Part shown: positions 1 to 64,000 of the stretch, in pieces
Layout: each line of letters starts with the position of its first letter
Numbering within the stretch: position 1 is the first letter of the stretch
Assembly: GCA_030867685.1 (NCBI GenBank)
Contig: JAQOWU010000008.1
Coordinates: 496,001-560,000 of the forward strand
Length of the DNA stretch: 64,000 bases
From: Wickerhamiella versatilis
Taxonomy: Eukaryota
Direction: 5' to 3'
Notes under the pieces: generated by a model
Database searches by the model: none
What the model was told of the DNA's origin: nothing
The model's input: the letters and a program-made list of their open reading frames with translations, nothing else
Translations under genes and position numbers: made by a program

Positions 1-172
1 GGTATTCTTGACTTTGCAATCCAAGAAAATGGAAATCGGATAATCACTGCTGGAGATGAAGGTGTTTGTCTCATCTTCAATCGCAACTAGACACAACGAT
101 TTGAATTCCAGATGGGACAGCATGTAGTTTAAACCAAGTCACGGGCTATTTTATTATCATAATCATATGCTT

Positions 173-817
173 CTACTTACTTCCCAGTCTAGCCTTCGCT
201 AAAGCATTTACTTGCTTCTCGACTAGCTTCCCCAAAAGATCAACCTCAATGTTCACTGTATCCCCCTTCTTTTTCAAGGCCAAAGCTACATTTTCCTGTG
301 TATGAGCAATCAGCATAACAGAGAACGTGTTGGCATCATCATCAACGGATGTAACAGTAAGTGATGTTCCATCTATGGCTATAAACCCTTTCTCAACAAT
401 ATAAATCATGACATCAGGATTGGAGGGAGAAAAAGTAAAACGCAAGGAGTTTGCGTCTTGGTCCACAGACACTATTGTTGCAACTGTATCGATGTGGCCT
501 TGAACGAAATGACCACCAAACCTTGTATGGCCAGCAATTGCTCTCTCCAAATTCACTTTTGACCCGACTTTAAGCTGTTGCATGTTCGTGCGCTGTAACG
601 TTTCGGGAGCAACACCGATCTTGAAAGAGTCATCATCAAACTCTGTAACAGTAAGACATATGCCATTAACCGCGATACTGTCACCAATGTGGCAGTCAGT
701 TAATATTGGGGCAGCATCTTTTACTATAATAGAAAACCCGTTGCCACCTGAAGAACTATCATCATATGTCTCAATGGAAGCTACAGTCCCAATTCTCTCT
801 ACGATACCAGTGAACAT
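173..817 (-). CDS. RIB5: Riboflavin synthase alpha chain
   Basis: N-terminal MFTGIVE signature; GDSIAVNGICLTV, VNLERA, GGHFVQGH and KGFIAIDGTSLTV lumazine-binding repeats. Confidence 0.97.
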   Translation of the reverse strand: MFTGIVERIGTVASIETYDDSSSGGNGFSIIVKDAAPILTDCHIGDSIAVNGICLTVTEFDDDSFKIGVAPETLQRTNMQQLKVGSKVNLERAIAGHTRFGGHFVQGHIDTVATIVSVDQDANSLRFTFSPSNPDVMIYIVEKGFIAIDGTSLTVTSVDDDANTFSVMLIAHTQENVALALKKKGDTVNIEVDLLGKLVEKQVNALAKARLGSK

Positions 818-917
818 ATTGCTGAATGCTGTCAGGTAGGACGTAATGTAATGATAATCTTAAGTGACAAACCAGGGAGTGACCTAATCTTAGCCGATAT
901 TTGTGTAATCAATCTGA

Positions 918-2009
918 ATGCCAGAGTTTCCGAAGCTTAAGAACGATTTGATTCTTAGAGCTGCCCGGGGAGAACAGGTCGAAAGACCACCCGTCTGGAT
1001 TATGCGTCAAGCTGGCCGTTATCTACCCGAGTATAAGGAATTCAAAGGTAACTCTGACTTTTTCGAGCTTTGCCGTACACCTGAAAAGGCGTCAACTATT
1101 ACCATTCAACCTATTGACCATTACCCTGGTCTTTTGGATGCTGCTATAATTTTCAGTGATATTCTGGTCATACCGCAAGCACTTGGAATGGTAGTGGAAA
1201 TGAAGGAAGGCACTGGTCCATACTTTCCGGAACCTTTACGAGACCCTCATCATGATCTATCCAGGCTAAACTTCCATCCAGATATTTCTTCAGAGCTTGA
1301 TTGGGCATTTAAGGCCATTACGCTTACACGCAGAAAGCTTGATGGTCGGGTCCCTCTCTTTGGATTTTGTGGGGCACCATGGACTCTTCTTGTGTATATG
1401 GTTGAAGGCGGTGGCTCAAAGCTGTATCGCTTCGTTCGTGAGTGGATCTATAAGTATCCTAGTGAGAGTCATAAGGTGCTACGCCTTGTTACGGACAGTT
1501 GCGTGGAGTTTTTGGCTTTGCAAGTGCAAGCAGGAGCACAAATTTTACAGGTATTTGACTCTTGGGCAGGAGAATTGGGTCCAGCTGAGTTCAGAGAGTT
1601 TTCCTTGCCTTACTTGCGAGAGATTTCTGAACGCTTGCCGCACAGGCTTAGAGAGTTGGGATTGGAGCCTGTACCCATGACTGTTTTTGCCAAAGGTGCA
1701 TGGTATGCACTTGAAGACCTTTGTAACACCACGAATTATAATGTAGTGTCACTTGACTGGTTGCACGATCCAGCAAAAACGTTCAACCAGGTTGCAAAAA
1801 GAAAGGTCCTCCAAGGCAACCTAGACCCCGGTGTTATCTACGGCTCTCACGATATAATAAGCCGAAAAACTGAAGAGATGATCAAAGGCTTCGGTGGTGG
1901 AAAACAAGGATATATAATAAACCTTGGACACGGCACTCAGCCATTCATGGATCCTGATGCGATAGGATGGTTTTTGAAGGAGTGCCATCGTATTGGGGGT
2001 GATCATTAA
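918..2009 (+). CDS. HEM12: Uroporphyrinogen decarboxylase
   Basis: [48 protein letters not shown] motifs. Confidence 0.98.
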
Positions 2010-2046
2010 CATTACATAGCTCTATACTTTAAATTAGCATTAGGAA

Positions 2047-3291
2047 TTACTTGGTGCACACGTCCCGTACAATGCGAACTTGGTCTTCGAATTCAAGAAG
2101 TGCTCTTTTTTCATTACTACCGAAAACATAGCCAAGCAGGCCATCTATAGTACCTGTAATAGCAATTATTACTCCAAGTAGCAAGAAAATGAAAGCGACA
2201 TATGCTCTGCCGTCTGCAGCACCCCACCAAACAGCTATTAACATACCAAGTACGATTGCCATAGATGTGTAGAAATGCAGTAGTCGAAGACTACTCTGGC
2301 GCTTTACAGTGGGCCAGTAATGTTTGATAACAGCCATTGTTTCATCAAGCAACTCGCCCATGCGTGGTGAGTCGTCCACTGTCTGTGACGTGGACAAAGG
2401 CTGCCGTATGACGAACGTAGCTCGGACCCCGAAGTGGTCGCTAACACTACCTATACCTGGTATGGGCTCAACAAAACATACTTGACAATCCGTGGCAGCT
2501 GCAGACATCTGATCGTACAAAATATAGTCTAAGCGCTGAGCTCGGGAGAGGGCATAGTTTTTCCGCCATGTGTTGAGCCTGCTATCGCTAGTCACACCAG
2601 CCAAGGCAATTTGGTCAGCGGGTGATAAGTCTTCCATTTTTCCAGGAAATACACCTTTAACTGTGATCCACGCATCACTCAACCGTGCGACTTGCTCAAA
2701 AAGACGGTAGTTTACTGTTCGAGGACGGGTATTAAAGTCGCCTACGCAAAATACTGCATGTCTACTTTCACAAGCACGCCGTACAAGCCAAGAGATATCC
2801 CAAGCCTGGGCTGTGCGGTGGCATTCGTAGGCATTATCACCTGTTGGTGCATAAGGGGCATGAAGATGTGCATTAAAAACTTCTATGTTCGTTCCAGATG
2901 GGTGAATTATAACGCAAGATCCTGCGGCCTTACCAGCATACCAATCACCTCGCCACACAGCCGATGGTCTACCATTCAATGGAAACCTATATATGGAGCT
3001 CGATGTGATGGGCCACCTGCTGAATACTACTAGCCCTGGTCCAGTGACTATTCCAGAATGCCACTTCTTCGAATATGGTAATGAGTCCAAGACCGCCGAA
3101 CGTAAAATCTGATAGTCTGCGTCGACCCATACCTCCTGAAGTGCGATAATATCACAAGTCTCGCGCAAATGTAAAAGGCGTAATGCAATTGCCTCCAGTC
3201 GTTCTTTGCGGTATCTTGAGAACAACAGACCCCAACAATTTAGACTCAAAAAGCGGACGGTAGGTTGAGAATCCGCACCGCCTGTAGCCAT
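2047..3291 (-). CDS. ISC1: Inositol phosphosphingolipid phospholipase C (neutral sphingomyelinase family)
   Basis: LNCWGL, LQEVW, GDWYAGK, HLHAPY, GDFN, RLDYI, SDH EEP-fold motifs plus two C-terminal TM helices. Confidence 0.93.
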   Translation of the reverse strand: MATGGADSQPTVRFLSLNCWGLLFSRYRKERLEAIALRLLHLRETCDIIALQEVWVDADYQILRSAVLDSLPYSKKWHSGIVTGPGLVVFSRWPITSSSIYRFPLNGRPSAVWRGDWYAGKAAGSCVIIHPSGTNIEVFNAHLHAPYAPTGDNAYECHRTAQAWDISWLVRRACESRHAVFCVGDFNTRPRTVNYRLFEQVARLSDAWITVKGVFPGKMEDLSPADQIALAGVTSDSRLNTWRKNYALSRAQRLDYILYDQMSAAATDCQVCFVEPIPGIGSVSDHFGVRATFVIRQPLSTSQTVDDSPRMGELLDETMAVIKHYWPTVKRQSSLRLLHFYTSMAIVLGMLIAVWWGAADGRAYVAFIFLLLGVIIAITGTIDGLLGYVFGSNEKRALLEFEDQVRIVRDVCTK

Positions 3292-4088
3292 AAATCTTGG
3301 AATATGCTGACAAATCTACTCGAGGGTTCAGAGTAATTAATCTAGTTTATTTATTTACAAGTACATATTTACAGCTATATGATCTAGGGGTTATTTCCAA
3401 TGAACATGGATCATATTACTTAGGATTAGGGTGTGCTGGAGTCAATCAGTTGATGCAGCTTTGCGAAATCGTATATCGTTGAGGCGTTACGATTTAGGGT
3501 ATTTGGCTCAAATCTGCACATGCACTCTAGGCTCTGAAAAAATCCGGTCTTTTATTACTTTGCTGTAATAAACAAAAGCGTTTAATTGAAAATCATCAGA
3601 GTTTACCGAGAGCTCGTATAGTTTTCTGTAGAACGGGCCAAGATGTATGACATTATGATGCAAAATTAGGATACATATCGATACTCGCACAAAGCTGAAT
3701 CTCATGCAACTGAGAAGATGAAGACTTAAAGTGATATCTGATTTTATGAGTTTAGTTGAACCGGTCATTAGGACTTCCTAGCCACACTATGCTGGGGTCT
3801 GAGGCGTCTACGAACTTTCCAATACACACCCAAATGTTTAAAACGGGCCCTGATATGACAGTATAGGTGCTAAATAGTAAATACCAGAGAGTTTAATTTT
3901 ACTTAACCGTGTTTGTTATCCTTCGGCTTCACCGCAGTGCCGACGGGTTAGGGAGGGAGTCTTAGAGGTCGAGCAAAAAAAACAGTTGACATAAAATGCC
4001 TCTTGTTTCAGTTATTTTTATTGTCAAAGAAACAGAAAGCACAAATAATTTTCTAAATTTAAAATGTGAAATGACCCTTGTTGCCTTG

Positions 4089-4094
4089 ACGCGT
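4089..4094. promoter_or_regulatory. MCB-like element (ACGCGT) upstream of haspin-like gene
   Basis: Exact ACGCGT 53 bp upstream of ATG 4148 of a cell-cycle kinase-like gene. Confidence 0.4.
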
Positions 4095-4147
4095 AATCAT
4101 GGCGACGTAAACATACATCAAGTGCTTACTAGGCGTTGTCAATCGAC

Positions 4148-5353
4148 ATGCCACTGTCGATAGGTGGGGACCATCGTGCTGAGAAAAGACGTTCGTTAAC
4201 TGAAAGTGTCTCTCCAGATAAAGAAAATGATTTAGCCCCTAAGGTGAAACGTGTGTCTCTTGGATATCGTCGTTCAAGTCGACAGGTGTCGAATCCCTTA
4301 GCATCTATCTCAGCCCAGTCAGATTCGCCCCCCTATTCACCACCAGTTGTGCAAAGCAGCCGTCCTTCTGCTCCATCGCCTGTCAGAGCTCCTCTTCGCA
4401 CTGGGCCTCAGCTTCACAGTCGTCGATCCTTCTTGGGTCTCCGCCAGGAAGCTGGTGGAGGGTTGCGTTCGCTGCTCTCCTCCAACTCACTTTTTAAAAT
4501 AGCGCATGGCGATGATACCCCAACAGTCATTAGCCAACCCACCCCTGTCGACAGTTCTCGGGAAAAGCTGCGGAACAAATTGCGGCACAGTACTTCGTTG
4601 CTCTCCGTACATGCCCAAGGAGCACCTGAGCTTAGCACTGCATACGAAGAGCGACAAAGAGATACACTATTAAAGCTTTGTTCCCCTAGTGTGATGCTAA
4701 ATTCACTCCCTGCCCCCATGTCACGGTATTTCAAGGTCATTCGTCTCGATCAGACGCCAGTGTCGTCAGTGCTACAGGAAATATCCATTAATAAAATGCT
4801 TTCCGACAACCCAGGCTTCGCACCAATCTCTCGTACTGCAATGGCGGGCGATAAGGTACTTCTAGAATATGGCGCAAGTGGGGTTCCTTTGTCGGATTTT
4901 TGGCCAACTGCAGCAGAAGCTGTTGAAATATTCACATTGATTGCGAGGATTTTGAGTGGGGCAGAGAAATCTGTTGAATTTGAACACCGCGACCTGCAGC
5001 TCTCACACATTGTAGTACAGCAGCACCCGTTGAGGGTAACGTTAACTAATTGCGCATTGAGCCGTGTATCGTGCCCATTGTACACGCCCCTAGATCATCC
5101 GGGGTTTTTCAAATCTCAAGGTGGCGAGGTTTATCGCGCAATGCAGCGATTGCTTAGTCCAGATTGGGGTCAGTACAATCCAGAGACGAATGTGTTATGG
5201 TTACGCTATATTGCACAACAGTTGACGGCTAAACTGGATGTAAATCAGGTTTCGAAGATGCGGGGAATAAATCGTATAATTAAACCTCGGCGATTCAGGG
5301 CTGGGCCACATTCAGCATCTGACGTTGTTGAGGCCATTGCCAAACTTAAGTAA
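4148..5353 (+). CDS. Haspin-like (Alk1/Alk2 family) kinase, probably catalytically degenerate
   Basis: FEHRDL, YRAMQ..W..YNPETNVLWLRY haspin C-lobe motifs; disordered S/P-rich N-terminus with KEN box. First ATG is 4148 (ORF track starts at TTG). Confidence 0.8.
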   Translation: MPLSIGGDHRAEKRRSLTESVSPDKENDLAPKVKRVSLGYRRSSRQVSNPLASISAQSDSPPYSPPVVQSSRPSAPSPVRAPLRTGPQLHSRRSFLGLRQEAGGGLRSLLSSNSLFKIAHGDDTPTVISQPTPVDSSREKLRNKLRHSTSLLSVHAQGAPELSTAYEERQRDTLLKLCSPSVMLNSLPAPMSRYFKVIRLDQTPVSSVLQEISINKMLSDNPGFAPISRTAMAGDKVLLEYGASGVPLSDFWPTAAEAVEIFTLIARILSGAEKSVEFEHRDLQLSHIVVQQHPLRVTLTNCALSRVSCPLYTPLDHPGFFKSQGGEVYRAMQRLLSPDWGQYNPETNVLWLRYIAQQLTAKLDVNQVSKMRGINRIIKPRRFRAGPHSASDVVEAIAKLK

Positions 5354-5872
5354 CGACAACTGGGGGGTAATATTGAACATTTCTTTGTATGTGCAATATA
5401 ATATTTAATAAAGACATTACAATCAATTTTGACCAAACTTTAGTAACTTTTATTCTATTAAACCCAAATCTCCTTGTTGGCCCCTGCCGTCAAGAAAATC
5501 ACAGGACCAATAAACAAACAAACAAGCCAGCTACATCTAGATAGATGATAGGGATTATTAAATAAAAGGCAGGCGATCTATCACTTATGTGGCTAGGTCT
5601 GTCTAGGATTCTCACTATCAACAATGCGTAACATGGGTTAGGGTATGCAGAGAACGATTCGCTCTTTTTGGAATAAGCTGCGGGTGGTAGTGGATACACA
5701 GGATGTCATGTCGGAATGAGCTGTCCCCATCTGAAATATCGTAGCCGTATTTTAATATTCCGAGTATTTATACGGGTATCGTGCTATCTGCTGGCTATAT
5801 TACAAGGACTGGAATGTGCAATTATCTGATACGTACAGATGGTATTAAGGATTATAATTATTGACTTGAGGC

Positions 5873-5890
5873 TACTAACTGCTTTGACAG
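5873..5890 (+). other. Putative intron branch point and 3' splice site in the 5' leader of the copper-fist gene
   Basis: TACTAAC-tgctttga-CAG; candidate donor GTATGC at 5643. Confidence 0.5.
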
Positions 5891-6220
5891 TCACTGAGGC
5901 AGGGAATGTCAAGAAGCACTTGCTCGCTGACTGTAGATGACGATGATGGATTGCTGACGCAAGGGGAATGGCGCAGCTTAAGTAGTAAAAAGTGACTGGG
6001 CTTAGCGTCTCAGAGGTAGCAAGCAGTATGGTATGAACAGTATTGCCACTGTACTCTTATCCTCCACTCTCTCCAAAAATTTATTCACCAGTTTGTCTAC
6101 TATATCTTTCCTAGCAACATTTTGACTAAGTCGATCATGGGTAGGGTTATTGCCGCAGCTCGTGGGTTAGAGATCGCTATAATAGAGGGTGGGGGTGGCC
6201 AGCATCCAAAGCGTTTAATC

Positions 6221-6946
6221 ATGGTCTTTATCGAGGGTGTAAAGTACGCGTGCCAAAGATGTATAAGGGGGCATAGGGCCAGTGGCTGCAAACATATCGA
6301 TTCAGAATTATTTATGATTAAACCCAAGGGTAGACCAGCTATCTGGTGTGGACATTGCAACCGTAATCGTCGATCTCGAAAGTCCACTACTGGGGAGAAG
6401 CCAAAACATCTTAATAGAAATGGTTCTGCTATGTGCAACTGTTCTGCACCCGAGAAATTTCCCCCGGCCCGTTTTCGGTCTGCGGTCGAACATGACGCTA
6501 TCACACCGAGCAAACCGGGTACTACTGAGAGAAGCGACATTGTGGAAGATCAACTTGATGAAGACTCTTTATCAGATTCAGAAGATAAGAAGGATTTGGA
6601 GAGCCCAATCGCTGAGCAACGGGAGCCCAAGGAACTAGGAAGGGATTTGGCCATGCAATTCATCTCCTATGCAGCCGAACCAGGCGCTTATAATAGTGCA
6701 CAATATAATGTGGAGAATGAACGCCTGTTGACTGAACAGCCATTAGTACGACTGTTCAGGACGGAAACACATGGATTTGGGATGGTAAAACCATCCTTCG
6801 CAAATATCAGTGGAGGAGGAGGATTGATGCAGATTCCTAAAGCTCCTCTGACTCCCCCTAACTCTTGCGATTTTTTGGAGGAGGCCGAGGATATTTCTGC
6901 AATAATGCCGAATATGAGCGAATTATACCATAGAAATATTTATTAG
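6221..6946 (+). CDS. Copper-fist transcription factor (Haa1/Cup2(Ace1)-like)
   Basis: MVFIEGVKYACQRCIRGHRASGCKH...IKPKGRP...CGHC copper-fist domain; IKPKGRP is closer to Haa1/Ace1 than to Mac1. An in-frame upstream ATG exists at 6137. Confidence 0.88.
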   Translation: MVFIEGVKYACQRCIRGHRASGCKHIDSELFMIKPKGRPAIWCGHCNRNRRSRKSTTGEKPKHLNRNGSAMCNCSAPEKFPPARFRSAVEHDAITPSKPGTTERSDIVEDQLDEDSLSDSEDKKDLESPIAEQREPKELGRDLAMQFISYAAEPGAYNSAQYNVENERLLTEQPLVRLFRTETHGFGMVKPSFANISGGGGLMQIPKAPLTPPNSCDFLEEAEDISAIMPNMSELYHRNIY

Positions 6947-7319
6947 ACGAACACAAACCTCAAGACTGATCAACCGCCTGCCCTCACTTTACTGTTGCCA
7001 GAATTAGACGAGAATAGCTGACAATGGTACCAGCCTTCACCCAGGATGCGGAATAATTAGCTCTCAGGCTTAAACTAGACATACCTGACCGCACCATAGC
7101 TCGAGGTGATCATTCTAAGGCTGACATGCCCATGTGGTCAATTTATCTGATTTGGGGCGTTATGGTATCAACTAGAAGTACCTGCACATTAATAAATTTC
7201 TTTACTGAAAAGAATCATCGGTCTAACTCTTTTTAAGGGCATAAAAAATCTTCAAGTTGCAACTCTTTGCATCTTTTCACACTAAAAATCTTACATAACC
7301 AAAGTAAGTTTTTGACAGA

Positions 7320-9221
7320 ATGTCGGAAGACCTCACGAAAGACTTGCAGGACAAGGCAAATTTGGGCGGTGAGAAACCGAAGAAGTTTAACTTCAACTTC
7401 CAAAAAGCCGCATCTGCTCAATCTTTCACGCCTTCGTTCACACCTGGCGCTTACAGTGCCCCGGGTAATCAGTTTGCTTTTCAAGATTTTTCCAATTATG
7501 CCAAGGCACCCAGTACTGGTGCACCACCTGCGGCGACGCAACCGGAAGGCATGTCACTTGACCAGTTCAAGAATCAGGGAGATAAATCGAGTCTAAATAC
7601 CAGAGTAGCACCAGCTAAGAAGGTTTTATCAGTTGGGGGCGCCAAAAAAACGGAACCCAAGGTACTTAAGGTTGGAGGAACCAACAATGCACCTGCACAA
7701 GAGCCTACACAGGCCAAGCAGGCATCACCCAGCCCCAAGGTGGAGCCCAAGGCTGAAGTAAAGCAACCCAAAGAGGAAGCAACTTCAGCGCCAGCCAAGG
7801 AATCGAAGCCCGCACCTGCCTCTAAGAAGGTAGAGGATCAGACTGCAGAAAAAGATTCGAAGATTGAAGCGGATGCCGTTGTCAAGGACCAGGAGAAACT
7901 TGATCAGGCCGTAGTTGAGGATATGTTTGGTGGCGAACAAGTGAAGGAGCATTTATCCATAATATTTATGGGTCATGTTGATGCTGGTAAGTCTACTATG
8001 GGTGGAAATATTCTCTATCTTACTGGTAGTGTGGATAAGCGAACTATTGAAAAGTATGAGCGTGAGGCTCAGGACGCAGGACGTCAGGGTTGGTATTTAT
8101 CCTGGGTGATGGACACAAACAGGGAAGAGCGAAATGAGGGTAAGACCATCGAGGTGGGACGTGCAGTGTTCGAAACCGACAAGCGTCGTTTCACTATCCT
8201 AGATGCTCCGGGACACAAGATGTATGTTCCTTCCATGATTGGTGGTGCATCTCAGGCCGACGCTGGTATACTTGTAATTTCTGCGCGTAAGGGTGAGTAT
8301 GAGACTGGGTTTGAGAAAGGAGGTCAGACCCGTGAGCATGCGATTCTTGCCAAGACGCAGGGTGTTGAAAGGCTTGTCGTTGTTGTAAATAAAATGGATG
8401 ATCCAACGGTAGAGTGGTCGAAGGAACGTTATGACGAGTGTATAAAGAAACTCGGAGTTTTCCTCAAGGGCACAGGTTATCAGGAAGTCATTTTTATGCC
8501 GGTTTCAGGATATACTGGTGCAGGCCTTAAGGATCGAGTGCCGAAGAAAGAATGCCCCTGGTATGATGGCCCTAGTCTACTAGAATATCTGGATAATATT
8601 CCTTTGGAACATCGTAAGATCAGCGCACCTTTTATGCTTCCAGTATCTAGTAAAGCAAAGGAGCTTGGCACGGTTGTTGAGGGGAAAATCGAAAGCGGAA
8701 GCATAAAGAAGGGTGCCTCGGTTCTGATGATGCCGAACAGGGTTCCAGTAGAAGTGAGCGCTATTTTCAATGAGTCCGAAGCTGAAATACCGGGCGCCAT
8801 TTGCGGTGAACAGGTGAAACTCAAGCTGAAAGGAATAGACGAGGAAGATATACAACTTGGATTCGTTCTCACCTCGTCAAAGAACCCGATCAAAGCCGTG
8901 ACTAGGTTCGAAGCGCAGGTAGCGTTTGTTGAAATCAAGAGTATTATGACCGCTGGCTTTTCTTGTGTCATGCATGTGCACACAGCAGTCGAAGAGGTAA
9001 CATTTGTGAAATTACTTCACAAATTGGAGAAGGGGACAAATCGTAAATCTAAGAAGCCACCTTCTTATGCTACGAAGGGGATGAAGATTATTGCGGAGAT
9101 TGAAGCGGCCTCGCCTTTGTGCATCGAGGAATTTGCAAAGCTTCCTCAGTTGGGCCGATTTACTTTACGAGATCAAGGCCAGACTATAGCAATCGGAAAA
9201 GTAACTAAGATTTTAGACTAG
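7320..9221 (+). CDS. SUP35: Translation release factor eRF3
   Basis: FMGHVDAGKST, LDAPGH, NKMD, GRFTLRDQGQTIAIGK; charged K/E/P M-domain. Confidence 0.98.
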   Translation: MSEDLTKDLQDKANLGGEKPKKFNFNFQKAASAQSFTPSFTPGAYSAPGNQFAFQDFSNYAKAPSTGAPPAATQPEGMSLDQFKNQGDKSSLNTRVAPAKKVLSVGGAKKTEPKVLKVGGTNNAPAQEPTQAKQASPSPKVEPKAEVKQPKEEATSAPAKESKPAPASKKVEDQTAEKDSKIEADAVVKDQEKLDQAVVEDMFGGEQVKEHLSIIFMGHVDAGKSTMGGNILYLTGSVDKRTIEKYEREAQDAGRQGWYLSWVMDTNREERNEGKTIEVGRAVFETDKRRFTILDAPGHKMYVPSMIGGASQADAGILVISARKGEYETGFEKGGQTREHAILAKTQGVERLVVVVNKMDDPTVEWSKERYDECIKKLGVFLKGTGYQEVIFMPVSGYTGAGLKDRVPKKECPWYDGPSLLEYLDNIPLEHRKISAPFMLPVSSKAKELGTVVEGKIESGSIKKGASVLMMPNRVPVEVSAIFNESEAEIPGAICGEQVKLKLKGIDEEDIQLGFVLTSSKNPIKAVTRFEAQVAFVEIKSIMTAGFSCVMHVHTAVEEVTFVKLLHKLEKGTNRKSKKPPSYATKGMKIIAEIEAASPLCIEEFAKLPQLGRFTLRDQGQTIAIGKVTKILD

Positions 9222-9498
9222 ACATCGTAGTATCTCTTTCTTAATCCAACGTCGTATTAGCACTCTGATTTGGTAATCCCTCGTGTACGCACGCTGAAAT
9301 CTTCGGAAAAATATTTGCCGCGCAATTAGGTACTTTTGTGGCTGATTTTAAGACTATAAATTGATACTCAAAATTTCATAGCGAGGTATATATTTGACCG
9401 TATTTTCTGGCGAATTTCTCGTTTACCCACCTAGTCTTAATTTGCACGACCGTATCTATACATGTACCCTAGCCCGAATGAATGAACGTTACCTCAAA

Positions 9499-9506
9499 TA
9501 TATAAA
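9499..9506 (+). promoter_or_regulatory. TATA box of ADH gene
   Basis: TATATAAA about 40 bp upstream of ATG 9546, followed by an A-rich start context. Confidence 0.6.
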
Positions 9507-9545
9507 GAGACTTTATGCCTACCTGATTCTACACAAAAAAAAGAA

Positions 9546-10586
9546 ATGACTGCACAAGGATTTACAAAAGCTGCTGTGTCTAAGAGCACTCATGATCCAC
9601 TAGAGATCCGTGAACTTCAAATTCCCAAAGTCGGGCCGAACGACTGTTTGGTTAAGATGGAAGCGTGTGGTGTCTGTCACACTGATTTGCATGTTATCGA
9701 GGGTGACTGGACAGCTTCCGACCCCAACTTCAAGCCATTCATTGCTGGACATGAGGGCGTGGGAATTGTTGTAGACAAGGGTGAAATGGTCGACTCAGTT
9801 GAGATCGGTGAGCGTGTAGGCATTCCTTGGTTGTACTCTGCCTGCGGACACTGTGAATACTGTCTCTCCGGATGGGAACCCCTCTGTAAATCTCAGAAGA
9901 ATCCTGGTCTTCATGTTGATGGTGCATTCTCGGAATACGCTATCGCTGCACCGGACTGGGTTGCGCATCTGCCTAAAGATATTGACGTCTTCGAGGTTGC
10001 TCCAGTCCTTTGCGCTGGTTTGACCGTCTACAAGGGTCTTAAGATGACCGACTGCAAGGCAGGTGATATTGTAGTTATTGGTGGTTGTGGCGGTTTGGGT
10101 CAAATGGCCATTCAATATGGTAAGAGTATGGGATTCGATGTAATTGGTGTTGATATCGATGACCAAAAGGTCGAAACTGCGAAGAAGCTCGGTGCAATTG
10201 ATGCTGTGAACGCTCTAAAGACTGATCCAGTCCAGTACGTTCAGGAGAAGTACGGCGGTGCACATGGTGCTCTAATCACAGCTGTATCTCGCCCAGCATT
10301 TGCACAGGCAATGGGTTATCTCCGTCGCGGCGGTACTATGGCTCTCAATGGCTTGCCTCCTGGAGAGTTCCCCATCGACATCATTAAAACTGTATTGAAC
10401 GGTATCACTATCCGTGGTTCTATTGTTGGCAGTCGTATGGATATGATCGAAGCCCTTCGCTTCTTTGAAGAGGGCAAGATTCACACGATTTACAAGAAGG
10501 ACAAACTTGAAAATATTAACCAGATCTTCGATGACCTGAAGAATGGTAAGGTTGAGGGCCGTGTCATTCTCGATTTTAAGCAGTAA
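9546..10586 (+). CDS. Zn-dependent alcohol dehydrogenase, bacterial AdhP type
   Basis: GVCHTDLH, GHEGVG, CGHCEYC..C structural Zn site; WLYSAC, VTAVS-like ITAVS, NGLPPG, RGSIVG match bacterial AdhP rather than yeast Adh1. Confidence 0.95.
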   Translation: MTAQGFTKAAVSKSTHDPLEIRELQIPKVGPNDCLVKMEACGVCHTDLHVIEGDWTASDPNFKPFIAGHEGVGIVVDKGEMVDSVEIGERVGIPWLYSACGHCEYCLSGWEPLCKSQKNPGLHVDGAFSEYAIAAPDWVAHLPKDIDVFEVAPVLCAGLTVYKGLKMTDCKAGDIVVIGGCGGLGQMAIQYGKSMGFDVIGVDIDDQKVETAKKLGAIDAVNALKTDPVQYVQEKYGGAHGALITAVSRPAFAQAMGYLRRGGTMALNGLPPGEFPIDIIKTVLNGITIRGSIVGSRMDMIEALRFFEEGKIHTIYKKDKLENINQIFDDLKNGKVEGRVILDFKQ

Positions 10587-10748
10587 GCAGGATAATAAAC
10601 GTAGGTTGCTTATGAACAGGACTTTTATTAAATCGATACTATTTACAGAAGTTATGAGATCGTTGAAATGTCAGCATGTGATGTGATGCTTTCCTCCTGC
10701 GTCGACGGAGAAATCAAAGACAAAAAGAGATGTCGGCAAAGTGGCTAC

Positions 10749-11207
10749 TTACTCGCGGAGCTTCTTAACTAGCCGATTTTCCCAATCAAACTGCGGTTTT
10801 TCATGATATCCAACCAAATTTGGATCTGGACGTTCTGTAATTTTATGCGCCGAGGAGGTGTCTTCGCCATTATTTTCTGCAGCCTCTGATGACTTGGTAG
10901 AGGAAAATTTAAGAAGATCTAAGATAGACTTCTTCTCAAGCTTGTTCGCATCGGGGCTTTCAACGGTGGTGTCTGTCTCAGTTTGTGTTGGCTTAGATGG
11001 CTTTGATGGAAATACTCGAGGAATTTTCGTTACGCCGTTCACAACATAGCAGGCACCATTACCTGTTTGAAGCCTGTTCCGCATAAAACCTTCGGCAACA
11101 TCCAGAACTTCTCCTTTTATTCCTGTTCCCTCAAAGTCTCGCAGGAGTTGTACCGTAACCTTTTTCGAGCGTGTAGACACTCCTCTAACCAACCTTCTCC
11201 CTATCAT
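10749..11207 (-). CDS. MRPL50: Mitochondrial ribosomal protein bL9m
   Basis: Arg-rich presequence then VQLLRDFEGTGIKGEVLDVAEGFMRNRL L9 N-domain. Confidence 0.8.
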   Translation of the reverse strand: MIGRRLVRGVSTRSKKVTVQLLRDFEGTGIKGEVLDVAEGFMRNRLQTGNGACYVVNGVTKIPRVFPSKPSKPTQTETDTTVESPDANKLEKKSILDLLKFSSTKSSEAAENNGEDTSSAHKITERPDPNLVGYHEKPQFDWENRLVKKLRE

Positions 11208-11563
11208 GTAAGCAAGTTAGTTATTCAAGGAACCATTCAGATTTAGATCTTAATATATATATGAATATAGGCAGAGAAAAAAAACTTATTCATGTCTATT
11301 TGATGGCATACTAATCGATATCAATCGCCTACTTGTTTCAAAATGAAACCACATAATAGATAAGCCAAATTCACACGATTGTATTGAGTCAGGCGGAAAT
11401 ATAAACAAGCTATTAGTCGGCAAGACAAGAGATATCCCTTTCAAATAGGTTTTTTGTGAGTATTCAGCATATCATCTCCAAGTTGACTTCAAAACTCATT
11501 AAGAGCGAGGTGTAGCTACGCGATTCCAGAAACATCCATCGCTGATTTCGAATTGTGATTCTG

Positions 11564-12346
11564 TCAGTTACCTTGCTCTTCACCCTTCGCAATTGCAGTG
11601 GTCCTTTGCTCCGCTGGCGCAGTTTCAGGAACATCGCCTACCCATAAAGTGAGGTTGTCCTTAAGTAAGTTCATTATGAGAAGAGATTCACGATACGACT
11701 CTTCGCTCAAATCATCCACTTTAGTCCTCAAGAGCATGATAGCTTGGTCGAAACCTTCGCGTGCCAACTTGCAGGCTTTTTCTGTATCATTCATAATTTC
11801 ATAGTAGAAGACACTAAAATTTAGAGCGAGTCCAATACGAAGGGGATCACTAGGACTCAATTCATTTTTGGAAGAATCCGACGCAGTGGAATATGCTTTG
11901 AGAGCCTCGTTGGTGGCATTTTTTCGCTGGTCACCACTGGAAAATTCTGCTAGATACCGGTAATAATCACCCTTCAACTTATTATAGAAAACAAAAGCTT
12001 CTTCTGTGTCCGCCGCTGGTATTAGGTACTCATCAAGTAGGCCAAGAATATCCTCACAGGCTTCTTTCAGTTCCTTTTCAATCTTGAATCGATAACTGTT
12101 GATCAGAAAAACCTGTTGCTTATCGGACCCAGTCTCCTTATGCTGCTCAATTGACGCAATCATTCGCCATGAAGCACGAAGTGGCCCAACAATATTCTTG
12201 GACGCGATGGCTAAGAGGTTTCTTTCCTCAACGCCCAAAACATTGTTCAAGTCAATCATCTTTCTCATAAGCGATAACATGTCATCACATCGATCTGCAC
12301 GCTCCGCAAGCCTCGCTAGGTACGCATAATCCTCTTGCGATGCCAT
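11564..12346 (-). CDS. 14-3-3 protein (divergent BMH paralogue)
   Basis: EERNLL, RASWR, KGDYYRYLAEF, LGLALNFSVFYYEI-like, DNLTLW. Start set at MASQEDY by family alignment. Confidence 0.93.
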   Translation of the reverse strand: MASQEDYAYLARLAERADRCDDMLSLMRKMIDLNNVLGVEERNLLAIASKNIVGPLRASWRMIASIEQHKETGSDKQQVFLINSYRFKIEKELKEACEDILGLLDEYLIPAADTEEAFVFYNKLKGDYYRYLAEFSSGDQRKNATNEALKAYSTASDSSKNELSPSDPLRIGLALNFSVFYYEIMNDTEKACKLAREGFDQAIMLLRTKVDDLSEESYRESLLIMNLLKDNLTLWVGDVPETAPAEQRTTAIAKGEEQGN

Positions 12347-12644
12347 GGAGTAATGATGAAGGTCGAGTGGTGGTGTGTGGTAGTGATGGTGCGTAGTAAT
12401 GCATAGCCTCAGCCCCGCATATGGGTACGGAGACACCCGCATGAACCGTAAAGAAGAAGTTTAGACCATGTGTTTCTAAAAAATTTGAAGCATCTGTCAT
12501 GGTTGAGCCGATCTTAACTCTAGTCTGACAGATCTGATCCATCTTCCCTTAGAAAAGAAATAGAAAGATATCTCTAAGCTGACAGGATTTTCCCTTACAT
12601 TTTCTCAAGAACAGGCATTCTTAATTACACGTTTCTCAAGTGAA

Positions 12645-13133
12645 CTAAAAGCGATAAGCCATTTCAACCCCACAGTCCGAGTATCCACATTTTTTATAGA
12701 AACCCACATTCTTTTCGTCGCAATCAAGAATCACTTTATAGCAATTCATGCTTTTAGCTATAGCTGTTAAACAGGCAATTATATGCTTTCCCAGTTTCAA
12801 ACCTTGTTGATCTCCACGAACAGCTATGTCTTCAATGTGACCTACCTTACCGCAATCGTGAATCAACTTACACTCAATAAAGAGAGTTCCACATGCAACG
12901 ACATTTCCACTAGGATCTTGCACTACAGTTATAAAGTAGGTGCCTTTCTGAGAGCTCCAAAAGTTTATCAGGGAAGCAAAAGAGTCCCTTGAAACATCAC
13001 CTACAGTGGTGAGGGTACGCAATACGACCAAAATACCTCTATCATAGTCCTCCAGGCTAATAGGCCGTATACTGTAGCCCTGCTTGAGGCTCTGTTGAAT
13101 ACTTTGCGGAATCAGAAGAGGGTCAAACATCAT
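12645..13133 (-). CDS. GNA1: Glucosamine-6-phosphate N-acetyltransferase
   Basis: LTTVG, KLIHDCGKVGHIEDIAV, QQGLKLG, CYKVILDC, NVGFYKKCG. Confidence 0.95.
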   Translation of the reverse strand: MMFDPLLIPQSIQQSLKQGYSIRPISLEDYDRGILVVLRTLTTVGDVSRDSFASLINFWSSQKGTYFITVVQDPSGNVVACGTLFIECKLIHDCGKVGHIEDIAVRGDQQGLKLGKHIIACLTAIAKSMNCYKVILDCDEKNVGFYKKCGYSDCGVEMAYRF

Positions 13134-13219
13134 GTAAACATACGTTACGTAACTACATTCACTAAAAATTGCATAAAAGTATTTTTTCGATTTCATCCTA
13201 GGAGCGAAGCATACGAAAA

Positions 13220-14569
13220 TCAATAGAAGTCACCGTGATCAATCATAGCTTCTGCTACCTTGACAAAACCTGCTATGTTTGCTCCCCGTACAAGACTTGG
13301 AAGTTTTTCCTCAGCTAGAGCGTACTTAACTGATGTATCATAGCAGATATTGAAACATGTGACCATAATATCCTTCAAACGCTTGTCGACTTCTTCTGAA
13401 GTCCAAGGCACCCGACTCGAGTTCTGAGCCATTTCCAGACCAGAAACCGCAACACCTCCAGAGTTTGCTGCTTTAGCCGGACCATACCAGAAGCCAGTTG
13501 CGGAGCGAGCTTTCTCGTAGACAGTAATAGCTTCCAAAGTAGATCCCATGTTAGATCCTTCAGCCAGGAACTTGCAACCAGTCTTTACCAAATGTTCAGC
13601 ATCAAGTTCTCCTACTTCATTTTGCGTGGCACATGGCAAAGCCACATCAACCTTATCTACCAATGTCCAGGGTGAGCTGCCGGCATGGAAAACATACCCA
13701 GTACCGAAGTTGAGAGACTTCAGAGGCTTGCGTTCAGATTTCAACTTAATCACTTCATTCACGTCCTCCAGGGTGAATCCGCTTTCAGATATGTATGTAC
13801 CACTGGTGTCACTTAGACTCAAAACCGTACCGCCGAGTTGAATAACCTTCTCAGCGGCATACTGAGCAACATTTCCGCTACCACTTATCAGTACTTTCTT
13901 TCCCTTAAAGGACTCACGGCCACTCGTTGCACGGTCTATCATGCAATCCACATAATAGACAAGGCCATATCCGGTGGCCTCAGGACGGATTAAGGATCCA
14001 CCCCATGTCAGACCCTTGCATGTCAGAATACCTTCCCACTTGTTGGCAAGACGCTTGTATTCACCAAACAGGAATCCGATTTCTACGGGTCCCACATTCA
14101 TATCTCCAGCAGGGACATCTGTGTTGGGACCGATATGCCTGACAAGCTCGCTCATAAAAGCTTTGCAAAATCTACGGATTTCAGACTTTGAGCGACCTCT
14201 AGGATCAAAGTCTGCACCACCTTTACCACCGCCCATGTTTAGACCAGTCAAAGCATTTTTGAAAACCTGCTCGAAGCCAAGGAATTTGAGGACGCTGAGA
14301 TTTACCGTTGGGTGAAAGCGCAAACCACCCTTATAAGGACCAAGAGCTGAGTTGAACTGCACTCGGAAGCCACGATTTACCTGGAGCTTACCCTCATCAT
14401 CTTCCCAGGTTACTCGGAACTGAATAACCCGTTCAGGAATAGAGATCACATCCACGAGACGCTCAAACTCCGGACGTTGCTTGAAAAGAGTCGAGTCGTT
14501 CAAGGTGTAGATAAGCTCATCATAAGCTTGCTGGAATTCCGGTTCGATTGGCAGATTCGTTTGAGACAT
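13220..14569 (-). CDS. GDH1: NADP-specific glutamate dehydrogenase
   Basis: [50 protein letters not shown]. Confidence 0.97.
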
Positions 14570-14923
14570 TGAAACCGTGAAAACTCTGACTGATCGTTAC
14601 AATAAATACCACTAGGTTAGGGCTAGGGCTTGGGCATCCTTATCATTCGGCTTTGGCAGACACCGATATCGGCTAGTGTGTATGCTAGGAGAGAAATGAG
14701 AACGTCAGATTCAAGCGGTATTAACATACGATGTTGTACCTACAATAGTAAACGAGCAATTTGATAGATATTTGGGATCTGTATATTCAAGGCTGTTAGT
14801 TTTCAGGTGTCTAAGCTCGCTGGTGTTCGTTGCCGGGGGTTTGTGTCCACTTCAACCCAGATCAACCTAAAGGCTAACTTGCTATACGACATTTGTACAT
14901 AAAAAAATTGAATAAATGCTTAA

Positions 14924-16162
14924 CTACTCGCTGATTTCAAAATCACGAGCATCTTCGGCCATAAATGGCCGCAACTCGATGCCCTCCTCTTTTCCATGGG
15001 TATCTTCAGAATTTTGACGTCTCATGACAACATATGATTCGACAGTAAACAAAGTCATCAGGAAGCAAATTCCCGCAATAGATGTCCCTAGAAGCACATA
15101 GGGCGCGGCCATAATACCCTGGCTATCCAAGAAGAACATGGCTTCTTCTGTAGCGGACATGAAGAGGATACCTGACTCAAATAGAAGGAAAGGAGCTACA
15201 TATTGCCAAGAATGGGGAACAAGTCCTCGGTGTGGGCGATCCTTCATGACAAAACTGACTTCGATAACCCTTGCCAATCCAGCAGCCATGAGCATGACAC
15301 CAAACATGAAGTGGATATTGGTCGAAATAGGGAGATTCTGTACGTGGGTCATCATCGCATATCCGGTAATCATAATAATGATAGCAGGCCAATGATTCCG
15401 CTGTGGACAATCCTTAACACGATTCCACGAGCGATACAAACCAACCATACCACATGCCCACCACACAATACCCATAGACGTATGCTGTACATCACCATGT
15501 CCCCAGCCTTCTTTGCCCCATCGGTGCTCTGTAAATGTATTGATGATGCCCCAAAGCGTTATGACTAGACTGTCGTACCATTCCTGGCTGCGATTTGTCC
15601 GGTCGAGGAAATGCTCACCACAATACAACATAATCAGAAGTATTGCACCATATGTCACAAAAGCTGTACCCATAATGCCATGAGCCAGGCATTGCCCCAA
15701 ATGGTCTTTCTTACACCATTGCAAGAAGCTCACAAAACCGAGTCCACAAAATACCCAGCACACAAGCGGCTGGACAGTGCAAACTGCGATATGCACTTTA
15801 TTTAATATATTTCGTACATTGTACAAAATACCCTTGGGAACATAAATTAAGAGTAAGAAAGACCCACCAACACAAAGAAGGGCCCAGAGAGTTGCAATAT
15901 CAGCCAACCATGGATTGTACTCGGGAACTCCGGTGAAGTGACCCAATATTGTCCCGATAACTGCGAGGACCCCGCCCACACTCATGATCAAAAGATGGCG
16001 CGGGCTTCGCCCTTGTTTGGCGGCGAAACCATAAGGCAAGATGAGTCCAAATGTCAGTGATAAAATAATAAAATGGAAGACTAGAGTTGCTGTGATCTTC
16101 TTATCGATTTCAACGAATTTGGAGTGCTTGTGCTCCATTCCGTTCTCCATTCCGTTCTCCAT
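14924..16162 (-). CDS. YTP1: Ytp1 family multi-pass membrane protein
   Basis: HLGQCLAHGIMG, NTFTEHRWG, DVQHTSMG, FMSATEE motifs; many TM segments. Confidence 0.88.
   Translation of the reverse strand: MENGMENGMEHKHSKFVEIDKKITATLVFHFIILSLTFGLILPYGFAAKQGRSPRHLLIMSVGGVLAVIGTILGHFTGVPEYNPWLADIATLWALLCVGGSFLLLIYVPKGILYNVRNILNKVHIAVCTVQPLVCWVFCGLGFVSFLQWCKKDHLGQCLAHGIMGTAFVTYGAILLIMLYCGEHFLDRTNRSQEWYDSLVITLWGIINTFTEHRWGKEGWGHGDVQHTSMGIVWWACGMVGLYRSWNRVKDCPQRNHWPAIIIMITGYAMMTHVQNLPISTNIHFMFGVMLMAAGLARVIEVSFVMKDRPHRGLVPHSWQYVAPFLLFESGILFMSATEEAMFFLDSQGIMAAPYVLLGTSIAGICFLMTLFTVESYVVMRRQNSEDTHGKEEGIELRPFMAEDARDFEISE
16133..16162. repeat. 12-bp tandem repeat (2.5 copies) at YTP1 start
   Basis: CTCCATTCCGTT x2 + CTCCAT; encodes MENG-MENG-ME on the minus strand. 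Confidence 0.8.
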
Positions 16163-16481
16163 CTTCCAGAGTATGTGTCAGCAGGGGTAGGAATGTGGAT
16201 GTGGTTTGTCGTTTACCTCGGTAAGGGAAACTAGGACTTCATTTTAGTCCGTCTCAGAATCGAAATAAAAAGGGGTTGTTTTCTGTTATGACTTCGTTAT
16301 TTTGGATACCGAATTTTTGGACAATTAGTTCATAACGGAGTAGAATGAGTTAGCTGAAATAATCCAAGTATATCGTCAGGAAATTTAGATGTAGGCTATA
16401 ATGGTTTTCAGTGGCCACTCCGCTTGTCTTCATGAGTTTAATCGGCTTTCACTTTAGAGATTCAGCTGAGTCATAAATGCT

Positions 16482-18860
16482 ATGCGAGGATGCCAGGATC
16501 AGGTATCATGGTCAAAGAAGGGCTTGATAGCGTTCATTTGTAATGGTAAAGCATTCCTGACTATACCATGCTGTCAAGATGGCCATCGCTGGTCGATGGT
16601 ACAACCCATGGAAGTGCCTTTATCTTCTCAGGCGGTACATGTATGTTGGTCCAGTGTGAACTATGACTTGGCAATTGTTGATGCTCTTGGAAGGGTACAG
16701 ATTACGACTATTGGATCAGAAGGGCAATGTAATAACTACATTGTTGGTAGTTTTGCTGCAGATTCTCGATCTCGGCCTTCTGAACTTGATGTTGTGATCG
16801 GTACCTATTGGCTGGGTGTGGATAAGAAAATGGTTATGCCTACACCAGATGGCTCCTCTAGACCTTGGGAACCTAGCAAAGCATATGGTCCCTTCCATCC
16901 TACTCGGAACCGAGGAGCATTATTGGCGGTGAACGGAAATGGAATGATGCGACTTCTTTTCCAATTACCATCCCTCCGTTACCATGAGGTGGACACAATT
17001 CTAAGCGACGTATTCGACGTTCGAAACGTTACTTTTTGTCCTGTTGGGAATAGCCTGCTCGTTGCAGTATACTCAGGCGACCGTCAAATGTCTATTTTTG
17101 AGGTTGTAATAAATTGGCAGAATGAGCAAACAACAATGAAGTCATGGATTGTAGCATCTATTGATAAAATACCTGATCCAAATGTCGTTTCTTTATCTAT
17201 GATGCGCCCACCATTTTCGGAGAACGAGATTATTTTACAAGTAATCTGTGTGGATACTTCTTACCGATACAAAATAAATAACAAAAAAGTAAGCCTTCAC
17301 TCTGCATTCGTGGAGCTTTCTACGACATGTGAGACGGCGCCTTCTATTCAAGAATGGACTATAGAGCCTGCCGGGTCTGTGACCGGAAGCTCAAAGGTGA
17401 AGGCTTTTTACGCTTTGGATCTTTTCACTTTAACAGTTTATGTGGATGGAACAACTTCTGTGGAGTGCCTTGTTCAAGGGCTTTCATCCTTTGCGGACCA
17501 TGGATTAGGCTTTTCTAGAAAGGACCTTCAATCTTCTGCGCTTTGCTTCTCACCAGCGGGCTGTGCTGCTTGTTATCTTGATGATGATGGGAAACCTCAA
17601 ATTTCTCTGGTTAGTCCAGTTAATGAAGCGGGACAGAATTTGCATAAAGTCGCGACTGTCTTAGCGACATATTACGCCTTTACCGTTTTTAATTCTATAC
17701 AATCATCGGATGATGTAGTAGCAGTATGTTGGAGACTGATACGAAGCCAAAAAAATGAGAAGAGCTCACAAATGTTCTCTAATATGCTGGCAGCAGAGAC
17801 GCAGCGGTTACTGAATGTTTCGTTTGCAGCACCAGTAGATTCTAGGCATATTGACCTTGCAATTATTATTCCTTCTCCTCTTCAGAAATTGCTGGCATTT
17901 CAGACGATAATGGGTACATCCGAAGGATGGAGCCGCACATCAGGCGGAACACTTTCCCTAGCTGTTTTGAACCTCCAAATGGCAGCGGTAAGTGCTACAT
18001 GGACTTTGAAAAAAGTCATGATAAAGCAGCCAGTTCCGCCAAGGGGGGAAATAGCTTTGCGCTGCTTTCATGTGTCCAACATGTTTGGGCAAGTTCGCTG
18101 GGTTTCTGATCTTGTAGCTCGGATATCTCAAGAGTTATACAGTGCCAGTGTTGCCTTTGATTCAACATCTGGAGGCCAAACGAAAAACTCAGCCCAGCAT
18201 TTATTAGGAGACGAGCCAAATGTTCTACTCTCGTTATGCTTTGCTAGCATTACCAGATTTCTGCTCAAATATGCGCTTAGTGGTATTCGGTCCCTGAGTT
18301 ATGCAATAAGAAGTATAGCGGATGTTGAAGCTCAACTCGGACTAGCCGCAGAGGAGTGTATCGCTGCACAAACCAAGAAAAGATTTGAGACTATTCTTAA
18401 GGCAGTGCCCGTTAGTGTTGAGAAGTTCGAGAGGGTATTGAAAGAATTTGACACAATAATTTTACAACATTTTACCAAGCAGCATATCAACGATACAGAC
18501 CGTCAAGCCATTGATGCGGAACTCGTGCGAAATGCTAAATGTCCTTCCGTGTTGTTACCCATGTGTGATTCACTGGTGCAAGCCTTTAGGACTAACGTTC
18601 TCGGAGGAGAGAAAGTGGATCTTGCAAAACTGTACTTCTACGACACTAATTGGTTGCATATAGATGAGGCCACTCCCTCGTTCGACGTTGATGGTATCCG
18701 GAAACGACTTTTGCCTGGCAAAGGTAGCCTGAGGTGTAGCAGGTGCGGTATGAAGACAATACATGAGAGTCCAAAATTGCAGAACATACCCCACTGGACT
18801 GTACTTTTCCAGCGACAATGTGTCTGTGGTGGTACATGGATCAAAAACATAGCATCATAG
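16482..18860 (+). CDS. SIN4: Mediator tail subunit Med16
   Basis: SWSKKGLIA start, GPFHP, LQKLL, and C-terminal DGIRK..LRCSRCG..W..QRQCVCGGTW Zn-ribbon typical of fungal Med16. Confidence 0.88.
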   Translation: MRGCQDQVSWSKKGLIAFICNGKAFLTIPCCQDGHRWSMVQPMEVPLSSQAVHVCWSSVNYDLAIVDALGRVQITTIGSEGQCNNYIVGSFAADSRSRPSELDVVIGTYWLGVDKKMVMPTPDGSSRPWEPSKAYGPFHPTRNRGALLAVNGNGMMRLLFQLPSLRYHEVDTILSDVFDVRNVTFCPVGNSLLVAVYSGDRQMSIFEVVINWQNEQTTMKSWIVASIDKIPDPNVVSLSMMRPPFSENEIILQVICVDTSYRYKINNKKVSLHSAFVELSTTCETAPSIQEWTIEPAGSVTGSSKVKAFYALDLFTLTVYVDGTTSVECLVQGLSSFADHGLGFSRKDLQSSALCFSPAGCAACYLDDDGKPQISLVSPVNEAGQNLHKVATVLATYYAFTVFNSIQSSDDVVAVCWRLIRSQKNEKSSQMFSNMLAAETQRLLNVSFAAPVDSRHIDLAIIIPSPLQKLLAFQTIMGTSEGWSRTSGGTLSLAVLNLQMAAVSATWTLKKVMIKQPVPPRGEIALRCFHVSNMFGQVRWVSDLVARISQELYSASVAFDSTSGGQTKNSAQHLLGDEPNVLLSLCFASITRFLLKYALSGIRSLSYAIRSIADVEAQLGLAAEECIAAQTKKRFETILKAVPVSVEKFERVLKEFDTIILQHFTKQHINDTDRQAIDAELVRNAKCPSVLLPMCDSLVQAFRTNVLGGEKVDLAKLYFYDTNWLHIDEATPSFDVDGIRKRLLPGKGSLRCSRCGMKTIHESPKLQNIPHWTVLFQRQCVCGGTWIKNIAS

Positions 18861-18886
18861 ATGAGAATAGCCTACTGTCTACATCA

Positions 18887-20191
18887 CTAATCTAAAGAAG
18901 ACTTCCTTGAGAGCAAAGCCTCCTCTAAATCTTGGATTTCCTGTTGTCGTGCAATTTCAGGCAATCTTCTATATAGCTTGGCTTGTCCAAAATCTGCAAG
19001 ACGAACAACACCCGAGTTGTCAACATAGAAGCTTTCGAGTGAGATAGATCCATGCATCAGTCCTGCTGCATTGACTGCAGACACAACTCGCCTCATATGC
19101 CGCGAAATGTGGGGTGTAATATCATCTGCGGTCATGCGACGTCCAAAGGGCTCTAGTGCTAGGACTTGCACCCCACCTTGGAGATGACCGTAAAATATAC
19201 GGCGAGGTACCAATATAGGTGGCTTTTGTGAAGCTAGATATTCATATACAGAGGCCTCTTTGCGCAGATGCTCGTTGTCGCCTTGTGAGATTTTGAATAC
19301 GGCTGGTTCAGAAGCTTGACATCGATTCATAGTTATCGTTACTTGGCCATCTAAGTCCCAGCCAGCATTTGCAGGGGCGACTTTGTCAAAATACAGACGA
19401 AAAGAGCGCTTGCTCATTTGATCCGCAACCCACCACTTGATTCTTCCAGAGATACCAGCTTCATAGCTACTAAGCGGCTGAATATCTGGTTCTGGAAGAG
19501 TCTCAACAGCGACATTTAAACCTTCATTTTGGAAAAAGGGTAGCTCGAATACTGCTTCCAAACATACCGCAAGGAATACTAAGCCCAGGTCACGAGAAGC
19601 GATCGGGTTCGAAATCCTTAGTTCAAGACCGCGACTACCAGAGCTGATAGAGACGAAGCGAGCAAATGAAGGAGAGGCAATGAGACCCAATGGGCAAGCA
19701 TTAAGAAGCAGGGTCCCACATAAACTTTGTAACGTGCTGTCACACCTAGCGTGGTCTAACAGTTCTGACCATAGAGCCAAACTAACCTCAGCATCTGATA
19801 CTTCTCGGCAGAGAAATAACGGACGGCCACTTGTACTAGCGCGCAGTATGAAATCTGAATGTCCAAGAAGCTTTTCATCATCATAAAAAAAACAGGCTTC
19901 TATGCCGTTTTCTTCAAACATCGGTTCAATGATGATCTGAGCGACCTCCTTTGGATTGCGAATTTTAATATCGGTCTTCTTGGAATCATCTATCCTAGAC
20001 AAGTTTCTCCTGACCATAAAATCGAACTTATCCCAGGACGATATCACGCTGAAGTTTGACGGTGGAACAGAACGCAGATGATAATATTGCGCAGGGTCTA
20101 ATGGTTTCGGTGCACCAAGCGACCTCGTACTCGTAGCATCAACTAGCCTTGGACTCAACGTGGGCATCGTCGACTGGAAAGTTGAAGTCAT
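18887..20191 (-). CDS. Uncharacterised protein: degenerate REase-like domain plus C-terminal atypical kinase-like domain
   Basis: 434-aa ORF; VFKI..EASVYEYL..VP..YG..LALEPFG..MHGSIS..VRLADFGQAK kinase-like pattern. Confidence 0.7.
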   Translation of the reverse strand: MTSTFQSTMPTLSPRLVDATSTRSLGAPKPLDPAQYYHLRSVPPSNFSVISSWDKFDFMVRRNLSRIDDSKKTDIKIRNPKEVAQIIIEPMFEENGIEACFFYDDEKLLGHSDFILRASTSGRPLFLCREVSDAEVSLALWSELLDHARCDSTLQSLCGTLLLNACPLGLIASPSFARFVSISSGSRGLELRISNPIASRDLGLVFLAVCLEAVFELPFFQNEGLNVAVETLPEPDIQPLSSYEAGISGRIKWWVADQMSKRSFRLYFDKVAPANAGWDLDGQVTITMNRCQASEPAVFKISQGDNEHLRKEASVYEYLASQKPPILVPRRIFYGHLQGGVQVLALEPFGRRMTADDITPHISRHMRRVVSAVNAAGLMHGSISLESFYVDNSGVVRLADFGQAKLYRRLPEIARQQEIQDLEEALLSRKSSLD

Positions 20192-20255
20192 TACGAATTT
20201 TTTTTGATTTGAATCACAATCTTAGAGCTGCCATAGTTGGCAAGCTCAACTATAC

Positions 20256-20963
20256 TTACTTAAAAGGGTTGGCACACTTACGGTATTCCGCTTGACCTGT
20301 AATAGGGTCTATTACTTGCTGCCAGTCTATTGGGACAAGTTGTGTACCGGTGTGAGGATTCTGGGCAAACAGCACTCCCAAGTCATTTTTTGATGTCGTC
20401 AAGTAATAATGCTGGCCATCGCCAAGAGATGAAACATTGGCTCGTATAATGTCTCCTGGCTGGAATTGATCTTGGACTACGATTTTTTCACGTTCTGTTG
20501 CACGGATATCTTGGACACGAATTACTCCACCATAACCTTCACCAACCTCTGAGAGCTCAGCTCCACCTAATCCCGATGGCAAATGTACACTTCCATAAGG
20601 GGTAAGACCAACACCAGTATCCCCAGATATGTTTCCCCGATTCTCAACAGCTATTATCGATACTGTTACTTGCTGCGCATTTACACGCAACACCTGAGCA
20701 TATACGATGTCACCAATCTGTGGTAATTGGGACTCGCTTCTTCTTGAGTTGTTTTGGGAAACTTGCTGCTGAATATAAGGATTCTGGAATGCGTTTTGGA
20801 CATTCAACTTTGTAGAACCATCACCACAGCTCTCTGCCTGCAGCCGACCTAACAAGGTAGCTGTTAAATTGCCATCAGCTTTTTCAACACCTATTCCCGG
20901 GGTGTATTGCTTATCAGATGTTGACACAATAGGTTGACCAGGCACCACATATCCTGGAAGCAT
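20256..20963 (-). CDS. CSL4: Exosome cap subunit Csl4
   Basis: VVPGQ, LPQIGDIV, GVIRVQDIRATE, FQPGDIIRANVSSLGD..YYLTT..DLGV, EYRKCANP. Confidence 0.95.
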   Translation of the reverse strand: MLPGYVVPGQPIVSTSDKQYTPGIGVEKADGNLTATLLGRLQAESCGDGSTKLNVQNAFQNPYIQQQVSQNNSRRSESQLPQIGDIVYAQVLRVNAQQVTVSIIAVENRGNISGDTGVGLTPYGSVHLPSGLGGAELSEVGEGYGGVIRVQDIRATEREKIVVQDQFQPGDIIRANVSSLGDGQHYYLTTSKNDLGVLFAQNPHTGTQLVPIDWQQVIDPITGQAEYRKCANPFK

Positions 20964-21046
20964 GACTAAATTATAATTGACATCTTTCCATTATACCTTG
21001 AAGATTAAAAATCACTACATAAGTATGCTATATATTTTTGTACATT

Positions 21047-23002
21047 TCAGAAGAAGTGTGTGTTATCCTTGGAACTAGCATGAATAGGCATGCTTGATTT
21101 GTATGAATTAAGTTCTTGTTTGATCTGTTGTGCGAGCTGTGGTGTCAGACGATTACAAGTAGCTGGCTCAGGTCGTCGATCATATTCAGACGGTGAATAC
21201 GTATCATATACCACAATTTGCGATGTAAACTTTACCGCATGACAATTCGATTCATGCTTTGGATCTCTTTGACTGGTGCTAGACTTCAAAGAACTCTTGG
21301 AATCAGACTTGTCCATAACGGCTTGTTCGCTATTCGGTGGTTTTGATTCATCAAAGTCAAAATCAGGTGAAGCTGGTACAACCTCTTCATTCGCAACTTT
21401 TTCTTCATCCTTTTTATGATGGTCTTTATGGCTGAGTCGCCGCTCTAAGCTTTCCGTGTATTCGATAGAGGACAAAATAGCCCCAACGTCATGTGCATCA
21501 AGGTTGCGAGGAAATACGTCGCCAGCTGCAGGTCTTTCTTCATCGGTTTCTCGCAACGAACATGTATCTTCATCGCTATGATGTGATGAGTCTGGGTTCC
21601 ACTTCTCGGACAGCTTATGCGACAGATCGGAGAGCGAGGTAATGCTTCTACGGTTCCGCTGGGATGTCTTTGAGCTTTTGTGAGGAGGAAAACCAGGGTT
21701 ATTAGAATTTATAGGGGGTGCCTCAGGCATTGTAACCTGTGGATCTTTCTCTTTTCCATTAAAAAGTGTTTTTATCTTCGAGCGCAGTGAACCTAAAGAC
21801 TTGGACTTCCGCAAAGGAGCTCTTGTGATCGGGTCTTCTGTTACAGAACTACTGCTTTCCTCCTTGACTTCCTGGTAGGCAGGCTCGCTCTGTCTTGTGG
21901 ATGTTTTTGTCGAGGGTGCTTTAGACCTGGCAACTCGCGATCTGATCGGCTTCTCGTCAATACTTGTACCTGCCACATGATCTGGAATGGTGCAATCATC
22001 ATATTTCTTGGGCGATTTATCTGTTGGAAAGCTAAAGTTACGCCGTGACTTTTCGCTTGCTGGCTCATTCGCTTCTTGCATTGAAACCGGAACACCCCGA
22101 ACCAGATTGAAACTCTCAGAGGAATTATGCAACTCAGCAAGATGATGCGGCATTTGCTGCAAGTCTTTGATACTCTCCGCGACTACACTTCGGCGCAAGA
22201 GACCCGGTGGGAGCACGGGCTCATAGCTTCTTACATCATACCCGGTTGATCTGAAATATTCCGAAACTCTTCCACGAGAAGCCTCTGGAAATGAGTTAAC
22301 TTGCTCAGATGTTGTAGAATTCTGTGGCCCTTGGTTGCATTTCCCCGGAGATTGCTCCGTCTGATTTGATGAGTATTGTATTGATGAATCTGCTTGTTTT
22401 ATTGTAGGGTCTGATTGCTTGGCGAGTGTTCTTTGTTGATTCAATGTTCCTGCTTGGTCTTGAGAGGACCAGAAATTATCCTGAATCGCTTCCCTATTTT
22501 TAGCTGGCTGCAACTTTTCATTGCTAGGCTTCTCTTCGCCCACAGATGAGATCGATGAGGCGCGTGTTTTTGTTGATGAGGTATCGATGTCCAGGCTTGG
22601 AATACTACCGGTACTTCCAATTGTACTAATAGAATGGCGTGAACGATGGTAGCGATGTGGCACGGTATTCAAAGTGCTATGAGTGCTGTTTTCGTAGTTG
22701 GCTTCCTGATGCGGCGACTGCATTCTGGCGGACTCTGAACACTTCACAATTTCCTTAATTTGTACCTTACGCGGCATTGTTGTTATTGTCGCACGGCGAT
22801 ACTGAGAACTTGACATTTGACTTTGTTTCATGCTCTGAACTCCGAGGTCAGTTCCGTAAATACTCTGTCTTCCATATGCCTTGCTGTATGCCATTGTCAT
22901 GGCATCCTGGCTGCTAGGCTCTCTCTGGATTCCCAAATATAAATGAGGCGATGTTCTGTCGTAGGCCTGGGAAGCAGTTGACGAGTAGCCACTAAGAAAC
23001 AT
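21047..23002 (-). CDS. BNI4: Bni4-like PP1(Glc7)-targeting septin/bud-neck protein
   Basis: C-terminal VKF..IVVYDTYSPSEYDRRPEPATCNRLTPQLAQQIKQELNSYK..THFF domain; the rest is low-complexity. Start uncertain (first ATG 23002). Confidence 0.75.
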   Translation of the reverse strand: MFLSGYSSTASQAYDRTSPHLYLGIQREPSSQDAMTMAYSKAYGRQSIYGTDLGVQSMKQSQMSSSQYRRATITTMPRKVQIKEIVKCSESARMQSPHQEANYENSTHSTLNTVPHRYHRSRHSISTIGSTGSIPSLDIDTSSTKTRASSISSVGEEKPSNEKLQPAKNREAIQDNFWSSQDQAGTLNQQRTLAKQSDPTIKQADSSIQYSSNQTEQSPGKCNQGPQNSTTSEQVNSFPEASRGRVSEYFRSTGYDVRSYEPVLPPGLLRRSVVAESIKDLQQMPHHLAELHNSSESFNLVRGVPVSMQEANEPASEKSRRNFSFPTDKSPKKYDDCTIPDHVAGTSIDEKPIRSRVARSKAPSTKTSTRQSEPAYQEVKEESSSSVTEDPITRAPLRKSKSLGSLRSKIKTLFNGKEKDPQVTMPEAPPINSNNPGFPPHKSSKTSQRNRRSITSLSDLSHKLSEKWNPDSSHHSDEDTCSLRETDEERPAAGDVFPRNLDAHDVGAILSSIEYTESLERRLSHKDHHKKDEEKVANEEVVPASPDFDFDESKPPNSEQAVMDKSDSKSSLKSSTSQRDPKHESNCHAVKFTSQIVVYDTYSPSEYDRRPEPATCNRLTPQLAQQIKQELNSYKSSMPIHASSKDNTHFF

Positions 23003-23755
23003 TGGTACCAAAGTTGTAGGATGTGCAGCAATCGTTTTTTTTTGCGCTGTTAATTGGAGATCAAGATTTTTGAATAACAAGCAAGTACTCTCTAGAATGG
23101 CAGGTGCTTTCTTAAATCGCTCTTCTTTATCTCACTTGAAGAAAGGAATAAGAACTGTATATTATGGAATTTCCGTATACCCCAGTTCAGAATTCTACGT
23201 TTGCTGGAACTCTATGCCAACAGCTAAGCTGGTCTTTGTGCGTCAGAGAAGTCATAAATATTTCTAATTATGGACACACAGGGTACGGAAGGTATGCACA
23301 TCGGTTCACTCGGCTCCTTCTTCGAAGAAGTATCGCTGCCAATGAAATAATAATAATAATAAAAAACTTTTTTTCCGTTTTTTCCCATTCAGGTGAGACT
23401 GCTTTGTGTGTCTTCATCTGCTACAAGATCTCAGTCAAGTTCTGCATCGGTGCTTGCTGCAGTGTACCATCCTTATGCACCGAATGAATATGCGACTTCT
23501 CTAATTCTCTAACTGTAACAAAATTGGCCTGTTATCAACATTCCTATTAGGAATGATGCATGCTTATCCTGTGAGCTCCATCAAAAGGCTTATAAAATGA
23601 TTATTACGATCACAGACTCACGAGACTACATGGTTCTAGTTATAAATCTGTTATGAGTTTGATAAAATGAAAGACTTAAAGTATTAATGAATGAATTCGT
23701 TCGAAAATTCAGAGACATTCTAATGTTTGTTTGGAAGTTACCTAACCTTTTTGAT

Positions 23756-23825
23756 CTACGTTAGTACCAGAATTCTGAAACTACCAGTATGAATATCATT
23801 GAAAACGTCTAGTGACAGTTCTTAC
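23756..23825 (-). other. Putative 70-nt intron far upstream of BNI4-like ATG
   Basis: Minus strand GTAAGA(23825)...TACTAAC-GTAG(23756). Confidence 0.4.
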
Positions 23826-23904
23826 TTCCCCTACCTCTATATGCGGACCCACAAGTTGAAATATTTCACGTAACCAAATAGTAATCAATTTTATTTTCAG
23901 CTGG

Positions 23905-25797
23905 ATGTGGCGGCCAATATTTAGCCGAAGAGCACCCTCATTATGGTGCCGAAATGTATACAGCGCGGTGAGGGTCGCACGAGGCCCTAAAAATCGGCTT
24001 GAACAAAGCATAAAAGATGTGGATGCTGATATAAATTTAATTCGAGAGAAGGAATCTGAAGTACGAGAATTTATAGCTCGCGTCGATGAACGTAAACGTC
24101 AAAGACAGCTTGCCTTGACTTATTCTGCTAAGCCAGAGGTTGCTGCGACAGAGCAGGAAATTGCTGCATTTGAACAAGCACAACTGGAACCTATAGATAG
24201 GACGCCACTATTTCAATCTCAGCATGGACCACCACTCCCACGATCGATCATGGAAAAGATTGGAGGTAATGGAAGTAATGGAGAGCTGGTACTCTCTTCA
24301 AAAGGACGAAATTGGGGGATGATAGTGGGGTGTCTAGAGAACAAGGGTATTTCTGGGGTAACAACTGCAGACATGGAACAGTTCATCGCTCAGATACCTT
24401 CGCGCAGTCGATTACTTGTTGTACAAAGGTTAGAAAAACTGTTTTCTGGAACTCAAACACAGTTTTTCAAGGATAAGTTAATGGAGGCCTATGCGCTTGA
24501 AAGCTCTGTTGAGGTGGAAAGGATTCTAGCGACCTGCACGAAGCCTACTAAATATTCATTTGGCCATTTGGCAAAAGCTTTATTCCGTGAACGCAGGAAT
24601 CCAAAGAGCGTTGCAGCTGTCATTGTGCGCATGAGGAACGCAGGGCTTGAACCCAACTTGACCGTAATCACGACCGTTGTCCAGAGTTATATTGCAGCTG
24701 GTCAGTACAATGTTGCTTCTAGGGTCTTTGATGATCTCAAGTTTACTAGCTTGGATACTCAACCTGATACCAAACTATACAATTCCATGATACTGGTCGC
24801 TGCAAAAAGTTATAATGTAAATCGTGCCCTTGATTTATTTAACGAAATGGTTACTAGGCCTATAGACCCGCTGGTGCCAAATGAGGAAACATATGAACTT
24901 CTAGTTTACGCGTGTGCTCGCGATCCTAGCACTCATATGAAGGCGTGGCATCTTTTCATGGAGATGCGTGAACGTGGTGTAGCTGCTAGCTTAAAAGCGC
25001 TACATTCTTTGTTATACCTATGTGCGAGGACAGGTGAAATTCTGATTTCTCGTGCTCTTATTAGACAAATGTGGGCACAAGGCGTGTTGGATTCATTTTC
25101 CGTAAACTGCTTATTTCGCACATACGACTCTACTGTCCCTGGCAGGGTGATGTCTCCGGTTTTAGAGAGCGCGCTTGGACCGAAAATAAGGCAACATCTG
25201 CTTAGCCAAAGCACGGATGCACACTTTCGGACAGGCTTGCCATTGCTGCCGGTAATGATTCTCGATAAGGAGCTTCTAATAGCCGAAAGCAACGCTCTTA
25301 TGGAATTCTGGTGCGAGAAAAGCCCCGAACTTATTAAAAGAAAGCAGGATACATGGTCTCCAACCATTTACTCCTATATCAGAATGGCTATCAGCCTAGG
25401 TGATATGAAAGAATTTAAACGACGCATGAAGCTTTACACCGCTGTCGATGAAGAACAGTTTGGTAATCCTAGAAACACTGATATGATACGACTTGCACTA
25501 TCGGCATGCGTCACGTTCCGAGATCTGTCATATGCGAGAGAGCTCTGGGAAGAACATGGCCGCTATCGGAAAATACTTCCGGCTTCCAAGCGAAAAGCCA
25601 CAGATAAACTCATTGCTCGTGATATCGTTCAAATATTCGCTGTTTGCGGAAAGGTCAAAGAAGCAATTAAAACAGTAGAAGAGACGAAAAAACGACAGAG
25701 ATGGAGGCGCCGCCACGTCCAAATATTGTACGATGTGTGCGCTGAACACCATGATTTCGATTCTATTGCCCACTTGAACCGGATAATTCGTCGATAG
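23905..25797 (+). CDS. CCM1: Mitochondrial pentatricopeptide-repeat protein, Ccm1-like
   Basis: Mitochondrial presequence; PPR repeats with FDDLKFTS..QPDTKLYNSMI, RALDLFNEM..P..P..TY..L..ACAR, AESNAL. Confidence 0.8.
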   Translation: MWRPIFSRRAPSLWCRNVYSAVRVARGPKNRLEQSIKDVDADINLIREKESEVREFIARVDERKRQRQLALTYSAKPEVAATEQEIAAFEQAQLEPIDRTPLFQSQHGPPLPRSIMEKIGGNGSNGELVLSSKGRNWGMIVGCLENKGISGVTTADMEQFIAQIPSRSRLLVVQRLEKLFSGTQTQFFKDKLMEAYALESSVEVERILATCTKPTKYSFGHLAKALFRERRNPKSVAAVIVRMRNAGLEPNLTVITTVVQSYIAAGQYNVASRVFDDLKFTSLDTQPDTKLYNSMILVAAKSYNVNRALDLFNEMVTRPIDPLVPNEETYELLVYACARDPSTHMKAWHLFMEMRERGVAASLKALHSLLYLCARTGEILISRALIRQMWAQGVLDSFSVNCLFRTYDSTVPGRVMSPVLESALGPKIRQHLLSQSTDAHFRTGLPLLPVMILDKELLIAESNALMEFWCEKSPELIKRKQDTWSPTIYSYIRMAISLGDMKEFKRRMKLYTAVDEEQFGNPRNTDMIRLALSACVTFRDLSYARELWEEHGRYRKILPASKRKATDKLIARDIVQIFAVCGKVKEAIKTVEETKKRQRWRRRHVQILYDVCAEHHDFDSIAHLNRIIRR

Positions 25798-25829
25798 AAT
25801 CCACTTTTAGTATTTTATTTATTCACAAG

Positions 25830-26435
25830 CTAACTTCTAGAGAATAAGCGCGTACCAAGTGCATTCAGCAATCGGCTTGCAACACCGTTAGATACCTGAC
25901 CGATTAAAGTGTTTGCTCTCGAGAATTTGTCGCAGCGACTAAACGCAAAGGTGTTGGTGAGTACCAACACTAAGGCCAAAGCCACCTCAAGCAACCAAAT
26001 AAATTGAAGTTTGAGGAGTGCTAAAAACCCGAAAACACACCAAGCTGCGGGAACCCCGTAAAGAAACAGCCAAAAGCAACGCGAATCAATCGGATTAATA
26101 TACCTCTGAGGGTCAGCTGTTTCAAAAACCCACGTAGATTGGCCATCACTCGAAGTTTCGTTCCACCATCTGAGACCAACTAGTAAACGTCCACTTATAT
26201 TCTTAACATTCCAGAAATCTGCTGCAAGAAGCAAGCTTACGACAATAAATACGAGCACTGAGTTTTTGGTGATTAAGGAACCAAAAAAATACACAAACAG
26301 CGGGGCAACACGCAGGCAAATATAGAATACTGTGGCCAATGGATGACTTGACTCTTTCAAACGTTTGAAAATACTCCAATCTTGTGGATTTGGCAGATTG
26401 CCACCACTGCCCGCAGCAGACTCGACGTCCGTCAT
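25830..26435 (-). CDS. TVP23: Golgi membrane protein Tvp23
   Basis: SSHP, ADFWNVKNISGRLLVGLRWWNE, WVFET, DSRCFW. Confidence 0.95.
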   Translation of the reverse strand: MTDVESAAGSGGNLPNPQDWSIFKRLKESSHPLATVFYICLRVAPLFVYFFGSLITKNSVLVFIVVSLLLAADFWNVKNISGRLLVGLRWWNETSSDGQSTWVFETADPQRYINPIDSRCFWLFLYGVPAAWCVFGFLALLKLQFIWLLEVALALVLVLTNTFAFSRCDKFSRANTLIGQVSNGVASRLLNALGTRLFSRS

Positions 26436-26573
26436 GATGTATGTAATAAGAGACCCTACCAACCAGGGTGGGTCTCTACCCGGAAGCATCCTGCTGGTAG
26501 GGTGGGCATACCGGTCGAACAAAATTAGCAGCAATAATAATATTTTTTATGTACAGTTTAAATAGAGTTAATT

Positions 26574-26885
26574 TCAATCTGTGCTGGATGCCGAGGTATC
26601 TTCAGAATCATCGATAGACAACATATTTGTACCCGCCGACGCATCACGTTGCGCCTTCTTCTCCAGACGCTCTTTGCGCAAACGCTCGATCTCCATTTTT
26701 AATTCGACCCTATCTTTGGGAATCTGGTTAAGTCGTGCTGGGTCTGGCCAGAAGTCAGGAACGTTTAACTTGTCGTGCGTATGGCGTCCCAGATAGTACA
26801 TAAAAACAATAGGTGAAGAGACAAATACGGCATACCGGAAGATTTCCAGATTAACGCCCTTCGGAATGAAGTTACGGAACTTCAT
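26574..26885 (-). CDS. PET100: Cytochrome c oxidase assembly chaperone Pet100
   Basis: NLEIFRYAVFVSSPIVFMYYLG..LNVPDFWP..IP..ELKMEIERL. Confidence 0.85.
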   Translation of the reverse strand: MKFRNFIPKGVNLEIFRYAVFVSSPIVFMYYLGRHTHDKLNVPDFWPDPARLNQIPKDRVELKMEIERLRKERLEKKAQRDASAGTNMLSIDDSEDTSASSTD

Positions 26886-26963
26886 GAGTTCAGTATGGAT
26901 GTTGTACACGTAAGCAAGTAACCTAGAGATATATACAAAGGTGAATATTATAGTAAGAAATAG

Positions 26964-29579
26964 CTAGAACCACTCATCAACTTCAGGTGCAGTGATGGGA
27001 TATGAGGGAACGATGGCATCCGAATTCTGTACGTATGCAGCATTAAACATATTCCAATATGTTGTACGAACTTTTCGGGCTGGGTGAAATAGTCCGGCCC
27101 ATATGTAGCCTAGCATCGCGCCAGTTCCGACTGTTATTCGAATAGCATCAATTGCTTCCATTATTCTTGTTATCAAATGCGGGGAGGACTCAAATATGCT
27201 TGGGTGAAGCTCATTCAAAAAATGGATAAATACGTCTTCGTACCCGCTACCAATACAACCTAGGGCGATATGCTTGACAAGATCACCTGCAATCTGACGA
27301 TGCACCTGATTTCTGTCCGTTAGCGCATGATCCACAATGGGAACAACTGACCACACGTACTCACGGGCTCCTGGTCCAATGTATTCAAACAAGAAACTCA
27401 GCGCTTTGAGAGTTCCATGCTGGACATTCAAATCAGGTGACCGATATTCGTTCATCAGGGCGGGTATAACGGTAAATGGGCCACAAGTATCCGCAACCAT
27501 ACCGATTGCCACGGCTGTTGACACACGACTTTGGCGTTCAGGGGCACGTAGATTTTGTAGAAGCATTGCCAGAACATCCTGGGGACCAATTCCTTCAGAA
27601 ATATGCCCCAGTGTAGCATTTGCAGCTCTTTGAACCGCCTTTCTCGGAGACTTCATAAGTTCAAGCAGCTCAAAACTTATTCGCATCCACTCCCGAGCGT
27701 TCACAAACTCTGATCCTTGTTCAGCGATTATATCTACAAGCTTTACAGTCTCATGCTGTACTTCTTCGTTGCGATTCCGTAATATTGGTGTCAAGCGAGG
27801 AAGTAGGTCACCAACGGGTGGACGGAGATCCACGAGCGACGGAGCAGAGCGTACCACAGATGTCAGTGCACGAATGATGGCAGCAAGAACCTCTGGATAC
27901 TCTTCGCCCAATTGCTCATATAATATAGGACCAATACTGGATTGAACGGCTACAGAGCTTATAATACCGCCTAGTTCTGCAGATTCAACTCGTTTCGCTG
28001 GCGCGGGACTGGCGATACCCTTTAATGCCACTTCAGTGAATGAACCAATTGACTCTGAGACCCTTTGGGATCCAATGTTTTGCAGTACATTTGCAATTGC
28101 TCGAAGGAGAGATGGGTTCGCCCCTGCTGAAGCTGCAACTGCTGATAATAGTCCAGCCATAAGCCGATTAGCAGTTATATCACTCACATCGAGAAATGCT
28201 ACGGCGTCGAATCGTCCAAGAGTTTCGAGAGCTAGTTTCTGAAAAGGTTTTGATGGATCCAACAACGCATTAGTATCGATTACGTTTGCCAGTGTATTTC
28301 TTGCACATCTGGAAAGGTCCAACGTAGCGTTTCTCACCAGAATCGACATCTGCTGATCAAGTGCTATTCTGCGCACCCAAAACTTGCGAATAAATGTGAT
28401 CGCAGAAGATTCTGGGATTAAAGTAGCAGCCGAGAGACATTTCATGAAGACCTCAATAGATGCGCGGGAAATATCTCTATCCTCACTTTCGAACTGCCGG
28501 CTTACTGCGTCCAAAAGCATTGACACAAAGTCCTTGGAATTTTCGGGGTCAACCAAAGGCACCAAAGAGCCGATGGCTCGTAAAAAGCTTGCCAGAACAC
28601 GGCCTCTTGCACGCTTTATACCTGCCCACAAGGGGGGGATGACTTTTTCAAATGCTTCAATTCCGAAGGGATTTGCAGCATTTGCAAGAGAAACGATTGA
28701 CTGAGCAGCAGATATTCGTATTCTAGGCTTCTCATCACCAAGGGCTTCAGGGAGTAATATCGTCAGGCTTGGTAGGTAAGGTAGAATGGCACTGCCTACT
28801 TGCTGAGCCAGTTCACTAATAGCTCGATAACCAAGTAATCTTGGTGCCCAGCCTTTCCGCGTCAGACAAAGCGCCTGAAATAATGGCAGAAGTGTACCAA
28901 GCCCAACAACCTGAGCAATGACAGCTAATGCCACTGCCGTGGTGCGTCTCACCTTGTCATCATCTGATTCGAAGTCCTGGCGTAGCGGTTTAAGCACAGC
29001 CCTAAGTCCTAATAGCCGTACGAACTGGGCAACAAGCTCCCGAGCTTCAATACGGACTATTCTGTCGCTTGCTGACAGCCCAGGAAGAATTGCTGAGAAA
29101 ATATCATGTGAAAAAGGTTCGACTTCGCTTGCTTCAACTAGTGTCATTAATCGCGAAATGGTCTTACACAGTAAATGCCGCTCTGATATGTCAATCAATG
29201 GATCTTTGAGGAGATCAAGTATCACCGGTATCACTATTTCTGATCCAATTACAGCTACCTCCTGCCGGAGGTTACGAAGTGCTTGTTTACGGATTCCAGA
29301 AGTACCATTCTTAATTCGGAGAAGTAATCGCAAAGCACGACGATGCTTTATATCATTGATATTTTCCGTTTCTGGTGTACTCAGCAGTGCAAAGTACCGC
29401 GCATCCGATTCTTTGAAAAATTGAAGTTCACGGATTCCAGGTATCTCTTGAGGAAGCCGATAGTCATTGATAAGTTGGCTACGGGCGGATTCTGAAGGAG
29501 AAACATAATCTGGTGGAGGATTAACCACTGTATACCCCGCAGGCAGAATTACATCCAGCACAGCGTCATCATCAGGCAT
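26964..29579 (-). CDS. HSH155: U2 snRNP SF3b subunit 1 (SF3B1), divergent and N-terminally short
   Basis: LLLRIKNG, LYEQLGEEYPEVL, LLPRLTPILRNR, AREWMRISFELL, GPQDVL, GLFHPARKVR HEAT-repeat motifs. First ATG is 29579. Confidence 0.95.
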   Translation of the reverse strand: MPDDDAVLDVILPAGYTVVNPPPDYVSPSESARSQLINDYRLPQEIPGIRELQFFKESDARYFALLSTPETENINDIKHRRALRLLLRIKNGTSGIRKQALRNLRQEVAVIGSEIVIPVILDLLKDPLIDISERHLLCKTISRLMTLVEASEVEPFSHDIFSAILPGLSASDRIVRIEARELVAQFVRLLGLRAVLKPLRQDFESDDDKVRRTTAVALAVIAQVVGLGTLLPLFQALCLTRKGWAPRLLGYRAISELAQQVGSAILPYLPSLTILLPEALGDEKPRIRISAAQSIVSLANAANPFGIEAFEKVIPPLWAGIKRARGRVLASFLRAIGSLVPLVDPENSKDFVSMLLDAVSRQFESEDRDISRASIEVFMKCLSAATLIPESSAITFIRKFWVRRIALDQQMSILVRNATLDLSRCARNTLANVIDTNALLDPSKPFQKLALETLGRFDAVAFLDVSDITANRLMAGLLSAVAASAGANPSLLRAIANVLQNIGSQRVSESIGSFTEVALKGIASPAPAKRVESAELGGIISSVAVQSSIGPILYEQLGEEYPEVLAAIIRALTSVVRSAPSLVDLRPPVGDLLPRLTPILRNRNEEVQHETVKLVDIIAEQGSEFVNAREWMRISFELLELMKSPRKAVQRAANATLGHISEGIGPQDVLAMLLQNLRAPERQSRVSTAVAIGMVADTCGPFTVIPALMNEYRSPDLNVQHGTLKALSFLFEYIGPGAREYVWSVVPIVDHALTDRNQVHRQIAGDLVKHIALGCIGSGYEDVFIHFLNELHPSIFESSPHLITRIMEAIDAIRITVGTGAMLGYIWAGLFHPARKVRTTYWNMFNAAYVQNSDAIVPSYPITAPEVDEWF

Positions 29580-29933
29580 GTCTTCCTTGAAGACGATGAT
29601 GTGACTAACAGAGGCTCGTCTCTTGTCTATTCTCTCGCTACAGGACAAACTTTTTCGGATGCCCTCGCCAATCTCAGGTAAATAGTTGGTTATTATTGTT
29701 TTGGCAAATAGGATGTACTGATAGCTAGGTGTTGATATTCACAGAAGTAATTCCTTAGGGGCTTTTTTTTTGATTGCTTACACGGTTAGGATGATCCAAC
29801 TGCACGTTCAGTTCACATGCTACAATTTTCGAATAAAAATGCTATATATTAAAAACTTGAATCCTAGAAAACTAGGCATATCACTTATGTCCGAGGTTAG
29901 GGTGAGACCACCACTGCACTTCTGGACGCCACA

Positions 29934-30440
29934 ATGTCTGAAAACATATCACTGGAGGTCGAGGGAGGCCCAGCAGATCATGATGAAAAGGCAAAGGTCA
30001 GTTTATATGTTTATGATTTATCTCATGGTATGGCAAAGGTATATGGACCTCTATTTGGATTAGACATAGAAGGAGTATGGCACACGGCGGTAGTGGTTCA
30101 CCATAAAGAGATTTATTTTGGTTCGGGTATACTCGTAAGTGATCCTGGTAAAACTCATTTGGGGTCTCCTCAAAAAATCTTGGATATGGGCGTCACTGAA
30201 GTACCCTGGGAACTCATTGAGGATTACCTTGCATCTCTACGAGATAAATACAGCGCAGAGCATTACCATCTACTTAATCACAATTGCAATCACTTTTCAG
30301 ATGAGCTTTTAGATTTTTTGACGGGAACACATGTACCACAAAGCATTATGAGTGTTGCAGAGCAGGTGGCTGCCACTCCTCTGGGATCCATGATCAATGA
30401 TTCATTGGGTAATGACGGAGGTGCGTCTCTGGTGCCTTAA
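29934..30440 (+). CDS. PPPDE/DeSI family desumoylating isopeptidase
   Basis: LYVYDLS, GVWHTAVVV, YHLLNHNCNHFS (His-Cys dyad). Confidence 0.92.
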   Translation: MSENISLEVEGGPADHDEKAKVSLYVYDLSHGMAKVYGPLFGLDIEGVWHTAVVVHHKEIYFGSGILVSDPGKTHLGSPQKILDMGVTEVPWELIEDYLASLRDKYSAEHYHLLNHNCNHFSDELLDFLTGTHVPQSIMSVAEQVAATPLGSMINDSLGNDGGASLVP

Positions 30441-30597
30441 GTACTGTACTGTGGTTAAACTTAACACTGAATCTGATCTTAGGCTACTATGTTGAAAACA
30501 CGTGATGATGTTTTACATGTTGAAATGCTTTGTACATGTTGAAATTACGGTAGAGAAAAAAAGACTAGCATACCGTAAAGAGATAAGAACTTTCTTT

Positions 30598-32004
30598 TTA
30601 ATAGAGCATACGAGTCAAAATCTTATGAGGCGTGCGTTCGAGCTCTTCATGAAGTTTTCGGAGATCCTCTGGAGACACATTGGCTATATCAGCCATAAGG
30701 TACGCAATGTCACCTTGAGAATCCGAGTACTGTTTGGCAATATTGTATTCGCCAAGGACACGGTTGACAGTCCGCAATACACCAGGCACATTGTGATGAA
30801 TGTAAAGGACGCGCACCGCCCCACTCTCTTCTTGATAAGGACGACGCAAATCAACTTCAGGGAAGTTAACTGATCCAGTCGAGCATCCCTCATTAATGTA
30901 CTTTGTAAGTGCTGTTGCAACTTCAATTCCAATAGCAGTCTGAGCTTCTTTCGTAGATCCACCAATGTGTGGGGTCAGAACAATGTTGCCCAAGCTAACC
31001 AATTCAGTTGTCCATTCATTCAATACATCAGTAAACATGTTGGCTCCGTTCTTGCGTGGCTCCTTGGGATAAACATCAATTGCAGCACCTGCGATCTTCC
31101 CGCTCTTGCGCGCAGCAACCAAGGCCGGGATATCGACGACAGTACCTCGGCTAGCGTTGATGATATATGATCCGTTCTTCATTGCGGCGAACTCTTGTGT
31201 TGAGATCAGGTTCCTTGTTTCCGGTGTGTCGGGAACGTGCAAAGTCACAAAGTCGGCTTTTCGGAGAAGTTCTTCCAAAGTATCGACCTGAACCGCGGTA
31301 CCCATCGCCATGATATTCAGAATATCATAGTAAACGATATTCATACCCATAGCCTCAGCCAGAACACTTAGCTGGGAGCCAATGTGTCCATACCCGACAA
31401 TGCCGAGTGTCTTTCCTCGGATTTCCCAGCAACCCTTAGCCACTTTGTTCCAAGTGCCACCGTGCAATTCAATGCTTCGGTCACCAATTTGACGCGCCAG
31501 GGTGATTATGTATCCAATAACCAATTCAGCAACACTACGCGAATTAGAAAACGGAGAGTTGAAGACAGCGATACCCTTTTGTGCCGCATAATCCAGGTCT
31601 ACCTGATTTGTACCAATACAAAAGCAACCAATAACAAGCAGATTTTTTGCGTGCTTCAATATGTTTTCGTTTAGTTGTGTTTTGGAGCGAATGCCGATAA
31701 CATGGACATCCTGGATCTTTTTGATAAGCTCGTCTTCAGGAAGACTGGTTTCAAGGAATTCAACCTGGTAACCCTCTTTTCCAAGAATTTCGAGAGCGCT
31801 CTGGTTGACATTCTCGAGTAGCAATATCTTGACGTCACCCGAATCGAATGGTCGCAGTTCCTTCTCAACCCGCTGAGGCGCACTTGAACGTCTTTCGCGA
31901 CGGCCAAAAGATAAAGGAGATGTTCCAGTAGTAGGAGGGCTACTCGCTACACTGTCCAAATTTGTTGAGGCCAATTTTTCACCTATATTGACTGGGGATG
32001 TCAT
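30598..32004 (-). CDS. SER3: D-3-phosphoglycerate dehydrogenase (SER3/SER33)
   Basis: GIRSKT, CFCIGTNQVDL, PFSNSRSVAE, GYGHIG, TPHIGGST, C-terminal ACT domain. Confidence 0.97.
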   Translation of the reverse strand: MTSPVNIGEKLASTNLDSVASSPPTTGTSPLSFGRRERRSSAPQRVEKELRPFDSGDVKILLLENVNQSALEILGKEGYQVEFLETSLPEDELIKKIQDVHVIGIRSKTQLNENILKHAKNLLVIGCFCIGTNQVDLDYAAQKGIAVFNSPFSNSRSVAELVIGYIITLARQIGDRSIELHGGTWNKVAKGCWEIRGKTLGIVGYGHIGSQLSVLAEAMGMNIVYYDILNIMAMGTAVQVDTLEELLRKADFVTLHVPDTPETRNLISTQEFAAMKNGSYIINASRGTVVDIPALVAARKSGKIAGAAIDVYPKEPRKNGANMFTDVLNEWTTELVSLGNIVLTPHIGGSTKEAQTAIGIEVATALTKYINEGCSTGSVNFPEVDLRRPYQEESGAVRVLYIHHNVPGVLRTVNRVLGEYNIAKQYSDSQGDIAYLMADIANVSPEDLRKLHEELERTPHKILTRMLY

Positions 32005-32026
32005 TCACAGATGATGAAACGTAGTG

Positions 32027-32076
32027 TGAGTCATCGATCTCCTGACCTGAGAAACGAGATGCCAGAATGTCACGTG
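32027..32076. promoter_or_regulatory. Gcn4/Bas1-type (TGAGTCAT) and Cbf1-type (TCACGTG) sites in the SER3 promoter
   Basis: TGAGTCAT 32027-32034 and TCACGTG 32070-32076 directly upstream of an amino-acid biosynthesis gene. Confidence 0.6.
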
Positions 32077-32587
32077 CAAGATTACCTAACCGATAGTCGC
32101 ATTCATTACTCCTCTTTATTAATATATTGTAAAATTTTCAGAACCTTCAGTCATATGACTAATATAAAGGTTTTCTCGCCATTTTGGTGAGTGCTTCTTG
32201 AAAAGGGTTATTATTAACTCCAGACCTTCGTTAAAGGCTGAGTTGGCTTAAGATTAACTAGTGTGGTGATTGTGATGCCCTGATATATTATTATTATTAT
32301 TATAGCCCTTGTGGAAGTGATTCTCATTATTCGGTATGCGGCATGAAAAGCGGCGGTTATAGACATTTTATGCTGAGTTATAAAGGAGAAGAATATTTAT
32401 TCTTTCTGAATTGGACTTCTCATAAACGGAGAGGATCTAGTTTTGGTGCCGCTTGAAAGATCGAGCTTGAACCGTGCCTCGCTGCACCTCCTGCTTTAAG
32501 CAGGCAAGTTGATGTCACCTTTTCCTTAGTCAGGCGGGTAATCAACGTCGTGATTTCAGAGAAGAAGAACTGTTGCAATCTTCCACC

Positions 32588-33196
32588 ATGCCTTTGTGTG
32601 GTTCCAGCTCAAAGCCAGTTGTGCGTAAAATAGTAATTTTGGGTGATGGTACCTGTGGAAAAACCTCTCTCCTGGATCGCTTTACGCGTGGGTATTTTCG
32701 ACAGGTTTACGAACCCACTGTGTTTGAAAACTATGTGCACGATGTGTATATCGATAGGCGTGCAGTACAGCTTAGTCTTTGGGATACTGCTGGACAGGAA
32801 GAATACGATAGATTGAGAACGTTGTCGTATGCAGACACGCACTGCATCATGCTTTGCTTTGCTGTCGATAGTCCCGACAGCTTGGAAAATGCACAAACGA
32901 AATGGATTACCGAAATTAATGATAACTGTCCGGGTGTAAAGCTGGTGCTGGTGGCTCTCAAGTGTGATCTACGCAATGAAGAGGCAGAGGCAGATCCCCT
33001 CGTGCCAAATAAACGCCTCGTTTCTTATGACGAAGGTGTAGCTGTGGCCAAAAAAATTGGAGCCTTGCGATACCTTGAATGCTCCGCTAAAAAAGATGTT
33101 GGCGTCCGCGAGGCATTCACAGAAGCGGCCAGATTAGCCCTCTCGGCAAGAAATCGTAATGAGGAAGAATCGAAGACGTCTTGCTCAATACAATGA
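32588..33196 (+). CDS. RHO3: Rho-family GTPase Rho3
   Basis: MPLCG N-terminus, RKIVILGDG.CGKTSLL, FTRGYF..VYEPTVFENY, LKCDLR, CAAX box CSIQ. Confidence 0.93.
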   Translation: MPLCGSSSKPVVRKIVILGDGTCGKTSLLDRFTRGYFRQVYEPTVFENYVHDVYIDRRAVQLSLWDTAGQEEYDRLRTLSYADTHCIMLCFAVDSPDSLENAQTKWITEINDNCPGVKLVLVALKCDLRNEEAEADPLVPNKRLVSYDEGVAVAKKIGALRYLECSAKKDVGVREAFTEAARLALSARNRNEEESKTSCSIQ

Positions 33197-33226
33197 CCTA
33201 AATTTATGTTCAAATATTCTATATAC

Positions 33227-34453
33227 TTAGCGTCCCACCTTGAAGGACAGAATATCGTTCCTATTATAATCTACAGTGTCATCCTCAGCAAGGCGTCCCT
33301 GAACACCCTCCACAAACAGGATAGGCACGTCTCCCATAATTTTCCTGGCGATTTGACCGATGGTAGTGCCCTTACGCACGAGCAAACAGTCAGGAAATGC
33401 CACTTTTCCTCCAAAGTTATGCATGTTTTTCACAGTATATACTGGGACAAGATCCAGGATCTTTACAGCTTGTCGCAACACTTCAGCAACACCTGTAGAC
33501 CCAAATCTATATAGAACCAAATCTCTGACGGTATCCAATCGCTCCATTAAGCTTTCGTCAATATCTTTTAGGTCACTTTCTGGCAAGTCCTGCTTTGTAT
33601 CCACGAACTCAGTCCCAATTTCATACTTTACATAGTTCTGCTTGGCCAACTTTCTGAGAAGGACTTCAGACATGGCACTGGTAAGCACGTGTGGTGCAGA
33701 GGAATATTTCCTGGCGATTCTTGCGATATTCCCGTCCGAATCAGAATGATCACATTTATTAAGTGCCAGAACAGTAGGAAACTTTTCAGCCGTAAAATTA
33801 CGCACCACGAGATCTATCGTCTCGTCGTCCCACTGGTCCAGCGCTGCCAGCGGGCCATTATTTTCCTTCTCTGAACGCCAAAGGGATCGTGCCACTAGTT
33901 CCCGCGTAGCACCATATCCACTAAATTGATTGGACAGTGTATCTGCCGTTGCGGATTTAGTGGCGGCATGGCGTCGAGCAATGGATCCCCAGTTCTTGGT
34001 AAGATTACCACGAATCCATCGAAAAATTTCATCCTGTAGCCATTCAATGTCGTATAAGGGATCGTAATTCTTTGTAGCTTTCCCCTCAGCGTCTGTGGAG
34101 CCGCTCACATCAACAACATGGATAAGAGCGTCAGCTTGCCTGAGGTCATCTAGAAACTTGTTTCCAAGACCACGGCCTTCATGTGCACCCGGAACCAGCC
34201 CAGCAACATCCAAAAGGACCACAGGAACGTAACGAACGCCGTTATCACACCACCCATAATTGGGTTTGCATTCATTTTGTTTTCCGAACCGTGCACATGC
34301 ACAGTCTAGTCTGACGTATCCCGTAGCTTTGTTTGGATCGATGGTGGTGAAAGGAAATGCACCTACCTTGGCACTGGCATCCGTTAAAGCATTTAATGTG
34401 GTGCTCTTGCCGCTAGAGGGCTTACCAACTAGTCCGATCAGCGGATCCTTCAT
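33227..34453 (-). CDS. Obg-family GTPase, YGR210C-like
   Basis: [56 protein letters not shown]-like C-terminus. Confidence 0.92.
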
Positions 34454-34482
34454 TGCGTAAGGAAAAAAAATATAGTAGTAAT

Positions 34483-35385
34483 ATGAACCATGGGAAACCT
34501 TTTGTATTCCTTAGCGAAGCACTTGTGACGGTAAATTCGCCATTAAAACAAATCAGGAAAGCGGCTCAAGATGCACACGTGCCCTGGCCAGGAGATGACC
34601 TGGTACGAGCCGTATGGTCGAATGCGGCTTGGTCAGTACGCAGCCAAGCCAGGCTTTATCAACAAACAGATATTTCTGGGAAAAAAAGTAAGTACGAGCA
34701 CTGGTTGAGAGAGGTGTGCAGTGAGGTAATGGCTTCAATGGAAGTTAGTTCAAAAAAACGCAATACTTTCATCCAGGATCTTGTTAAAGGTCTCTCAACG
34801 CCAGTAAACTATACATGCCCACAAGATACCAGAAATTTTATTACATCGCTTGAGAAGAGAGCTGTTGGCTGGGGAGTGATTGCCAATGAGGGTCCTTATT
34901 ATCAGGCGATTCTGAAATATCTTGGTCTAAAGCCCTCCATCCTGATTGACGCTCAACCGAGAACTTTCAAACCACTCCCTTCTGTTATTGCGAGGGCCCT
35001 GAAGCGAGTGCCGGTGGCTAGCAAAGGTGATGTGTGGTTTGTGGGTAGCGCAGACCGGCAATACGATAATTTTGTCGGCAATTCTGCCCTTCGCACAATC
35101 CTACTAGCTCCCCATTCTGATATTTCCCAAATACCGCGTGATAAAGCACTGAAATCCTATCATTTTCGTATAAGTTCTCTGAATGAGCTGGAAGAGTTGC
35201 TTGGCTTGACGTGGAATTCTTTCCATGGATTAAACGAAACACTAGATATACCCGTGAACGACGAGGATGACCCTGATTCAGAAAAAGATTCCAGCAAGTT
35301 GACCACCGCAAAGCTCAGTAGAAACCCGCTTTTACCACTGGGCAAGAAAGATACGGCTGCAGTGGATATGGATGAAATGAAATAA
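34483..35385 (+). CDS. Degenerate HAD-like hydrolase (HDHD3/Dpi35-like)
   Basis: GVIAN (motif II), FKP.P.VI..AL (motif III), WFVGS...YD (motif IV); motif I DxD is absent. Confidence 0.55.
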
Positions 35386-35449
35386 CTTATAATAAGTGAT
35401 ATGATTTTAACGTATTGTGAATAATTTATATACTGGACATGCAAGAACT

Positions 35450-37075
35450 TTATGCGATAGACTTAGTTCGTCTTTTTTTCTTCACATCAAGAGATGAACA
35501 TTCTGCCTTGAATAGGGATACCGGCGTTGTGGACTGCAGCCGGAGATTGGAGTATGACTTCATACGACTGTTCGAAATATACGCAGGAGAACCTTCGGAG
35601 CGCCTGCGAATAGCCTCATTGGTTAGCTCTAGCCGCCCTGAAAGGCATAGAGGAGATTGAGGGGTACCAGCCAATTGAATGCGAAGATCAAGTATTGCCC
35701 GGTCCAACGCAAACTCGACAGCACAGTGGTTATGAATAATTGCAATTTTTGGCCAGATAGCCTGACGGCCACGCTTGAAAGCAGACTGAGTCCACAAGGT
35801 CGATGGATTGCTAAAAAGATGAATGATATCGCTCCATTGAAGCCGTGGCAACACGGTAACATCCCCAATATAGTCCTGGGCCATGACCCTGAGCAAGGCT
35901 GTCGATGGTTTGCTTGCAAAACCCAACGCATTGGCCATCACTAATGCATGTGATACCTCATTGTACCATAGAGACCTGCAACGCATCCACCATTTCGAAA
36001 AAAAGTTGTTAGACAGACGTAGCTTTTCGTCAAGCTGCATAATGGGTGCAATGTGTGGATTCACCTGGCAAGCCACCACGTGGTCCACATTAAACATTTC
36101 TCCAAGCCGAGCTAGTGGTAGATCATTGTCAACGCTTCCATCGAAGAAAGTCTGCTTCGTCCATTCGTAGACTTCATGCGTGCGGGGATTCTTGGCTAGA
36201 AGATGACTGCTTTCGAAAATGAGAGGAGCAGAGCACGAAGCAGAAACCGCACTCCATATTAAAACGTCAGGTGCGGTGAGATAATTAAGCAGATGTGGCA
36301 TTTCATATGAACCTGTCGTTGAGACAGTCACATTCAAAATACGGCCAGTACGCTGATGAGCTTCTCCGAACGTGTAATCTCCAAGTATCCTTCGCAAAGT
36401 AGCACGCAAATAACCACCATCGGTCCATGTTCCATACTTGGCAAATCGTTGAATGTGTATTCTCAATGACTCTTTTGCATCATGATGCTCGAAAATGTCC
36501 TGAGGCTCATCAAGAAGCTTCAATGCTTGGTGAAATTCCTCATCACGGTGAATACATACACATGCGGCAAAAATTGAGCCTGCACTGGAACCACTGACAA
36601 TCCTGGGCAAGAGGTTATGTTGAATCAGTTCCCATAGAACCCCAGTATGGAGGAACCCTAGGATGGAGCCACCGCTAAGGGTAAGTGCAGTACTACCAAA
36701 TGCTCTACGAGTCTGCAGCAATGTTCTTAGAATCTCTGACCGGTCCAGCTCATTATCCTGCTTGACCAGGTAATTAATTGCGTCGATACACTCCTTGATG
36801 TAGTCCTCAATGAGGTTTTTTGTTCCACTTGGTGTTTTTGAATAGAGACGTTCGTCTCCCATATTGCCATTATTTCGCGAGAACGTTGTACGCACTAAAT
36901 AGAGAAGCAGGGATGCATTTTGTGACCGGCGACACTCGCGTAGCTGCGCTAGGAGCTGCGCAATTTTCGCATGATCATACAATTCGCTATTTGGATCTGC
37001 ACGCCACTTGTCCAATCCTTGTTTCTTGTCATCTTCTTCCACTTCTTGCAACCATTCTTCGCAGGAATCAGGCAT
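35450..37075 (-). CDS. Patatin-domain triacylglycerol lipase (Tgl4/Tgl5-like)
   Basis: ALTLSGG, GSSAGS nucleophile, RTGRILNVTV, LLNYLTAPDVLIWSAV, DGSVDNDLP, QVNPH. First ATG is 37075. Confidence 0.93.
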   Translation of the reverse strand: MPDSCEEWLQEVEEDDKKQGLDKWRADPNSELYDHAKIAQLLAQLRECRRSQNASLLLYLVRTTFSRNNGNMGDERLYSKTPSGTKNLIEDYIKECIDAINYLVKQDNELDRSEILRTLLQTRRAFGSTALTLSGGSILGFLHTGVLWELIQHNLLPRIVSGSSAGSIFAACVCIHRDEEFHQALKLLDEPQDIFEHHDAKESLRIHIQRFAKYGTWTDGGYLRATLRRILGDYTFGEAHQRTGRILNVTVSTTGSYEMPHLLNYLTAPDVLIWSAVSASCSAPLIFESSHLLAKNPRTHEVYEWTKQTFFDGSVDNDLPLARLGEMFNVDHVVACQVNPHIAPIMQLDEKLRLSNNFFSKWWMRCRSLWYNEVSHALVMANALGFASKPSTALLRVMAQDYIGDVTVLPRLQWSDIIHLFSNPSTLWTQSAFKRGRQAIWPKIAIIHNHCAVEFALDRAILDLRIQLAGTPQSPLCLSGRLELTNEAIRRRSEGSPAYISNSRMKSYSNLRLQSTTPVSLFKAECSSLDVKKKRRTKSIA

Positions 37076-37308
37076 GCGAAGGCTACCCTTGCCCAAAGAA
37101 CATATATTGTGTGTGTTATAAGCAGATCGGTTTCTCTTCAAACACCAGCCTGGCTCCCCATCATCGAACAAGGTTCTTGCCTTTTACCAGAACCCTCCGG
37201 ATGGGGGCCAAATTAAGGCATGGATGACAATTTTTGGAATCAGCTCAAATGAGTTCTCAGCTTTGGAAGTGGGGTCACTGCCTTGGTTGAAAACTGGTCT
37301 GAGCATAG

Positions 37309-38013
37309 TTATTTTAGTTTTAGGGGTAGAATTTTTTTGGATTCCTTAGGTTTTGCAACACTGAAGGACACTGGCGAAGCCTTGACGGGAGGTGAGTTGT
37401 TAGCTGTTGATGTTGCTGTTGCTGTTGTTGGTGGTGGTGGTGATGGTGACGGGCTGTCTCTCGATTTCACCTCTTGAGATCTGACACGTTCCAGCCTAAT
37501 CTTCAAAGCTTTTTCGTCATTCGCAGAACGTTCGAGTGCTTGCTGCTCAGTTTCCAGCTCGCGTTGCCGAGCCTCAGAATTGTGGTTTATCCATGATATT
37601 ATCGTACCTTGCGGCGTCTCCTCAGCCTTACACACTCCCTCTCGTGCAAGATGCCACACAAATGCAGTGAGGGAGGACCATCGGGTGGCAGTCATGTGTA
37701 TATGCTCTTTATTTTGAATATATTCATTGTAGAACTTATTGGCCTCAATCGGCTTTTCTCCATGTGACACTCGCAACAAATAGACAAAGTCGTGCTTGAA
37801 TTGTCGCGAGTACTCCAGTATTCCAGGCCGTCCACCCTCCTTTGCCTCTTTCAGTTTACGAATGTGGGATGGGGATTCGTTATGGCATTTAAACCCATTC
37901 TCATCACGACATTGTTTTTCGCAAACCTGACAGTACCACTTAAGCTTCTGCAGGCCTCTGGCTTTCATGCGATTGGCCACATATTTTGGTGTGCCAAACT
38001 CAGCTTTCGGCAT
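37309..38013 (-). CDS. RTS2: KIN17/Rts2 zinc-finger protein
   Basis: MPKAEFGTPK, GLQKLKWYCQVCEKQCRDENGFKCH, HIHMTATRWSSLT. Confidence 0.95.
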   Translation of the reverse strand: MPKAEFGTPKYVANRMKARGLQKLKWYCQVCEKQCRDENGFKCHNESPSHIRKLKEAKEGGRPGILEYSRQFKHDFVYLLRVSHGEKPIEANKFYNEYIQNKEHIHMTATRWSSLTAFVWHLAREGVCKAEETPQGTIISWINHNSEARQRELETEQQALERSANDEKALKIRLERVRSQEVKSRDSPSPSPPPPTTATATSTANNSPPVKASPVSFSVAKPKESKKILPLKLK

Positions 38014-38262
38014 AAGTAAGCGCGAAATGCGGGAAAGTAGAAATGACACCGGTGAAAGTATATGTCTCGTCCAAAGCACCTCTTCTATTTTGAAGGACTT
38101 AAAATATCAGTATTAGTGCCCGTAGTTCAAATATCAAGAAATTGGGCAAACACAGTTATTTTTAATGTGGGTGTATCCTATAGCGTGAGTAATCCCGTTC
38201 ACGTCATTTAACAGCACCAATATAAATCAGACGGTTGGGCTGATAAACCGATCAGTAAAGGA

Positions 38263-38973
38263 ATGAAAAGATTGTTAGCAGAGAAGCTATTCAATAACCT
38301 TGAGAGCGACAGGGGTCATATGCAGCTATTGGTGTCCGAGGCACTCTGCATGACCCCCGCGTCGCTGGTGGAAAAACTTGAGGACGCGACATTGAGTGCT
38401 GTTACCAGATTATATACTAGTATGGGGGGCTTCTTCACTAGAAATGCTCCTATAGATGATGATGGTTACGATTACGATGCTGAAATCAAGCGGGGGCTTG
38501 GTGCGATGAGTACAAGAATTAGTGCACAGGTGTCTCAACAATTCGCCACTTTTGCCGAACAAAGCATGGATAATATTTTAAGTATAGATACTGGGCTTGT
38601 TCGAGATGGATTTGTGAGGCTGCCTCAGAATGAGGGAATCGACTACAGGGATCCTAAGAAGGCCTCCAGCCTTGCCGAAGACGTGATTCATGCTGAGGAC
38701 GCGTTGGCCACCTCCTACCGCGAAAAACGAGATCTCAGAGAAACATTGAGAGATTTAGAGGCTGCAGAGGCCGAATTGGACCAAGTGCTGCAGAATCTGG
38801 GTGATAACCTTAGTGCCAAGCTTTTCCATCTGAAATCGGAGCACGCCGAGATGCGCGATCTTGCATCAGACTGCGCGAAATCGATGCTTGGAACGCGTCA
38901 CTCTAATACAAGAACACCCTTGGACGACTGGGAACTCGAGAATGAGGGCGAGATCAATATAAGACTAGCTTAA
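38263..38973 (+). CDS. MTW1: Probable kinetochore Mis12/Mtw1 subunit (divergent)
   Basis: LLVSEAL.MTP.SLVE, EIKRGL..M.T.I...V...F..F.....NILSI, FVRLP..EG pattern then a coiled coil. Start may be 38320. Confidence 0.6.
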   Translation: MKRLLAEKLFNNLESDRGHMQLLVSEALCMTPASLVEKLEDATLSAVTRLYTSMGGFFTRNAPIDDDGYDYDAEIKRGLGAMSTRISAQVSQQFATFAEQSMDNILSIDTGLVRDGFVRLPQNEGIDYRDPKKASSLAEDVIHAEDALATSYREKRDLRETLRDLEAAEAELDQVLQNLGDNLSAKLFHLKSEHAEMRDLASDCAKSMLGTRHSNTRTPLDDWELENEGEINIRLA

Positions 38974-39524
38974 AATCTGCATGACACAAGCAATATAAAT
39001 ATTTATAGCAATATAATAGCAACAACCCTACAAGAGATCAACACGTTGCATTGCAAAATATAGACTTCTGTCGATAACTGACCGTCGAACAGCTCGCCTC
39101 ACACCTGGGCGTCAACTCGGAATCCGCCTTATTTTTGTCACATCTTGTATTTACCGATCACGTGTGCTCCTAACCCTGTAGGCATGATATTACAAAGCAT
39201 ACGGTCCTCCTACTCTGATGCTGCGCCTCCCAGAACGGGATGGTGGCATATGAAGCCTTTTCCTCAAAGGAAACTAACTGTCCGTCGCGTACTATAGTTA
39301 TAGCAACTAGTCTTAGGAAAATCGTGGTGCATAATAAACTGCCAGCTGAAAAATCGTACTTCTAGGAGGCGAAATTACAGAGACAGTACCCTAGCCCAAT
39401 GGCAGCCTCCTGTCCAGCACACCTCTAAGCAGCTTACAATACCGATACTGCTTTTTACTGTGCTAGAAAGCAGTCATTCGCCACTCTTTGCCAGAGGCAG
39501 ACGTTTATAAAGAAAGTCGTTGGA

Positions 39525-40280
39525 ATGTCGCCGCTTCTGTTTCGGCGGGACATTGCCACTGATGGTGATAACAAGAATGACCCCACTATCGCTATTGCTA
39601 TCGCTCTTGGCGTAGGTATACCGGTCGTACTTGCTGTATTGATAATTGTAATTGTAACGGTGAGGCATCGCCGCAAGGCTCGAGAGGAGGATGAGAAGAA
39701 TGAAGCAATCGACGATAACGAAGAAGTACCATTCGAAACATTTTCTTCGAAAACTCCACACCGCGTTGTTGCGGGATCCAGTTTCGGCCAGTCCACTGAT
39801 TTTGACAGCTTTGTGTCCCGTCCAATCACTCATCGTGGACCGCAAGGCTTGGAGAAAGCCCTATTCTCCGACAACGGGAGCTCTACATTCTTGTATACCC
39901 CTGATATGGATGCAGGCGCATCCCAGGAGGGTCTAGCCCGCGCACTTCATACTGTATATGGGCCCTCCCCCTCTTATCCTAGCACGGAACGCTTGCGTAC
40001 TTTCAGTAAGCAGTCTTCTTTTGCTGGACCTTTCGATACGCCCCCAAGAAACGGCTTGCACAGCCCCGGGCCCAGTTTCAGCAATTCCACTATTCCCTCC
40101 CCTCATCCTCATGGCAACTTCTCTAATCATGCGGATTCCAGTCTGAACCATTCTGATTCCCTGCCATCGAGGGCGATGGAGCTTTCGGATGAAACTACAG
40201 GAAGTGTCAGTGAATCCCAGCAGCCGTTTGATTTCTTTGACCCTAACATATACGCAGAAGGTGATAGGCCAAAGTCATAG
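39525..40280 (+). CDS. Single-pass membrane protein, Skg6/Tos2-like
   Basis: IAIALGVGIPVVLAVLIIVIV TM helix followed by RHRRKAREED and an S/P-rich tail. Confidence 0.6.
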   Translation: MSPLLFRRDIATDGDNKNDPTIAIAIALGVGIPVVLAVLIIVIVTVRHRRKAREEDEKNEAIDDNEEVPFETFSSKTPHRVVAGSSFGQSTDFDSFVSRPITHRGPQGLEKALFSDNGSSTFLYTPDMDAGASQEGLARALHTVYGPSPSYPSTERLRTFSKQSSFAGPFDTPPRNGLHSPGPSFSNSTIPSPHPHGNFSNHADSSLNHSDSLPSRAMELSDETTGSVSESQQPFDFFDPNIYAEGDRPKS

Positions 40281-40819
40281 GCTCTTGGTGCAACGGAGTG
40301 AATGAATGGTATTATTTATGATGGATAGGGCGGGTACTCCCACTTCACACGCTCGCCCTCAAGCAGTGCTCAGAGAGCAAAAGATCTGAAAAGGAAAAAG
40401 CAGTATGTTACTTCGATATTTGTTAATTACATTTGCCACTTGTGACTCGTGATCTACCGCAGCTGCATCTTGTGTTGCAGAGATTGTTTTTGGCCATCTA
40501 GAATGAAGTTTAAGTTAAGCCTTGATAAACTCAGAATTACTGGGGAAAATATTTCTTGCGTATTTCAGATATTTAGAGAGCATTGAAACTCGATACTTCC
40601 GATTTCGGGGTGCGAAAAGCATGAAACTGAAAAATTTGATTGGCACGGACCAATTAAGTACGCAAGACAGAGATTTTAATATATTGAAGTAACAGATAGG
40701 ACTAACATTGGATTATTTGAGGCTCCTTAACTGTTTCTATAACGATTATCTTGCATCCATGAACGCGCAAGAACACGCAACGTTTATAGCAAATACTAGA
40801 CGTATTGTTGACTAATCAG

Positions 40820-40830
40820 TCTAACTACAG
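40820..40830 (+). other. Putative branch point and 3' splice site immediately before CRM1 ATG
   Basis: TCTAAC-TA-CAG|G-ATG; candidate donors GTACGC 40658 or GTATGT 40403. Confidence 0.45.
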
Positions 40831-40831
40831 G

Positions 40832-43800
40832 ATGGAGTCTATAATGGACTTTTCAGGTGAATTAGACGTTCCTTTATTTGATCAGGTTGTCTCGGCATTC
40901 TATGGAGGTGCAGCGAATGCAGCTGAGCGTAAAGAGGCGGAGACTGTCCTGAACCAGTTTCAAGAGCATCCAGATTCGTGGATGCGTGTGCCACCTATCT
41001 TGCAGGCGGCGCAAAATCCCCAAAGTAAGTTTCTTGCTTTGACAGTTTTGGATAAACTTATACGTTCAAGATGGAAGATGCTGCCTGAGGAGCAGAGGCT
41101 GGGTATTAGAAACTTTGTTGTCTTGATGTGCCTCGAATGGAGTAGCGCCACTGGTGTTCAACGCTCTCTCCTCAACAAAGCAGATTTAACTCTAGTTCAA
41201 ATTTTGAAGCAGGAATGGCCCCAAAATTGGCCAGATTTCATACCTGAGTTGGTAATGTCAAGCCGGAGTAGCTTTGAGGTTTGTCAAAACAATATGGCCA
41301 TCCTAAGGCTGCTATCTGAAGAAGTATTCACTTATGGTGACGAAGATATGACACAGGCGAAAGCTGGGCGCTTGAAAGTCCAGTTAAGCTCTGAATTCGG
41401 GAAGATTTTCGAGCTTTGCCATGAGGTGCTTGACCAAGCTCAGGAGCCCAACTTAATCGTAGCGACACTTTCCTGCCTACAGAGATATCTTAGTTGGGTA
41501 CCCTTGGCGTATATATTTGAGACTGATATTCTTGAGCAGCTTGTGACGAAATTTCTGGTGCCGGAAGCATCTCGTAATGCTACTCTAAAATGCTTGACTG
41601 AGGTAGCAAGCTTAGCAACACCACAACATGAACAATTGTTGTTACAGGCCTTTGCTGCATCACTGGAGCAACTTGCCACGATTATTCCGCTGGATACCGA
41701 TTTCAAACAGGCTTATGCTGCCGCTGATACGAATGACCAAGATTTTATCCAAAATCTTTCGTTATATCTCTCGGCATTTATGTCTACTCATATTTCGGCA
41801 TTGGAAAAACCAGAATTCAGTGGCGGCCTTTTACTTACTGCGCATCAATATCTTATTAGCATATCTGAAATCGAAGAAAGAGAGGTATTCAAGGGCTGTC
41901 TCGATTACTGGAGTCGTCTTGTTCTGGACTTATTTAATGAAATTAGGAATGTTGTTGCGCACGAAAGAAATGATACAGTTCGAGAGTATCTCAGCTCCGC
42001 TGTTGGAGGCAGAGGCAGCTCCTCTAGAGGTGCCGCGAGCCCAAATATTTGGTCTCAGTATCCATTGCGGATGCACATGTATGCTCCTATCTTAAGCCAG
42101 CTTCGTCGCATAATAATTGAGCATATGGTACGTCCTGAGGAAGTTTTGGTTAGTGAAAATGAAGACGGTGAAATTGTAAGGGTCACCTACAAGGAGTCCG
42201 ACACAATCACTTTGTATAAGTCGCTGCGCGATGTACTGGTCTACCTTACACACCTTGACGTTCATGACACGCGTAACATTATGCTCTCTAAGCTTGACCG
42301 TCAAACCGATGGGTCTGAGTGGTCCTGGCACAATATTAATACGTTGTGTTGGGCAATAGGTTCCATTTCGGGTGCTATGGACTTCCAACTGGAGAAGTAT
42401 TTCCTTAGCACTGTGCTTTCAGAACTATTGAAACTTACCGAGAAGAAGAGAGGTAAAGACAATAAAGCTGTTGTGGCTTCAAATATCATGTACATCATTG
42501 GCCAGTACCCCCGTTACCTGCGCGCTCACTGGAAATTTTTAAAGACTGTTGTCAACAAACTGTTTGAATTTATGCATGAAACTCATGAGGGAGTTCAAGA
42601 TATGGCCTGCGATACTTTCATAACTATTGCAGACAAATGCAAAATACATTTCGTTGAGCACAAACCAGAAGATGTCGAGCCTTTTATCAACGAAATCATT
42701 GCTGACATTGAGTTGCATACAAGTGAGCTCGAGCCCCACCAAGTCCAGTTGTTTTACGAGGCCTGTGGTAAAATTCTTACTGCTCAGACGGCACCTCAAA
42801 CGCTGGAGCATCAGTTGGAAGCCTTAATGCGACTGCCAAACTTGGCCTGGACAAACCTCATGGAATCAATAAAATCAGATCCATCCCAGCTTTCTCAACA
42901 GACTGAAGGTGTTAAGATACTGGTTAATGTCATAAGGACGAACACTAGTGTTTGCAGCTCTTTGGGTACGCGTTTCGAAAGCCAGCTAGCTCGGATCTAT
43001 GCTGATCTTATGGCTCTATATCAGCTTGTTTCGCAGCAAATCTTCCAGGATGCAGCGGCCTCAGATCAGTTCCTAGTAACTCATCGCAGCAGGCTTTTGC
43101 GTTCTGTTAAGCGCGAAATATTCCGACTTTTGGAAACTTATTTAAAGCTGGCACCAACTGATGGACAGGTGGTTCAGGAGATGGCACCGACGCTGCTATC
43201 CACCACCCTCGAGGATTACAGGACTGTAGCGCCACCACTTCGAGAATACGAAGTACTGAGTTGTGTTTCAGTGGTTGTCGAAAAGATAGGCGACAAACCA
43301 CAAAATGCTGATATGGTCTTGGGTATTTTGGAGAACGTTTTTGAGAGCACCCTCAGCATGATTGCAGGTGATATGACTGACTACCCTGAATTCCGGGTAG
43401 AATTTTTCAAGCTCCTGAGAACAATCAACCGCCACTGTTTCCCTGTATTGTTGCGGCTTCCAAACTTAATCTTTGCTCAGACGATTAGTGCTTGTTTGTG
43501 GGCTGCCAAGCACGATAACAGAGACGTTGAAGATGTAGGTCTCTCACTTATTTTGGAAATTTGTCGAAATGTTGCCAAGATACAAGACAGTACTATTGTA
43601 AATTCATTTTTCCAGCAATTTGCAAGATTAATCCTGGGTGATGTGTTTGGTGTACTTACTGACCCTGACCATAGGTCTGGATTCGCACTGCAGGCGCAAA
43701 TTCTTTCACTGTTCGTTCAGCTGGTTGATCAGAATGCTATTACTGCACCTCTCTACCCTGAAGGCGATGCAGCTGTCGGTACACCTAATAACACTTATTT

Positions 43801-44089
43801 GCGAGCATACTTGGCAAGATCTTTGAAAAATGCCTTCCCACACTTGCAAGATGCCCAGCTCTCCACTTTTGTTGAGGGTATGTTCCAGCTCTATTCAGAT
43901 CATCGTGCATTTGTAGCTCACCTTCGTGATTTCTTGGTGTCAATAAAGGAGTTTGGTGGAGATGATAGTTGGCTTTATGCAGACGAAAAGGCACAGCAAT
44001 TTCTTGAGCAGCAAAGGCAACAGCGTGAGCGTGATTTACAGGTGGGAGGTCTGGTTAAACCGAAGGAAATTGACGACGATGCGATATAA
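40832..44089 (+). CDS. CRM1: Exportin-1
   Basis: MESIMDFSGELDV start, ILKQEWPQNWP, RPEEVL, WAIGSISG, RGKDNKAVVASNIMY, HEGVQDMACDTF. Confidence 0.98.
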   Translation: MESIMDFSGELDVPLFDQVVSAFYGGAANAAERKEAETVLNQFQEHPDSWMRVPPILQAAQNPQSKFLALTVLDKLIRSRWKMLPEEQRLGIRNFVVLMCLEWSSATGVQRSLLNKADLTLVQILKQEWPQNWPDFIPELVMSSRSSFEVCQNNMAILRLLSEEVFTYGDEDMTQAKAGRLKVQLSSEFGKIFELCHEVLDQAQEPNLIVATLSCLQRYLSWVPLAYIFETDILEQLVTKFLVPEASRNATLKCLTEVASLATPQHEQLLLQAFAASLEQLATIIPLDTDFKQAYAAADTNDQDFIQNLSLYLSAFMSTHISALEKPEFSGGLLLTAHQYLISISEIEEREVFKGCLDYWSRLVLDLFNEIRNVVAHERNDTVREYLSSAVGGRGSSSRGAASPNIWSQYPLRMHMYAPILSQLRRIIIEHMVRPEEVLVSENEDGEIVRVTYKESDTITLYKSLRDVLVYLTHLDVHDTRNIMLSKLDRQTDGSEWSWHNINTLCWAIGSISGAMDFQLEKYFLSTVLSELLKLTEKKRGKDNKAVVASNIMYIIGQYPRYLRAHWKFLKTVVNKLFEFMHETHEGVQDMACDTFITIADKCKIHFVEHKPEDVEPFINEIIADIELHTSELEPHQVQLFYEACGKILTAQTAPQTLEHQLEALMRLPNLAWTNLMESIKSDPSQLSQQTEGVKILVNVIRTNTSVCSSLGTRFESQLARIYADLMALYQLVSQQIFQDAAASDQFLVTHRSRLLRSVKREIFRLLETYLKLAPTDGQVVQEMAPTLLSTTLEDYRTVAPPLREYEVLSCVSVVVEKIGDKPQNADMVLGILENVFESTLSMIAGDMTDYPEFRVEFFKLLRTINRHCFPVLLRLPNLIFAQTISACLWAAKHDNRDVEDVGLSLILEICRNVAKIQDSTIVNSFFQQFARLILGDVFGVLTDPDHRSGFALQAQILSLFVQLVDQNAITAPLYPEGDAAVGTPNNTYLRAYLARSLKNAFPHLQDAQLSTFVEGMFQLYSDHRAFVAHLRDFLVSIKEFGGDDSWLYADEKAQQFLEQQRQQRERDLQVGGLVKPKEIDDDAI

Positions 44090-44307
44090 ATTATGGATCT
44101 ATGATAGCTCTATATCATGCTGGTTACTGCAATACGTCGATCATTCTTTCTTGATTTAGCTCAGCATTCTCATGTTTACAAAAAGGAGTAATTAGCTTAA
44201 AAATCCGTTTAAAATGCTTTATGTTAGAATTCATCCACAACAATATATTAGCCTGTGAATTTGATTAGCCTCCGTACATAATTATATGGAAAAACAGGCA
44301 GTATGGA

Positions 44308-44859
44308 TTATACAAGGTCAAAATCATCCGCAGTTCCCTTGTACTCATTAATTTTTCGCTTGATCTTGGAGCCATCGACCCATGTCAAAAAGTCTTCCAT
44401 GTCTCTAGTAATTAGCATTGCAGGATCCGTTACTAGTTGTGGTCCTACACGTACATGCCCTTGCTCAACCATCTTTGTTGCCTCGGTTACAGATGGTACC
44501 ATATGCAAACGAGCCATGACCACAGGCAACCTCCGCCTACAAAAAGCAGCAACTGATATCTTTTCTAGATCAGACACTTTCGGTCGTTTCGTTCCAAAAA
44601 CTCCCATGTCATCCAATTTATCCAATAGCATTCTTTCTTGATGTAATCTAATTGGATCCTCTGGGGGTAGCTGGGCCATTTTATGGGCAAGCTGTCTGAT
44701 ATTTCCACAGATCTTATTGTACTTATGGTAATCCGAGCGATCCTGGACGTGATACATCCTCATTACCTGTGCATCCCTATGTCCTTGATCTTTCTTCCAG
44801 TCTAGGAAGTCCACCTTCTTCAGAAGCTTCTTTTCATGGTGTTTCAATTGCCGGCCCAT
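44308..44859 (-). CDS. IMP3: U3 snoRNP protein Imp3
   Basis: LKHHEKKLLKKVDF, FCRRRLPVVM, EQGHVRVGP, MEDFLTWVD, DDFDL. Confidence 0.97.
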   Translation of the reverse strand: MGRQLKHHEKKLLKKVDFLDWKKDQGHRDAQVMRMYHVQDRSDYHKYNKICGNIRQLAHKMAQLPPEDPIRLHQERMLLDKLDDMGVFGTKRPKVSDLEKISVAAFCRRRLPVVMARLHMVPSVTEATKMVEQGHVRVGPQLVTDPAMLITRDMEDFLTWVDGSKIKRKINEYKGTADDFDLV

Positions 44860-44901
44860 GATTTCTACTGAAAATAATTTGTAATCAGTGCACCGACGTA
44901 C

Positions 44902-45474
44902 TTAGCCAAGAGCAGCATTCATTTCAAGTTCAAGCATACATTCGCCTTGTATTGGACGAAATTTAATGTTATCAATTGGTTTCTCGGTTCTAGGTTCCTC
45001 AACTACTAGGAACTTTTGAGTCGAAGGGTTCAATTCGGCTTCAGCATAAAATAGCACTTTAAAAACGTGACCGGGCTCCAGTGGCGGCAAAAAACTGGCA
45101 GATGCTCTTATTTGATCGACAGTGGCCTGAATCTGAGTCTCTACACTTTCTATACCTTCTTCCTCATTGCTATCTTCAGGGGTGCTCAGAACAAAGTTCC
45201 AACTCTCCTTTAGCTCATAGGTATACGGCCACGGGCGAAATATGTTGAAGGAAATTTTCAATATACTCTGTACTCGAAGAAAACTTCTAACATGCTGCTC
45301 AAGTTTGCAAATGTAGGTTTCAGCTCTCTCTTCCCAGCACATGGGATATCGAATTCCAAGACGTTTCGCCGGACGCGCATATAATTCCTCATATATTCTG
45401 CGCTCGCATATAATTGTGTGAAGCAATATTCCCACTGTCTCTGACAATTGTCTACAAGTTAATATTGCACTCAT
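44902..45474 (-). CDS. HORMA-domain protein (Rev7- or Mad2-like, divergent)
   Basis: LHTIICERRIY, YI..L, ESWNF, QI.A..SFLPPL...FKVLFY. Confidence 0.7.
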   Translation of the reverse strand: MSAILTCRQLSETVGILLHTIICERRIYEELYARPAKRLGIRYPMCWEERAETYICKLEQHVRSFLRVQSILKISFNIFRPWPYTYELKESWNFVLSTPEDSNEEEGIESVETQIQATVDQIRASASFLPPLEPGHVFKVLFYAEAELNPSTQKFLVVEEPRTEKPIDNIKFRPIQGECMLELEMNAALG

Positions 45475-45806
45475 GGAGGGAGGGTGATTAAGAATATTCG
45501 TGAGGTTGTGAGCAAGTAGCTAAGTCGGGACAATATCATTTTAAAATCAAATAGCATTGTTGCAATAGATACATTATGGTCTTTCTTATTGACTTTTTTT
45601 TGTACTACGACTATTTCCTGGGTTGTGCTAATCATTCCTCGACGGAAAAAGAAGATATAAATTTTTCAAGGACAGTTTAATTTATCTGTTTTAGTTTCTT
45701 TCAATATGATTGTTGGATACAGTACGAAATTTCTCATGTACCTCGTTGCTAAAAGCCTTCCGCCCCATCATATTTCACATTTGTAATCCGAGAAGGTTCT
45801 TGTCAA

Positions 45807-46457
45807 ATGCTCAAGCGGCTTTTTTCGACTACGCGGGCCGTGAAGTCTAATGTGGGGAGCGCTGCAATCTTAATGCCTGCGGGAACGTCGGTAAGCTTGT
45901 CTCCAAAAATTCTCGACGATGTGACAGCCCTCCGTATGGCCCTGGATAAAAAGCGTAATGGAAAGCCAAAAATTCATCTAACGAAGTCCGTGAATGTTAG
46001 TGGGCCCAAAGGTGAAGTTAATCTGGATTTGGCAGATTTTGTAGATGTCGCTATTGCTGATAATAAGGCCTCCGTTACCGTGGAGGAGCCGAATCTGCGA
46101 CATCAACGAGCCATGTGGGGAACTTCCCGCTCCCTTGTGGCAAATGCGGTAGCTGGTGTTAATGAAGGGCACCTATGTATCGTTAAGCTTGTAGGTACAG
46201 GGTTCAGAGCTGTACTTGACAACGACAGGCTTATTCTCCGACTTGGATACTGCGTACCCCAGATCGTTAACATACCGGCAGGTGTTCATGTTCAAGTTCC
46301 TGTGCCTCATAGAATTGTGATCGAAGGATGTGATAAACAATCTGTCAAGCTTCTCGCGTCAGAAATTCGTAAATTCCGAAAGCCTGAGCCTTACAAGGGA
46401 AAGGGGGTGTTTGTCGATAATGAAACGATAAAGTTGAAGCAAAAGAAGATCAAATAA
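45807..46457 (+). CDS. MRPL6: Mitochondrial ribosomal protein uL6m
   Basis: GPKG, QRAMWGTSRSL, LVGTGFRA, RKPEPYKGKG. Confidence 0.95.
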   Translation: MLKRLFSTTRAVKSNVGSAAILMPAGTSVSLSPKILDDVTALRMALDKKRNGKPKIHLTKSVNVSGPKGEVNLDLADFVDVAIADNKASVTVEEPNLRHQRAMWGTSRSLVANAVAGVNEGHLCIVKLVGTGFRAVLDNDRLILRLGYCVPQIVNIPAGVHVQVPVPHRIVIEGCDKQSVKLLASEIRKFRKPEPYKGKGVFVDNETIKLKQKKIK

Positions 46458-46463
46458 GGGCAA

Positions 46464-46473
46464 TATGTACATA
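46464..46473. promoter_or_regulatory. Palindromic Puf3-type element TATGTACATA
   Basis: Reads TGTACATA on both strands within the 30-bp gap between convergent MRPL6 and COA1. Confidence 0.65.
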
Positions 46474-46487
46474 CATTATATATATAT

Positions 46488-47021
46488 TTAACTGCGTTCA
46501 TATCCAGGATTTTGGTTTTGATTGGGTACAAACGGATGGAAATCCTCCTTGAGAAGATCCACCTTTTCCCCATGCTCAGGAGTAATTGACCACTCGGTGG
46601 TGCGATACCTAGTGTCACCCAGTACTTTTTCTGCTGAAAAATGAACCTTTCCTGCTTGCTTGTCGCCACGAATGTTATAGCTAAAGCTCACCACATTCTG
46701 AGCAGTCCCAGGACTTCCTGAAATCCATGGCATGGTGCTACTGAAACGAATATTTGATCCCAGATGTTCATGTGCCAGAGGCGATCGACGCAGGGTATAC
46801 AAAGTGGAAGACACAACAGGAGTATTAGCGTCCTCATACTTTATCAGCGCAACAACAGTAACACCCATGACAACGCAAAAGGCTCCAAAATATTTGCGCT
46901 GGAGACGCCGTGTTGCAAGAGGATCTGGCAATTTTCGTGGAAGACTCACAACTCTTCCGGGATGGAGGCCCTTTCCTGCAGCTGTAGCCAGCCCTCGATA
47001 AGCTATTTGCCTGGATATCAT
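46488..47021 (-). CDS. COA1: Cytochrome oxidase assembly factor Coa1
   Basis: LP.P, TM helix, YE...PVVSSTLYTLRRSP...LG..I.F....PWISG. Confidence 0.88.
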   Translation of the reverse strand: MISRQIAYRGLATAAGKGLHPGRVVSLPRKLPDPLATRRLQRKYFGAFCVVMGVTVVALIKYEDANTPVVSSTLYTLRRSPLAHEHLGSNIRFSSTMPWISGSPGTAQNVVSFSYNIRGDKQAGKVHFSAEKVLGDTRYRTTEWSITPEHGEKVDLLKEDFHPFVPNQNQNPGYERS

Positions 47022-47066
47022 GGTAGGTCCACCTTAGTAATACTACATTTTATTGAAATCGACGAA

Positions 47067-47852
47067 ATGAGTCGGGTCATTAAGCGGTATGCGGCACAAC
47101 TGATGGCCAACTCGGCGTCTAAGACGTATAAATCAGAGGCACCAGTTCTTTTCAGTTCACCTGCTGCCGTCCATGAACGTCGGCGTTTACGAAATAGAGT
47201 TGGTCTGCTGGCATACAAGCGTGGTATGATTCCTTGGTACGAACCAGGAGGAGCCCACCATGCGTGTACTGTACTTGAAGTGGACCGTTGCCAAGTAACT
47301 GATGTGAAATCTGTCGAGAAGCATGGCTATAATGCAGTCCAGCTTGGTTGTGGGGCTATTGCCGTTAAAAATACTACTCGGCCTATGCTAGGCCATTTTG
47401 CCCGTTCAAAAGTCGCACCAAAAAGGCATATCGCTGAGTTCCAGGTGCGCTCTTCCTCTGCACTGCTGGATTTAGGAACGGAACTCTCAGCCGAGCATCT
47501 GATACCTGGCCAATATGTTGATATTCAGGCTCGTACGAAAGGAAAAGGATTCCAAGGTGTAATGAAAAGATGGGGATTTGCAGGTATGGGTGCATCACAT
47601 GGTGTTTCTGGCGTCCACAGGTCTGCTGGATCGACAGGACAAAATACGGATCCCGCGCGTGTTTTTCCCGGTAAGAAAATGGCGGGACGTATGGGTTTTG
47701 ATTATCGTACCATGCAGAACCTTATGGTAGTTGATGTTGATTCAGCTAATGGCCTTATAATTGTAAAAGGCCATGTACCTGGAGCTAAGGGTCGTTTGGT
47801 GAAAATTACAGATGCTGTGAAAAAGCCCCTGCCTCAGGCACCTAAGGAGTAG
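47067..47852 (+). CDS. MRPL9: Mitochondrial ribosomal protein uL3m
   Basis: GLLAYKRGM, CTVLEVD, GYNAVQLG, KGKGFQGVMKRWGF, HRSAGSTG, PGKKMAGRMG. Start at MSRVIKR (an earlier ATG overlaps COA1). Confidence 0.95.
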   Translation: MSRVIKRYAAQLMANSASKTYKSEAPVLFSSPAAVHERRRLRNRVGLLAYKRGMIPWYEPGGAHHACTVLEVDRCQVTDVKSVEKHGYNAVQLGCGAIAVKNTTRPMLGHFARSKVAPKRHIAEFQVRSSSALLDLGTELSAEHLIPGQYVDIQARTKGKGFQGVMKRWGFAGMGASHGVSGVHRSAGSTGQNTDPARVFPGKKMAGRMGFDYRTMQNLMVVDVDSANGLIIVKGHVPGAKGRLVKITDAVKKPLPQAPKE

Positions 47853-48272
47853 AAAATTGAGCATGGTTTGACATACTTGTACATATAATAGAAGTTATTG
47901 CTCATATAGTTATATATTCGTGGACTATATTAAACCACGCAATTTGAAAGTACGTGTACAGCCTTGAAAAAGTAAAAATTAATATACCAACCTTCACTTT
48001 CATTTTTTACAAAATGAGTAGTGCAAATAGTTGTCACAATTTTTACTGGCTAAGCAGGAATCTATACCGCTACCGTCATCATTCTTATGGTTATAGTGCC
48101 AAATCACAATGTATATTGGTTGGTAAATCCAACGACTACGATATCATTCTTGGGAACTTTTCATCAGATTCGCAAATGAAAATCAACGGTCTTTACAAGA
48201 AAACTATCTACAAATCAATTCGTACCTTTTATCTCAGACTTATTGTTACTCGATTATCTCTCTACTAACATT

Positions 48273-51140
48273 TTATTTCATGCCTTGTTGCACAAATGTT
48301 AACTTACCATCCCACTGCACACCATCGACGCCTGGAACAGATTCAGAGGACGGCCCATTCGCAACGAGAACCAGCCCTTGCGTACGGATTGCGGGAACTA
48401 ATACCGGTACTAGAACCAACACATCAGCAGGAACAATGAGTCCCATGAAGTTATTCGTGGTAGCATATTGCGCCGCCTCTCGAAGGCTGGTACAAATTCT
48501 TGTTTCCTTCCGAGCGATACTAGGATCATCAAACAGTCCATTTGCTGTTGTTAGCGTGCCATCTGTACGAATACCACTGACACTGAAAAGAACAGGAAAG
48601 TTGGGCTGCTTCCAATTTAACACAGCACAAATTTCTGGATTTGAGGAACTAAATACCATACTGCGGATGGGAAGAGATTTTTGGCGAGCAGAACGAGCAT
48701 AATTAAAAATGGCTTCGAGTACCTTATCCGCATAGTCATTGACCTCAGGGAGCCCTACAGGAAGATTCAGAGCTTCGGTATGTGTAGGGTATGGCAAAAA
48801 TATATCGAAATTTTGATTATCTTCTCGAGCCAACAATTCTTCAAGTGTAGTAATGTGCTTTCCAGATAACTTCTGAAGATCAGCAAGTGTTAAGCATGGG
48901 ATCATGAAACACACTCCCATGACGTCGACTAGAATGTCATGGACCACGGGCACCAGGTCACGAGTAATGACTATTGGAATACGGTGATACTCTCCAACAA
49001 GCGAAGATGCTGTAACTAACGAACCACTTGCGTCGAAGCTGGACGTAGATTTCCAATATGTATCATACTTAGAAATGTCAAGCAGTTTTCCAGGGAATGG
49101 TTTAACCACAATATAACTGAAATCTAAGTATCCCACATTCCGCAAGAGAGCATCTATCAAAGTTACTCGTGTACGATGATGCTTACCGTCCACAAAGGTC
49201 CAGGGTAGAGCCATAGCTTTCGCAAGGAGCCGGGTGCCGAATATAGGTAGAACCTCAAATCCGATAGTTAGGGAGTCAAAGCTATCCACTTGGAATGTTT
49301 GTACATGATCTTGATCAGGAATAGGCAATAATACATTACGAGGAATGCTGTCCCGTGTGCCCGAGCTCGTAATAACCATGCGACCCGCACTGAGCATGTG
49401 ATGGCCCCTAGAAAATTCTGGTGAAGGCTGGAGACGAATTTGCAAAATTCCACTGTTTTTTGTATCGAGGAAATTATGGCCATACCTCTGTAGTGGGATA
49501 ATTGGCGGTGGCAACTCCAAATCAGGGATGAGATCAACCGAATTGGTATCAGGTATGACAGAATCTAAAGCTGGTGCTAGATCTTGTACCTGCATAATAT
49601 GTGAAATGTCTCGATGATAGTGATGCAATAACACCTGCATTGCGAGAATGCGCCCTTCCCAGCTTGCATAGAAAAGAGCACTGTAGCCCTCATCGTCCAG
49701 TATGGTCCAGTCCGCTTTCGCAGCCAATAATGCAGTAACTGCGGCATCATGCCCTTCAGATGCTGCGTACATTAGAGCAGTCCAGCCATTCAACTTATCT
49801 ATCAAATTCACATCTGCATGCCCTTTTTCTACGAGGACTGGTATTATTGTAGTGAAGCCATGCCTTGCCACGATATGAATAGGATACATACCTTCAGCTG
49901 TCGGACACATCTTATCTTTGGGACGTTCATCAAGCAATATCTCTACAGCCTCCTTGTCACCATGTTGACATGCAAAATTCAGTGGAATATGAGAGCGTTC
50001 GTGGTTCATTGTTGTATTTGCACCAGCCTGCAATAGCGTTTTTGTTATGTGGGGGAAATGATGGTATATCGCATAATGGAGAGCCGTATAATTATCCATG
50101 TCAACCACATTTGGATCGGCATCATATTCAAGTAAAAGTTTTACAAAGTCCAGGCGATCATGGATTGCAGCCTGATGCAACGGTGTTCTTCTATGCGAGT
50201 CTAATGCATTAGGATTTGCTCCATCCTTCAATGCCAATTTGAAGATCAAGTGGCGACCTTTAACACCGGCACAGAGATGTAAGACGCTTGACCCTCGAAC
50301 TTCATCAGTTGCATTTAGGTCAACATAATTCGTCTGATAGAGTGCTATAATGATATCATCTCGTGCTGGACTGTTTATTGCCCACAAAAACAAGGCTGTT
50401 ATTCTTTCTCGAGGCCTATCTGCTCGTCGAAGCTCATTGATCCAGTCATTAATAGAAGAAACATGGGAGTTTGGATCTGCAGCAAAAGTCACAAACTCAT
50501 TGAATAAATCATCGCTGGGGCTGGGCACTGTGTCCTCAACATTGACTCTGGTGTCAAGAACTACTGCACTGTCCCCGGCAGCAAGCGCCTCCAACTGAAG
50601 CATACATTCATTTGATTTATCACTTAAAGATACAAGGACATCTCGACGAAAGACTGGTTGGACTTCGACGGCTCTTGCGAGGAAAAGCTCTTTCGTATGG
50701 GACCTACTGTGCTTGTCCCATTTCTTCAGAACTTTTGAGAATGCTATTCTGTTCAACTCAATGAACTGTTCTAGTCGCTCCAGATCAATTCGAAATCTTT
50801 GCAGTCCCTCATACAGCGAGATATACGCTATTGAGCTCTTTGCTAACCTGCCTCGCAACTGCGACGTTGCGGCATCCTTTTTCTGTATTAGCATTTCAAG
50901 ACGAGCCTCGAGATCAGATTCTTTTTGCTGGTAAAAGTCTTGAACTTTTTCCAGCTCACGCTCGAGCTGGAAGAAGAATGTGGCTTTATTCTGTTGAAGC
51001 GCTTCGTAGCTTGGTGTTCCATCGCCTTCCGGTGTGGCTAATTTTTTGATCAGCTTTTTTTGCTGCTTATAATTCATAAAATGAGGCTCATACTCTGGTA
51101 GGTCCAGGTGCCGCCGCACAAGATATTTTCCAAATTTCAT
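48273..51140 (-). CDS. PHO81: SPX-ankyrin-GDPD-like CDK inhibitor Pho81
   Basis: MKFGKYL SPX start, KVLKKWDK, ankyrin repeats, IPDLELPPPIIPLQRYGHNFLD minimal domain, LNWKQPNFPV. Confidence 0.93.
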   Translation of the reverse strand: MKFGKYLVRRHLDLPEYEPHFMNYKQQKKLIKKLATPEGDGTPSYEALQQNKATFFFQLERELEKVQDFYQQKESDLEARLEMLIQKKDAATSQLRGRLAKSSIAYISLYEGLQRFRIDLERLEQFIELNRIAFSKVLKKWDKHSRSHTKELFLARAVEVQPVFRRDVLVSLSDKSNECMLQLEALAAGDSAVVLDTRVNVEDTVPSPSDDLFNEFVTFAADPNSHVSSINDWINELRRADRPRERITALFLWAINSPARDDIIIALYQTNYVDLNATDEVRGSSVLHLCAGVKGRHLIFKLALKDGANPNALDSHRRTPLHQAAIHDRLDFVKLLLEYDADPNVVDMDNYTALHYAIYHHFPHITKTLLQAGANTTMNHERSHIPLNFACQHGDKEAVEILLDERPKDKMCPTAEGMYPIHIVARHGFTTIIPVLVEKGHADVNLIDKLNGWTALMYAASEGHDAAVTALLAAKADWTILDDEGYSALFYASWEGRILAMQVLLHHYHRDISHIMQVQDLAPALDSVIPDTNSVDLIPDLELPPPIIPLQRYGHNFLDTKNSGILQIRLQPSPEFSRGHHMLSAGRMVITSSGTRDSIPRNVLLPIPDQDHVQTFQVDSFDSLTIGFEVLPIFGTRLLAKAMALPWTFVDGKHHRTRVTLIDALLRNVGYLDFSYIVVKPFPGKLLDISKYDTYWKSTSSFDASGSLVTASSLVGEYHRIPIVITRDLVPVVHDILVDVMGVCFMIPCLTLADLQKLSGKHITTLEELLAREDNQNFDIFLPYPTHTEALNLPVGLPEVNDYADKVLEAIFNYARSARQKSLPIRSMVFSSSNPEICAVLNWKQPNFPVLFSVSGIRTDGTLTTANGLFDDPSIARKETRICTSLREAAQYATTNNFMGLIVPADVLVLVPVLVPAIRTQGLVLVANGPSSESVPGVDGVQWDGKLTFVQQGMK

Positions 51141-51148
51141 CCGGAACG

Positions 51149-51156
51149 CACGTGGG
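51149..51156. promoter_or_regulatory. Pho4-type site CACGTGGG
   Basis: High-affinity Pho4 consensus 8 bp upstream of the PHO81 ATG. Confidence 0.55.
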
Positions 51157-51214
51157 TCCAAGCGAGATCTATATTACAAAGCGCACGAAATAAGATACTT
51201 ACTAATTGTTTATA

Positions 51215-51772
51215 TCAAATATTTGTATCTTCTGATGACGGTAGGCAAAGTTCTTCGAGTGCTCTCCAGAAGTCTTCAGGGCTAGCATCAACCTTTTCCG
51301 GATTTATTGGGAGAGTTTCAAGAATTCTTACCCACCGAGCTTCTCTGACTTCATCAGAGGTTAGTCCCGAATTCTGATCAAGGTTGATTCTCTTTAATTG
51401 TAGATCGTGCAGTTCCGTCTGTAAATTTGCCAAATCCTTTTGTGCGGCTATCAATTGGGGTGTGGAAGCAGAAATTTCTGAGTTTTCGGCAGCCTGCCTC
51501 AATGCCCGAGCACAAGCCACCTCGCGCTGTAAACGCGCTTCATCAAGATATTTATGAATCAGTTTTTCCTTTTCTATCAATGCATCCAGCCTTTCAGTCT
51601 CCTCTCTCATTTTATCTTTCGCATTTTCAATTGCATCTAATTCCTGCTCTGCTAAGCGATGAAACTCACTTATGTGACCTTTGCTGTCCAGGTACAATTC
51701 ACTGAGTGAGCTTCTATCGAATGTGGTCAGCTGGTCCACGATGTCGCGTGTTAGATCTTCCGTGGATGCCAT
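51215..51772 (-). CDS. Hypothetical coiled-coil protein
   Basis: About 185-aa ORF filling the gap between two genes; E/L/K/Q-rich heptads; no family recognised. Confidence 0.7.
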   Translation of the reverse strand: MASTEDLTRDIVDQLTTFDRSSLSELYLDSKGHISEFHRLAEQELDAIENAKDKMREETERLDALIEKEKLIHKYLDEARLQREVACARALRQAAENSEISASTPQLIAAQKDLANLQTELHDLQLKRINLDQNSGLTSDEVREARWVRILETLPINPEKVDASPEDFWRALEELCLPSSEDTNI

Positions 51773-51866
51773 CACCCATGAGGGACAAAGCTGTCAGATC
51801 TATGTGTAATAAGCAGACGCGTAAAAGGGCGCCTCCAGAACTAGAAGCCTTTAAACATTGAATACT

Positions 51867-52904
51867 CTATGTACATTTATAGCCCCTGAAAAATGCATTA
51901 ATTATGCTTCCCTGACCTTTAAAGTCGCCAGAAGCCTCCCAGAACATACCACCACCAAGGCCCATCTCTTTGGCATATTTACCTTTGATAGCAGCAGTCC
52001 GCGCATTGTCGTAAGTAATAAAAAAGTCTTTCCCTTGGCAGTAAGCTGCAACCATATCCTCATCAACATTCTCGATACTGCCGGGGAATGGTAGCTCGTG
52101 AACGTCATGGCAGCCATTCTCATAGGTACCTGGTAGCACTCCTTGGAACGACGCACCTGTTCCTGGTTTACTCACGTGGGCAAAAGAGCGGCCATAAAGA
52201 GGAAGTCCTATTACCAGCTTATGAGCCGGCACGGCGATGTGGCGGTAATTGCGTACTACCGAGTCAACACTTAGCGAACCCTCCGGACCTAAGAGGTTTG
52301 CCTGATGCTGTGTTGACGCAGACCATGATCCGGCGAAATCATAGCACATAAGAAACCAGAGGTCAACTAGCTGATGGAGCTGTTTCGAGCTGAGAAGATC
52401 TATGAGATCTGGCCGAGCTGGGACAGCTAACGTTAATTGACATGATTTATGCAAAACCTGGCGGCAAAGTCCCACAACCTCCAAAAGCTCTGCCGCTCGC
52501 TCAGCTGTGTCCGCGTATTCCCAATCAATGTCGAGTCCGTCCAGTGCGTAGCGATGCACTAAACTTGCCGCAGATTCGGCAAAGTTCTGACGCCGCTTAG
52601 CATCGTGGAAGATTGATGTTAAATCCGCGGAATATGTCCAGCCTCCCACCGACAACAATATTTTTAGCTTAGGATTTCGTTTGCGTTTCAGTATTTGAAG
52701 CTCCTCGAGACAACCTCGAGCCCCATGGATCCCAATAGGCTTTTCAATATCGGCCCAGGGATCACTGAGCGACAATGTACCGCTAATTGGATCAGCCTTC
52801 GCGAATGCGTATATCACATGGGACAAATTTTCTATGGGAAGCTTTGCTGGCTCGTAGTTGCGAGCGTATATCGTCCAGTTGGCGAAATACGCAGCCAGAA
52901 CCAT
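51867..52904 (-). CDS. GH18 chitinase without signal peptide (Cts2-like)
   Basis: AYFANWTIY.R, LSDPWAD, KILLSVGGWTYS, DGLDIDWEY, MCYDFAGSW, GLGGGMFWE. Confidence 0.95.
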   Translation of the reverse strand: MVLAAYFANWTIYARNYEPAKLPIENLSHVIYAFAKADPISGTLSLSDPWADIEKPIGIHGARGCLEELQILKRKRNPKLKILLSVGGWTYSADLTSIFHDAKRRQNFAESAASLVHRYALDGLDIDWEYADTAERAAELLEVVGLCRQVLHKSCQLTLAVPARPDLIDLLSSKQLHQLVDLWFLMCYDFAGSWSASTQHQANLLGPEGSLSVDSVVRNYRHIAVPAHKLVIGLPLYGRSFAHVSKPGTGASFQGVLPGTYENGCHDVHELPFPGSIENVDEDMVAAYCQGKDFFITYDNARTAAIKGKYAKEMGLGGGMFWEASGDFKGQGSIINAFFRGYKCT

Positions 52905-53620
52905 GTTTCTTCTTCCTTCGAGGTGAAAACTCTCTCACTTTTGCCAGTCAGATGGAATAGTTTCGGTGTGCTGCTGCCGTAACGCTTATTTTGCACGTGA
53001 GTTAGCTGGAACGTTGGTGGCTCACCGGAAAATCATTTCACTTCTAGATGCATACTGAGATAGACATAAGCTCGGCAACAGTGATACGGGCAACCAAAAA
53101 ACATTACCACCTCCTCATATCCGCAGCATGGAGTTGATACAAGGGGCCTTTGCTCTACTAGTGATCTCCTCGTATTAAGCATCAAAAAAAGAGCTTAATT
53201 CTAATCCAGTTCGATCTTAAACACTGTCTATACCCATCTAATTCGATTTTGACGCAATTTGACGATATCAAATGTCTAATGTTCGACCAAGACAGGATAT
53301 GTCTGACTTGAATGCAACATTGTTACGTCATGTCAGCACCAGGGCTCGGGTTTTTGTTGATAGCAAAATAAAGTTACATGGAAAAACATAGTCAAGTTGT
53401 CAGCTTGAAATGATGAAATTAGCATTATGACATTATTTAGAGATCATCTTTCTCTAGGCATGAGTATTATTCTCAAACGGCACTGTTTTTGTTATAGTGA
53501 GATGCATAACCCCTGCCCTTGCGTTGCTACCATCATCTTTTAGGTGAGCCAGTGGTGGGGACCAAAAGACCAGCCACTACTTGTAAGCAGAGTTTTGTAT
53601 TCAACCACCACCTTCTATCG

Positions 53621-56302
53621 ATGACTAGTGCGGTACCATCGATAGAGCCTAGTGGAAGCAAAGTGGACATGTCAGAATCCGCCATCGCCGCGTATAATCG
53701 TCGGCGGATGCGCGGCGAGTTCGGTACGCTGCCGTCAACCCCTTCGGTAGGGATAAGCACTGGAAATGTGCAGCCCTTGGCGAAGGCTGCTGCGGCGTCC
53801 CAGCTCGGTCCAAAGCTATGGAAACCTGAGAGAACTAGCGAGGCGCATAAGGCATCAACTCTTGCCTCCAGCGCCGGTGCGGCAGCCCTTCAGCACCCGA
53901 CCCATGTCGAGTCCTCCGTGGGCTTACCCGAAACATCGGAGAAGAGCGCCTACCGTGCAGCATTGAATTCAATGCAAACCACTGGTGAGGAATATGGCCA
54001 GCGATATGCATTGGACGCTTATGAATGGGGCTCTCGAACTGGTTCTGGCAGTTTCGGCCATAGTGCTGCCACGCAGTCTGTAAACAATTCCCGTAATCAG
54101 ACCCTTAAGGGGACGGATAGCCTTCGCAGGCCTCCGGCAGATCTTCCAATTGACATTTCTAAGGTGCTCGTTGCTGCTAATGAACGTGCTCAACATCGAC
54201 TCGCAACGGCTCAGAACCACCTTCCTGCAGGATTTGGTACGATGACTCGAGAGCAAGAGCTCGAGCGTCGCCAGCAGGTGCTTTCTCTGGTGGCCATCGC
54301 CAATCGCAATGTGCAGAATGAGCTTGCTTCAGTTGATAGAGATGTATACTCTCGTGACATATTCGGCAGTCCCGAATATCAGAAAATTGCTTGGGATATT
54401 GCAACTGGCCAAAGCTCTCAGCGTATGCAGTACCACGGTAAACTGAACCTCGGTGGTGGCAAATATATGACATCTGATGAAGTTGAAGAAATTGCTCGTC
54501 GTAATGTACAGCCTGTCCTGGATAAGGTTGCTCTAGTGGCTGAGAAGAAGCGTGTTGCTGATGCTGAGGCTGAAGCACAGGCTGAAGCCGAGAAGAAGGC
54601 TGCAGCTGAGAGGAAGGAAGAGGAGAAGAGACGCCAGGCCCAGGAGAAGGAGGAAAATCGCCTCCGCAAAGAGAAGGAGCAGGCACAGGCTGAAGCAGAG
54701 AAGGCGAAGCAGAAGCGCAAGGCGGAACGCGCGAAGAGCTCAGCTCCCGAGGGTAGTGTCCAGTGGCACAAGAATCGGGTTGAAGAGGCCAAGGATGATG
54801 TCAAGGAAGCCAAGGCTAATCGTGAAGATGCTGAGGAGACAGCGAGACGAGCTCACTCATACGAGGATGATGCTAAGAAGGAACTCGAGGATATCGCTGC
54901 CAAGCACCATGCTCTTAAGAAGGACTATTTCGATCGGTCCGAGGAGATCGAAAAGAAGGCTGCTGAGACCGACCCTGATAGCGTTGAAACTGCAAGCATG
55001 TTCCAGTTGAAGACTACCCGTGATCGTGTTAAGGCCGAGACGAAGGAGTCGAAATCTCGTCGTGTAGCTGCCGAGGAAAGAGTTGAAAAGACTCATGCAG
55101 CAGCGGAAGAAGCTGATGCAGCAGCGGCAGCAGCGGCTCAACGTCATCGCGAACTTAAGAAAGAGTATTTCGAGCTTAAGAAGAAGTATGAGGAAGCCGA
55201 AGAGCAGTTCAGAAAGGATGAGGAAGAACGTCTTAAGAAAGAGGCTGAAGAGCGTGCGCAACGTGAGGCCGAAGAGGCGGAACGTAAGGCCAAGGAAGAG
55301 GAAGAGGCAAAGGCCAGAGCGGCTTCAGACGCTAAGGCATCTGCCGCTGCGGGCGCCGCCACTTCAACTGCGGGACCATCATCTCCCAAACTGGAGAAGT
55401 CTAAGTCAGTTAGCAAGAAAGCTGATGTGAGTGAGCCAAAGGGTTCGAAGAGTCCAAAGAGTCCGAAGAGCCCGAAGAGTCCTGTTAGCCCCATGAGCCC
55501 AGCTTTCTCGGACGACGGTTATGTTGCCCCTCCTAAGAGTCCTTTGCTTTCAATGGGTGATGCAAAGTCTGGACCCATTCTCGCGGGTTATAAGTCTCCT
55601 GTCAAGCCAGCAAAGAAGAAGGACGAGGGCGATGCCGAAAAGAAGGTTGAGAAGAAGACTGAGGAGAAGGTAGAGAAGCCTGAGGAGAAGGCTGCTGAGA
55701 AGGCTGAGAAACCGGAAGAGAAGGCTGCTGAGAAGGTTGAGAAACCGGAAGAGAAGGCTGCCGAGAAGGTTGAGAAACCGGAAGAGAAGGCTGCTGAGAA
55801 GGTTGAGAAACCGGAAGAGAAGGCTGCCGAGAAGGTTGAGAAACCGGAAGAGAAGGCTGCCGGGAAGGTTGAGAAACCTGAGGAGAAGGCTGCCGAGAAG
55901 GTTGAGGAGCCAGAAGAGAAGGCTGCCGAGAAGGTGGAGGAACCGGAAGAGAAGGAGGAGAAGCCGGAAAAGTTCGTACCTTCTAGCACCGGTGCTGCGG
56001 CTGCGACTGCTGCTGCGGCTGTTGGAGCGTCGAGTGTTGAAGAGGACACCAAGGCGCCCCCGCTTGGTGATCCTATAAACGTGAGCAGTGCCCCCGCTGA
56101 TGTCGAAACCCCTGCCGCCGTATCTCATGTCGATGAAAACGGTGATGGAACCGTTGGGTTGCCGCCTTCTGGAAAGGCACCCGCGGTTTCTAACGAAGTC
56201 CCTCTGGGCTCAACCCCCAAGGGCGAATTTTCTGGATTTGACTCCAGTAACGTGGTGGAGCCAGGGAGGGAGAGTCTGTTTAAGGAGGACATTGATTCGT
56301 AA
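53621..56302 (+). CDS. EIS1: Eisosome protein, Eis1-like
   Basis: GKLNLGGGKYMTSDEVEEIARRNVQPVLD motif, long E/K/A coiled coil, C-terminal SLFKEDI. First ATG is 53621. Confidence 0.72.
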   Translation: MTSAVPSIEPSGSKVDMSESAIAAYNRRRMRGEFGTLPSTPSVGISTGNVQPLAKAAAASQLGPKLWKPERTSEAHKASTLASSAGAAALQHPTHVESSVGLPETSEKSAYRAALNSMQTTGEEYGQRYALDAYEWGSRTGSGSFGHSAATQSVNNSRNQTLKGTDSLRRPPADLPIDISKVLVAANERAQHRLATAQNHLPAGFGTMTREQELERRQQVLSLVAIANRNVQNELASVDRDVYSRDIFGSPEYQKIAWDIATGQSSQRMQYHGKLNLGGGKYMTSDEVEEIARRNVQPVLDKVALVAEKKRVADAEAEAQAEAEKKAAAERKEEEKRRQAQEKEENRLRKEKEQAQAEAEKAKQKRKAERAKSSAPEGSVQWHKNRVEEAKDDVKEAKANREDAEETARRAHSYEDDAKKELEDIAAKHHALKKDYFDRSEEIEKKAAETDPDSVETASMFQLKTTRDRVKAETKESKSRRVAAEERVEKTHAAAEEADAAAAAAAQRHRELKKEYFELKKKYEEAEEQFRKDEEERLKKEAEERAQREAEEAERKAKEEEEAKARAASDAKASAAAGAATSTAGPSSPKLEKSKSVSKKADVSEPKGSKSPKSPKSPKSPVSPMSPAFSDDGYVAPPKSPLLSMGDAKSGPILAGYKSPVKPAKKKDEGDAEKKVEKKTEEKVEKPEEKAAEKAEKPEEKAAEKVEKPEEKAAEKVEKPEEKAAEKVEKPEEKAAEKVEKPEEKAAGKVEKPEEKAAEKVEEPEEKAAEKVEEPEEKEEKPEKFVPSSTGAAAATAAAAVGASSVEEDTKAPPLGDPINVSSAPADVETPAAVSHVDENGDGTVGLPPSGKAPAVSNEVPLGSTPKGEFSGFDSSNVVEPGRESLFKEDIDS
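55673..55954 (+). repeat. Coding 33-bp minisatellite (EKPEEKAAEKV, about 8.5 units)
   Basis: GAGAAACCGGAAGAGAAGGCTGCYGAGAAGGTT repeated in tandem. Confidence 0.95.
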
Positions 56303-56392
56303 AGGGCAACCCCCCATAATGTCTTGTAGAACTAGCCTATATTCACAATTGTAGTAATTTATACTATTCACTAATTATTAGGTAGCGAAACC

Positions 56393-58447
56393 TTACTCGG
56401 ACTGGAGCTCCTGCTCCTCGTCTTCGACTTCTTCTTTTATGAAATCTTTGCACTCATTGAAAACCCCCTGTACAGTCTTCCACAAATCCGGGTAGTCTGT
56501 GCGCACCACGTTACCGAACCGCCGACGGAGTTTACGCTGCTTGGGGACCTCCCAGACCTTATTGTACGAGGGGACGAAGACTTTTGACACAGAATGAAAC
56601 CAATTGAGCAGAGCATCATCACCAGCGTTATTTAGTTGTATCAGTGGTGCCTCGTCGGGGAAGCAGAGGACTACTCCACGCTTTGAGCGCAGAGGTCGTC
56701 GCCCGGCAAGATGAACAATACCTGCATAGGCCAAACCCATTCCAACATATAATATTTCATCGGCTTGGAAATATTTTATCGTGTTATCATATACGTGAGC
56801 TGCAAGCTCCTGGATTTCTGTGGTGACCGTGAGTGGGGAGAGTATATCTATCACACCATAGCCATTTTCCAGGGCCCATCTGATAAAAATCATGGCTGGA
56901 TTGCCCATTGCACTCTCAAGAGGGTTAATTTGACCACTAACCGGGTCTCGTTGGCCCCAAGTTACCGCTGGATCATGGAATAAGACAATTACCTTGGGTG
57001 CATGATAGATTCCCTCACTAGCGAGTACCTGACCAGGGAAGACGTCTATGAATTGATTTTCTTGCAACATAGGTAGCTCTGCAAAGCCCAGTTGCCTGAT
57101 AAGTTTCCGTGCCTCAAAGCTCCGATAAATTTCATAGAGAGGTTCAATATCTTGGTTTTCAGGAAGCTCTGTATCAGGGATAAGGGGGCCCATGGACTTC
57201 CAATTGCGAGACTGCACTCGCCTGACTTCGGCAAGTACCCGCCGGCCAGAGGAAGAGGCTATTGTGTTTGTAAGTGGAGGGGGCATCTCACCAACAAGAA
57301 CTTTCGCAACTGCTTTGGCACTTACTGAGATGCTATCTAAGTTGTAGCCACCTTCCAGACATACGACGAGCCGACCATTGGCCAAGGACTTTAGCATGTG
57401 TGTCATGTATGCATAGCATGCGGGCGAGACATGACATTCACCAATTGGGTCACCGTCAGCAGCATCGAATCCAGAACTTATTATGACAAGGTCGGGCTGG
57501 AATTCGCTGGCGATAGGTAGGACAATCCTATGAAATGCTTCAAAATAATCACCATCACCCATACCTTTTGACGACCACGGGATATTCACGGAGAATCCCT
57601 TTCCCTTCCCTTCACCGGTGGAGTCGACGGACCCAAAACCGCCACCAGGGTAGTAGTAGCCACCCTCATACCGATGGGTGCTGATATATAGTACCTGGTC
57701 GTCATCGTAGAAACATCGCTGGGTGCCATTACCATGATGGACATCCCAGTCAAATACGAGTATTTTTTTAACTTTTTCAGGGAAGTCGCGCAGCGTAACT
57801 CTGGAAGCGACAGCGACATTGCTAAACAGACAGAATCCACTAGGCGTCTCTGGGCCTGCATGATGTCCGGGAGGCCGTACTATTGCCAGTGCATTTTTAA
57901 CTTTTCCCTCTGCTACACCCCTGCAGGCTTCAATTGCTCCGCCACAGCTAAGCTGAGCTGCTAGGTACGAGTCATTGTTGATGTATATGGAGTCTCCTTG
58001 ATTAGTTTCTTTTGTAAGGTCCTCAATACTCATGCCAGCAGTTGAAGCTATGAAGTCCAGGTGGGGCTGGGTATGGACGAGGAGCAACTCGCTTGTCGTG
58101 GCTTTGCGCGAGGGAAGCTTGAGCATCAAGTCACCAAGCTTATCGCCTCCTTGGAGAGTTTCATCCGTTAGCAATCCCGCTTCCGCTATGGATTTGTATA
58201 TACGGAAGGTTCTTCGGGGGTCCTCTGGGTGAGGATCCAGGTATTCATCAGCCTTCGTGTTCAGTCGTGAGTGGTATCGCATCCGCACATCATAAACCAC
58301 CCCAGTCTTGAGCTGAATATAGTGTAAATCGGGGGGATGGGATGGAACTAGAACAGCTGGTGACTCCCTCTCAATATCATCATGGTGACGCTTCAGGTTG
58401 TTGTTCTTGGTGTCCTCCGTCGGCACCTGCGTCAGACCATCCGCCAT
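56393..58447 (-). CDS. HDA1: Class II histone deacetylase Hda1
   Basis: HPEDPRR, RPPGHHA, GFCLFSNVA, DWDVHHGNGTQ, SGFDAADGD, LEGGY, followed by an Arb2 domain. Confidence 0.97.
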   Translation of the reverse strand: MADGLTQVPTEDTKNNNLKRHHDDIERESPAVLVPSHPPDLHYIQLKTGVVYDVRMRYHSRLNTKADEYLDPHPEDPRRTFRIYKSIAEAGLLTDETLQGGDKLGDLMLKLPSRKATTSELLLVHTQPHLDFIASTAGMSIEDLTKETNQGDSIYINNDSYLAAQLSCGGAIEACRGVAEGKVKNALAIVRPPGHHAGPETPSGFCLFSNVAVASRVTLRDFPEKVKKILVFDWDVHHGNGTQRCFYDDDQVLYISTHRYEGGYYYPGGGFGSVDSTGEGKGKGFSVNIPWSSKGMGDGDYFEAFHRIVLPIASEFQPDLVIISSGFDAADGDPIGECHVSPACYAYMTHMLKSLANGRLVVCLEGGYNLDSISVSAKAVAKVLVGEMPPPLTNTIASSSGRRVLAEVRRVQSRNWKSMGPLIPDTELPENQDIEPLYEIYRSFEARKLIRQLGFAELPMLQENQFIDVFPGQVLASEGIYHAPKVIVLFHDPAVTWGQRDPVSGQINPLESAMGNPAMIFIRWALENGYGVIDILSPLTVTTEIQELAAHVYDNTIKYFQADEILYVGMGLAYAGIVHLAGRRPLRSKRGVVLCFPDEAPLIQLNNAGDDALLNWFHSVSKVFVPSYNKVWEVPKQRKLRRRFGNVVRTDYPDLWKTVQGVFNECKDFIKEEVEDEEQELQSE

Positions 58448-58619
58448 TGCTTACGTATCATCAAGATTCAGTCTATGTATTATATGTGGGTAATGTAAAA
58501 AAAAACACCTAAAAAATAATTGACCAGGCGAGACGAACCAGATCTGCTTTAGCCCATAATAACTTCGTTTTTCGTCACTTATAAGGCAAGCTCGGTGTCA
58601 GTAGAGCCAGTCAGAACTC

Positions 58620-58652
58620 TACTAACTAACACACCTGACTTACAAAGCACAG
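58620..58652 (+). other. Putative branch point and 3' splice site upstream of NT-C2 gene
   Basis: TACTAAC(TAAC)...CACAG 26 nt before the ATG; only a non-consensus donor (GTCAGT 58597) is visible. Confidence 0.35.
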
Positions 58653-58678
58653 GATCCCTCTCCTCTATTTCTTGGAGA

Positions 58679-59512
58679 ATGGGTATTTTTGAGACCACTA
58701 AATTCGATGTCTCACTGACAATTGAAAAAATTTCCAAAATCCCCCACTCTAGTGGACGTATATTTGTACGCTGGTATGTGGAGGATAGTCCGCGACCGGA
58801 ATCTCGTGGACGCACTCCGGCAGTTGACGTTAGCCATAATAAAGCAGTATTTGACTACCATGCAACCCCATTCCCATTACGAATTGGCGTCAAGACAGGG
58901 TCGCAGGTCCTCAGGACCCAACACATGCAGTTCGAGGTACTTTGGGAACCCCCAGGGACCAAAGCCATGTGCCTAGGAACTCTAGCATTAAATCTCGCTG
59001 AGTTCGCAACGCCGATGCGCCAGAGGGAGGAGCCAAATAATAAGACCTACTACAATGGGAAATTTATGAGCTATTTGCTGGAGGAGGCTAAGATAAACTG
59101 TCTTTTGACAGTGGGGATCAGGATGTCTTATTTAAAGGGGTCAAGCAGCTTTACGGTCCCGCAATTCTCGGCGCCTGCCGTTCATCAAAATCTCAACGAT
59201 GTCGATGACCCCGTGATGCATGGGCATACTAATGGGCACGGGAATGACGATAAGTACCATTCACAAAGGGAGAACAGTCGGAACATCGCCAACATAATGG
59301 ACGGATATATCAAATTGAGCACCTCATTGTTTAATCAGGTGGATCCCGACGCAAGCCTGGAAGATTTAATAGAAGGTGGGGATGGATTTATGGGCCATTA
59401 TCCGACGACACGTAAGCACGATACAGAGCATGTCCAAGGACAACCCTTCAAAGAGAGTGAGATTCGTGAAAACTTCAGAACATGGAGCTTGAACTCGGAT
59501 ACTCCCCTATGA
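58679..59512 (+). CDS. NT-type C2 domain protein (EEIG1/YBL086C-like)
   Basis: KFDVSLTIEKISKIPHSSGRIFVRW, LGTLALNLAEF, YLLEEAKINCLL. Confidence 0.8.
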   Translation: MGIFETTKFDVSLTIEKISKIPHSSGRIFVRWYVEDSPRPESRGRTPAVDVSHNKAVFDYHATPFPLRIGVKTGSQVLRTQHMQFEVLWEPPGTKAMCLGTLALNLAEFATPMRQREEPNNKTYYNGKFMSYLLEEAKINCLLTVGIRMSYLKGSSSFTVPQFSAPAVHQNLNDVDDPVMHGHTNGHGNDDKYHSQRENSRNIANIMDGYIKLSTSLFNQVDPDASLEDLIEGGDGFMGHYPTTRKHDTEHVQGQPFKESEIRENFRTWSLNSDTPL

Positions 59513-59834
59513 AAAAAGTTGGAGTATGTTACAATGGACAGACAGGGTTAGGATGACAGACGTCTCCCCGCAACAGCCGATTTCAATGATTAATAAACAC
59601 AAGTAATCCTAATAGATAGAAACGATAGATAGCGGTGACATGGAGTACTGAATAAAGGAATCCTACCAAAGGAAAGCAGTAACCACAGACTCTTTAACGC
59701 AATATTCGCTAAATACGGAAACCTAACATCTTACACGCAAGCCTGTCCCAATAATTTCCGACAGGTAACCCTGAGTCATCTTCATAATCCGACGCGGGAC
59801 GGTTTTGTGCAGGTTACTCTAAGCGAATGCTCGA

Positions 59835-61535
59835 ATGGTGGGCAACAAACTAAATTTAAGTCGTCTTTCGCTCACAAGTCATAAACACCACAAAGATGAC
59901 CATGCCAACTCGCCGTCGAAAGGATCAACTTCGTCGCCTAAGGGTTCGTCGGGTGGGGGGATTTCCGGCCATGAACGCAGTTCAACGCCAGAGGCCTCAC
60001 ATCCGCACTGGGATGGCGGAGCGGGTGGTTCTTCGTCGTCGCGCGCGCCGGGCCATACGGTCGGTTACCATGAATCACCGACGCCGGGGTCTGCTAGCAG
60101 CCATGAGGGGACTCACTCTCAACACCTCAATAACGGCCACGGATCGATGTTCGAGCTGAGAAGATTCTTCGAAAAAGGACCTCGGAAGCCGGAGCCGGCA
60201 GAGTCCGCAAAGAAAAGTGCGCATAAGGAGACAGCCAAGGACTCGACCAAGCACGGCAAGAAGTCCAAGAACATTTTCTCTTCGATGTTTGGGAGTGGCA
60301 ATTCGTCGAAACAGTCATCTCCTGTGCCACAGACCCCGTCTCCCAAAAAGCATACGGAGGCAAGAGGTCCGCGGGAGTCACCCGCACCATCTGTTGACCA
60401 CGGCAGGAGGGAGAAAGCAGCGGAGCACGAAACGCCTAAGCCAAGTGCAGGTACTCCGGCTGTCCATGTCACAGGGGCCCCGCAAACAGGCACAGCAAAT
60501 GTGCAGTCATCGACAAAGCCAGCTGAGCCAAGCCCACTGGCACAGAACGCATCAGATAAGTTGACCATACCGGAAGAGATCTTAAATAGCGGTCTGGGGT
60601 ATCATTCAGCATCGACGCCATTCCTCGAGTCAGGAATCACCAAGTATGGAAATTTCGGCAAAGTCATGGGTACCGGTGCCGGCGGCAGCGTTCGCTTGAT
60701 GGAGCGTGCGAGTGATGGTCGCGTTTTCGCGGTGAAGCAATTCCGGCCCAAGAAACATGGTGAAACAGACCAGAGATATGCCAAGCATGTCACTGCAGAA
60801 TTTTGTATGGGCGCAGCCCTTCACAACCCCCATATTATTGAAACACTGGATCTCGTTCGTGAGGGCAGTTCTTATTATGAAGTGATGGAATATGGTCCCC
60901 ACGACTTCTTCTCGATAGTAATGTCAGGGAAATTGTCGGATACGCAGATAGATTCGTCGTGGCACCAGATAGTGCTTGGCCTGCAGTACATGCACTCCTT
61001 AGGCCTGGCACATCGTGATCTCAAACTTGATAATTGCATTGTTAGTGAGGATGGCTTGGTGAAATTAATCGATTTTGGCAGTGCAGTCGTGTTCAAATAT
61101 CCATTCCAATCAAAATCAACCTTAGCGAAGGGGATTGTCGGGTCTGACCCTTATCTGGCCCCGGAGGTATTGAAAAAGCGAGCTTATGATCCATCGTTAG
61201 CGGATGTGTGGTCTCTAGGTATCATCTATTGCTGTATAAGACTGCGCAGGTTCCCCTGGAAGATTCCTCTTGAAGACGATCCCAGTTTTAAGAAGTTCTC
61301 TGCCGATCTCTCCAATACAGATGGCCATGTAAAATATGCGGATGTTCGCCAAATGAAGGGCCCATGGAGAATTTTACGTCTGTTATCGGAAAAAGCTCGA
61401 CCGTGTATCGGGCACATCCTGACCGTGGATCCTGCAAAACGAGCGACTATCGAAGAAGTCTGCGCCGATAAGTGGAATTCGCACATTCCAGTCGTCAACA
61501 TTCTCCCCAAGGGGTGGGCTCATCATCACAAATGA
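59835..61535 (+). CDS. HRK1: Npr/Hal-family Ser/Thr kinase, Hrk1-like
   Basis: [64 protein letters not shown]. Confidence 0.8.
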
Positions 61536-61607
61536 GCTATCACCGTTACGATGCTTTATTTTTGTCGCCCTTCCATATTCTACGATAAACGTATTTAGTT
61601 TTATAAT

Positions 61608-62792
61608 TTACGATAATTCATGGGGTGGTGGAATAACCTGCATAGCGTGTTCAAAAAGCATTGATATTGACTCGCCATTGTAAATCCGCCGAATTGCCTC
61701 CGCAAAGACCTCGGAGATGTCAACAACATGTAATTTTGGCCCTAAAAATTGTAAGTTACGATCCTGGGGGACTGAATTTGTCGTAACAAAATGATCGATA
61801 GCACTTCGTGTGAGCTTGATGGGGGCATCCCCGCTTAGAGTTCCATGGGAGCAAAGAGCCCATACATCTCTAGCTCCTTGTTCTTTCACCACTCTCGCCG
61901 CACGCAGAAGGGTCTTACCACTGTCCGTTAAGTCGTCAATGATGACAGCAGTCTTATCTGCTACATCGCCAACAAGCAATGTCGTGTTGTTGCGACGGTC
62001 CTTATGAATGAGGGCAAATCGCATCGACAATGAATCTGCAATTGTGGTAGCTCTTTTAGCTCCGCCAGCATCAGGTGATACGATGACTGCATCGGTATAT
62101 TCAGGAATAATCGCCCTGATGTATTGTTCTAGGAGGGGACGACCATAAAGATTATCAACCGGAATGTCAAAAAAGCCTTGATACCGTGCATCGTGTAAGT
62201 CCAAGGTGATAACATGGTCGGTACCTGCACTTGTGAGAAGCGACGCTACGAGGGATCCGCTCTGAGCAATCCAATTTCTGTATCCGCTGTTATCCTCTGC
62301 CACGGCATTCGTATCTGGAGACCTCTCGTGCACATGTGATTTAGGCAAGGGGAACTGGGGTAACGGCGAAGACGGGACTGGCAGGCGATGGTGATTATCA
62401 CCAACCCGCGGAGTCGCTTCAACGTGGGGAGTATTTTCGCGGGTCTCCATTAGAAAGTGGGGAGTGCGTTTTGCACGCACCTTCGCATCATTAGCGGCGA
62501 GTTGCCTGCTGTAAGGGAAGAGCGGAAGAACCGCAGTAACAGACTTTGCCGAGGCAGCCTTGCATGCAGATATCATAATAAGAAGCTCCATAAACATATC
62601 ATTAACTTCACCGCATCCAGATTGAACGACAAACACCTGTTTATCCCGAACAGTATCCTGGATATTTATGCGTGTTTCGCCGTTGCTAAAAATTTCAGAG
62701 TCCACACGTACTGGTCTTACATCCAGATAGTAACAAATACGCCGGACCAGGTCAGGGTTTGAGCTACCGCCTAGAACGACACAATCTCGCAT
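61608..62792 (-). CDS. PRS5: Ribose-phosphate pyrophosphokinase, Prs5-type with non-homologous insertion
   Basis: FSNGET, FPYSRQ + insertion + WIAQSG, DLHD, GFFDIPVDNL, VSPDAGG, IIDDLTDSGKT. Confidence 0.85.
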   Translation of the reverse strand: MRDCVVLGGSSNPDLVRRICYYLDVRPVRVDSEIFSNGETRINIQDTVRDKQVFVVQSGCGEVNDMFMELLIMISACKAASAKSVTAVLPLFPYSRQLAANDAKVRAKRTPHFLMETRENTPHVEATPRVGDNHHRLPVPSSPLPQFPLPKSHVHERSPDTNAVAEDNSGYRNWIAQSGSLVASLLTSAGTDHVITLDLHDARYQGFFDIPVDNLYGRPLLEQYIRAIIPEYTDAVIVSPDAGGAKRATTIADSLSMRFALIHKDRRNNTTLLVGDVADKTAVIIDDLTDSGKTLLRAARVVKEQGARDVWALCSHGTLSGDAPIKLTRSAIDHFVTTNSVPQDRNLQFLGPKLHVVDISEVFAEAIRRIYNGESISMLFEHAMQVIPPPHELS

Positions 62793-63046
62793 ATCTTTCG
62801 TCGACACTTTCTTGGTTTGCAAACAATCCACTTCCTCTTGCTGACTCAGGAAATATTTCCAACCGATTAAATGGCCTTATTACCACTTTGATTACTGTTA
62901 CGTTGAATGGGACCGAGCTCTATATCAATTGGGTAATTTTCCTATGTAGAATGTGCTGAATCAATGCTTTAAGATGAAGTTTCCACATACAACTAGGGTA
63001 GGGGGATCAAAACGTAATCTTGCGAATATAGCTCATCTCACACACC

Positions 63047-64000
63047 ATGCCTCGAGTAGTTAGTTTTGATGCTGAATTCTCAAAACTAGGAGAGCCAGAA
63101 ATTACGCTTCTAGCAGAATGTGATGTTCCATTTGCACATGAAGCGGGTGTTTGGCTTCCTTCAACAAGAGAGGTGTTTTATACGTCAGCGCAATATGATG
63201 TACATGGGGATCGTAGAGTGCTTCTAGGACTGATCGATCATGATACGGGGGCTATAAGAACAATTCTACCCAAGGATCCAATTGCTATGGGAAATGGTGC
63301 AGTTAATTTTGAGGGTGGGATTGTCGTTTGCCAACAAGGCCATCACGATACTGCGGGAGCGCTTAAATTTCTTGATCCTAAGGAACCTTGGACCGTCACC
63401 AACTTAGTGGACAATTTTTATGGCCAACCATTTAATGCACCCAATGATGTTGTGGTTCTTGCACTAGACAGGACCTTATGGTTTACTGACCCTGATTATG
63501 CTCAGATCCATCGGCTCCGATCACAGAAATGTTTGCCAAACATGGTATATTGTTACAACCCACGTAATAAAAGAATTCGGAGTGTGACAGATGAAATACG
63601 AACACCAAATGGCATAGCCTTTTCCCCGGACTATAAACTTTGCTACATTACTGATACTAGCGCCTACGGAGATTGCACATCCGTGAGCCCCGAGAGCAAT
63701 CCCTCAAAACCCCCCATTGTGCGGTGCAAGCCTTCAACTATTTATGTGTTTGATGTGGTTCTCTTACCAAAGGGTAGTGGCTATACGTTAGCCAACAAAC
63801 GACTGTTTGCGTTTTCCAGCAGTCCTGCCCCAGATGGAATTAAGGTCGACACGGATGGTAACGTTTATAGCGGATGTTCAGATGGTATCCATGTCTGGAA
63901 TCCGGATGGGGTGCTTCTTGGCAAGTATGAAATTGATGGCGGTGTAGCCAACTTCGTGTTTACCGACCCGGGCACAATAATTGCACTCAATGAAACGCGT
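63047..64000 (+). CDS. SMP-30/gluconolactonase family beta-propeller protein (runs off window end; absent from ORF track)
   Basis: Manual translation from ATG 63047 gives FAHEAGVW, FNAPNDVV, LWFTDP, PNGIAFSPD, PDGIKVDTDGNVY, GIHVWNPDG. Confidence 0.9.
   Translation, partial: MPRVVSFDAEFSKLGEPEITLLAECDVPFAHEAGVWLPSTREVFYTSAQYDVHGDRRVLLGLIDHDTGAIRTILPKDPIAMGNGAVNFEGGIVVCQQGHHDTAGALKFLDPKEPWTVTNLVDNFYGQPFNAPNDVVVLALDRTLWFTDPDYAQIHRLRSQKCLPNMVYCYNPRNKRIRSVTDEIRTPNGIAFSPDYKLCYITDTSAYGDCTSVSPESNPSKPPIVRCKPSTIYVFDVVLLPKGSGYTLANKRLFAFSSSPAPDGIKVDTDGNVYSGCSDGIHVWNPDGVLLGKYEIDGGVANFVFTDPGTIIALNETR

Follow-up and report, generated by a model that had tools for sequence, protein, structure and literature searches.

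Gene X of the yeast Wickerhamiella versatilis encodes a protein in which an REase-like domain is followed by a minimal kinase fold, and is probably, though far from certainly, an anciently domesticated gene whose product is now a double pseudo-enzyme acting as an interaction module or adaptor. By profile comparison, both halves are homologous to those of chytrid nuclease-kinase proteins (P0036 and P0040) that are apparently active. The adaptor role is a candidate function, deduced from sequence.

Locus, expression and domain layout

The window, that is, the whole stretch of 64,000 nucleotides analysed here, contains gene X as an intact ORF between MED16 and CSL4, as the first-pass annotation had reported, and all motifs quoted in that annotation are present.

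18887..20191, minus strand: gene X, intact, intronless ORF of 434 aa (protein P0001)
16482..18860, plus strand: MED16/SIN4, convergent neighbour of gene X (sequence annotation)
20256..20963, minus strand: CSL4, tandem neighbour upstream of gene X (sequence annotation)

Translation of gene X perhaps begins at Met9 (20167), the position at which P0003, an orthologue of 68% identity, starts. From YTP1 through MED16/SIN4, gene X and CSL4 to a BNI4-like ORF (window 14924-23002), gene order seems to resemble that of the YNL237W-YNL232W block of S. cerevisiae; the name of the BNI4-like neighbour is tentative and lacks Pfam support. Gene X is the sole match in the W. versatilis genome searched (9.88 Mb, 8 contigs) and is, within this genome, single-copy. 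Its GC content of 0.458 and GC3 of 0.40 are inside the range of seven neighbouring genes, and therefore give no pointer to recent transfer. Elsewhere in the window, an 893-aa ORF at 53621-56302 contains, around 54000-56000, a stretch of strong skew and higher GC.

Expression was assessed from two raw-read RNA runs of a single sample that bears this species' label, made from an unstranded library. Depth over most of gene X is about 100-150-fold, lower toward the 3' end; this is close to MED16 and somewhat below CSL4, with less than 20 in bins beyond these three genes, and no splice joints occur in reads across gene X. Depth does not dip over the 64-bp gap between CSL4 and gene X (window 20164-20324), as overlapping transcripts or read-through would produce. 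A dicistronic CSL4–gene X transcript may be considered from this pattern, but intergenic gaps of 23-100 bp are frequent in the window and gene X has its own copy, with one mismatch, of an element found at the start of CSL4. Reads also accumulate just within the annotated starts of CSL4 and MED16. A Yap-type element lies over the first ATG of both CSL4 (exact, 20961-20969) and gene X (one mismatch, 20189-20197) at the same offset; the gene X copy is weak, because one-mismatch matches are common.

The domain layout of the protein, with counts that refer to the family of 20 proteins defined below, is as follows.

19994..20131, minus strand: short head at the N-terminus, roughly aa 21-66; its W..F motif also occurs in active relatives
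19538..19963, minus strand: REase-like domain, aa 77-218, from predicted structure and profile comparison
19853..19855, minus strand: D113, the retained Asp of the PD motif (14/20 members)
19796..19810, minus strand: aa 128-132, position of ExK in active relatives; no D/E-x-K in any register in 20/20 members
19712..19726, minus strand: aa 156-160, position of QxxxY in active relatives; Q and Y both gone here
19412..19498, minus strand: family-specific conserved segment, aa 232-260
18890..19528, minus strand: minimal atypical-kinase fold, aa 222-434

Trp53 of the head is found in 19 of 20 family members and in all five non-gap others. The stretch ahead of the REase-like domain has just about 75 residues, modelled as short helices and a strand; the protein has no ubiquitin-like or coiled-coil header, and no header family matched at E<=1. 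The REase-like domain is modelled as a helix (80-94), three strands (99-102, 114-118, 124-130), a helix (152-163), three further strands (168-172, 176-185, 188-193) and a final helix (199-215). An early fold from a three-sequence alignment was discarded (pLDDT 34), and a homodimer prediction score of 0.00 counts neither way.

Homology and extent of the family

Pfam models give kinase hints below threshold on P0001 (E 0.14-0.33). The REase-like plus kinase architecture proposed in the first-pass annotation is nevertheless supported by hhalign, by HMM searches with controls and by the order of secondary structure elements. With hhalign, the whole protein matches outside relatives with intact PD..ExK..QxxxY and HxD..N..DFG motifs at 99.9%, and the N-domain alone matches PD..ExK..QxxxY-bearing domains at 96.5-97.6%; in an HMM test of the N-domain the scores are 21-34 bits, versus at most 3.8 in 238 controls. 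The REase fold that had been expected of the N-domain fits its predicted order of helix, three strands, helix and strands, which is that of the REase core, but no solved REase was matched directly. The N-domain profile matched none of the PDB sequences, and HSDR_N_2 gave a weak match under the cut-off (E 0.016) in one of five members. In structure searches, made with the full two-domain model, the kinase took all listed matches, and no solved two-domain REase+kinase structure was matched.

Word-based homologue searches returned only 2 and 3 proteins; it was a full HMMER search, with 42 matches at E<=0.001, that yielded the family. Gene X and 19 full-length relatives sharing family motifs were picked as the family set (n=20) before any tree was built; 15 further matches served as outside relatives, and seven short kinase-only fragments were excluded from the trees. 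P0019 was dropped as a member, being a false match via cystatin repeats. The named members, Sugiyamaella lignohabitans AWJ20_2619, Starmerella bacillaris DASB73_012490 and Geotrichum candidum CDO52617, are all Dipodascomycetes, from two families of Dipodascales, and the remaining members are, to judge from their position in the tree, presumably yeasts of Dipodascomycetes as well. Two outside relatives are named, one from the chytrid Borealophlyctis and one from Entophlyctis, which we take to be a chytrid too.

In the unrooted tree, a branch with support of 95/88 sets the 20 family members apart, and after removal of long branches 17 members again form one clade (SH-aLRT 95). P0045 (465 aa), which is degenerate in both sites and lacks the KWW segment, is placed on a long branch beyond the clade; joining it to the clade was not rejected (p-AU 0.24), and it may be a basal member or a case of independent decay. 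With chytrid P0036 and Sugiyamaella P0013 as queries, gene X is the best match in this genome. Nine other matches of P0036 here cover the kinase part only, and no active paralogue of gene X was found in this genome with P0036, P0013 and gene X itself as queries.

The longest contig recorded for P0003 has the same length as that of the CSL4 homologue P0048 (86,795 bp), and the lengths agree likewise for P0007 and the CSL4 homologue P0050 (6,319 bp). This makes 2 of 18 relatives with a contig figure, set against 27 CSL4 homologues of other species, most of them too distant or on different contigs; to judge from these records, a family member seems to adjoin or share a contig with CSL4 in two other species. 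The Sugiyamaella protein is absent from the matches of the Csl4 search, and two metagenome scans found no locus of a relative. We consider it very probable that the gene X family is vertically inherited and orthologous across Dipodascomycetes. The domestication claimed in the first-pass annotation agrees with the single copy in this genome, the single clade, the three Dipodascomycetes genera and the apparent CSL4 linkage.

The family evolves fast: identity is 25-30% between genera, and the family stands at 30% where CSL4 holds 52%. Low-complexity insertions, some 350-450 residues long, separate the two domains in P0029 and P0037 (Geotrichum and one other member; 906 and 936 aa). Several Geotrichum records are annotated shorter, without the N-domain; these may be annotation artefacts, because members of 848-906 aa are present in the same cluster.

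Catalytic decay and newly conserved residues

Both active sites are degenerate throughout the family, as had been suggested for gene X, and none of the 20 members is intact in either. A D/E-x-K motif near the third strand of the nuclease is missing from all 20 in any register, versus clear presence in five of the seven outside relatives examined, and the Q and the Y of QxxxY remain in 4/20 each. A single Glu-to-Gly change as the nuclease killer was dropped, the register being ambiguous. Glu130 is shared with P0003 but is not conserved in the family, and one alignment sets it on the catalytic Glu; given this ambiguity of register, a residual metal site is therefore possible in this species and its sister species.

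The full kinase set (β3 K, HxD, N and DFG) likewise occurs in no family member, versus 12 of 15 outside relatives. Counted singly, the β3 Lys is kept in 13 of the 20, the αC Glu in 14, the HxD Asp in 9, the Asn in 8 and the DFG Asp in 6. The losses are lineage-specific, with HGD changed to HGS in this lineage and different breaks in other members; the catalytic-loop Asp is replaced in P0003 also. The gene X protein retains K300, E312 and D400-F401-G402, and has S382 for the catalytic-loop Asp and S387 for the Asn. The loss of ExK, the change of HGD to HGS and the replacement of the catalytic Asn by Ser, all noted at first pass, hold good. Judged by its residues, this is a kinase fold without a catalytic base, i.e., a pseudokinase, and both halves of the protein are most likely catalytically inactive. 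In six of the 20 members, Sugiyamaella included, K, E, HxD and N are all present and the DFG Asp is the only loss. These six could have weak kinase activity; kinases that work without the DFG Asp are known. Because they retain most kinase residues, loss of activity may not extend to the whole family. The automatic label of one family record is that of an active kinase.

A different set of residues has been fixed in the family: P235 in all 20 members, G249 and A313 in 19, W253 and W254 in 18, D357 in 16 and K252 in 14. K252, W253 and D357 are found in none of the 12-13 non-gap outside relatives. The best-kept positions, P235, G249, A313 and E418 (19-20 of 20 each), are non-catalytic. This pattern bears on the possibility that the protein is still an enzyme with a rebuilt site: it might rely on D113, perhaps with E130, as a variant metal-dependent nuclease or an enzyme of nucleic-acid ends, or else transfer phosphate slowly or without Mg. 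Examples of kinase folds that carry out non-standard chemistry exist, and such a reading would make use of the D113 kept in 14 of 20 members, of the alignable E130 shared with P0003, of K300, E312 and DFG in gene X and of the HxD..N kept by six members; however, E130 is not family-conserved, the nuclease Lys and QxxxY are gone, and no kinase catalytic residue is universal in the way that the best-kept positions are. We regard a rebuilt enzyme as unlikely.

Distinctly unlikely, too, is a dispensable relic under weak selection that drifts toward loss. The long branches and the low identity between genera would suit it, as would the Geotrichum records without the N-domain and a contig from run X20, labelled as another organism, which has two 1-base deletions in gene X and none in its MED16 part. 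These deletions, which lie in homopolymer runs of one contig at 19885 (codon 103, A8 run) and 19538 (codon 218, G3 run), may represent a broken allele or an error, and the short records may be artefacts. Against drift stand full-length two-domain ORFs in 20 lineages, identity to the sister-species protein P0003 of 68%, vs 76% for CSL4, 41 identities in the 50 positions of the linker, and normal expression.

Known nuclease-kinase systems and a proposed history

The CR module joins an REase-type domain and, after it, a kinase domain within a single chain (PMC5289972, a review that summarises Zhang et al. 2016). In the known class, killing is done by the nuclease, and regulation or protection by the kinase (PMC5289972, PMC6660238, PMC9972908, PMC12693581). 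CRN8 of Phytophthora infestans forms dimers, and its kinase-dead version suppresses the wild-type protein (PMC3426532). Gene X shares with these Crinkler/RHS proteins the order of an REase-type domain and a kinase, and its relatives P0036 and P0040 are homologous over both. It differs, in a comparison made via other proteins, in lacking the delivery header, ExK, the catalytic Asp and the Asn; moreover, it stands as a single copy amid core genes, in place of an expanded family, and yeasts share it through common descent. The label "Crinkler-like" is thus apt for the REase+kinase homology but not for a Crinkler effector proper.

The Spok proteins of Podospora and Fusarium also join a PD-(D/E)xK nuclease with QxxxY to a minimal kinase (PMC6660238, PMC9972908, PMC12693581). 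In ESM Atlas features, SPOK2_N-bearing clusters are among the near matches, at 0.94-0.95 for the whole protein and 0.91 for the N-half. Compared with the Spok domain map in PMC6660238, gene X has no coiled coil, domain 1 or cysteine cluster (one Cys in aa 219-300). It also lacks the Lys needed for killing and the Asp needed for resistance, and in this genome nothing suggests that it is mobile or has spread in copy number. In Spok proteins the catalytic Asp accounts for most of the resistance (PMC6660238), antidote-only Spok alleles exist (PMC12693581), and the mechanism by which the kinase restrains the nuclease in this class is given as unsolved in PMC9972908 and PMC12693581.

Uncharacterised proteins of Pandoravirus with DUF5898 (PF19250) are the only Foldseek matches high in the viral list that span both domains, over 472 and 486 columns with TM-scores of 0.45 and 0.40, at 12-14% identity and rmsd above 10 A. 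The PF19250 profile had no match in this genome, but neither had its control. Pseudokinase adaptors such as that of RNase L, VRK3, STRAD and Pan3 derive from ordinary protein kinases and are not fused to an REase fold; their likeness to gene X is a functional analogy only. Bud32, an identity that the first-pass annotation had named as refuting its reading, was ruled out: the real Bud32 is at G000:C8:1244491 (163.8 bits, over the cut-off), and gene X, which scores 12 bits on the NCBIfam Bud32 model, is not among the 54 matches of the Bud32 model in the genome. FunK1 (PF17667) has no match in P0001, and one member, P0020, reaches 15.3 bits versus a cut-off of 24.1. By its sequence features, then, gene X is neither a Crinkler effector, having no header, nor Spok nor Bud32. 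The REase+kinase architecture itself is already known. We found no description in the literature of a yeast family that is degenerate in both domains and inherited as a single gene, although the text or supplements of the 2016 survey by Zhang et al., summarised in PMC5289972, may list such proteins; the accessible part of PMC10799480 makes no mention of this yeast family.

Least probable of the alternatives is that the dead protein is a dominant-negative decoy or antidote that neutralises active REase-kinase toxins or drivers entering the lineage: the behaviour of kinase-dead CRN8 and the antidote-only Spok alleles speak for it, but the decoy proposed at first pass is left with no active target or paralogue found in this genome, the Asp that Spok resistance mostly needs is absent from the gene X protein, and one copy at a fixed locus with a single origin would fit housekeeping better than an arms race.

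The history behind such a double pseudo-enzyme would have run as follows. Gene X would descend from a header-less REase+kinase protein of the Crinkler/RHS and Spok class and be an old gene of Dipodascomycetes. Loss of the nuclease motif across the family would have left the protein no longer toxic, and the kinase, no longer needed as an antidote, would then have decayed in lineage-dependent ways; we infer this order, disarming first and a relaxed need for the antidote afterwards, because ExK is lost in all members and kinase loss is varied. Both folds would have been retained and new residues fixed, giving a non-catalytic intracellular interaction module. The pseudokinase may still hold ATP via K300, E312 and D400 and form one rigid unit with the dead nuclease fold, and this unit may bind a host protein or nucleic acid via the G-x-x-K-W-W segment and the conserved C-terminal helix. 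The fuller version, in which an ancestor of Dipodascomycetes domesticated a selfish nuclease-kinase toxin and gave it a new, needed role in which nucleotide governs its binding of DNA, RNA or a host complex, we put forward tentatively, as a possibility somewhat short of even.

The nuclease-kinase class is known for host-cell toxins and meiotic drivers, and the fate of such proteins after fixation is an open question. A non-toxic, well-modelled member, single-copy in this genome, in cultivable yeasts (Starmerella, Sugiyamaella and Geotrichum) opens both kinase restraint and this fate to testing, and a solved structure of gene X would be the first for the two-domain unit. The family accounts for a record titled "Hypothetical protein, no similarity" (that of G. 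candidum CDO52617) in these genomes, and corrects the active-kinase label of another. If the reading is true, the yeasts of the class share a gene family that has gone undescribed, and one that is a rare example of a recruited toxin-antidote protein with both activities off. Our results suggest that the descendant of a DNA-cutting toxin has been kept as an ordinary expressed gene while the catalytic residues of both its halves were worn away, a selfish weapon turned into a component of the cell.
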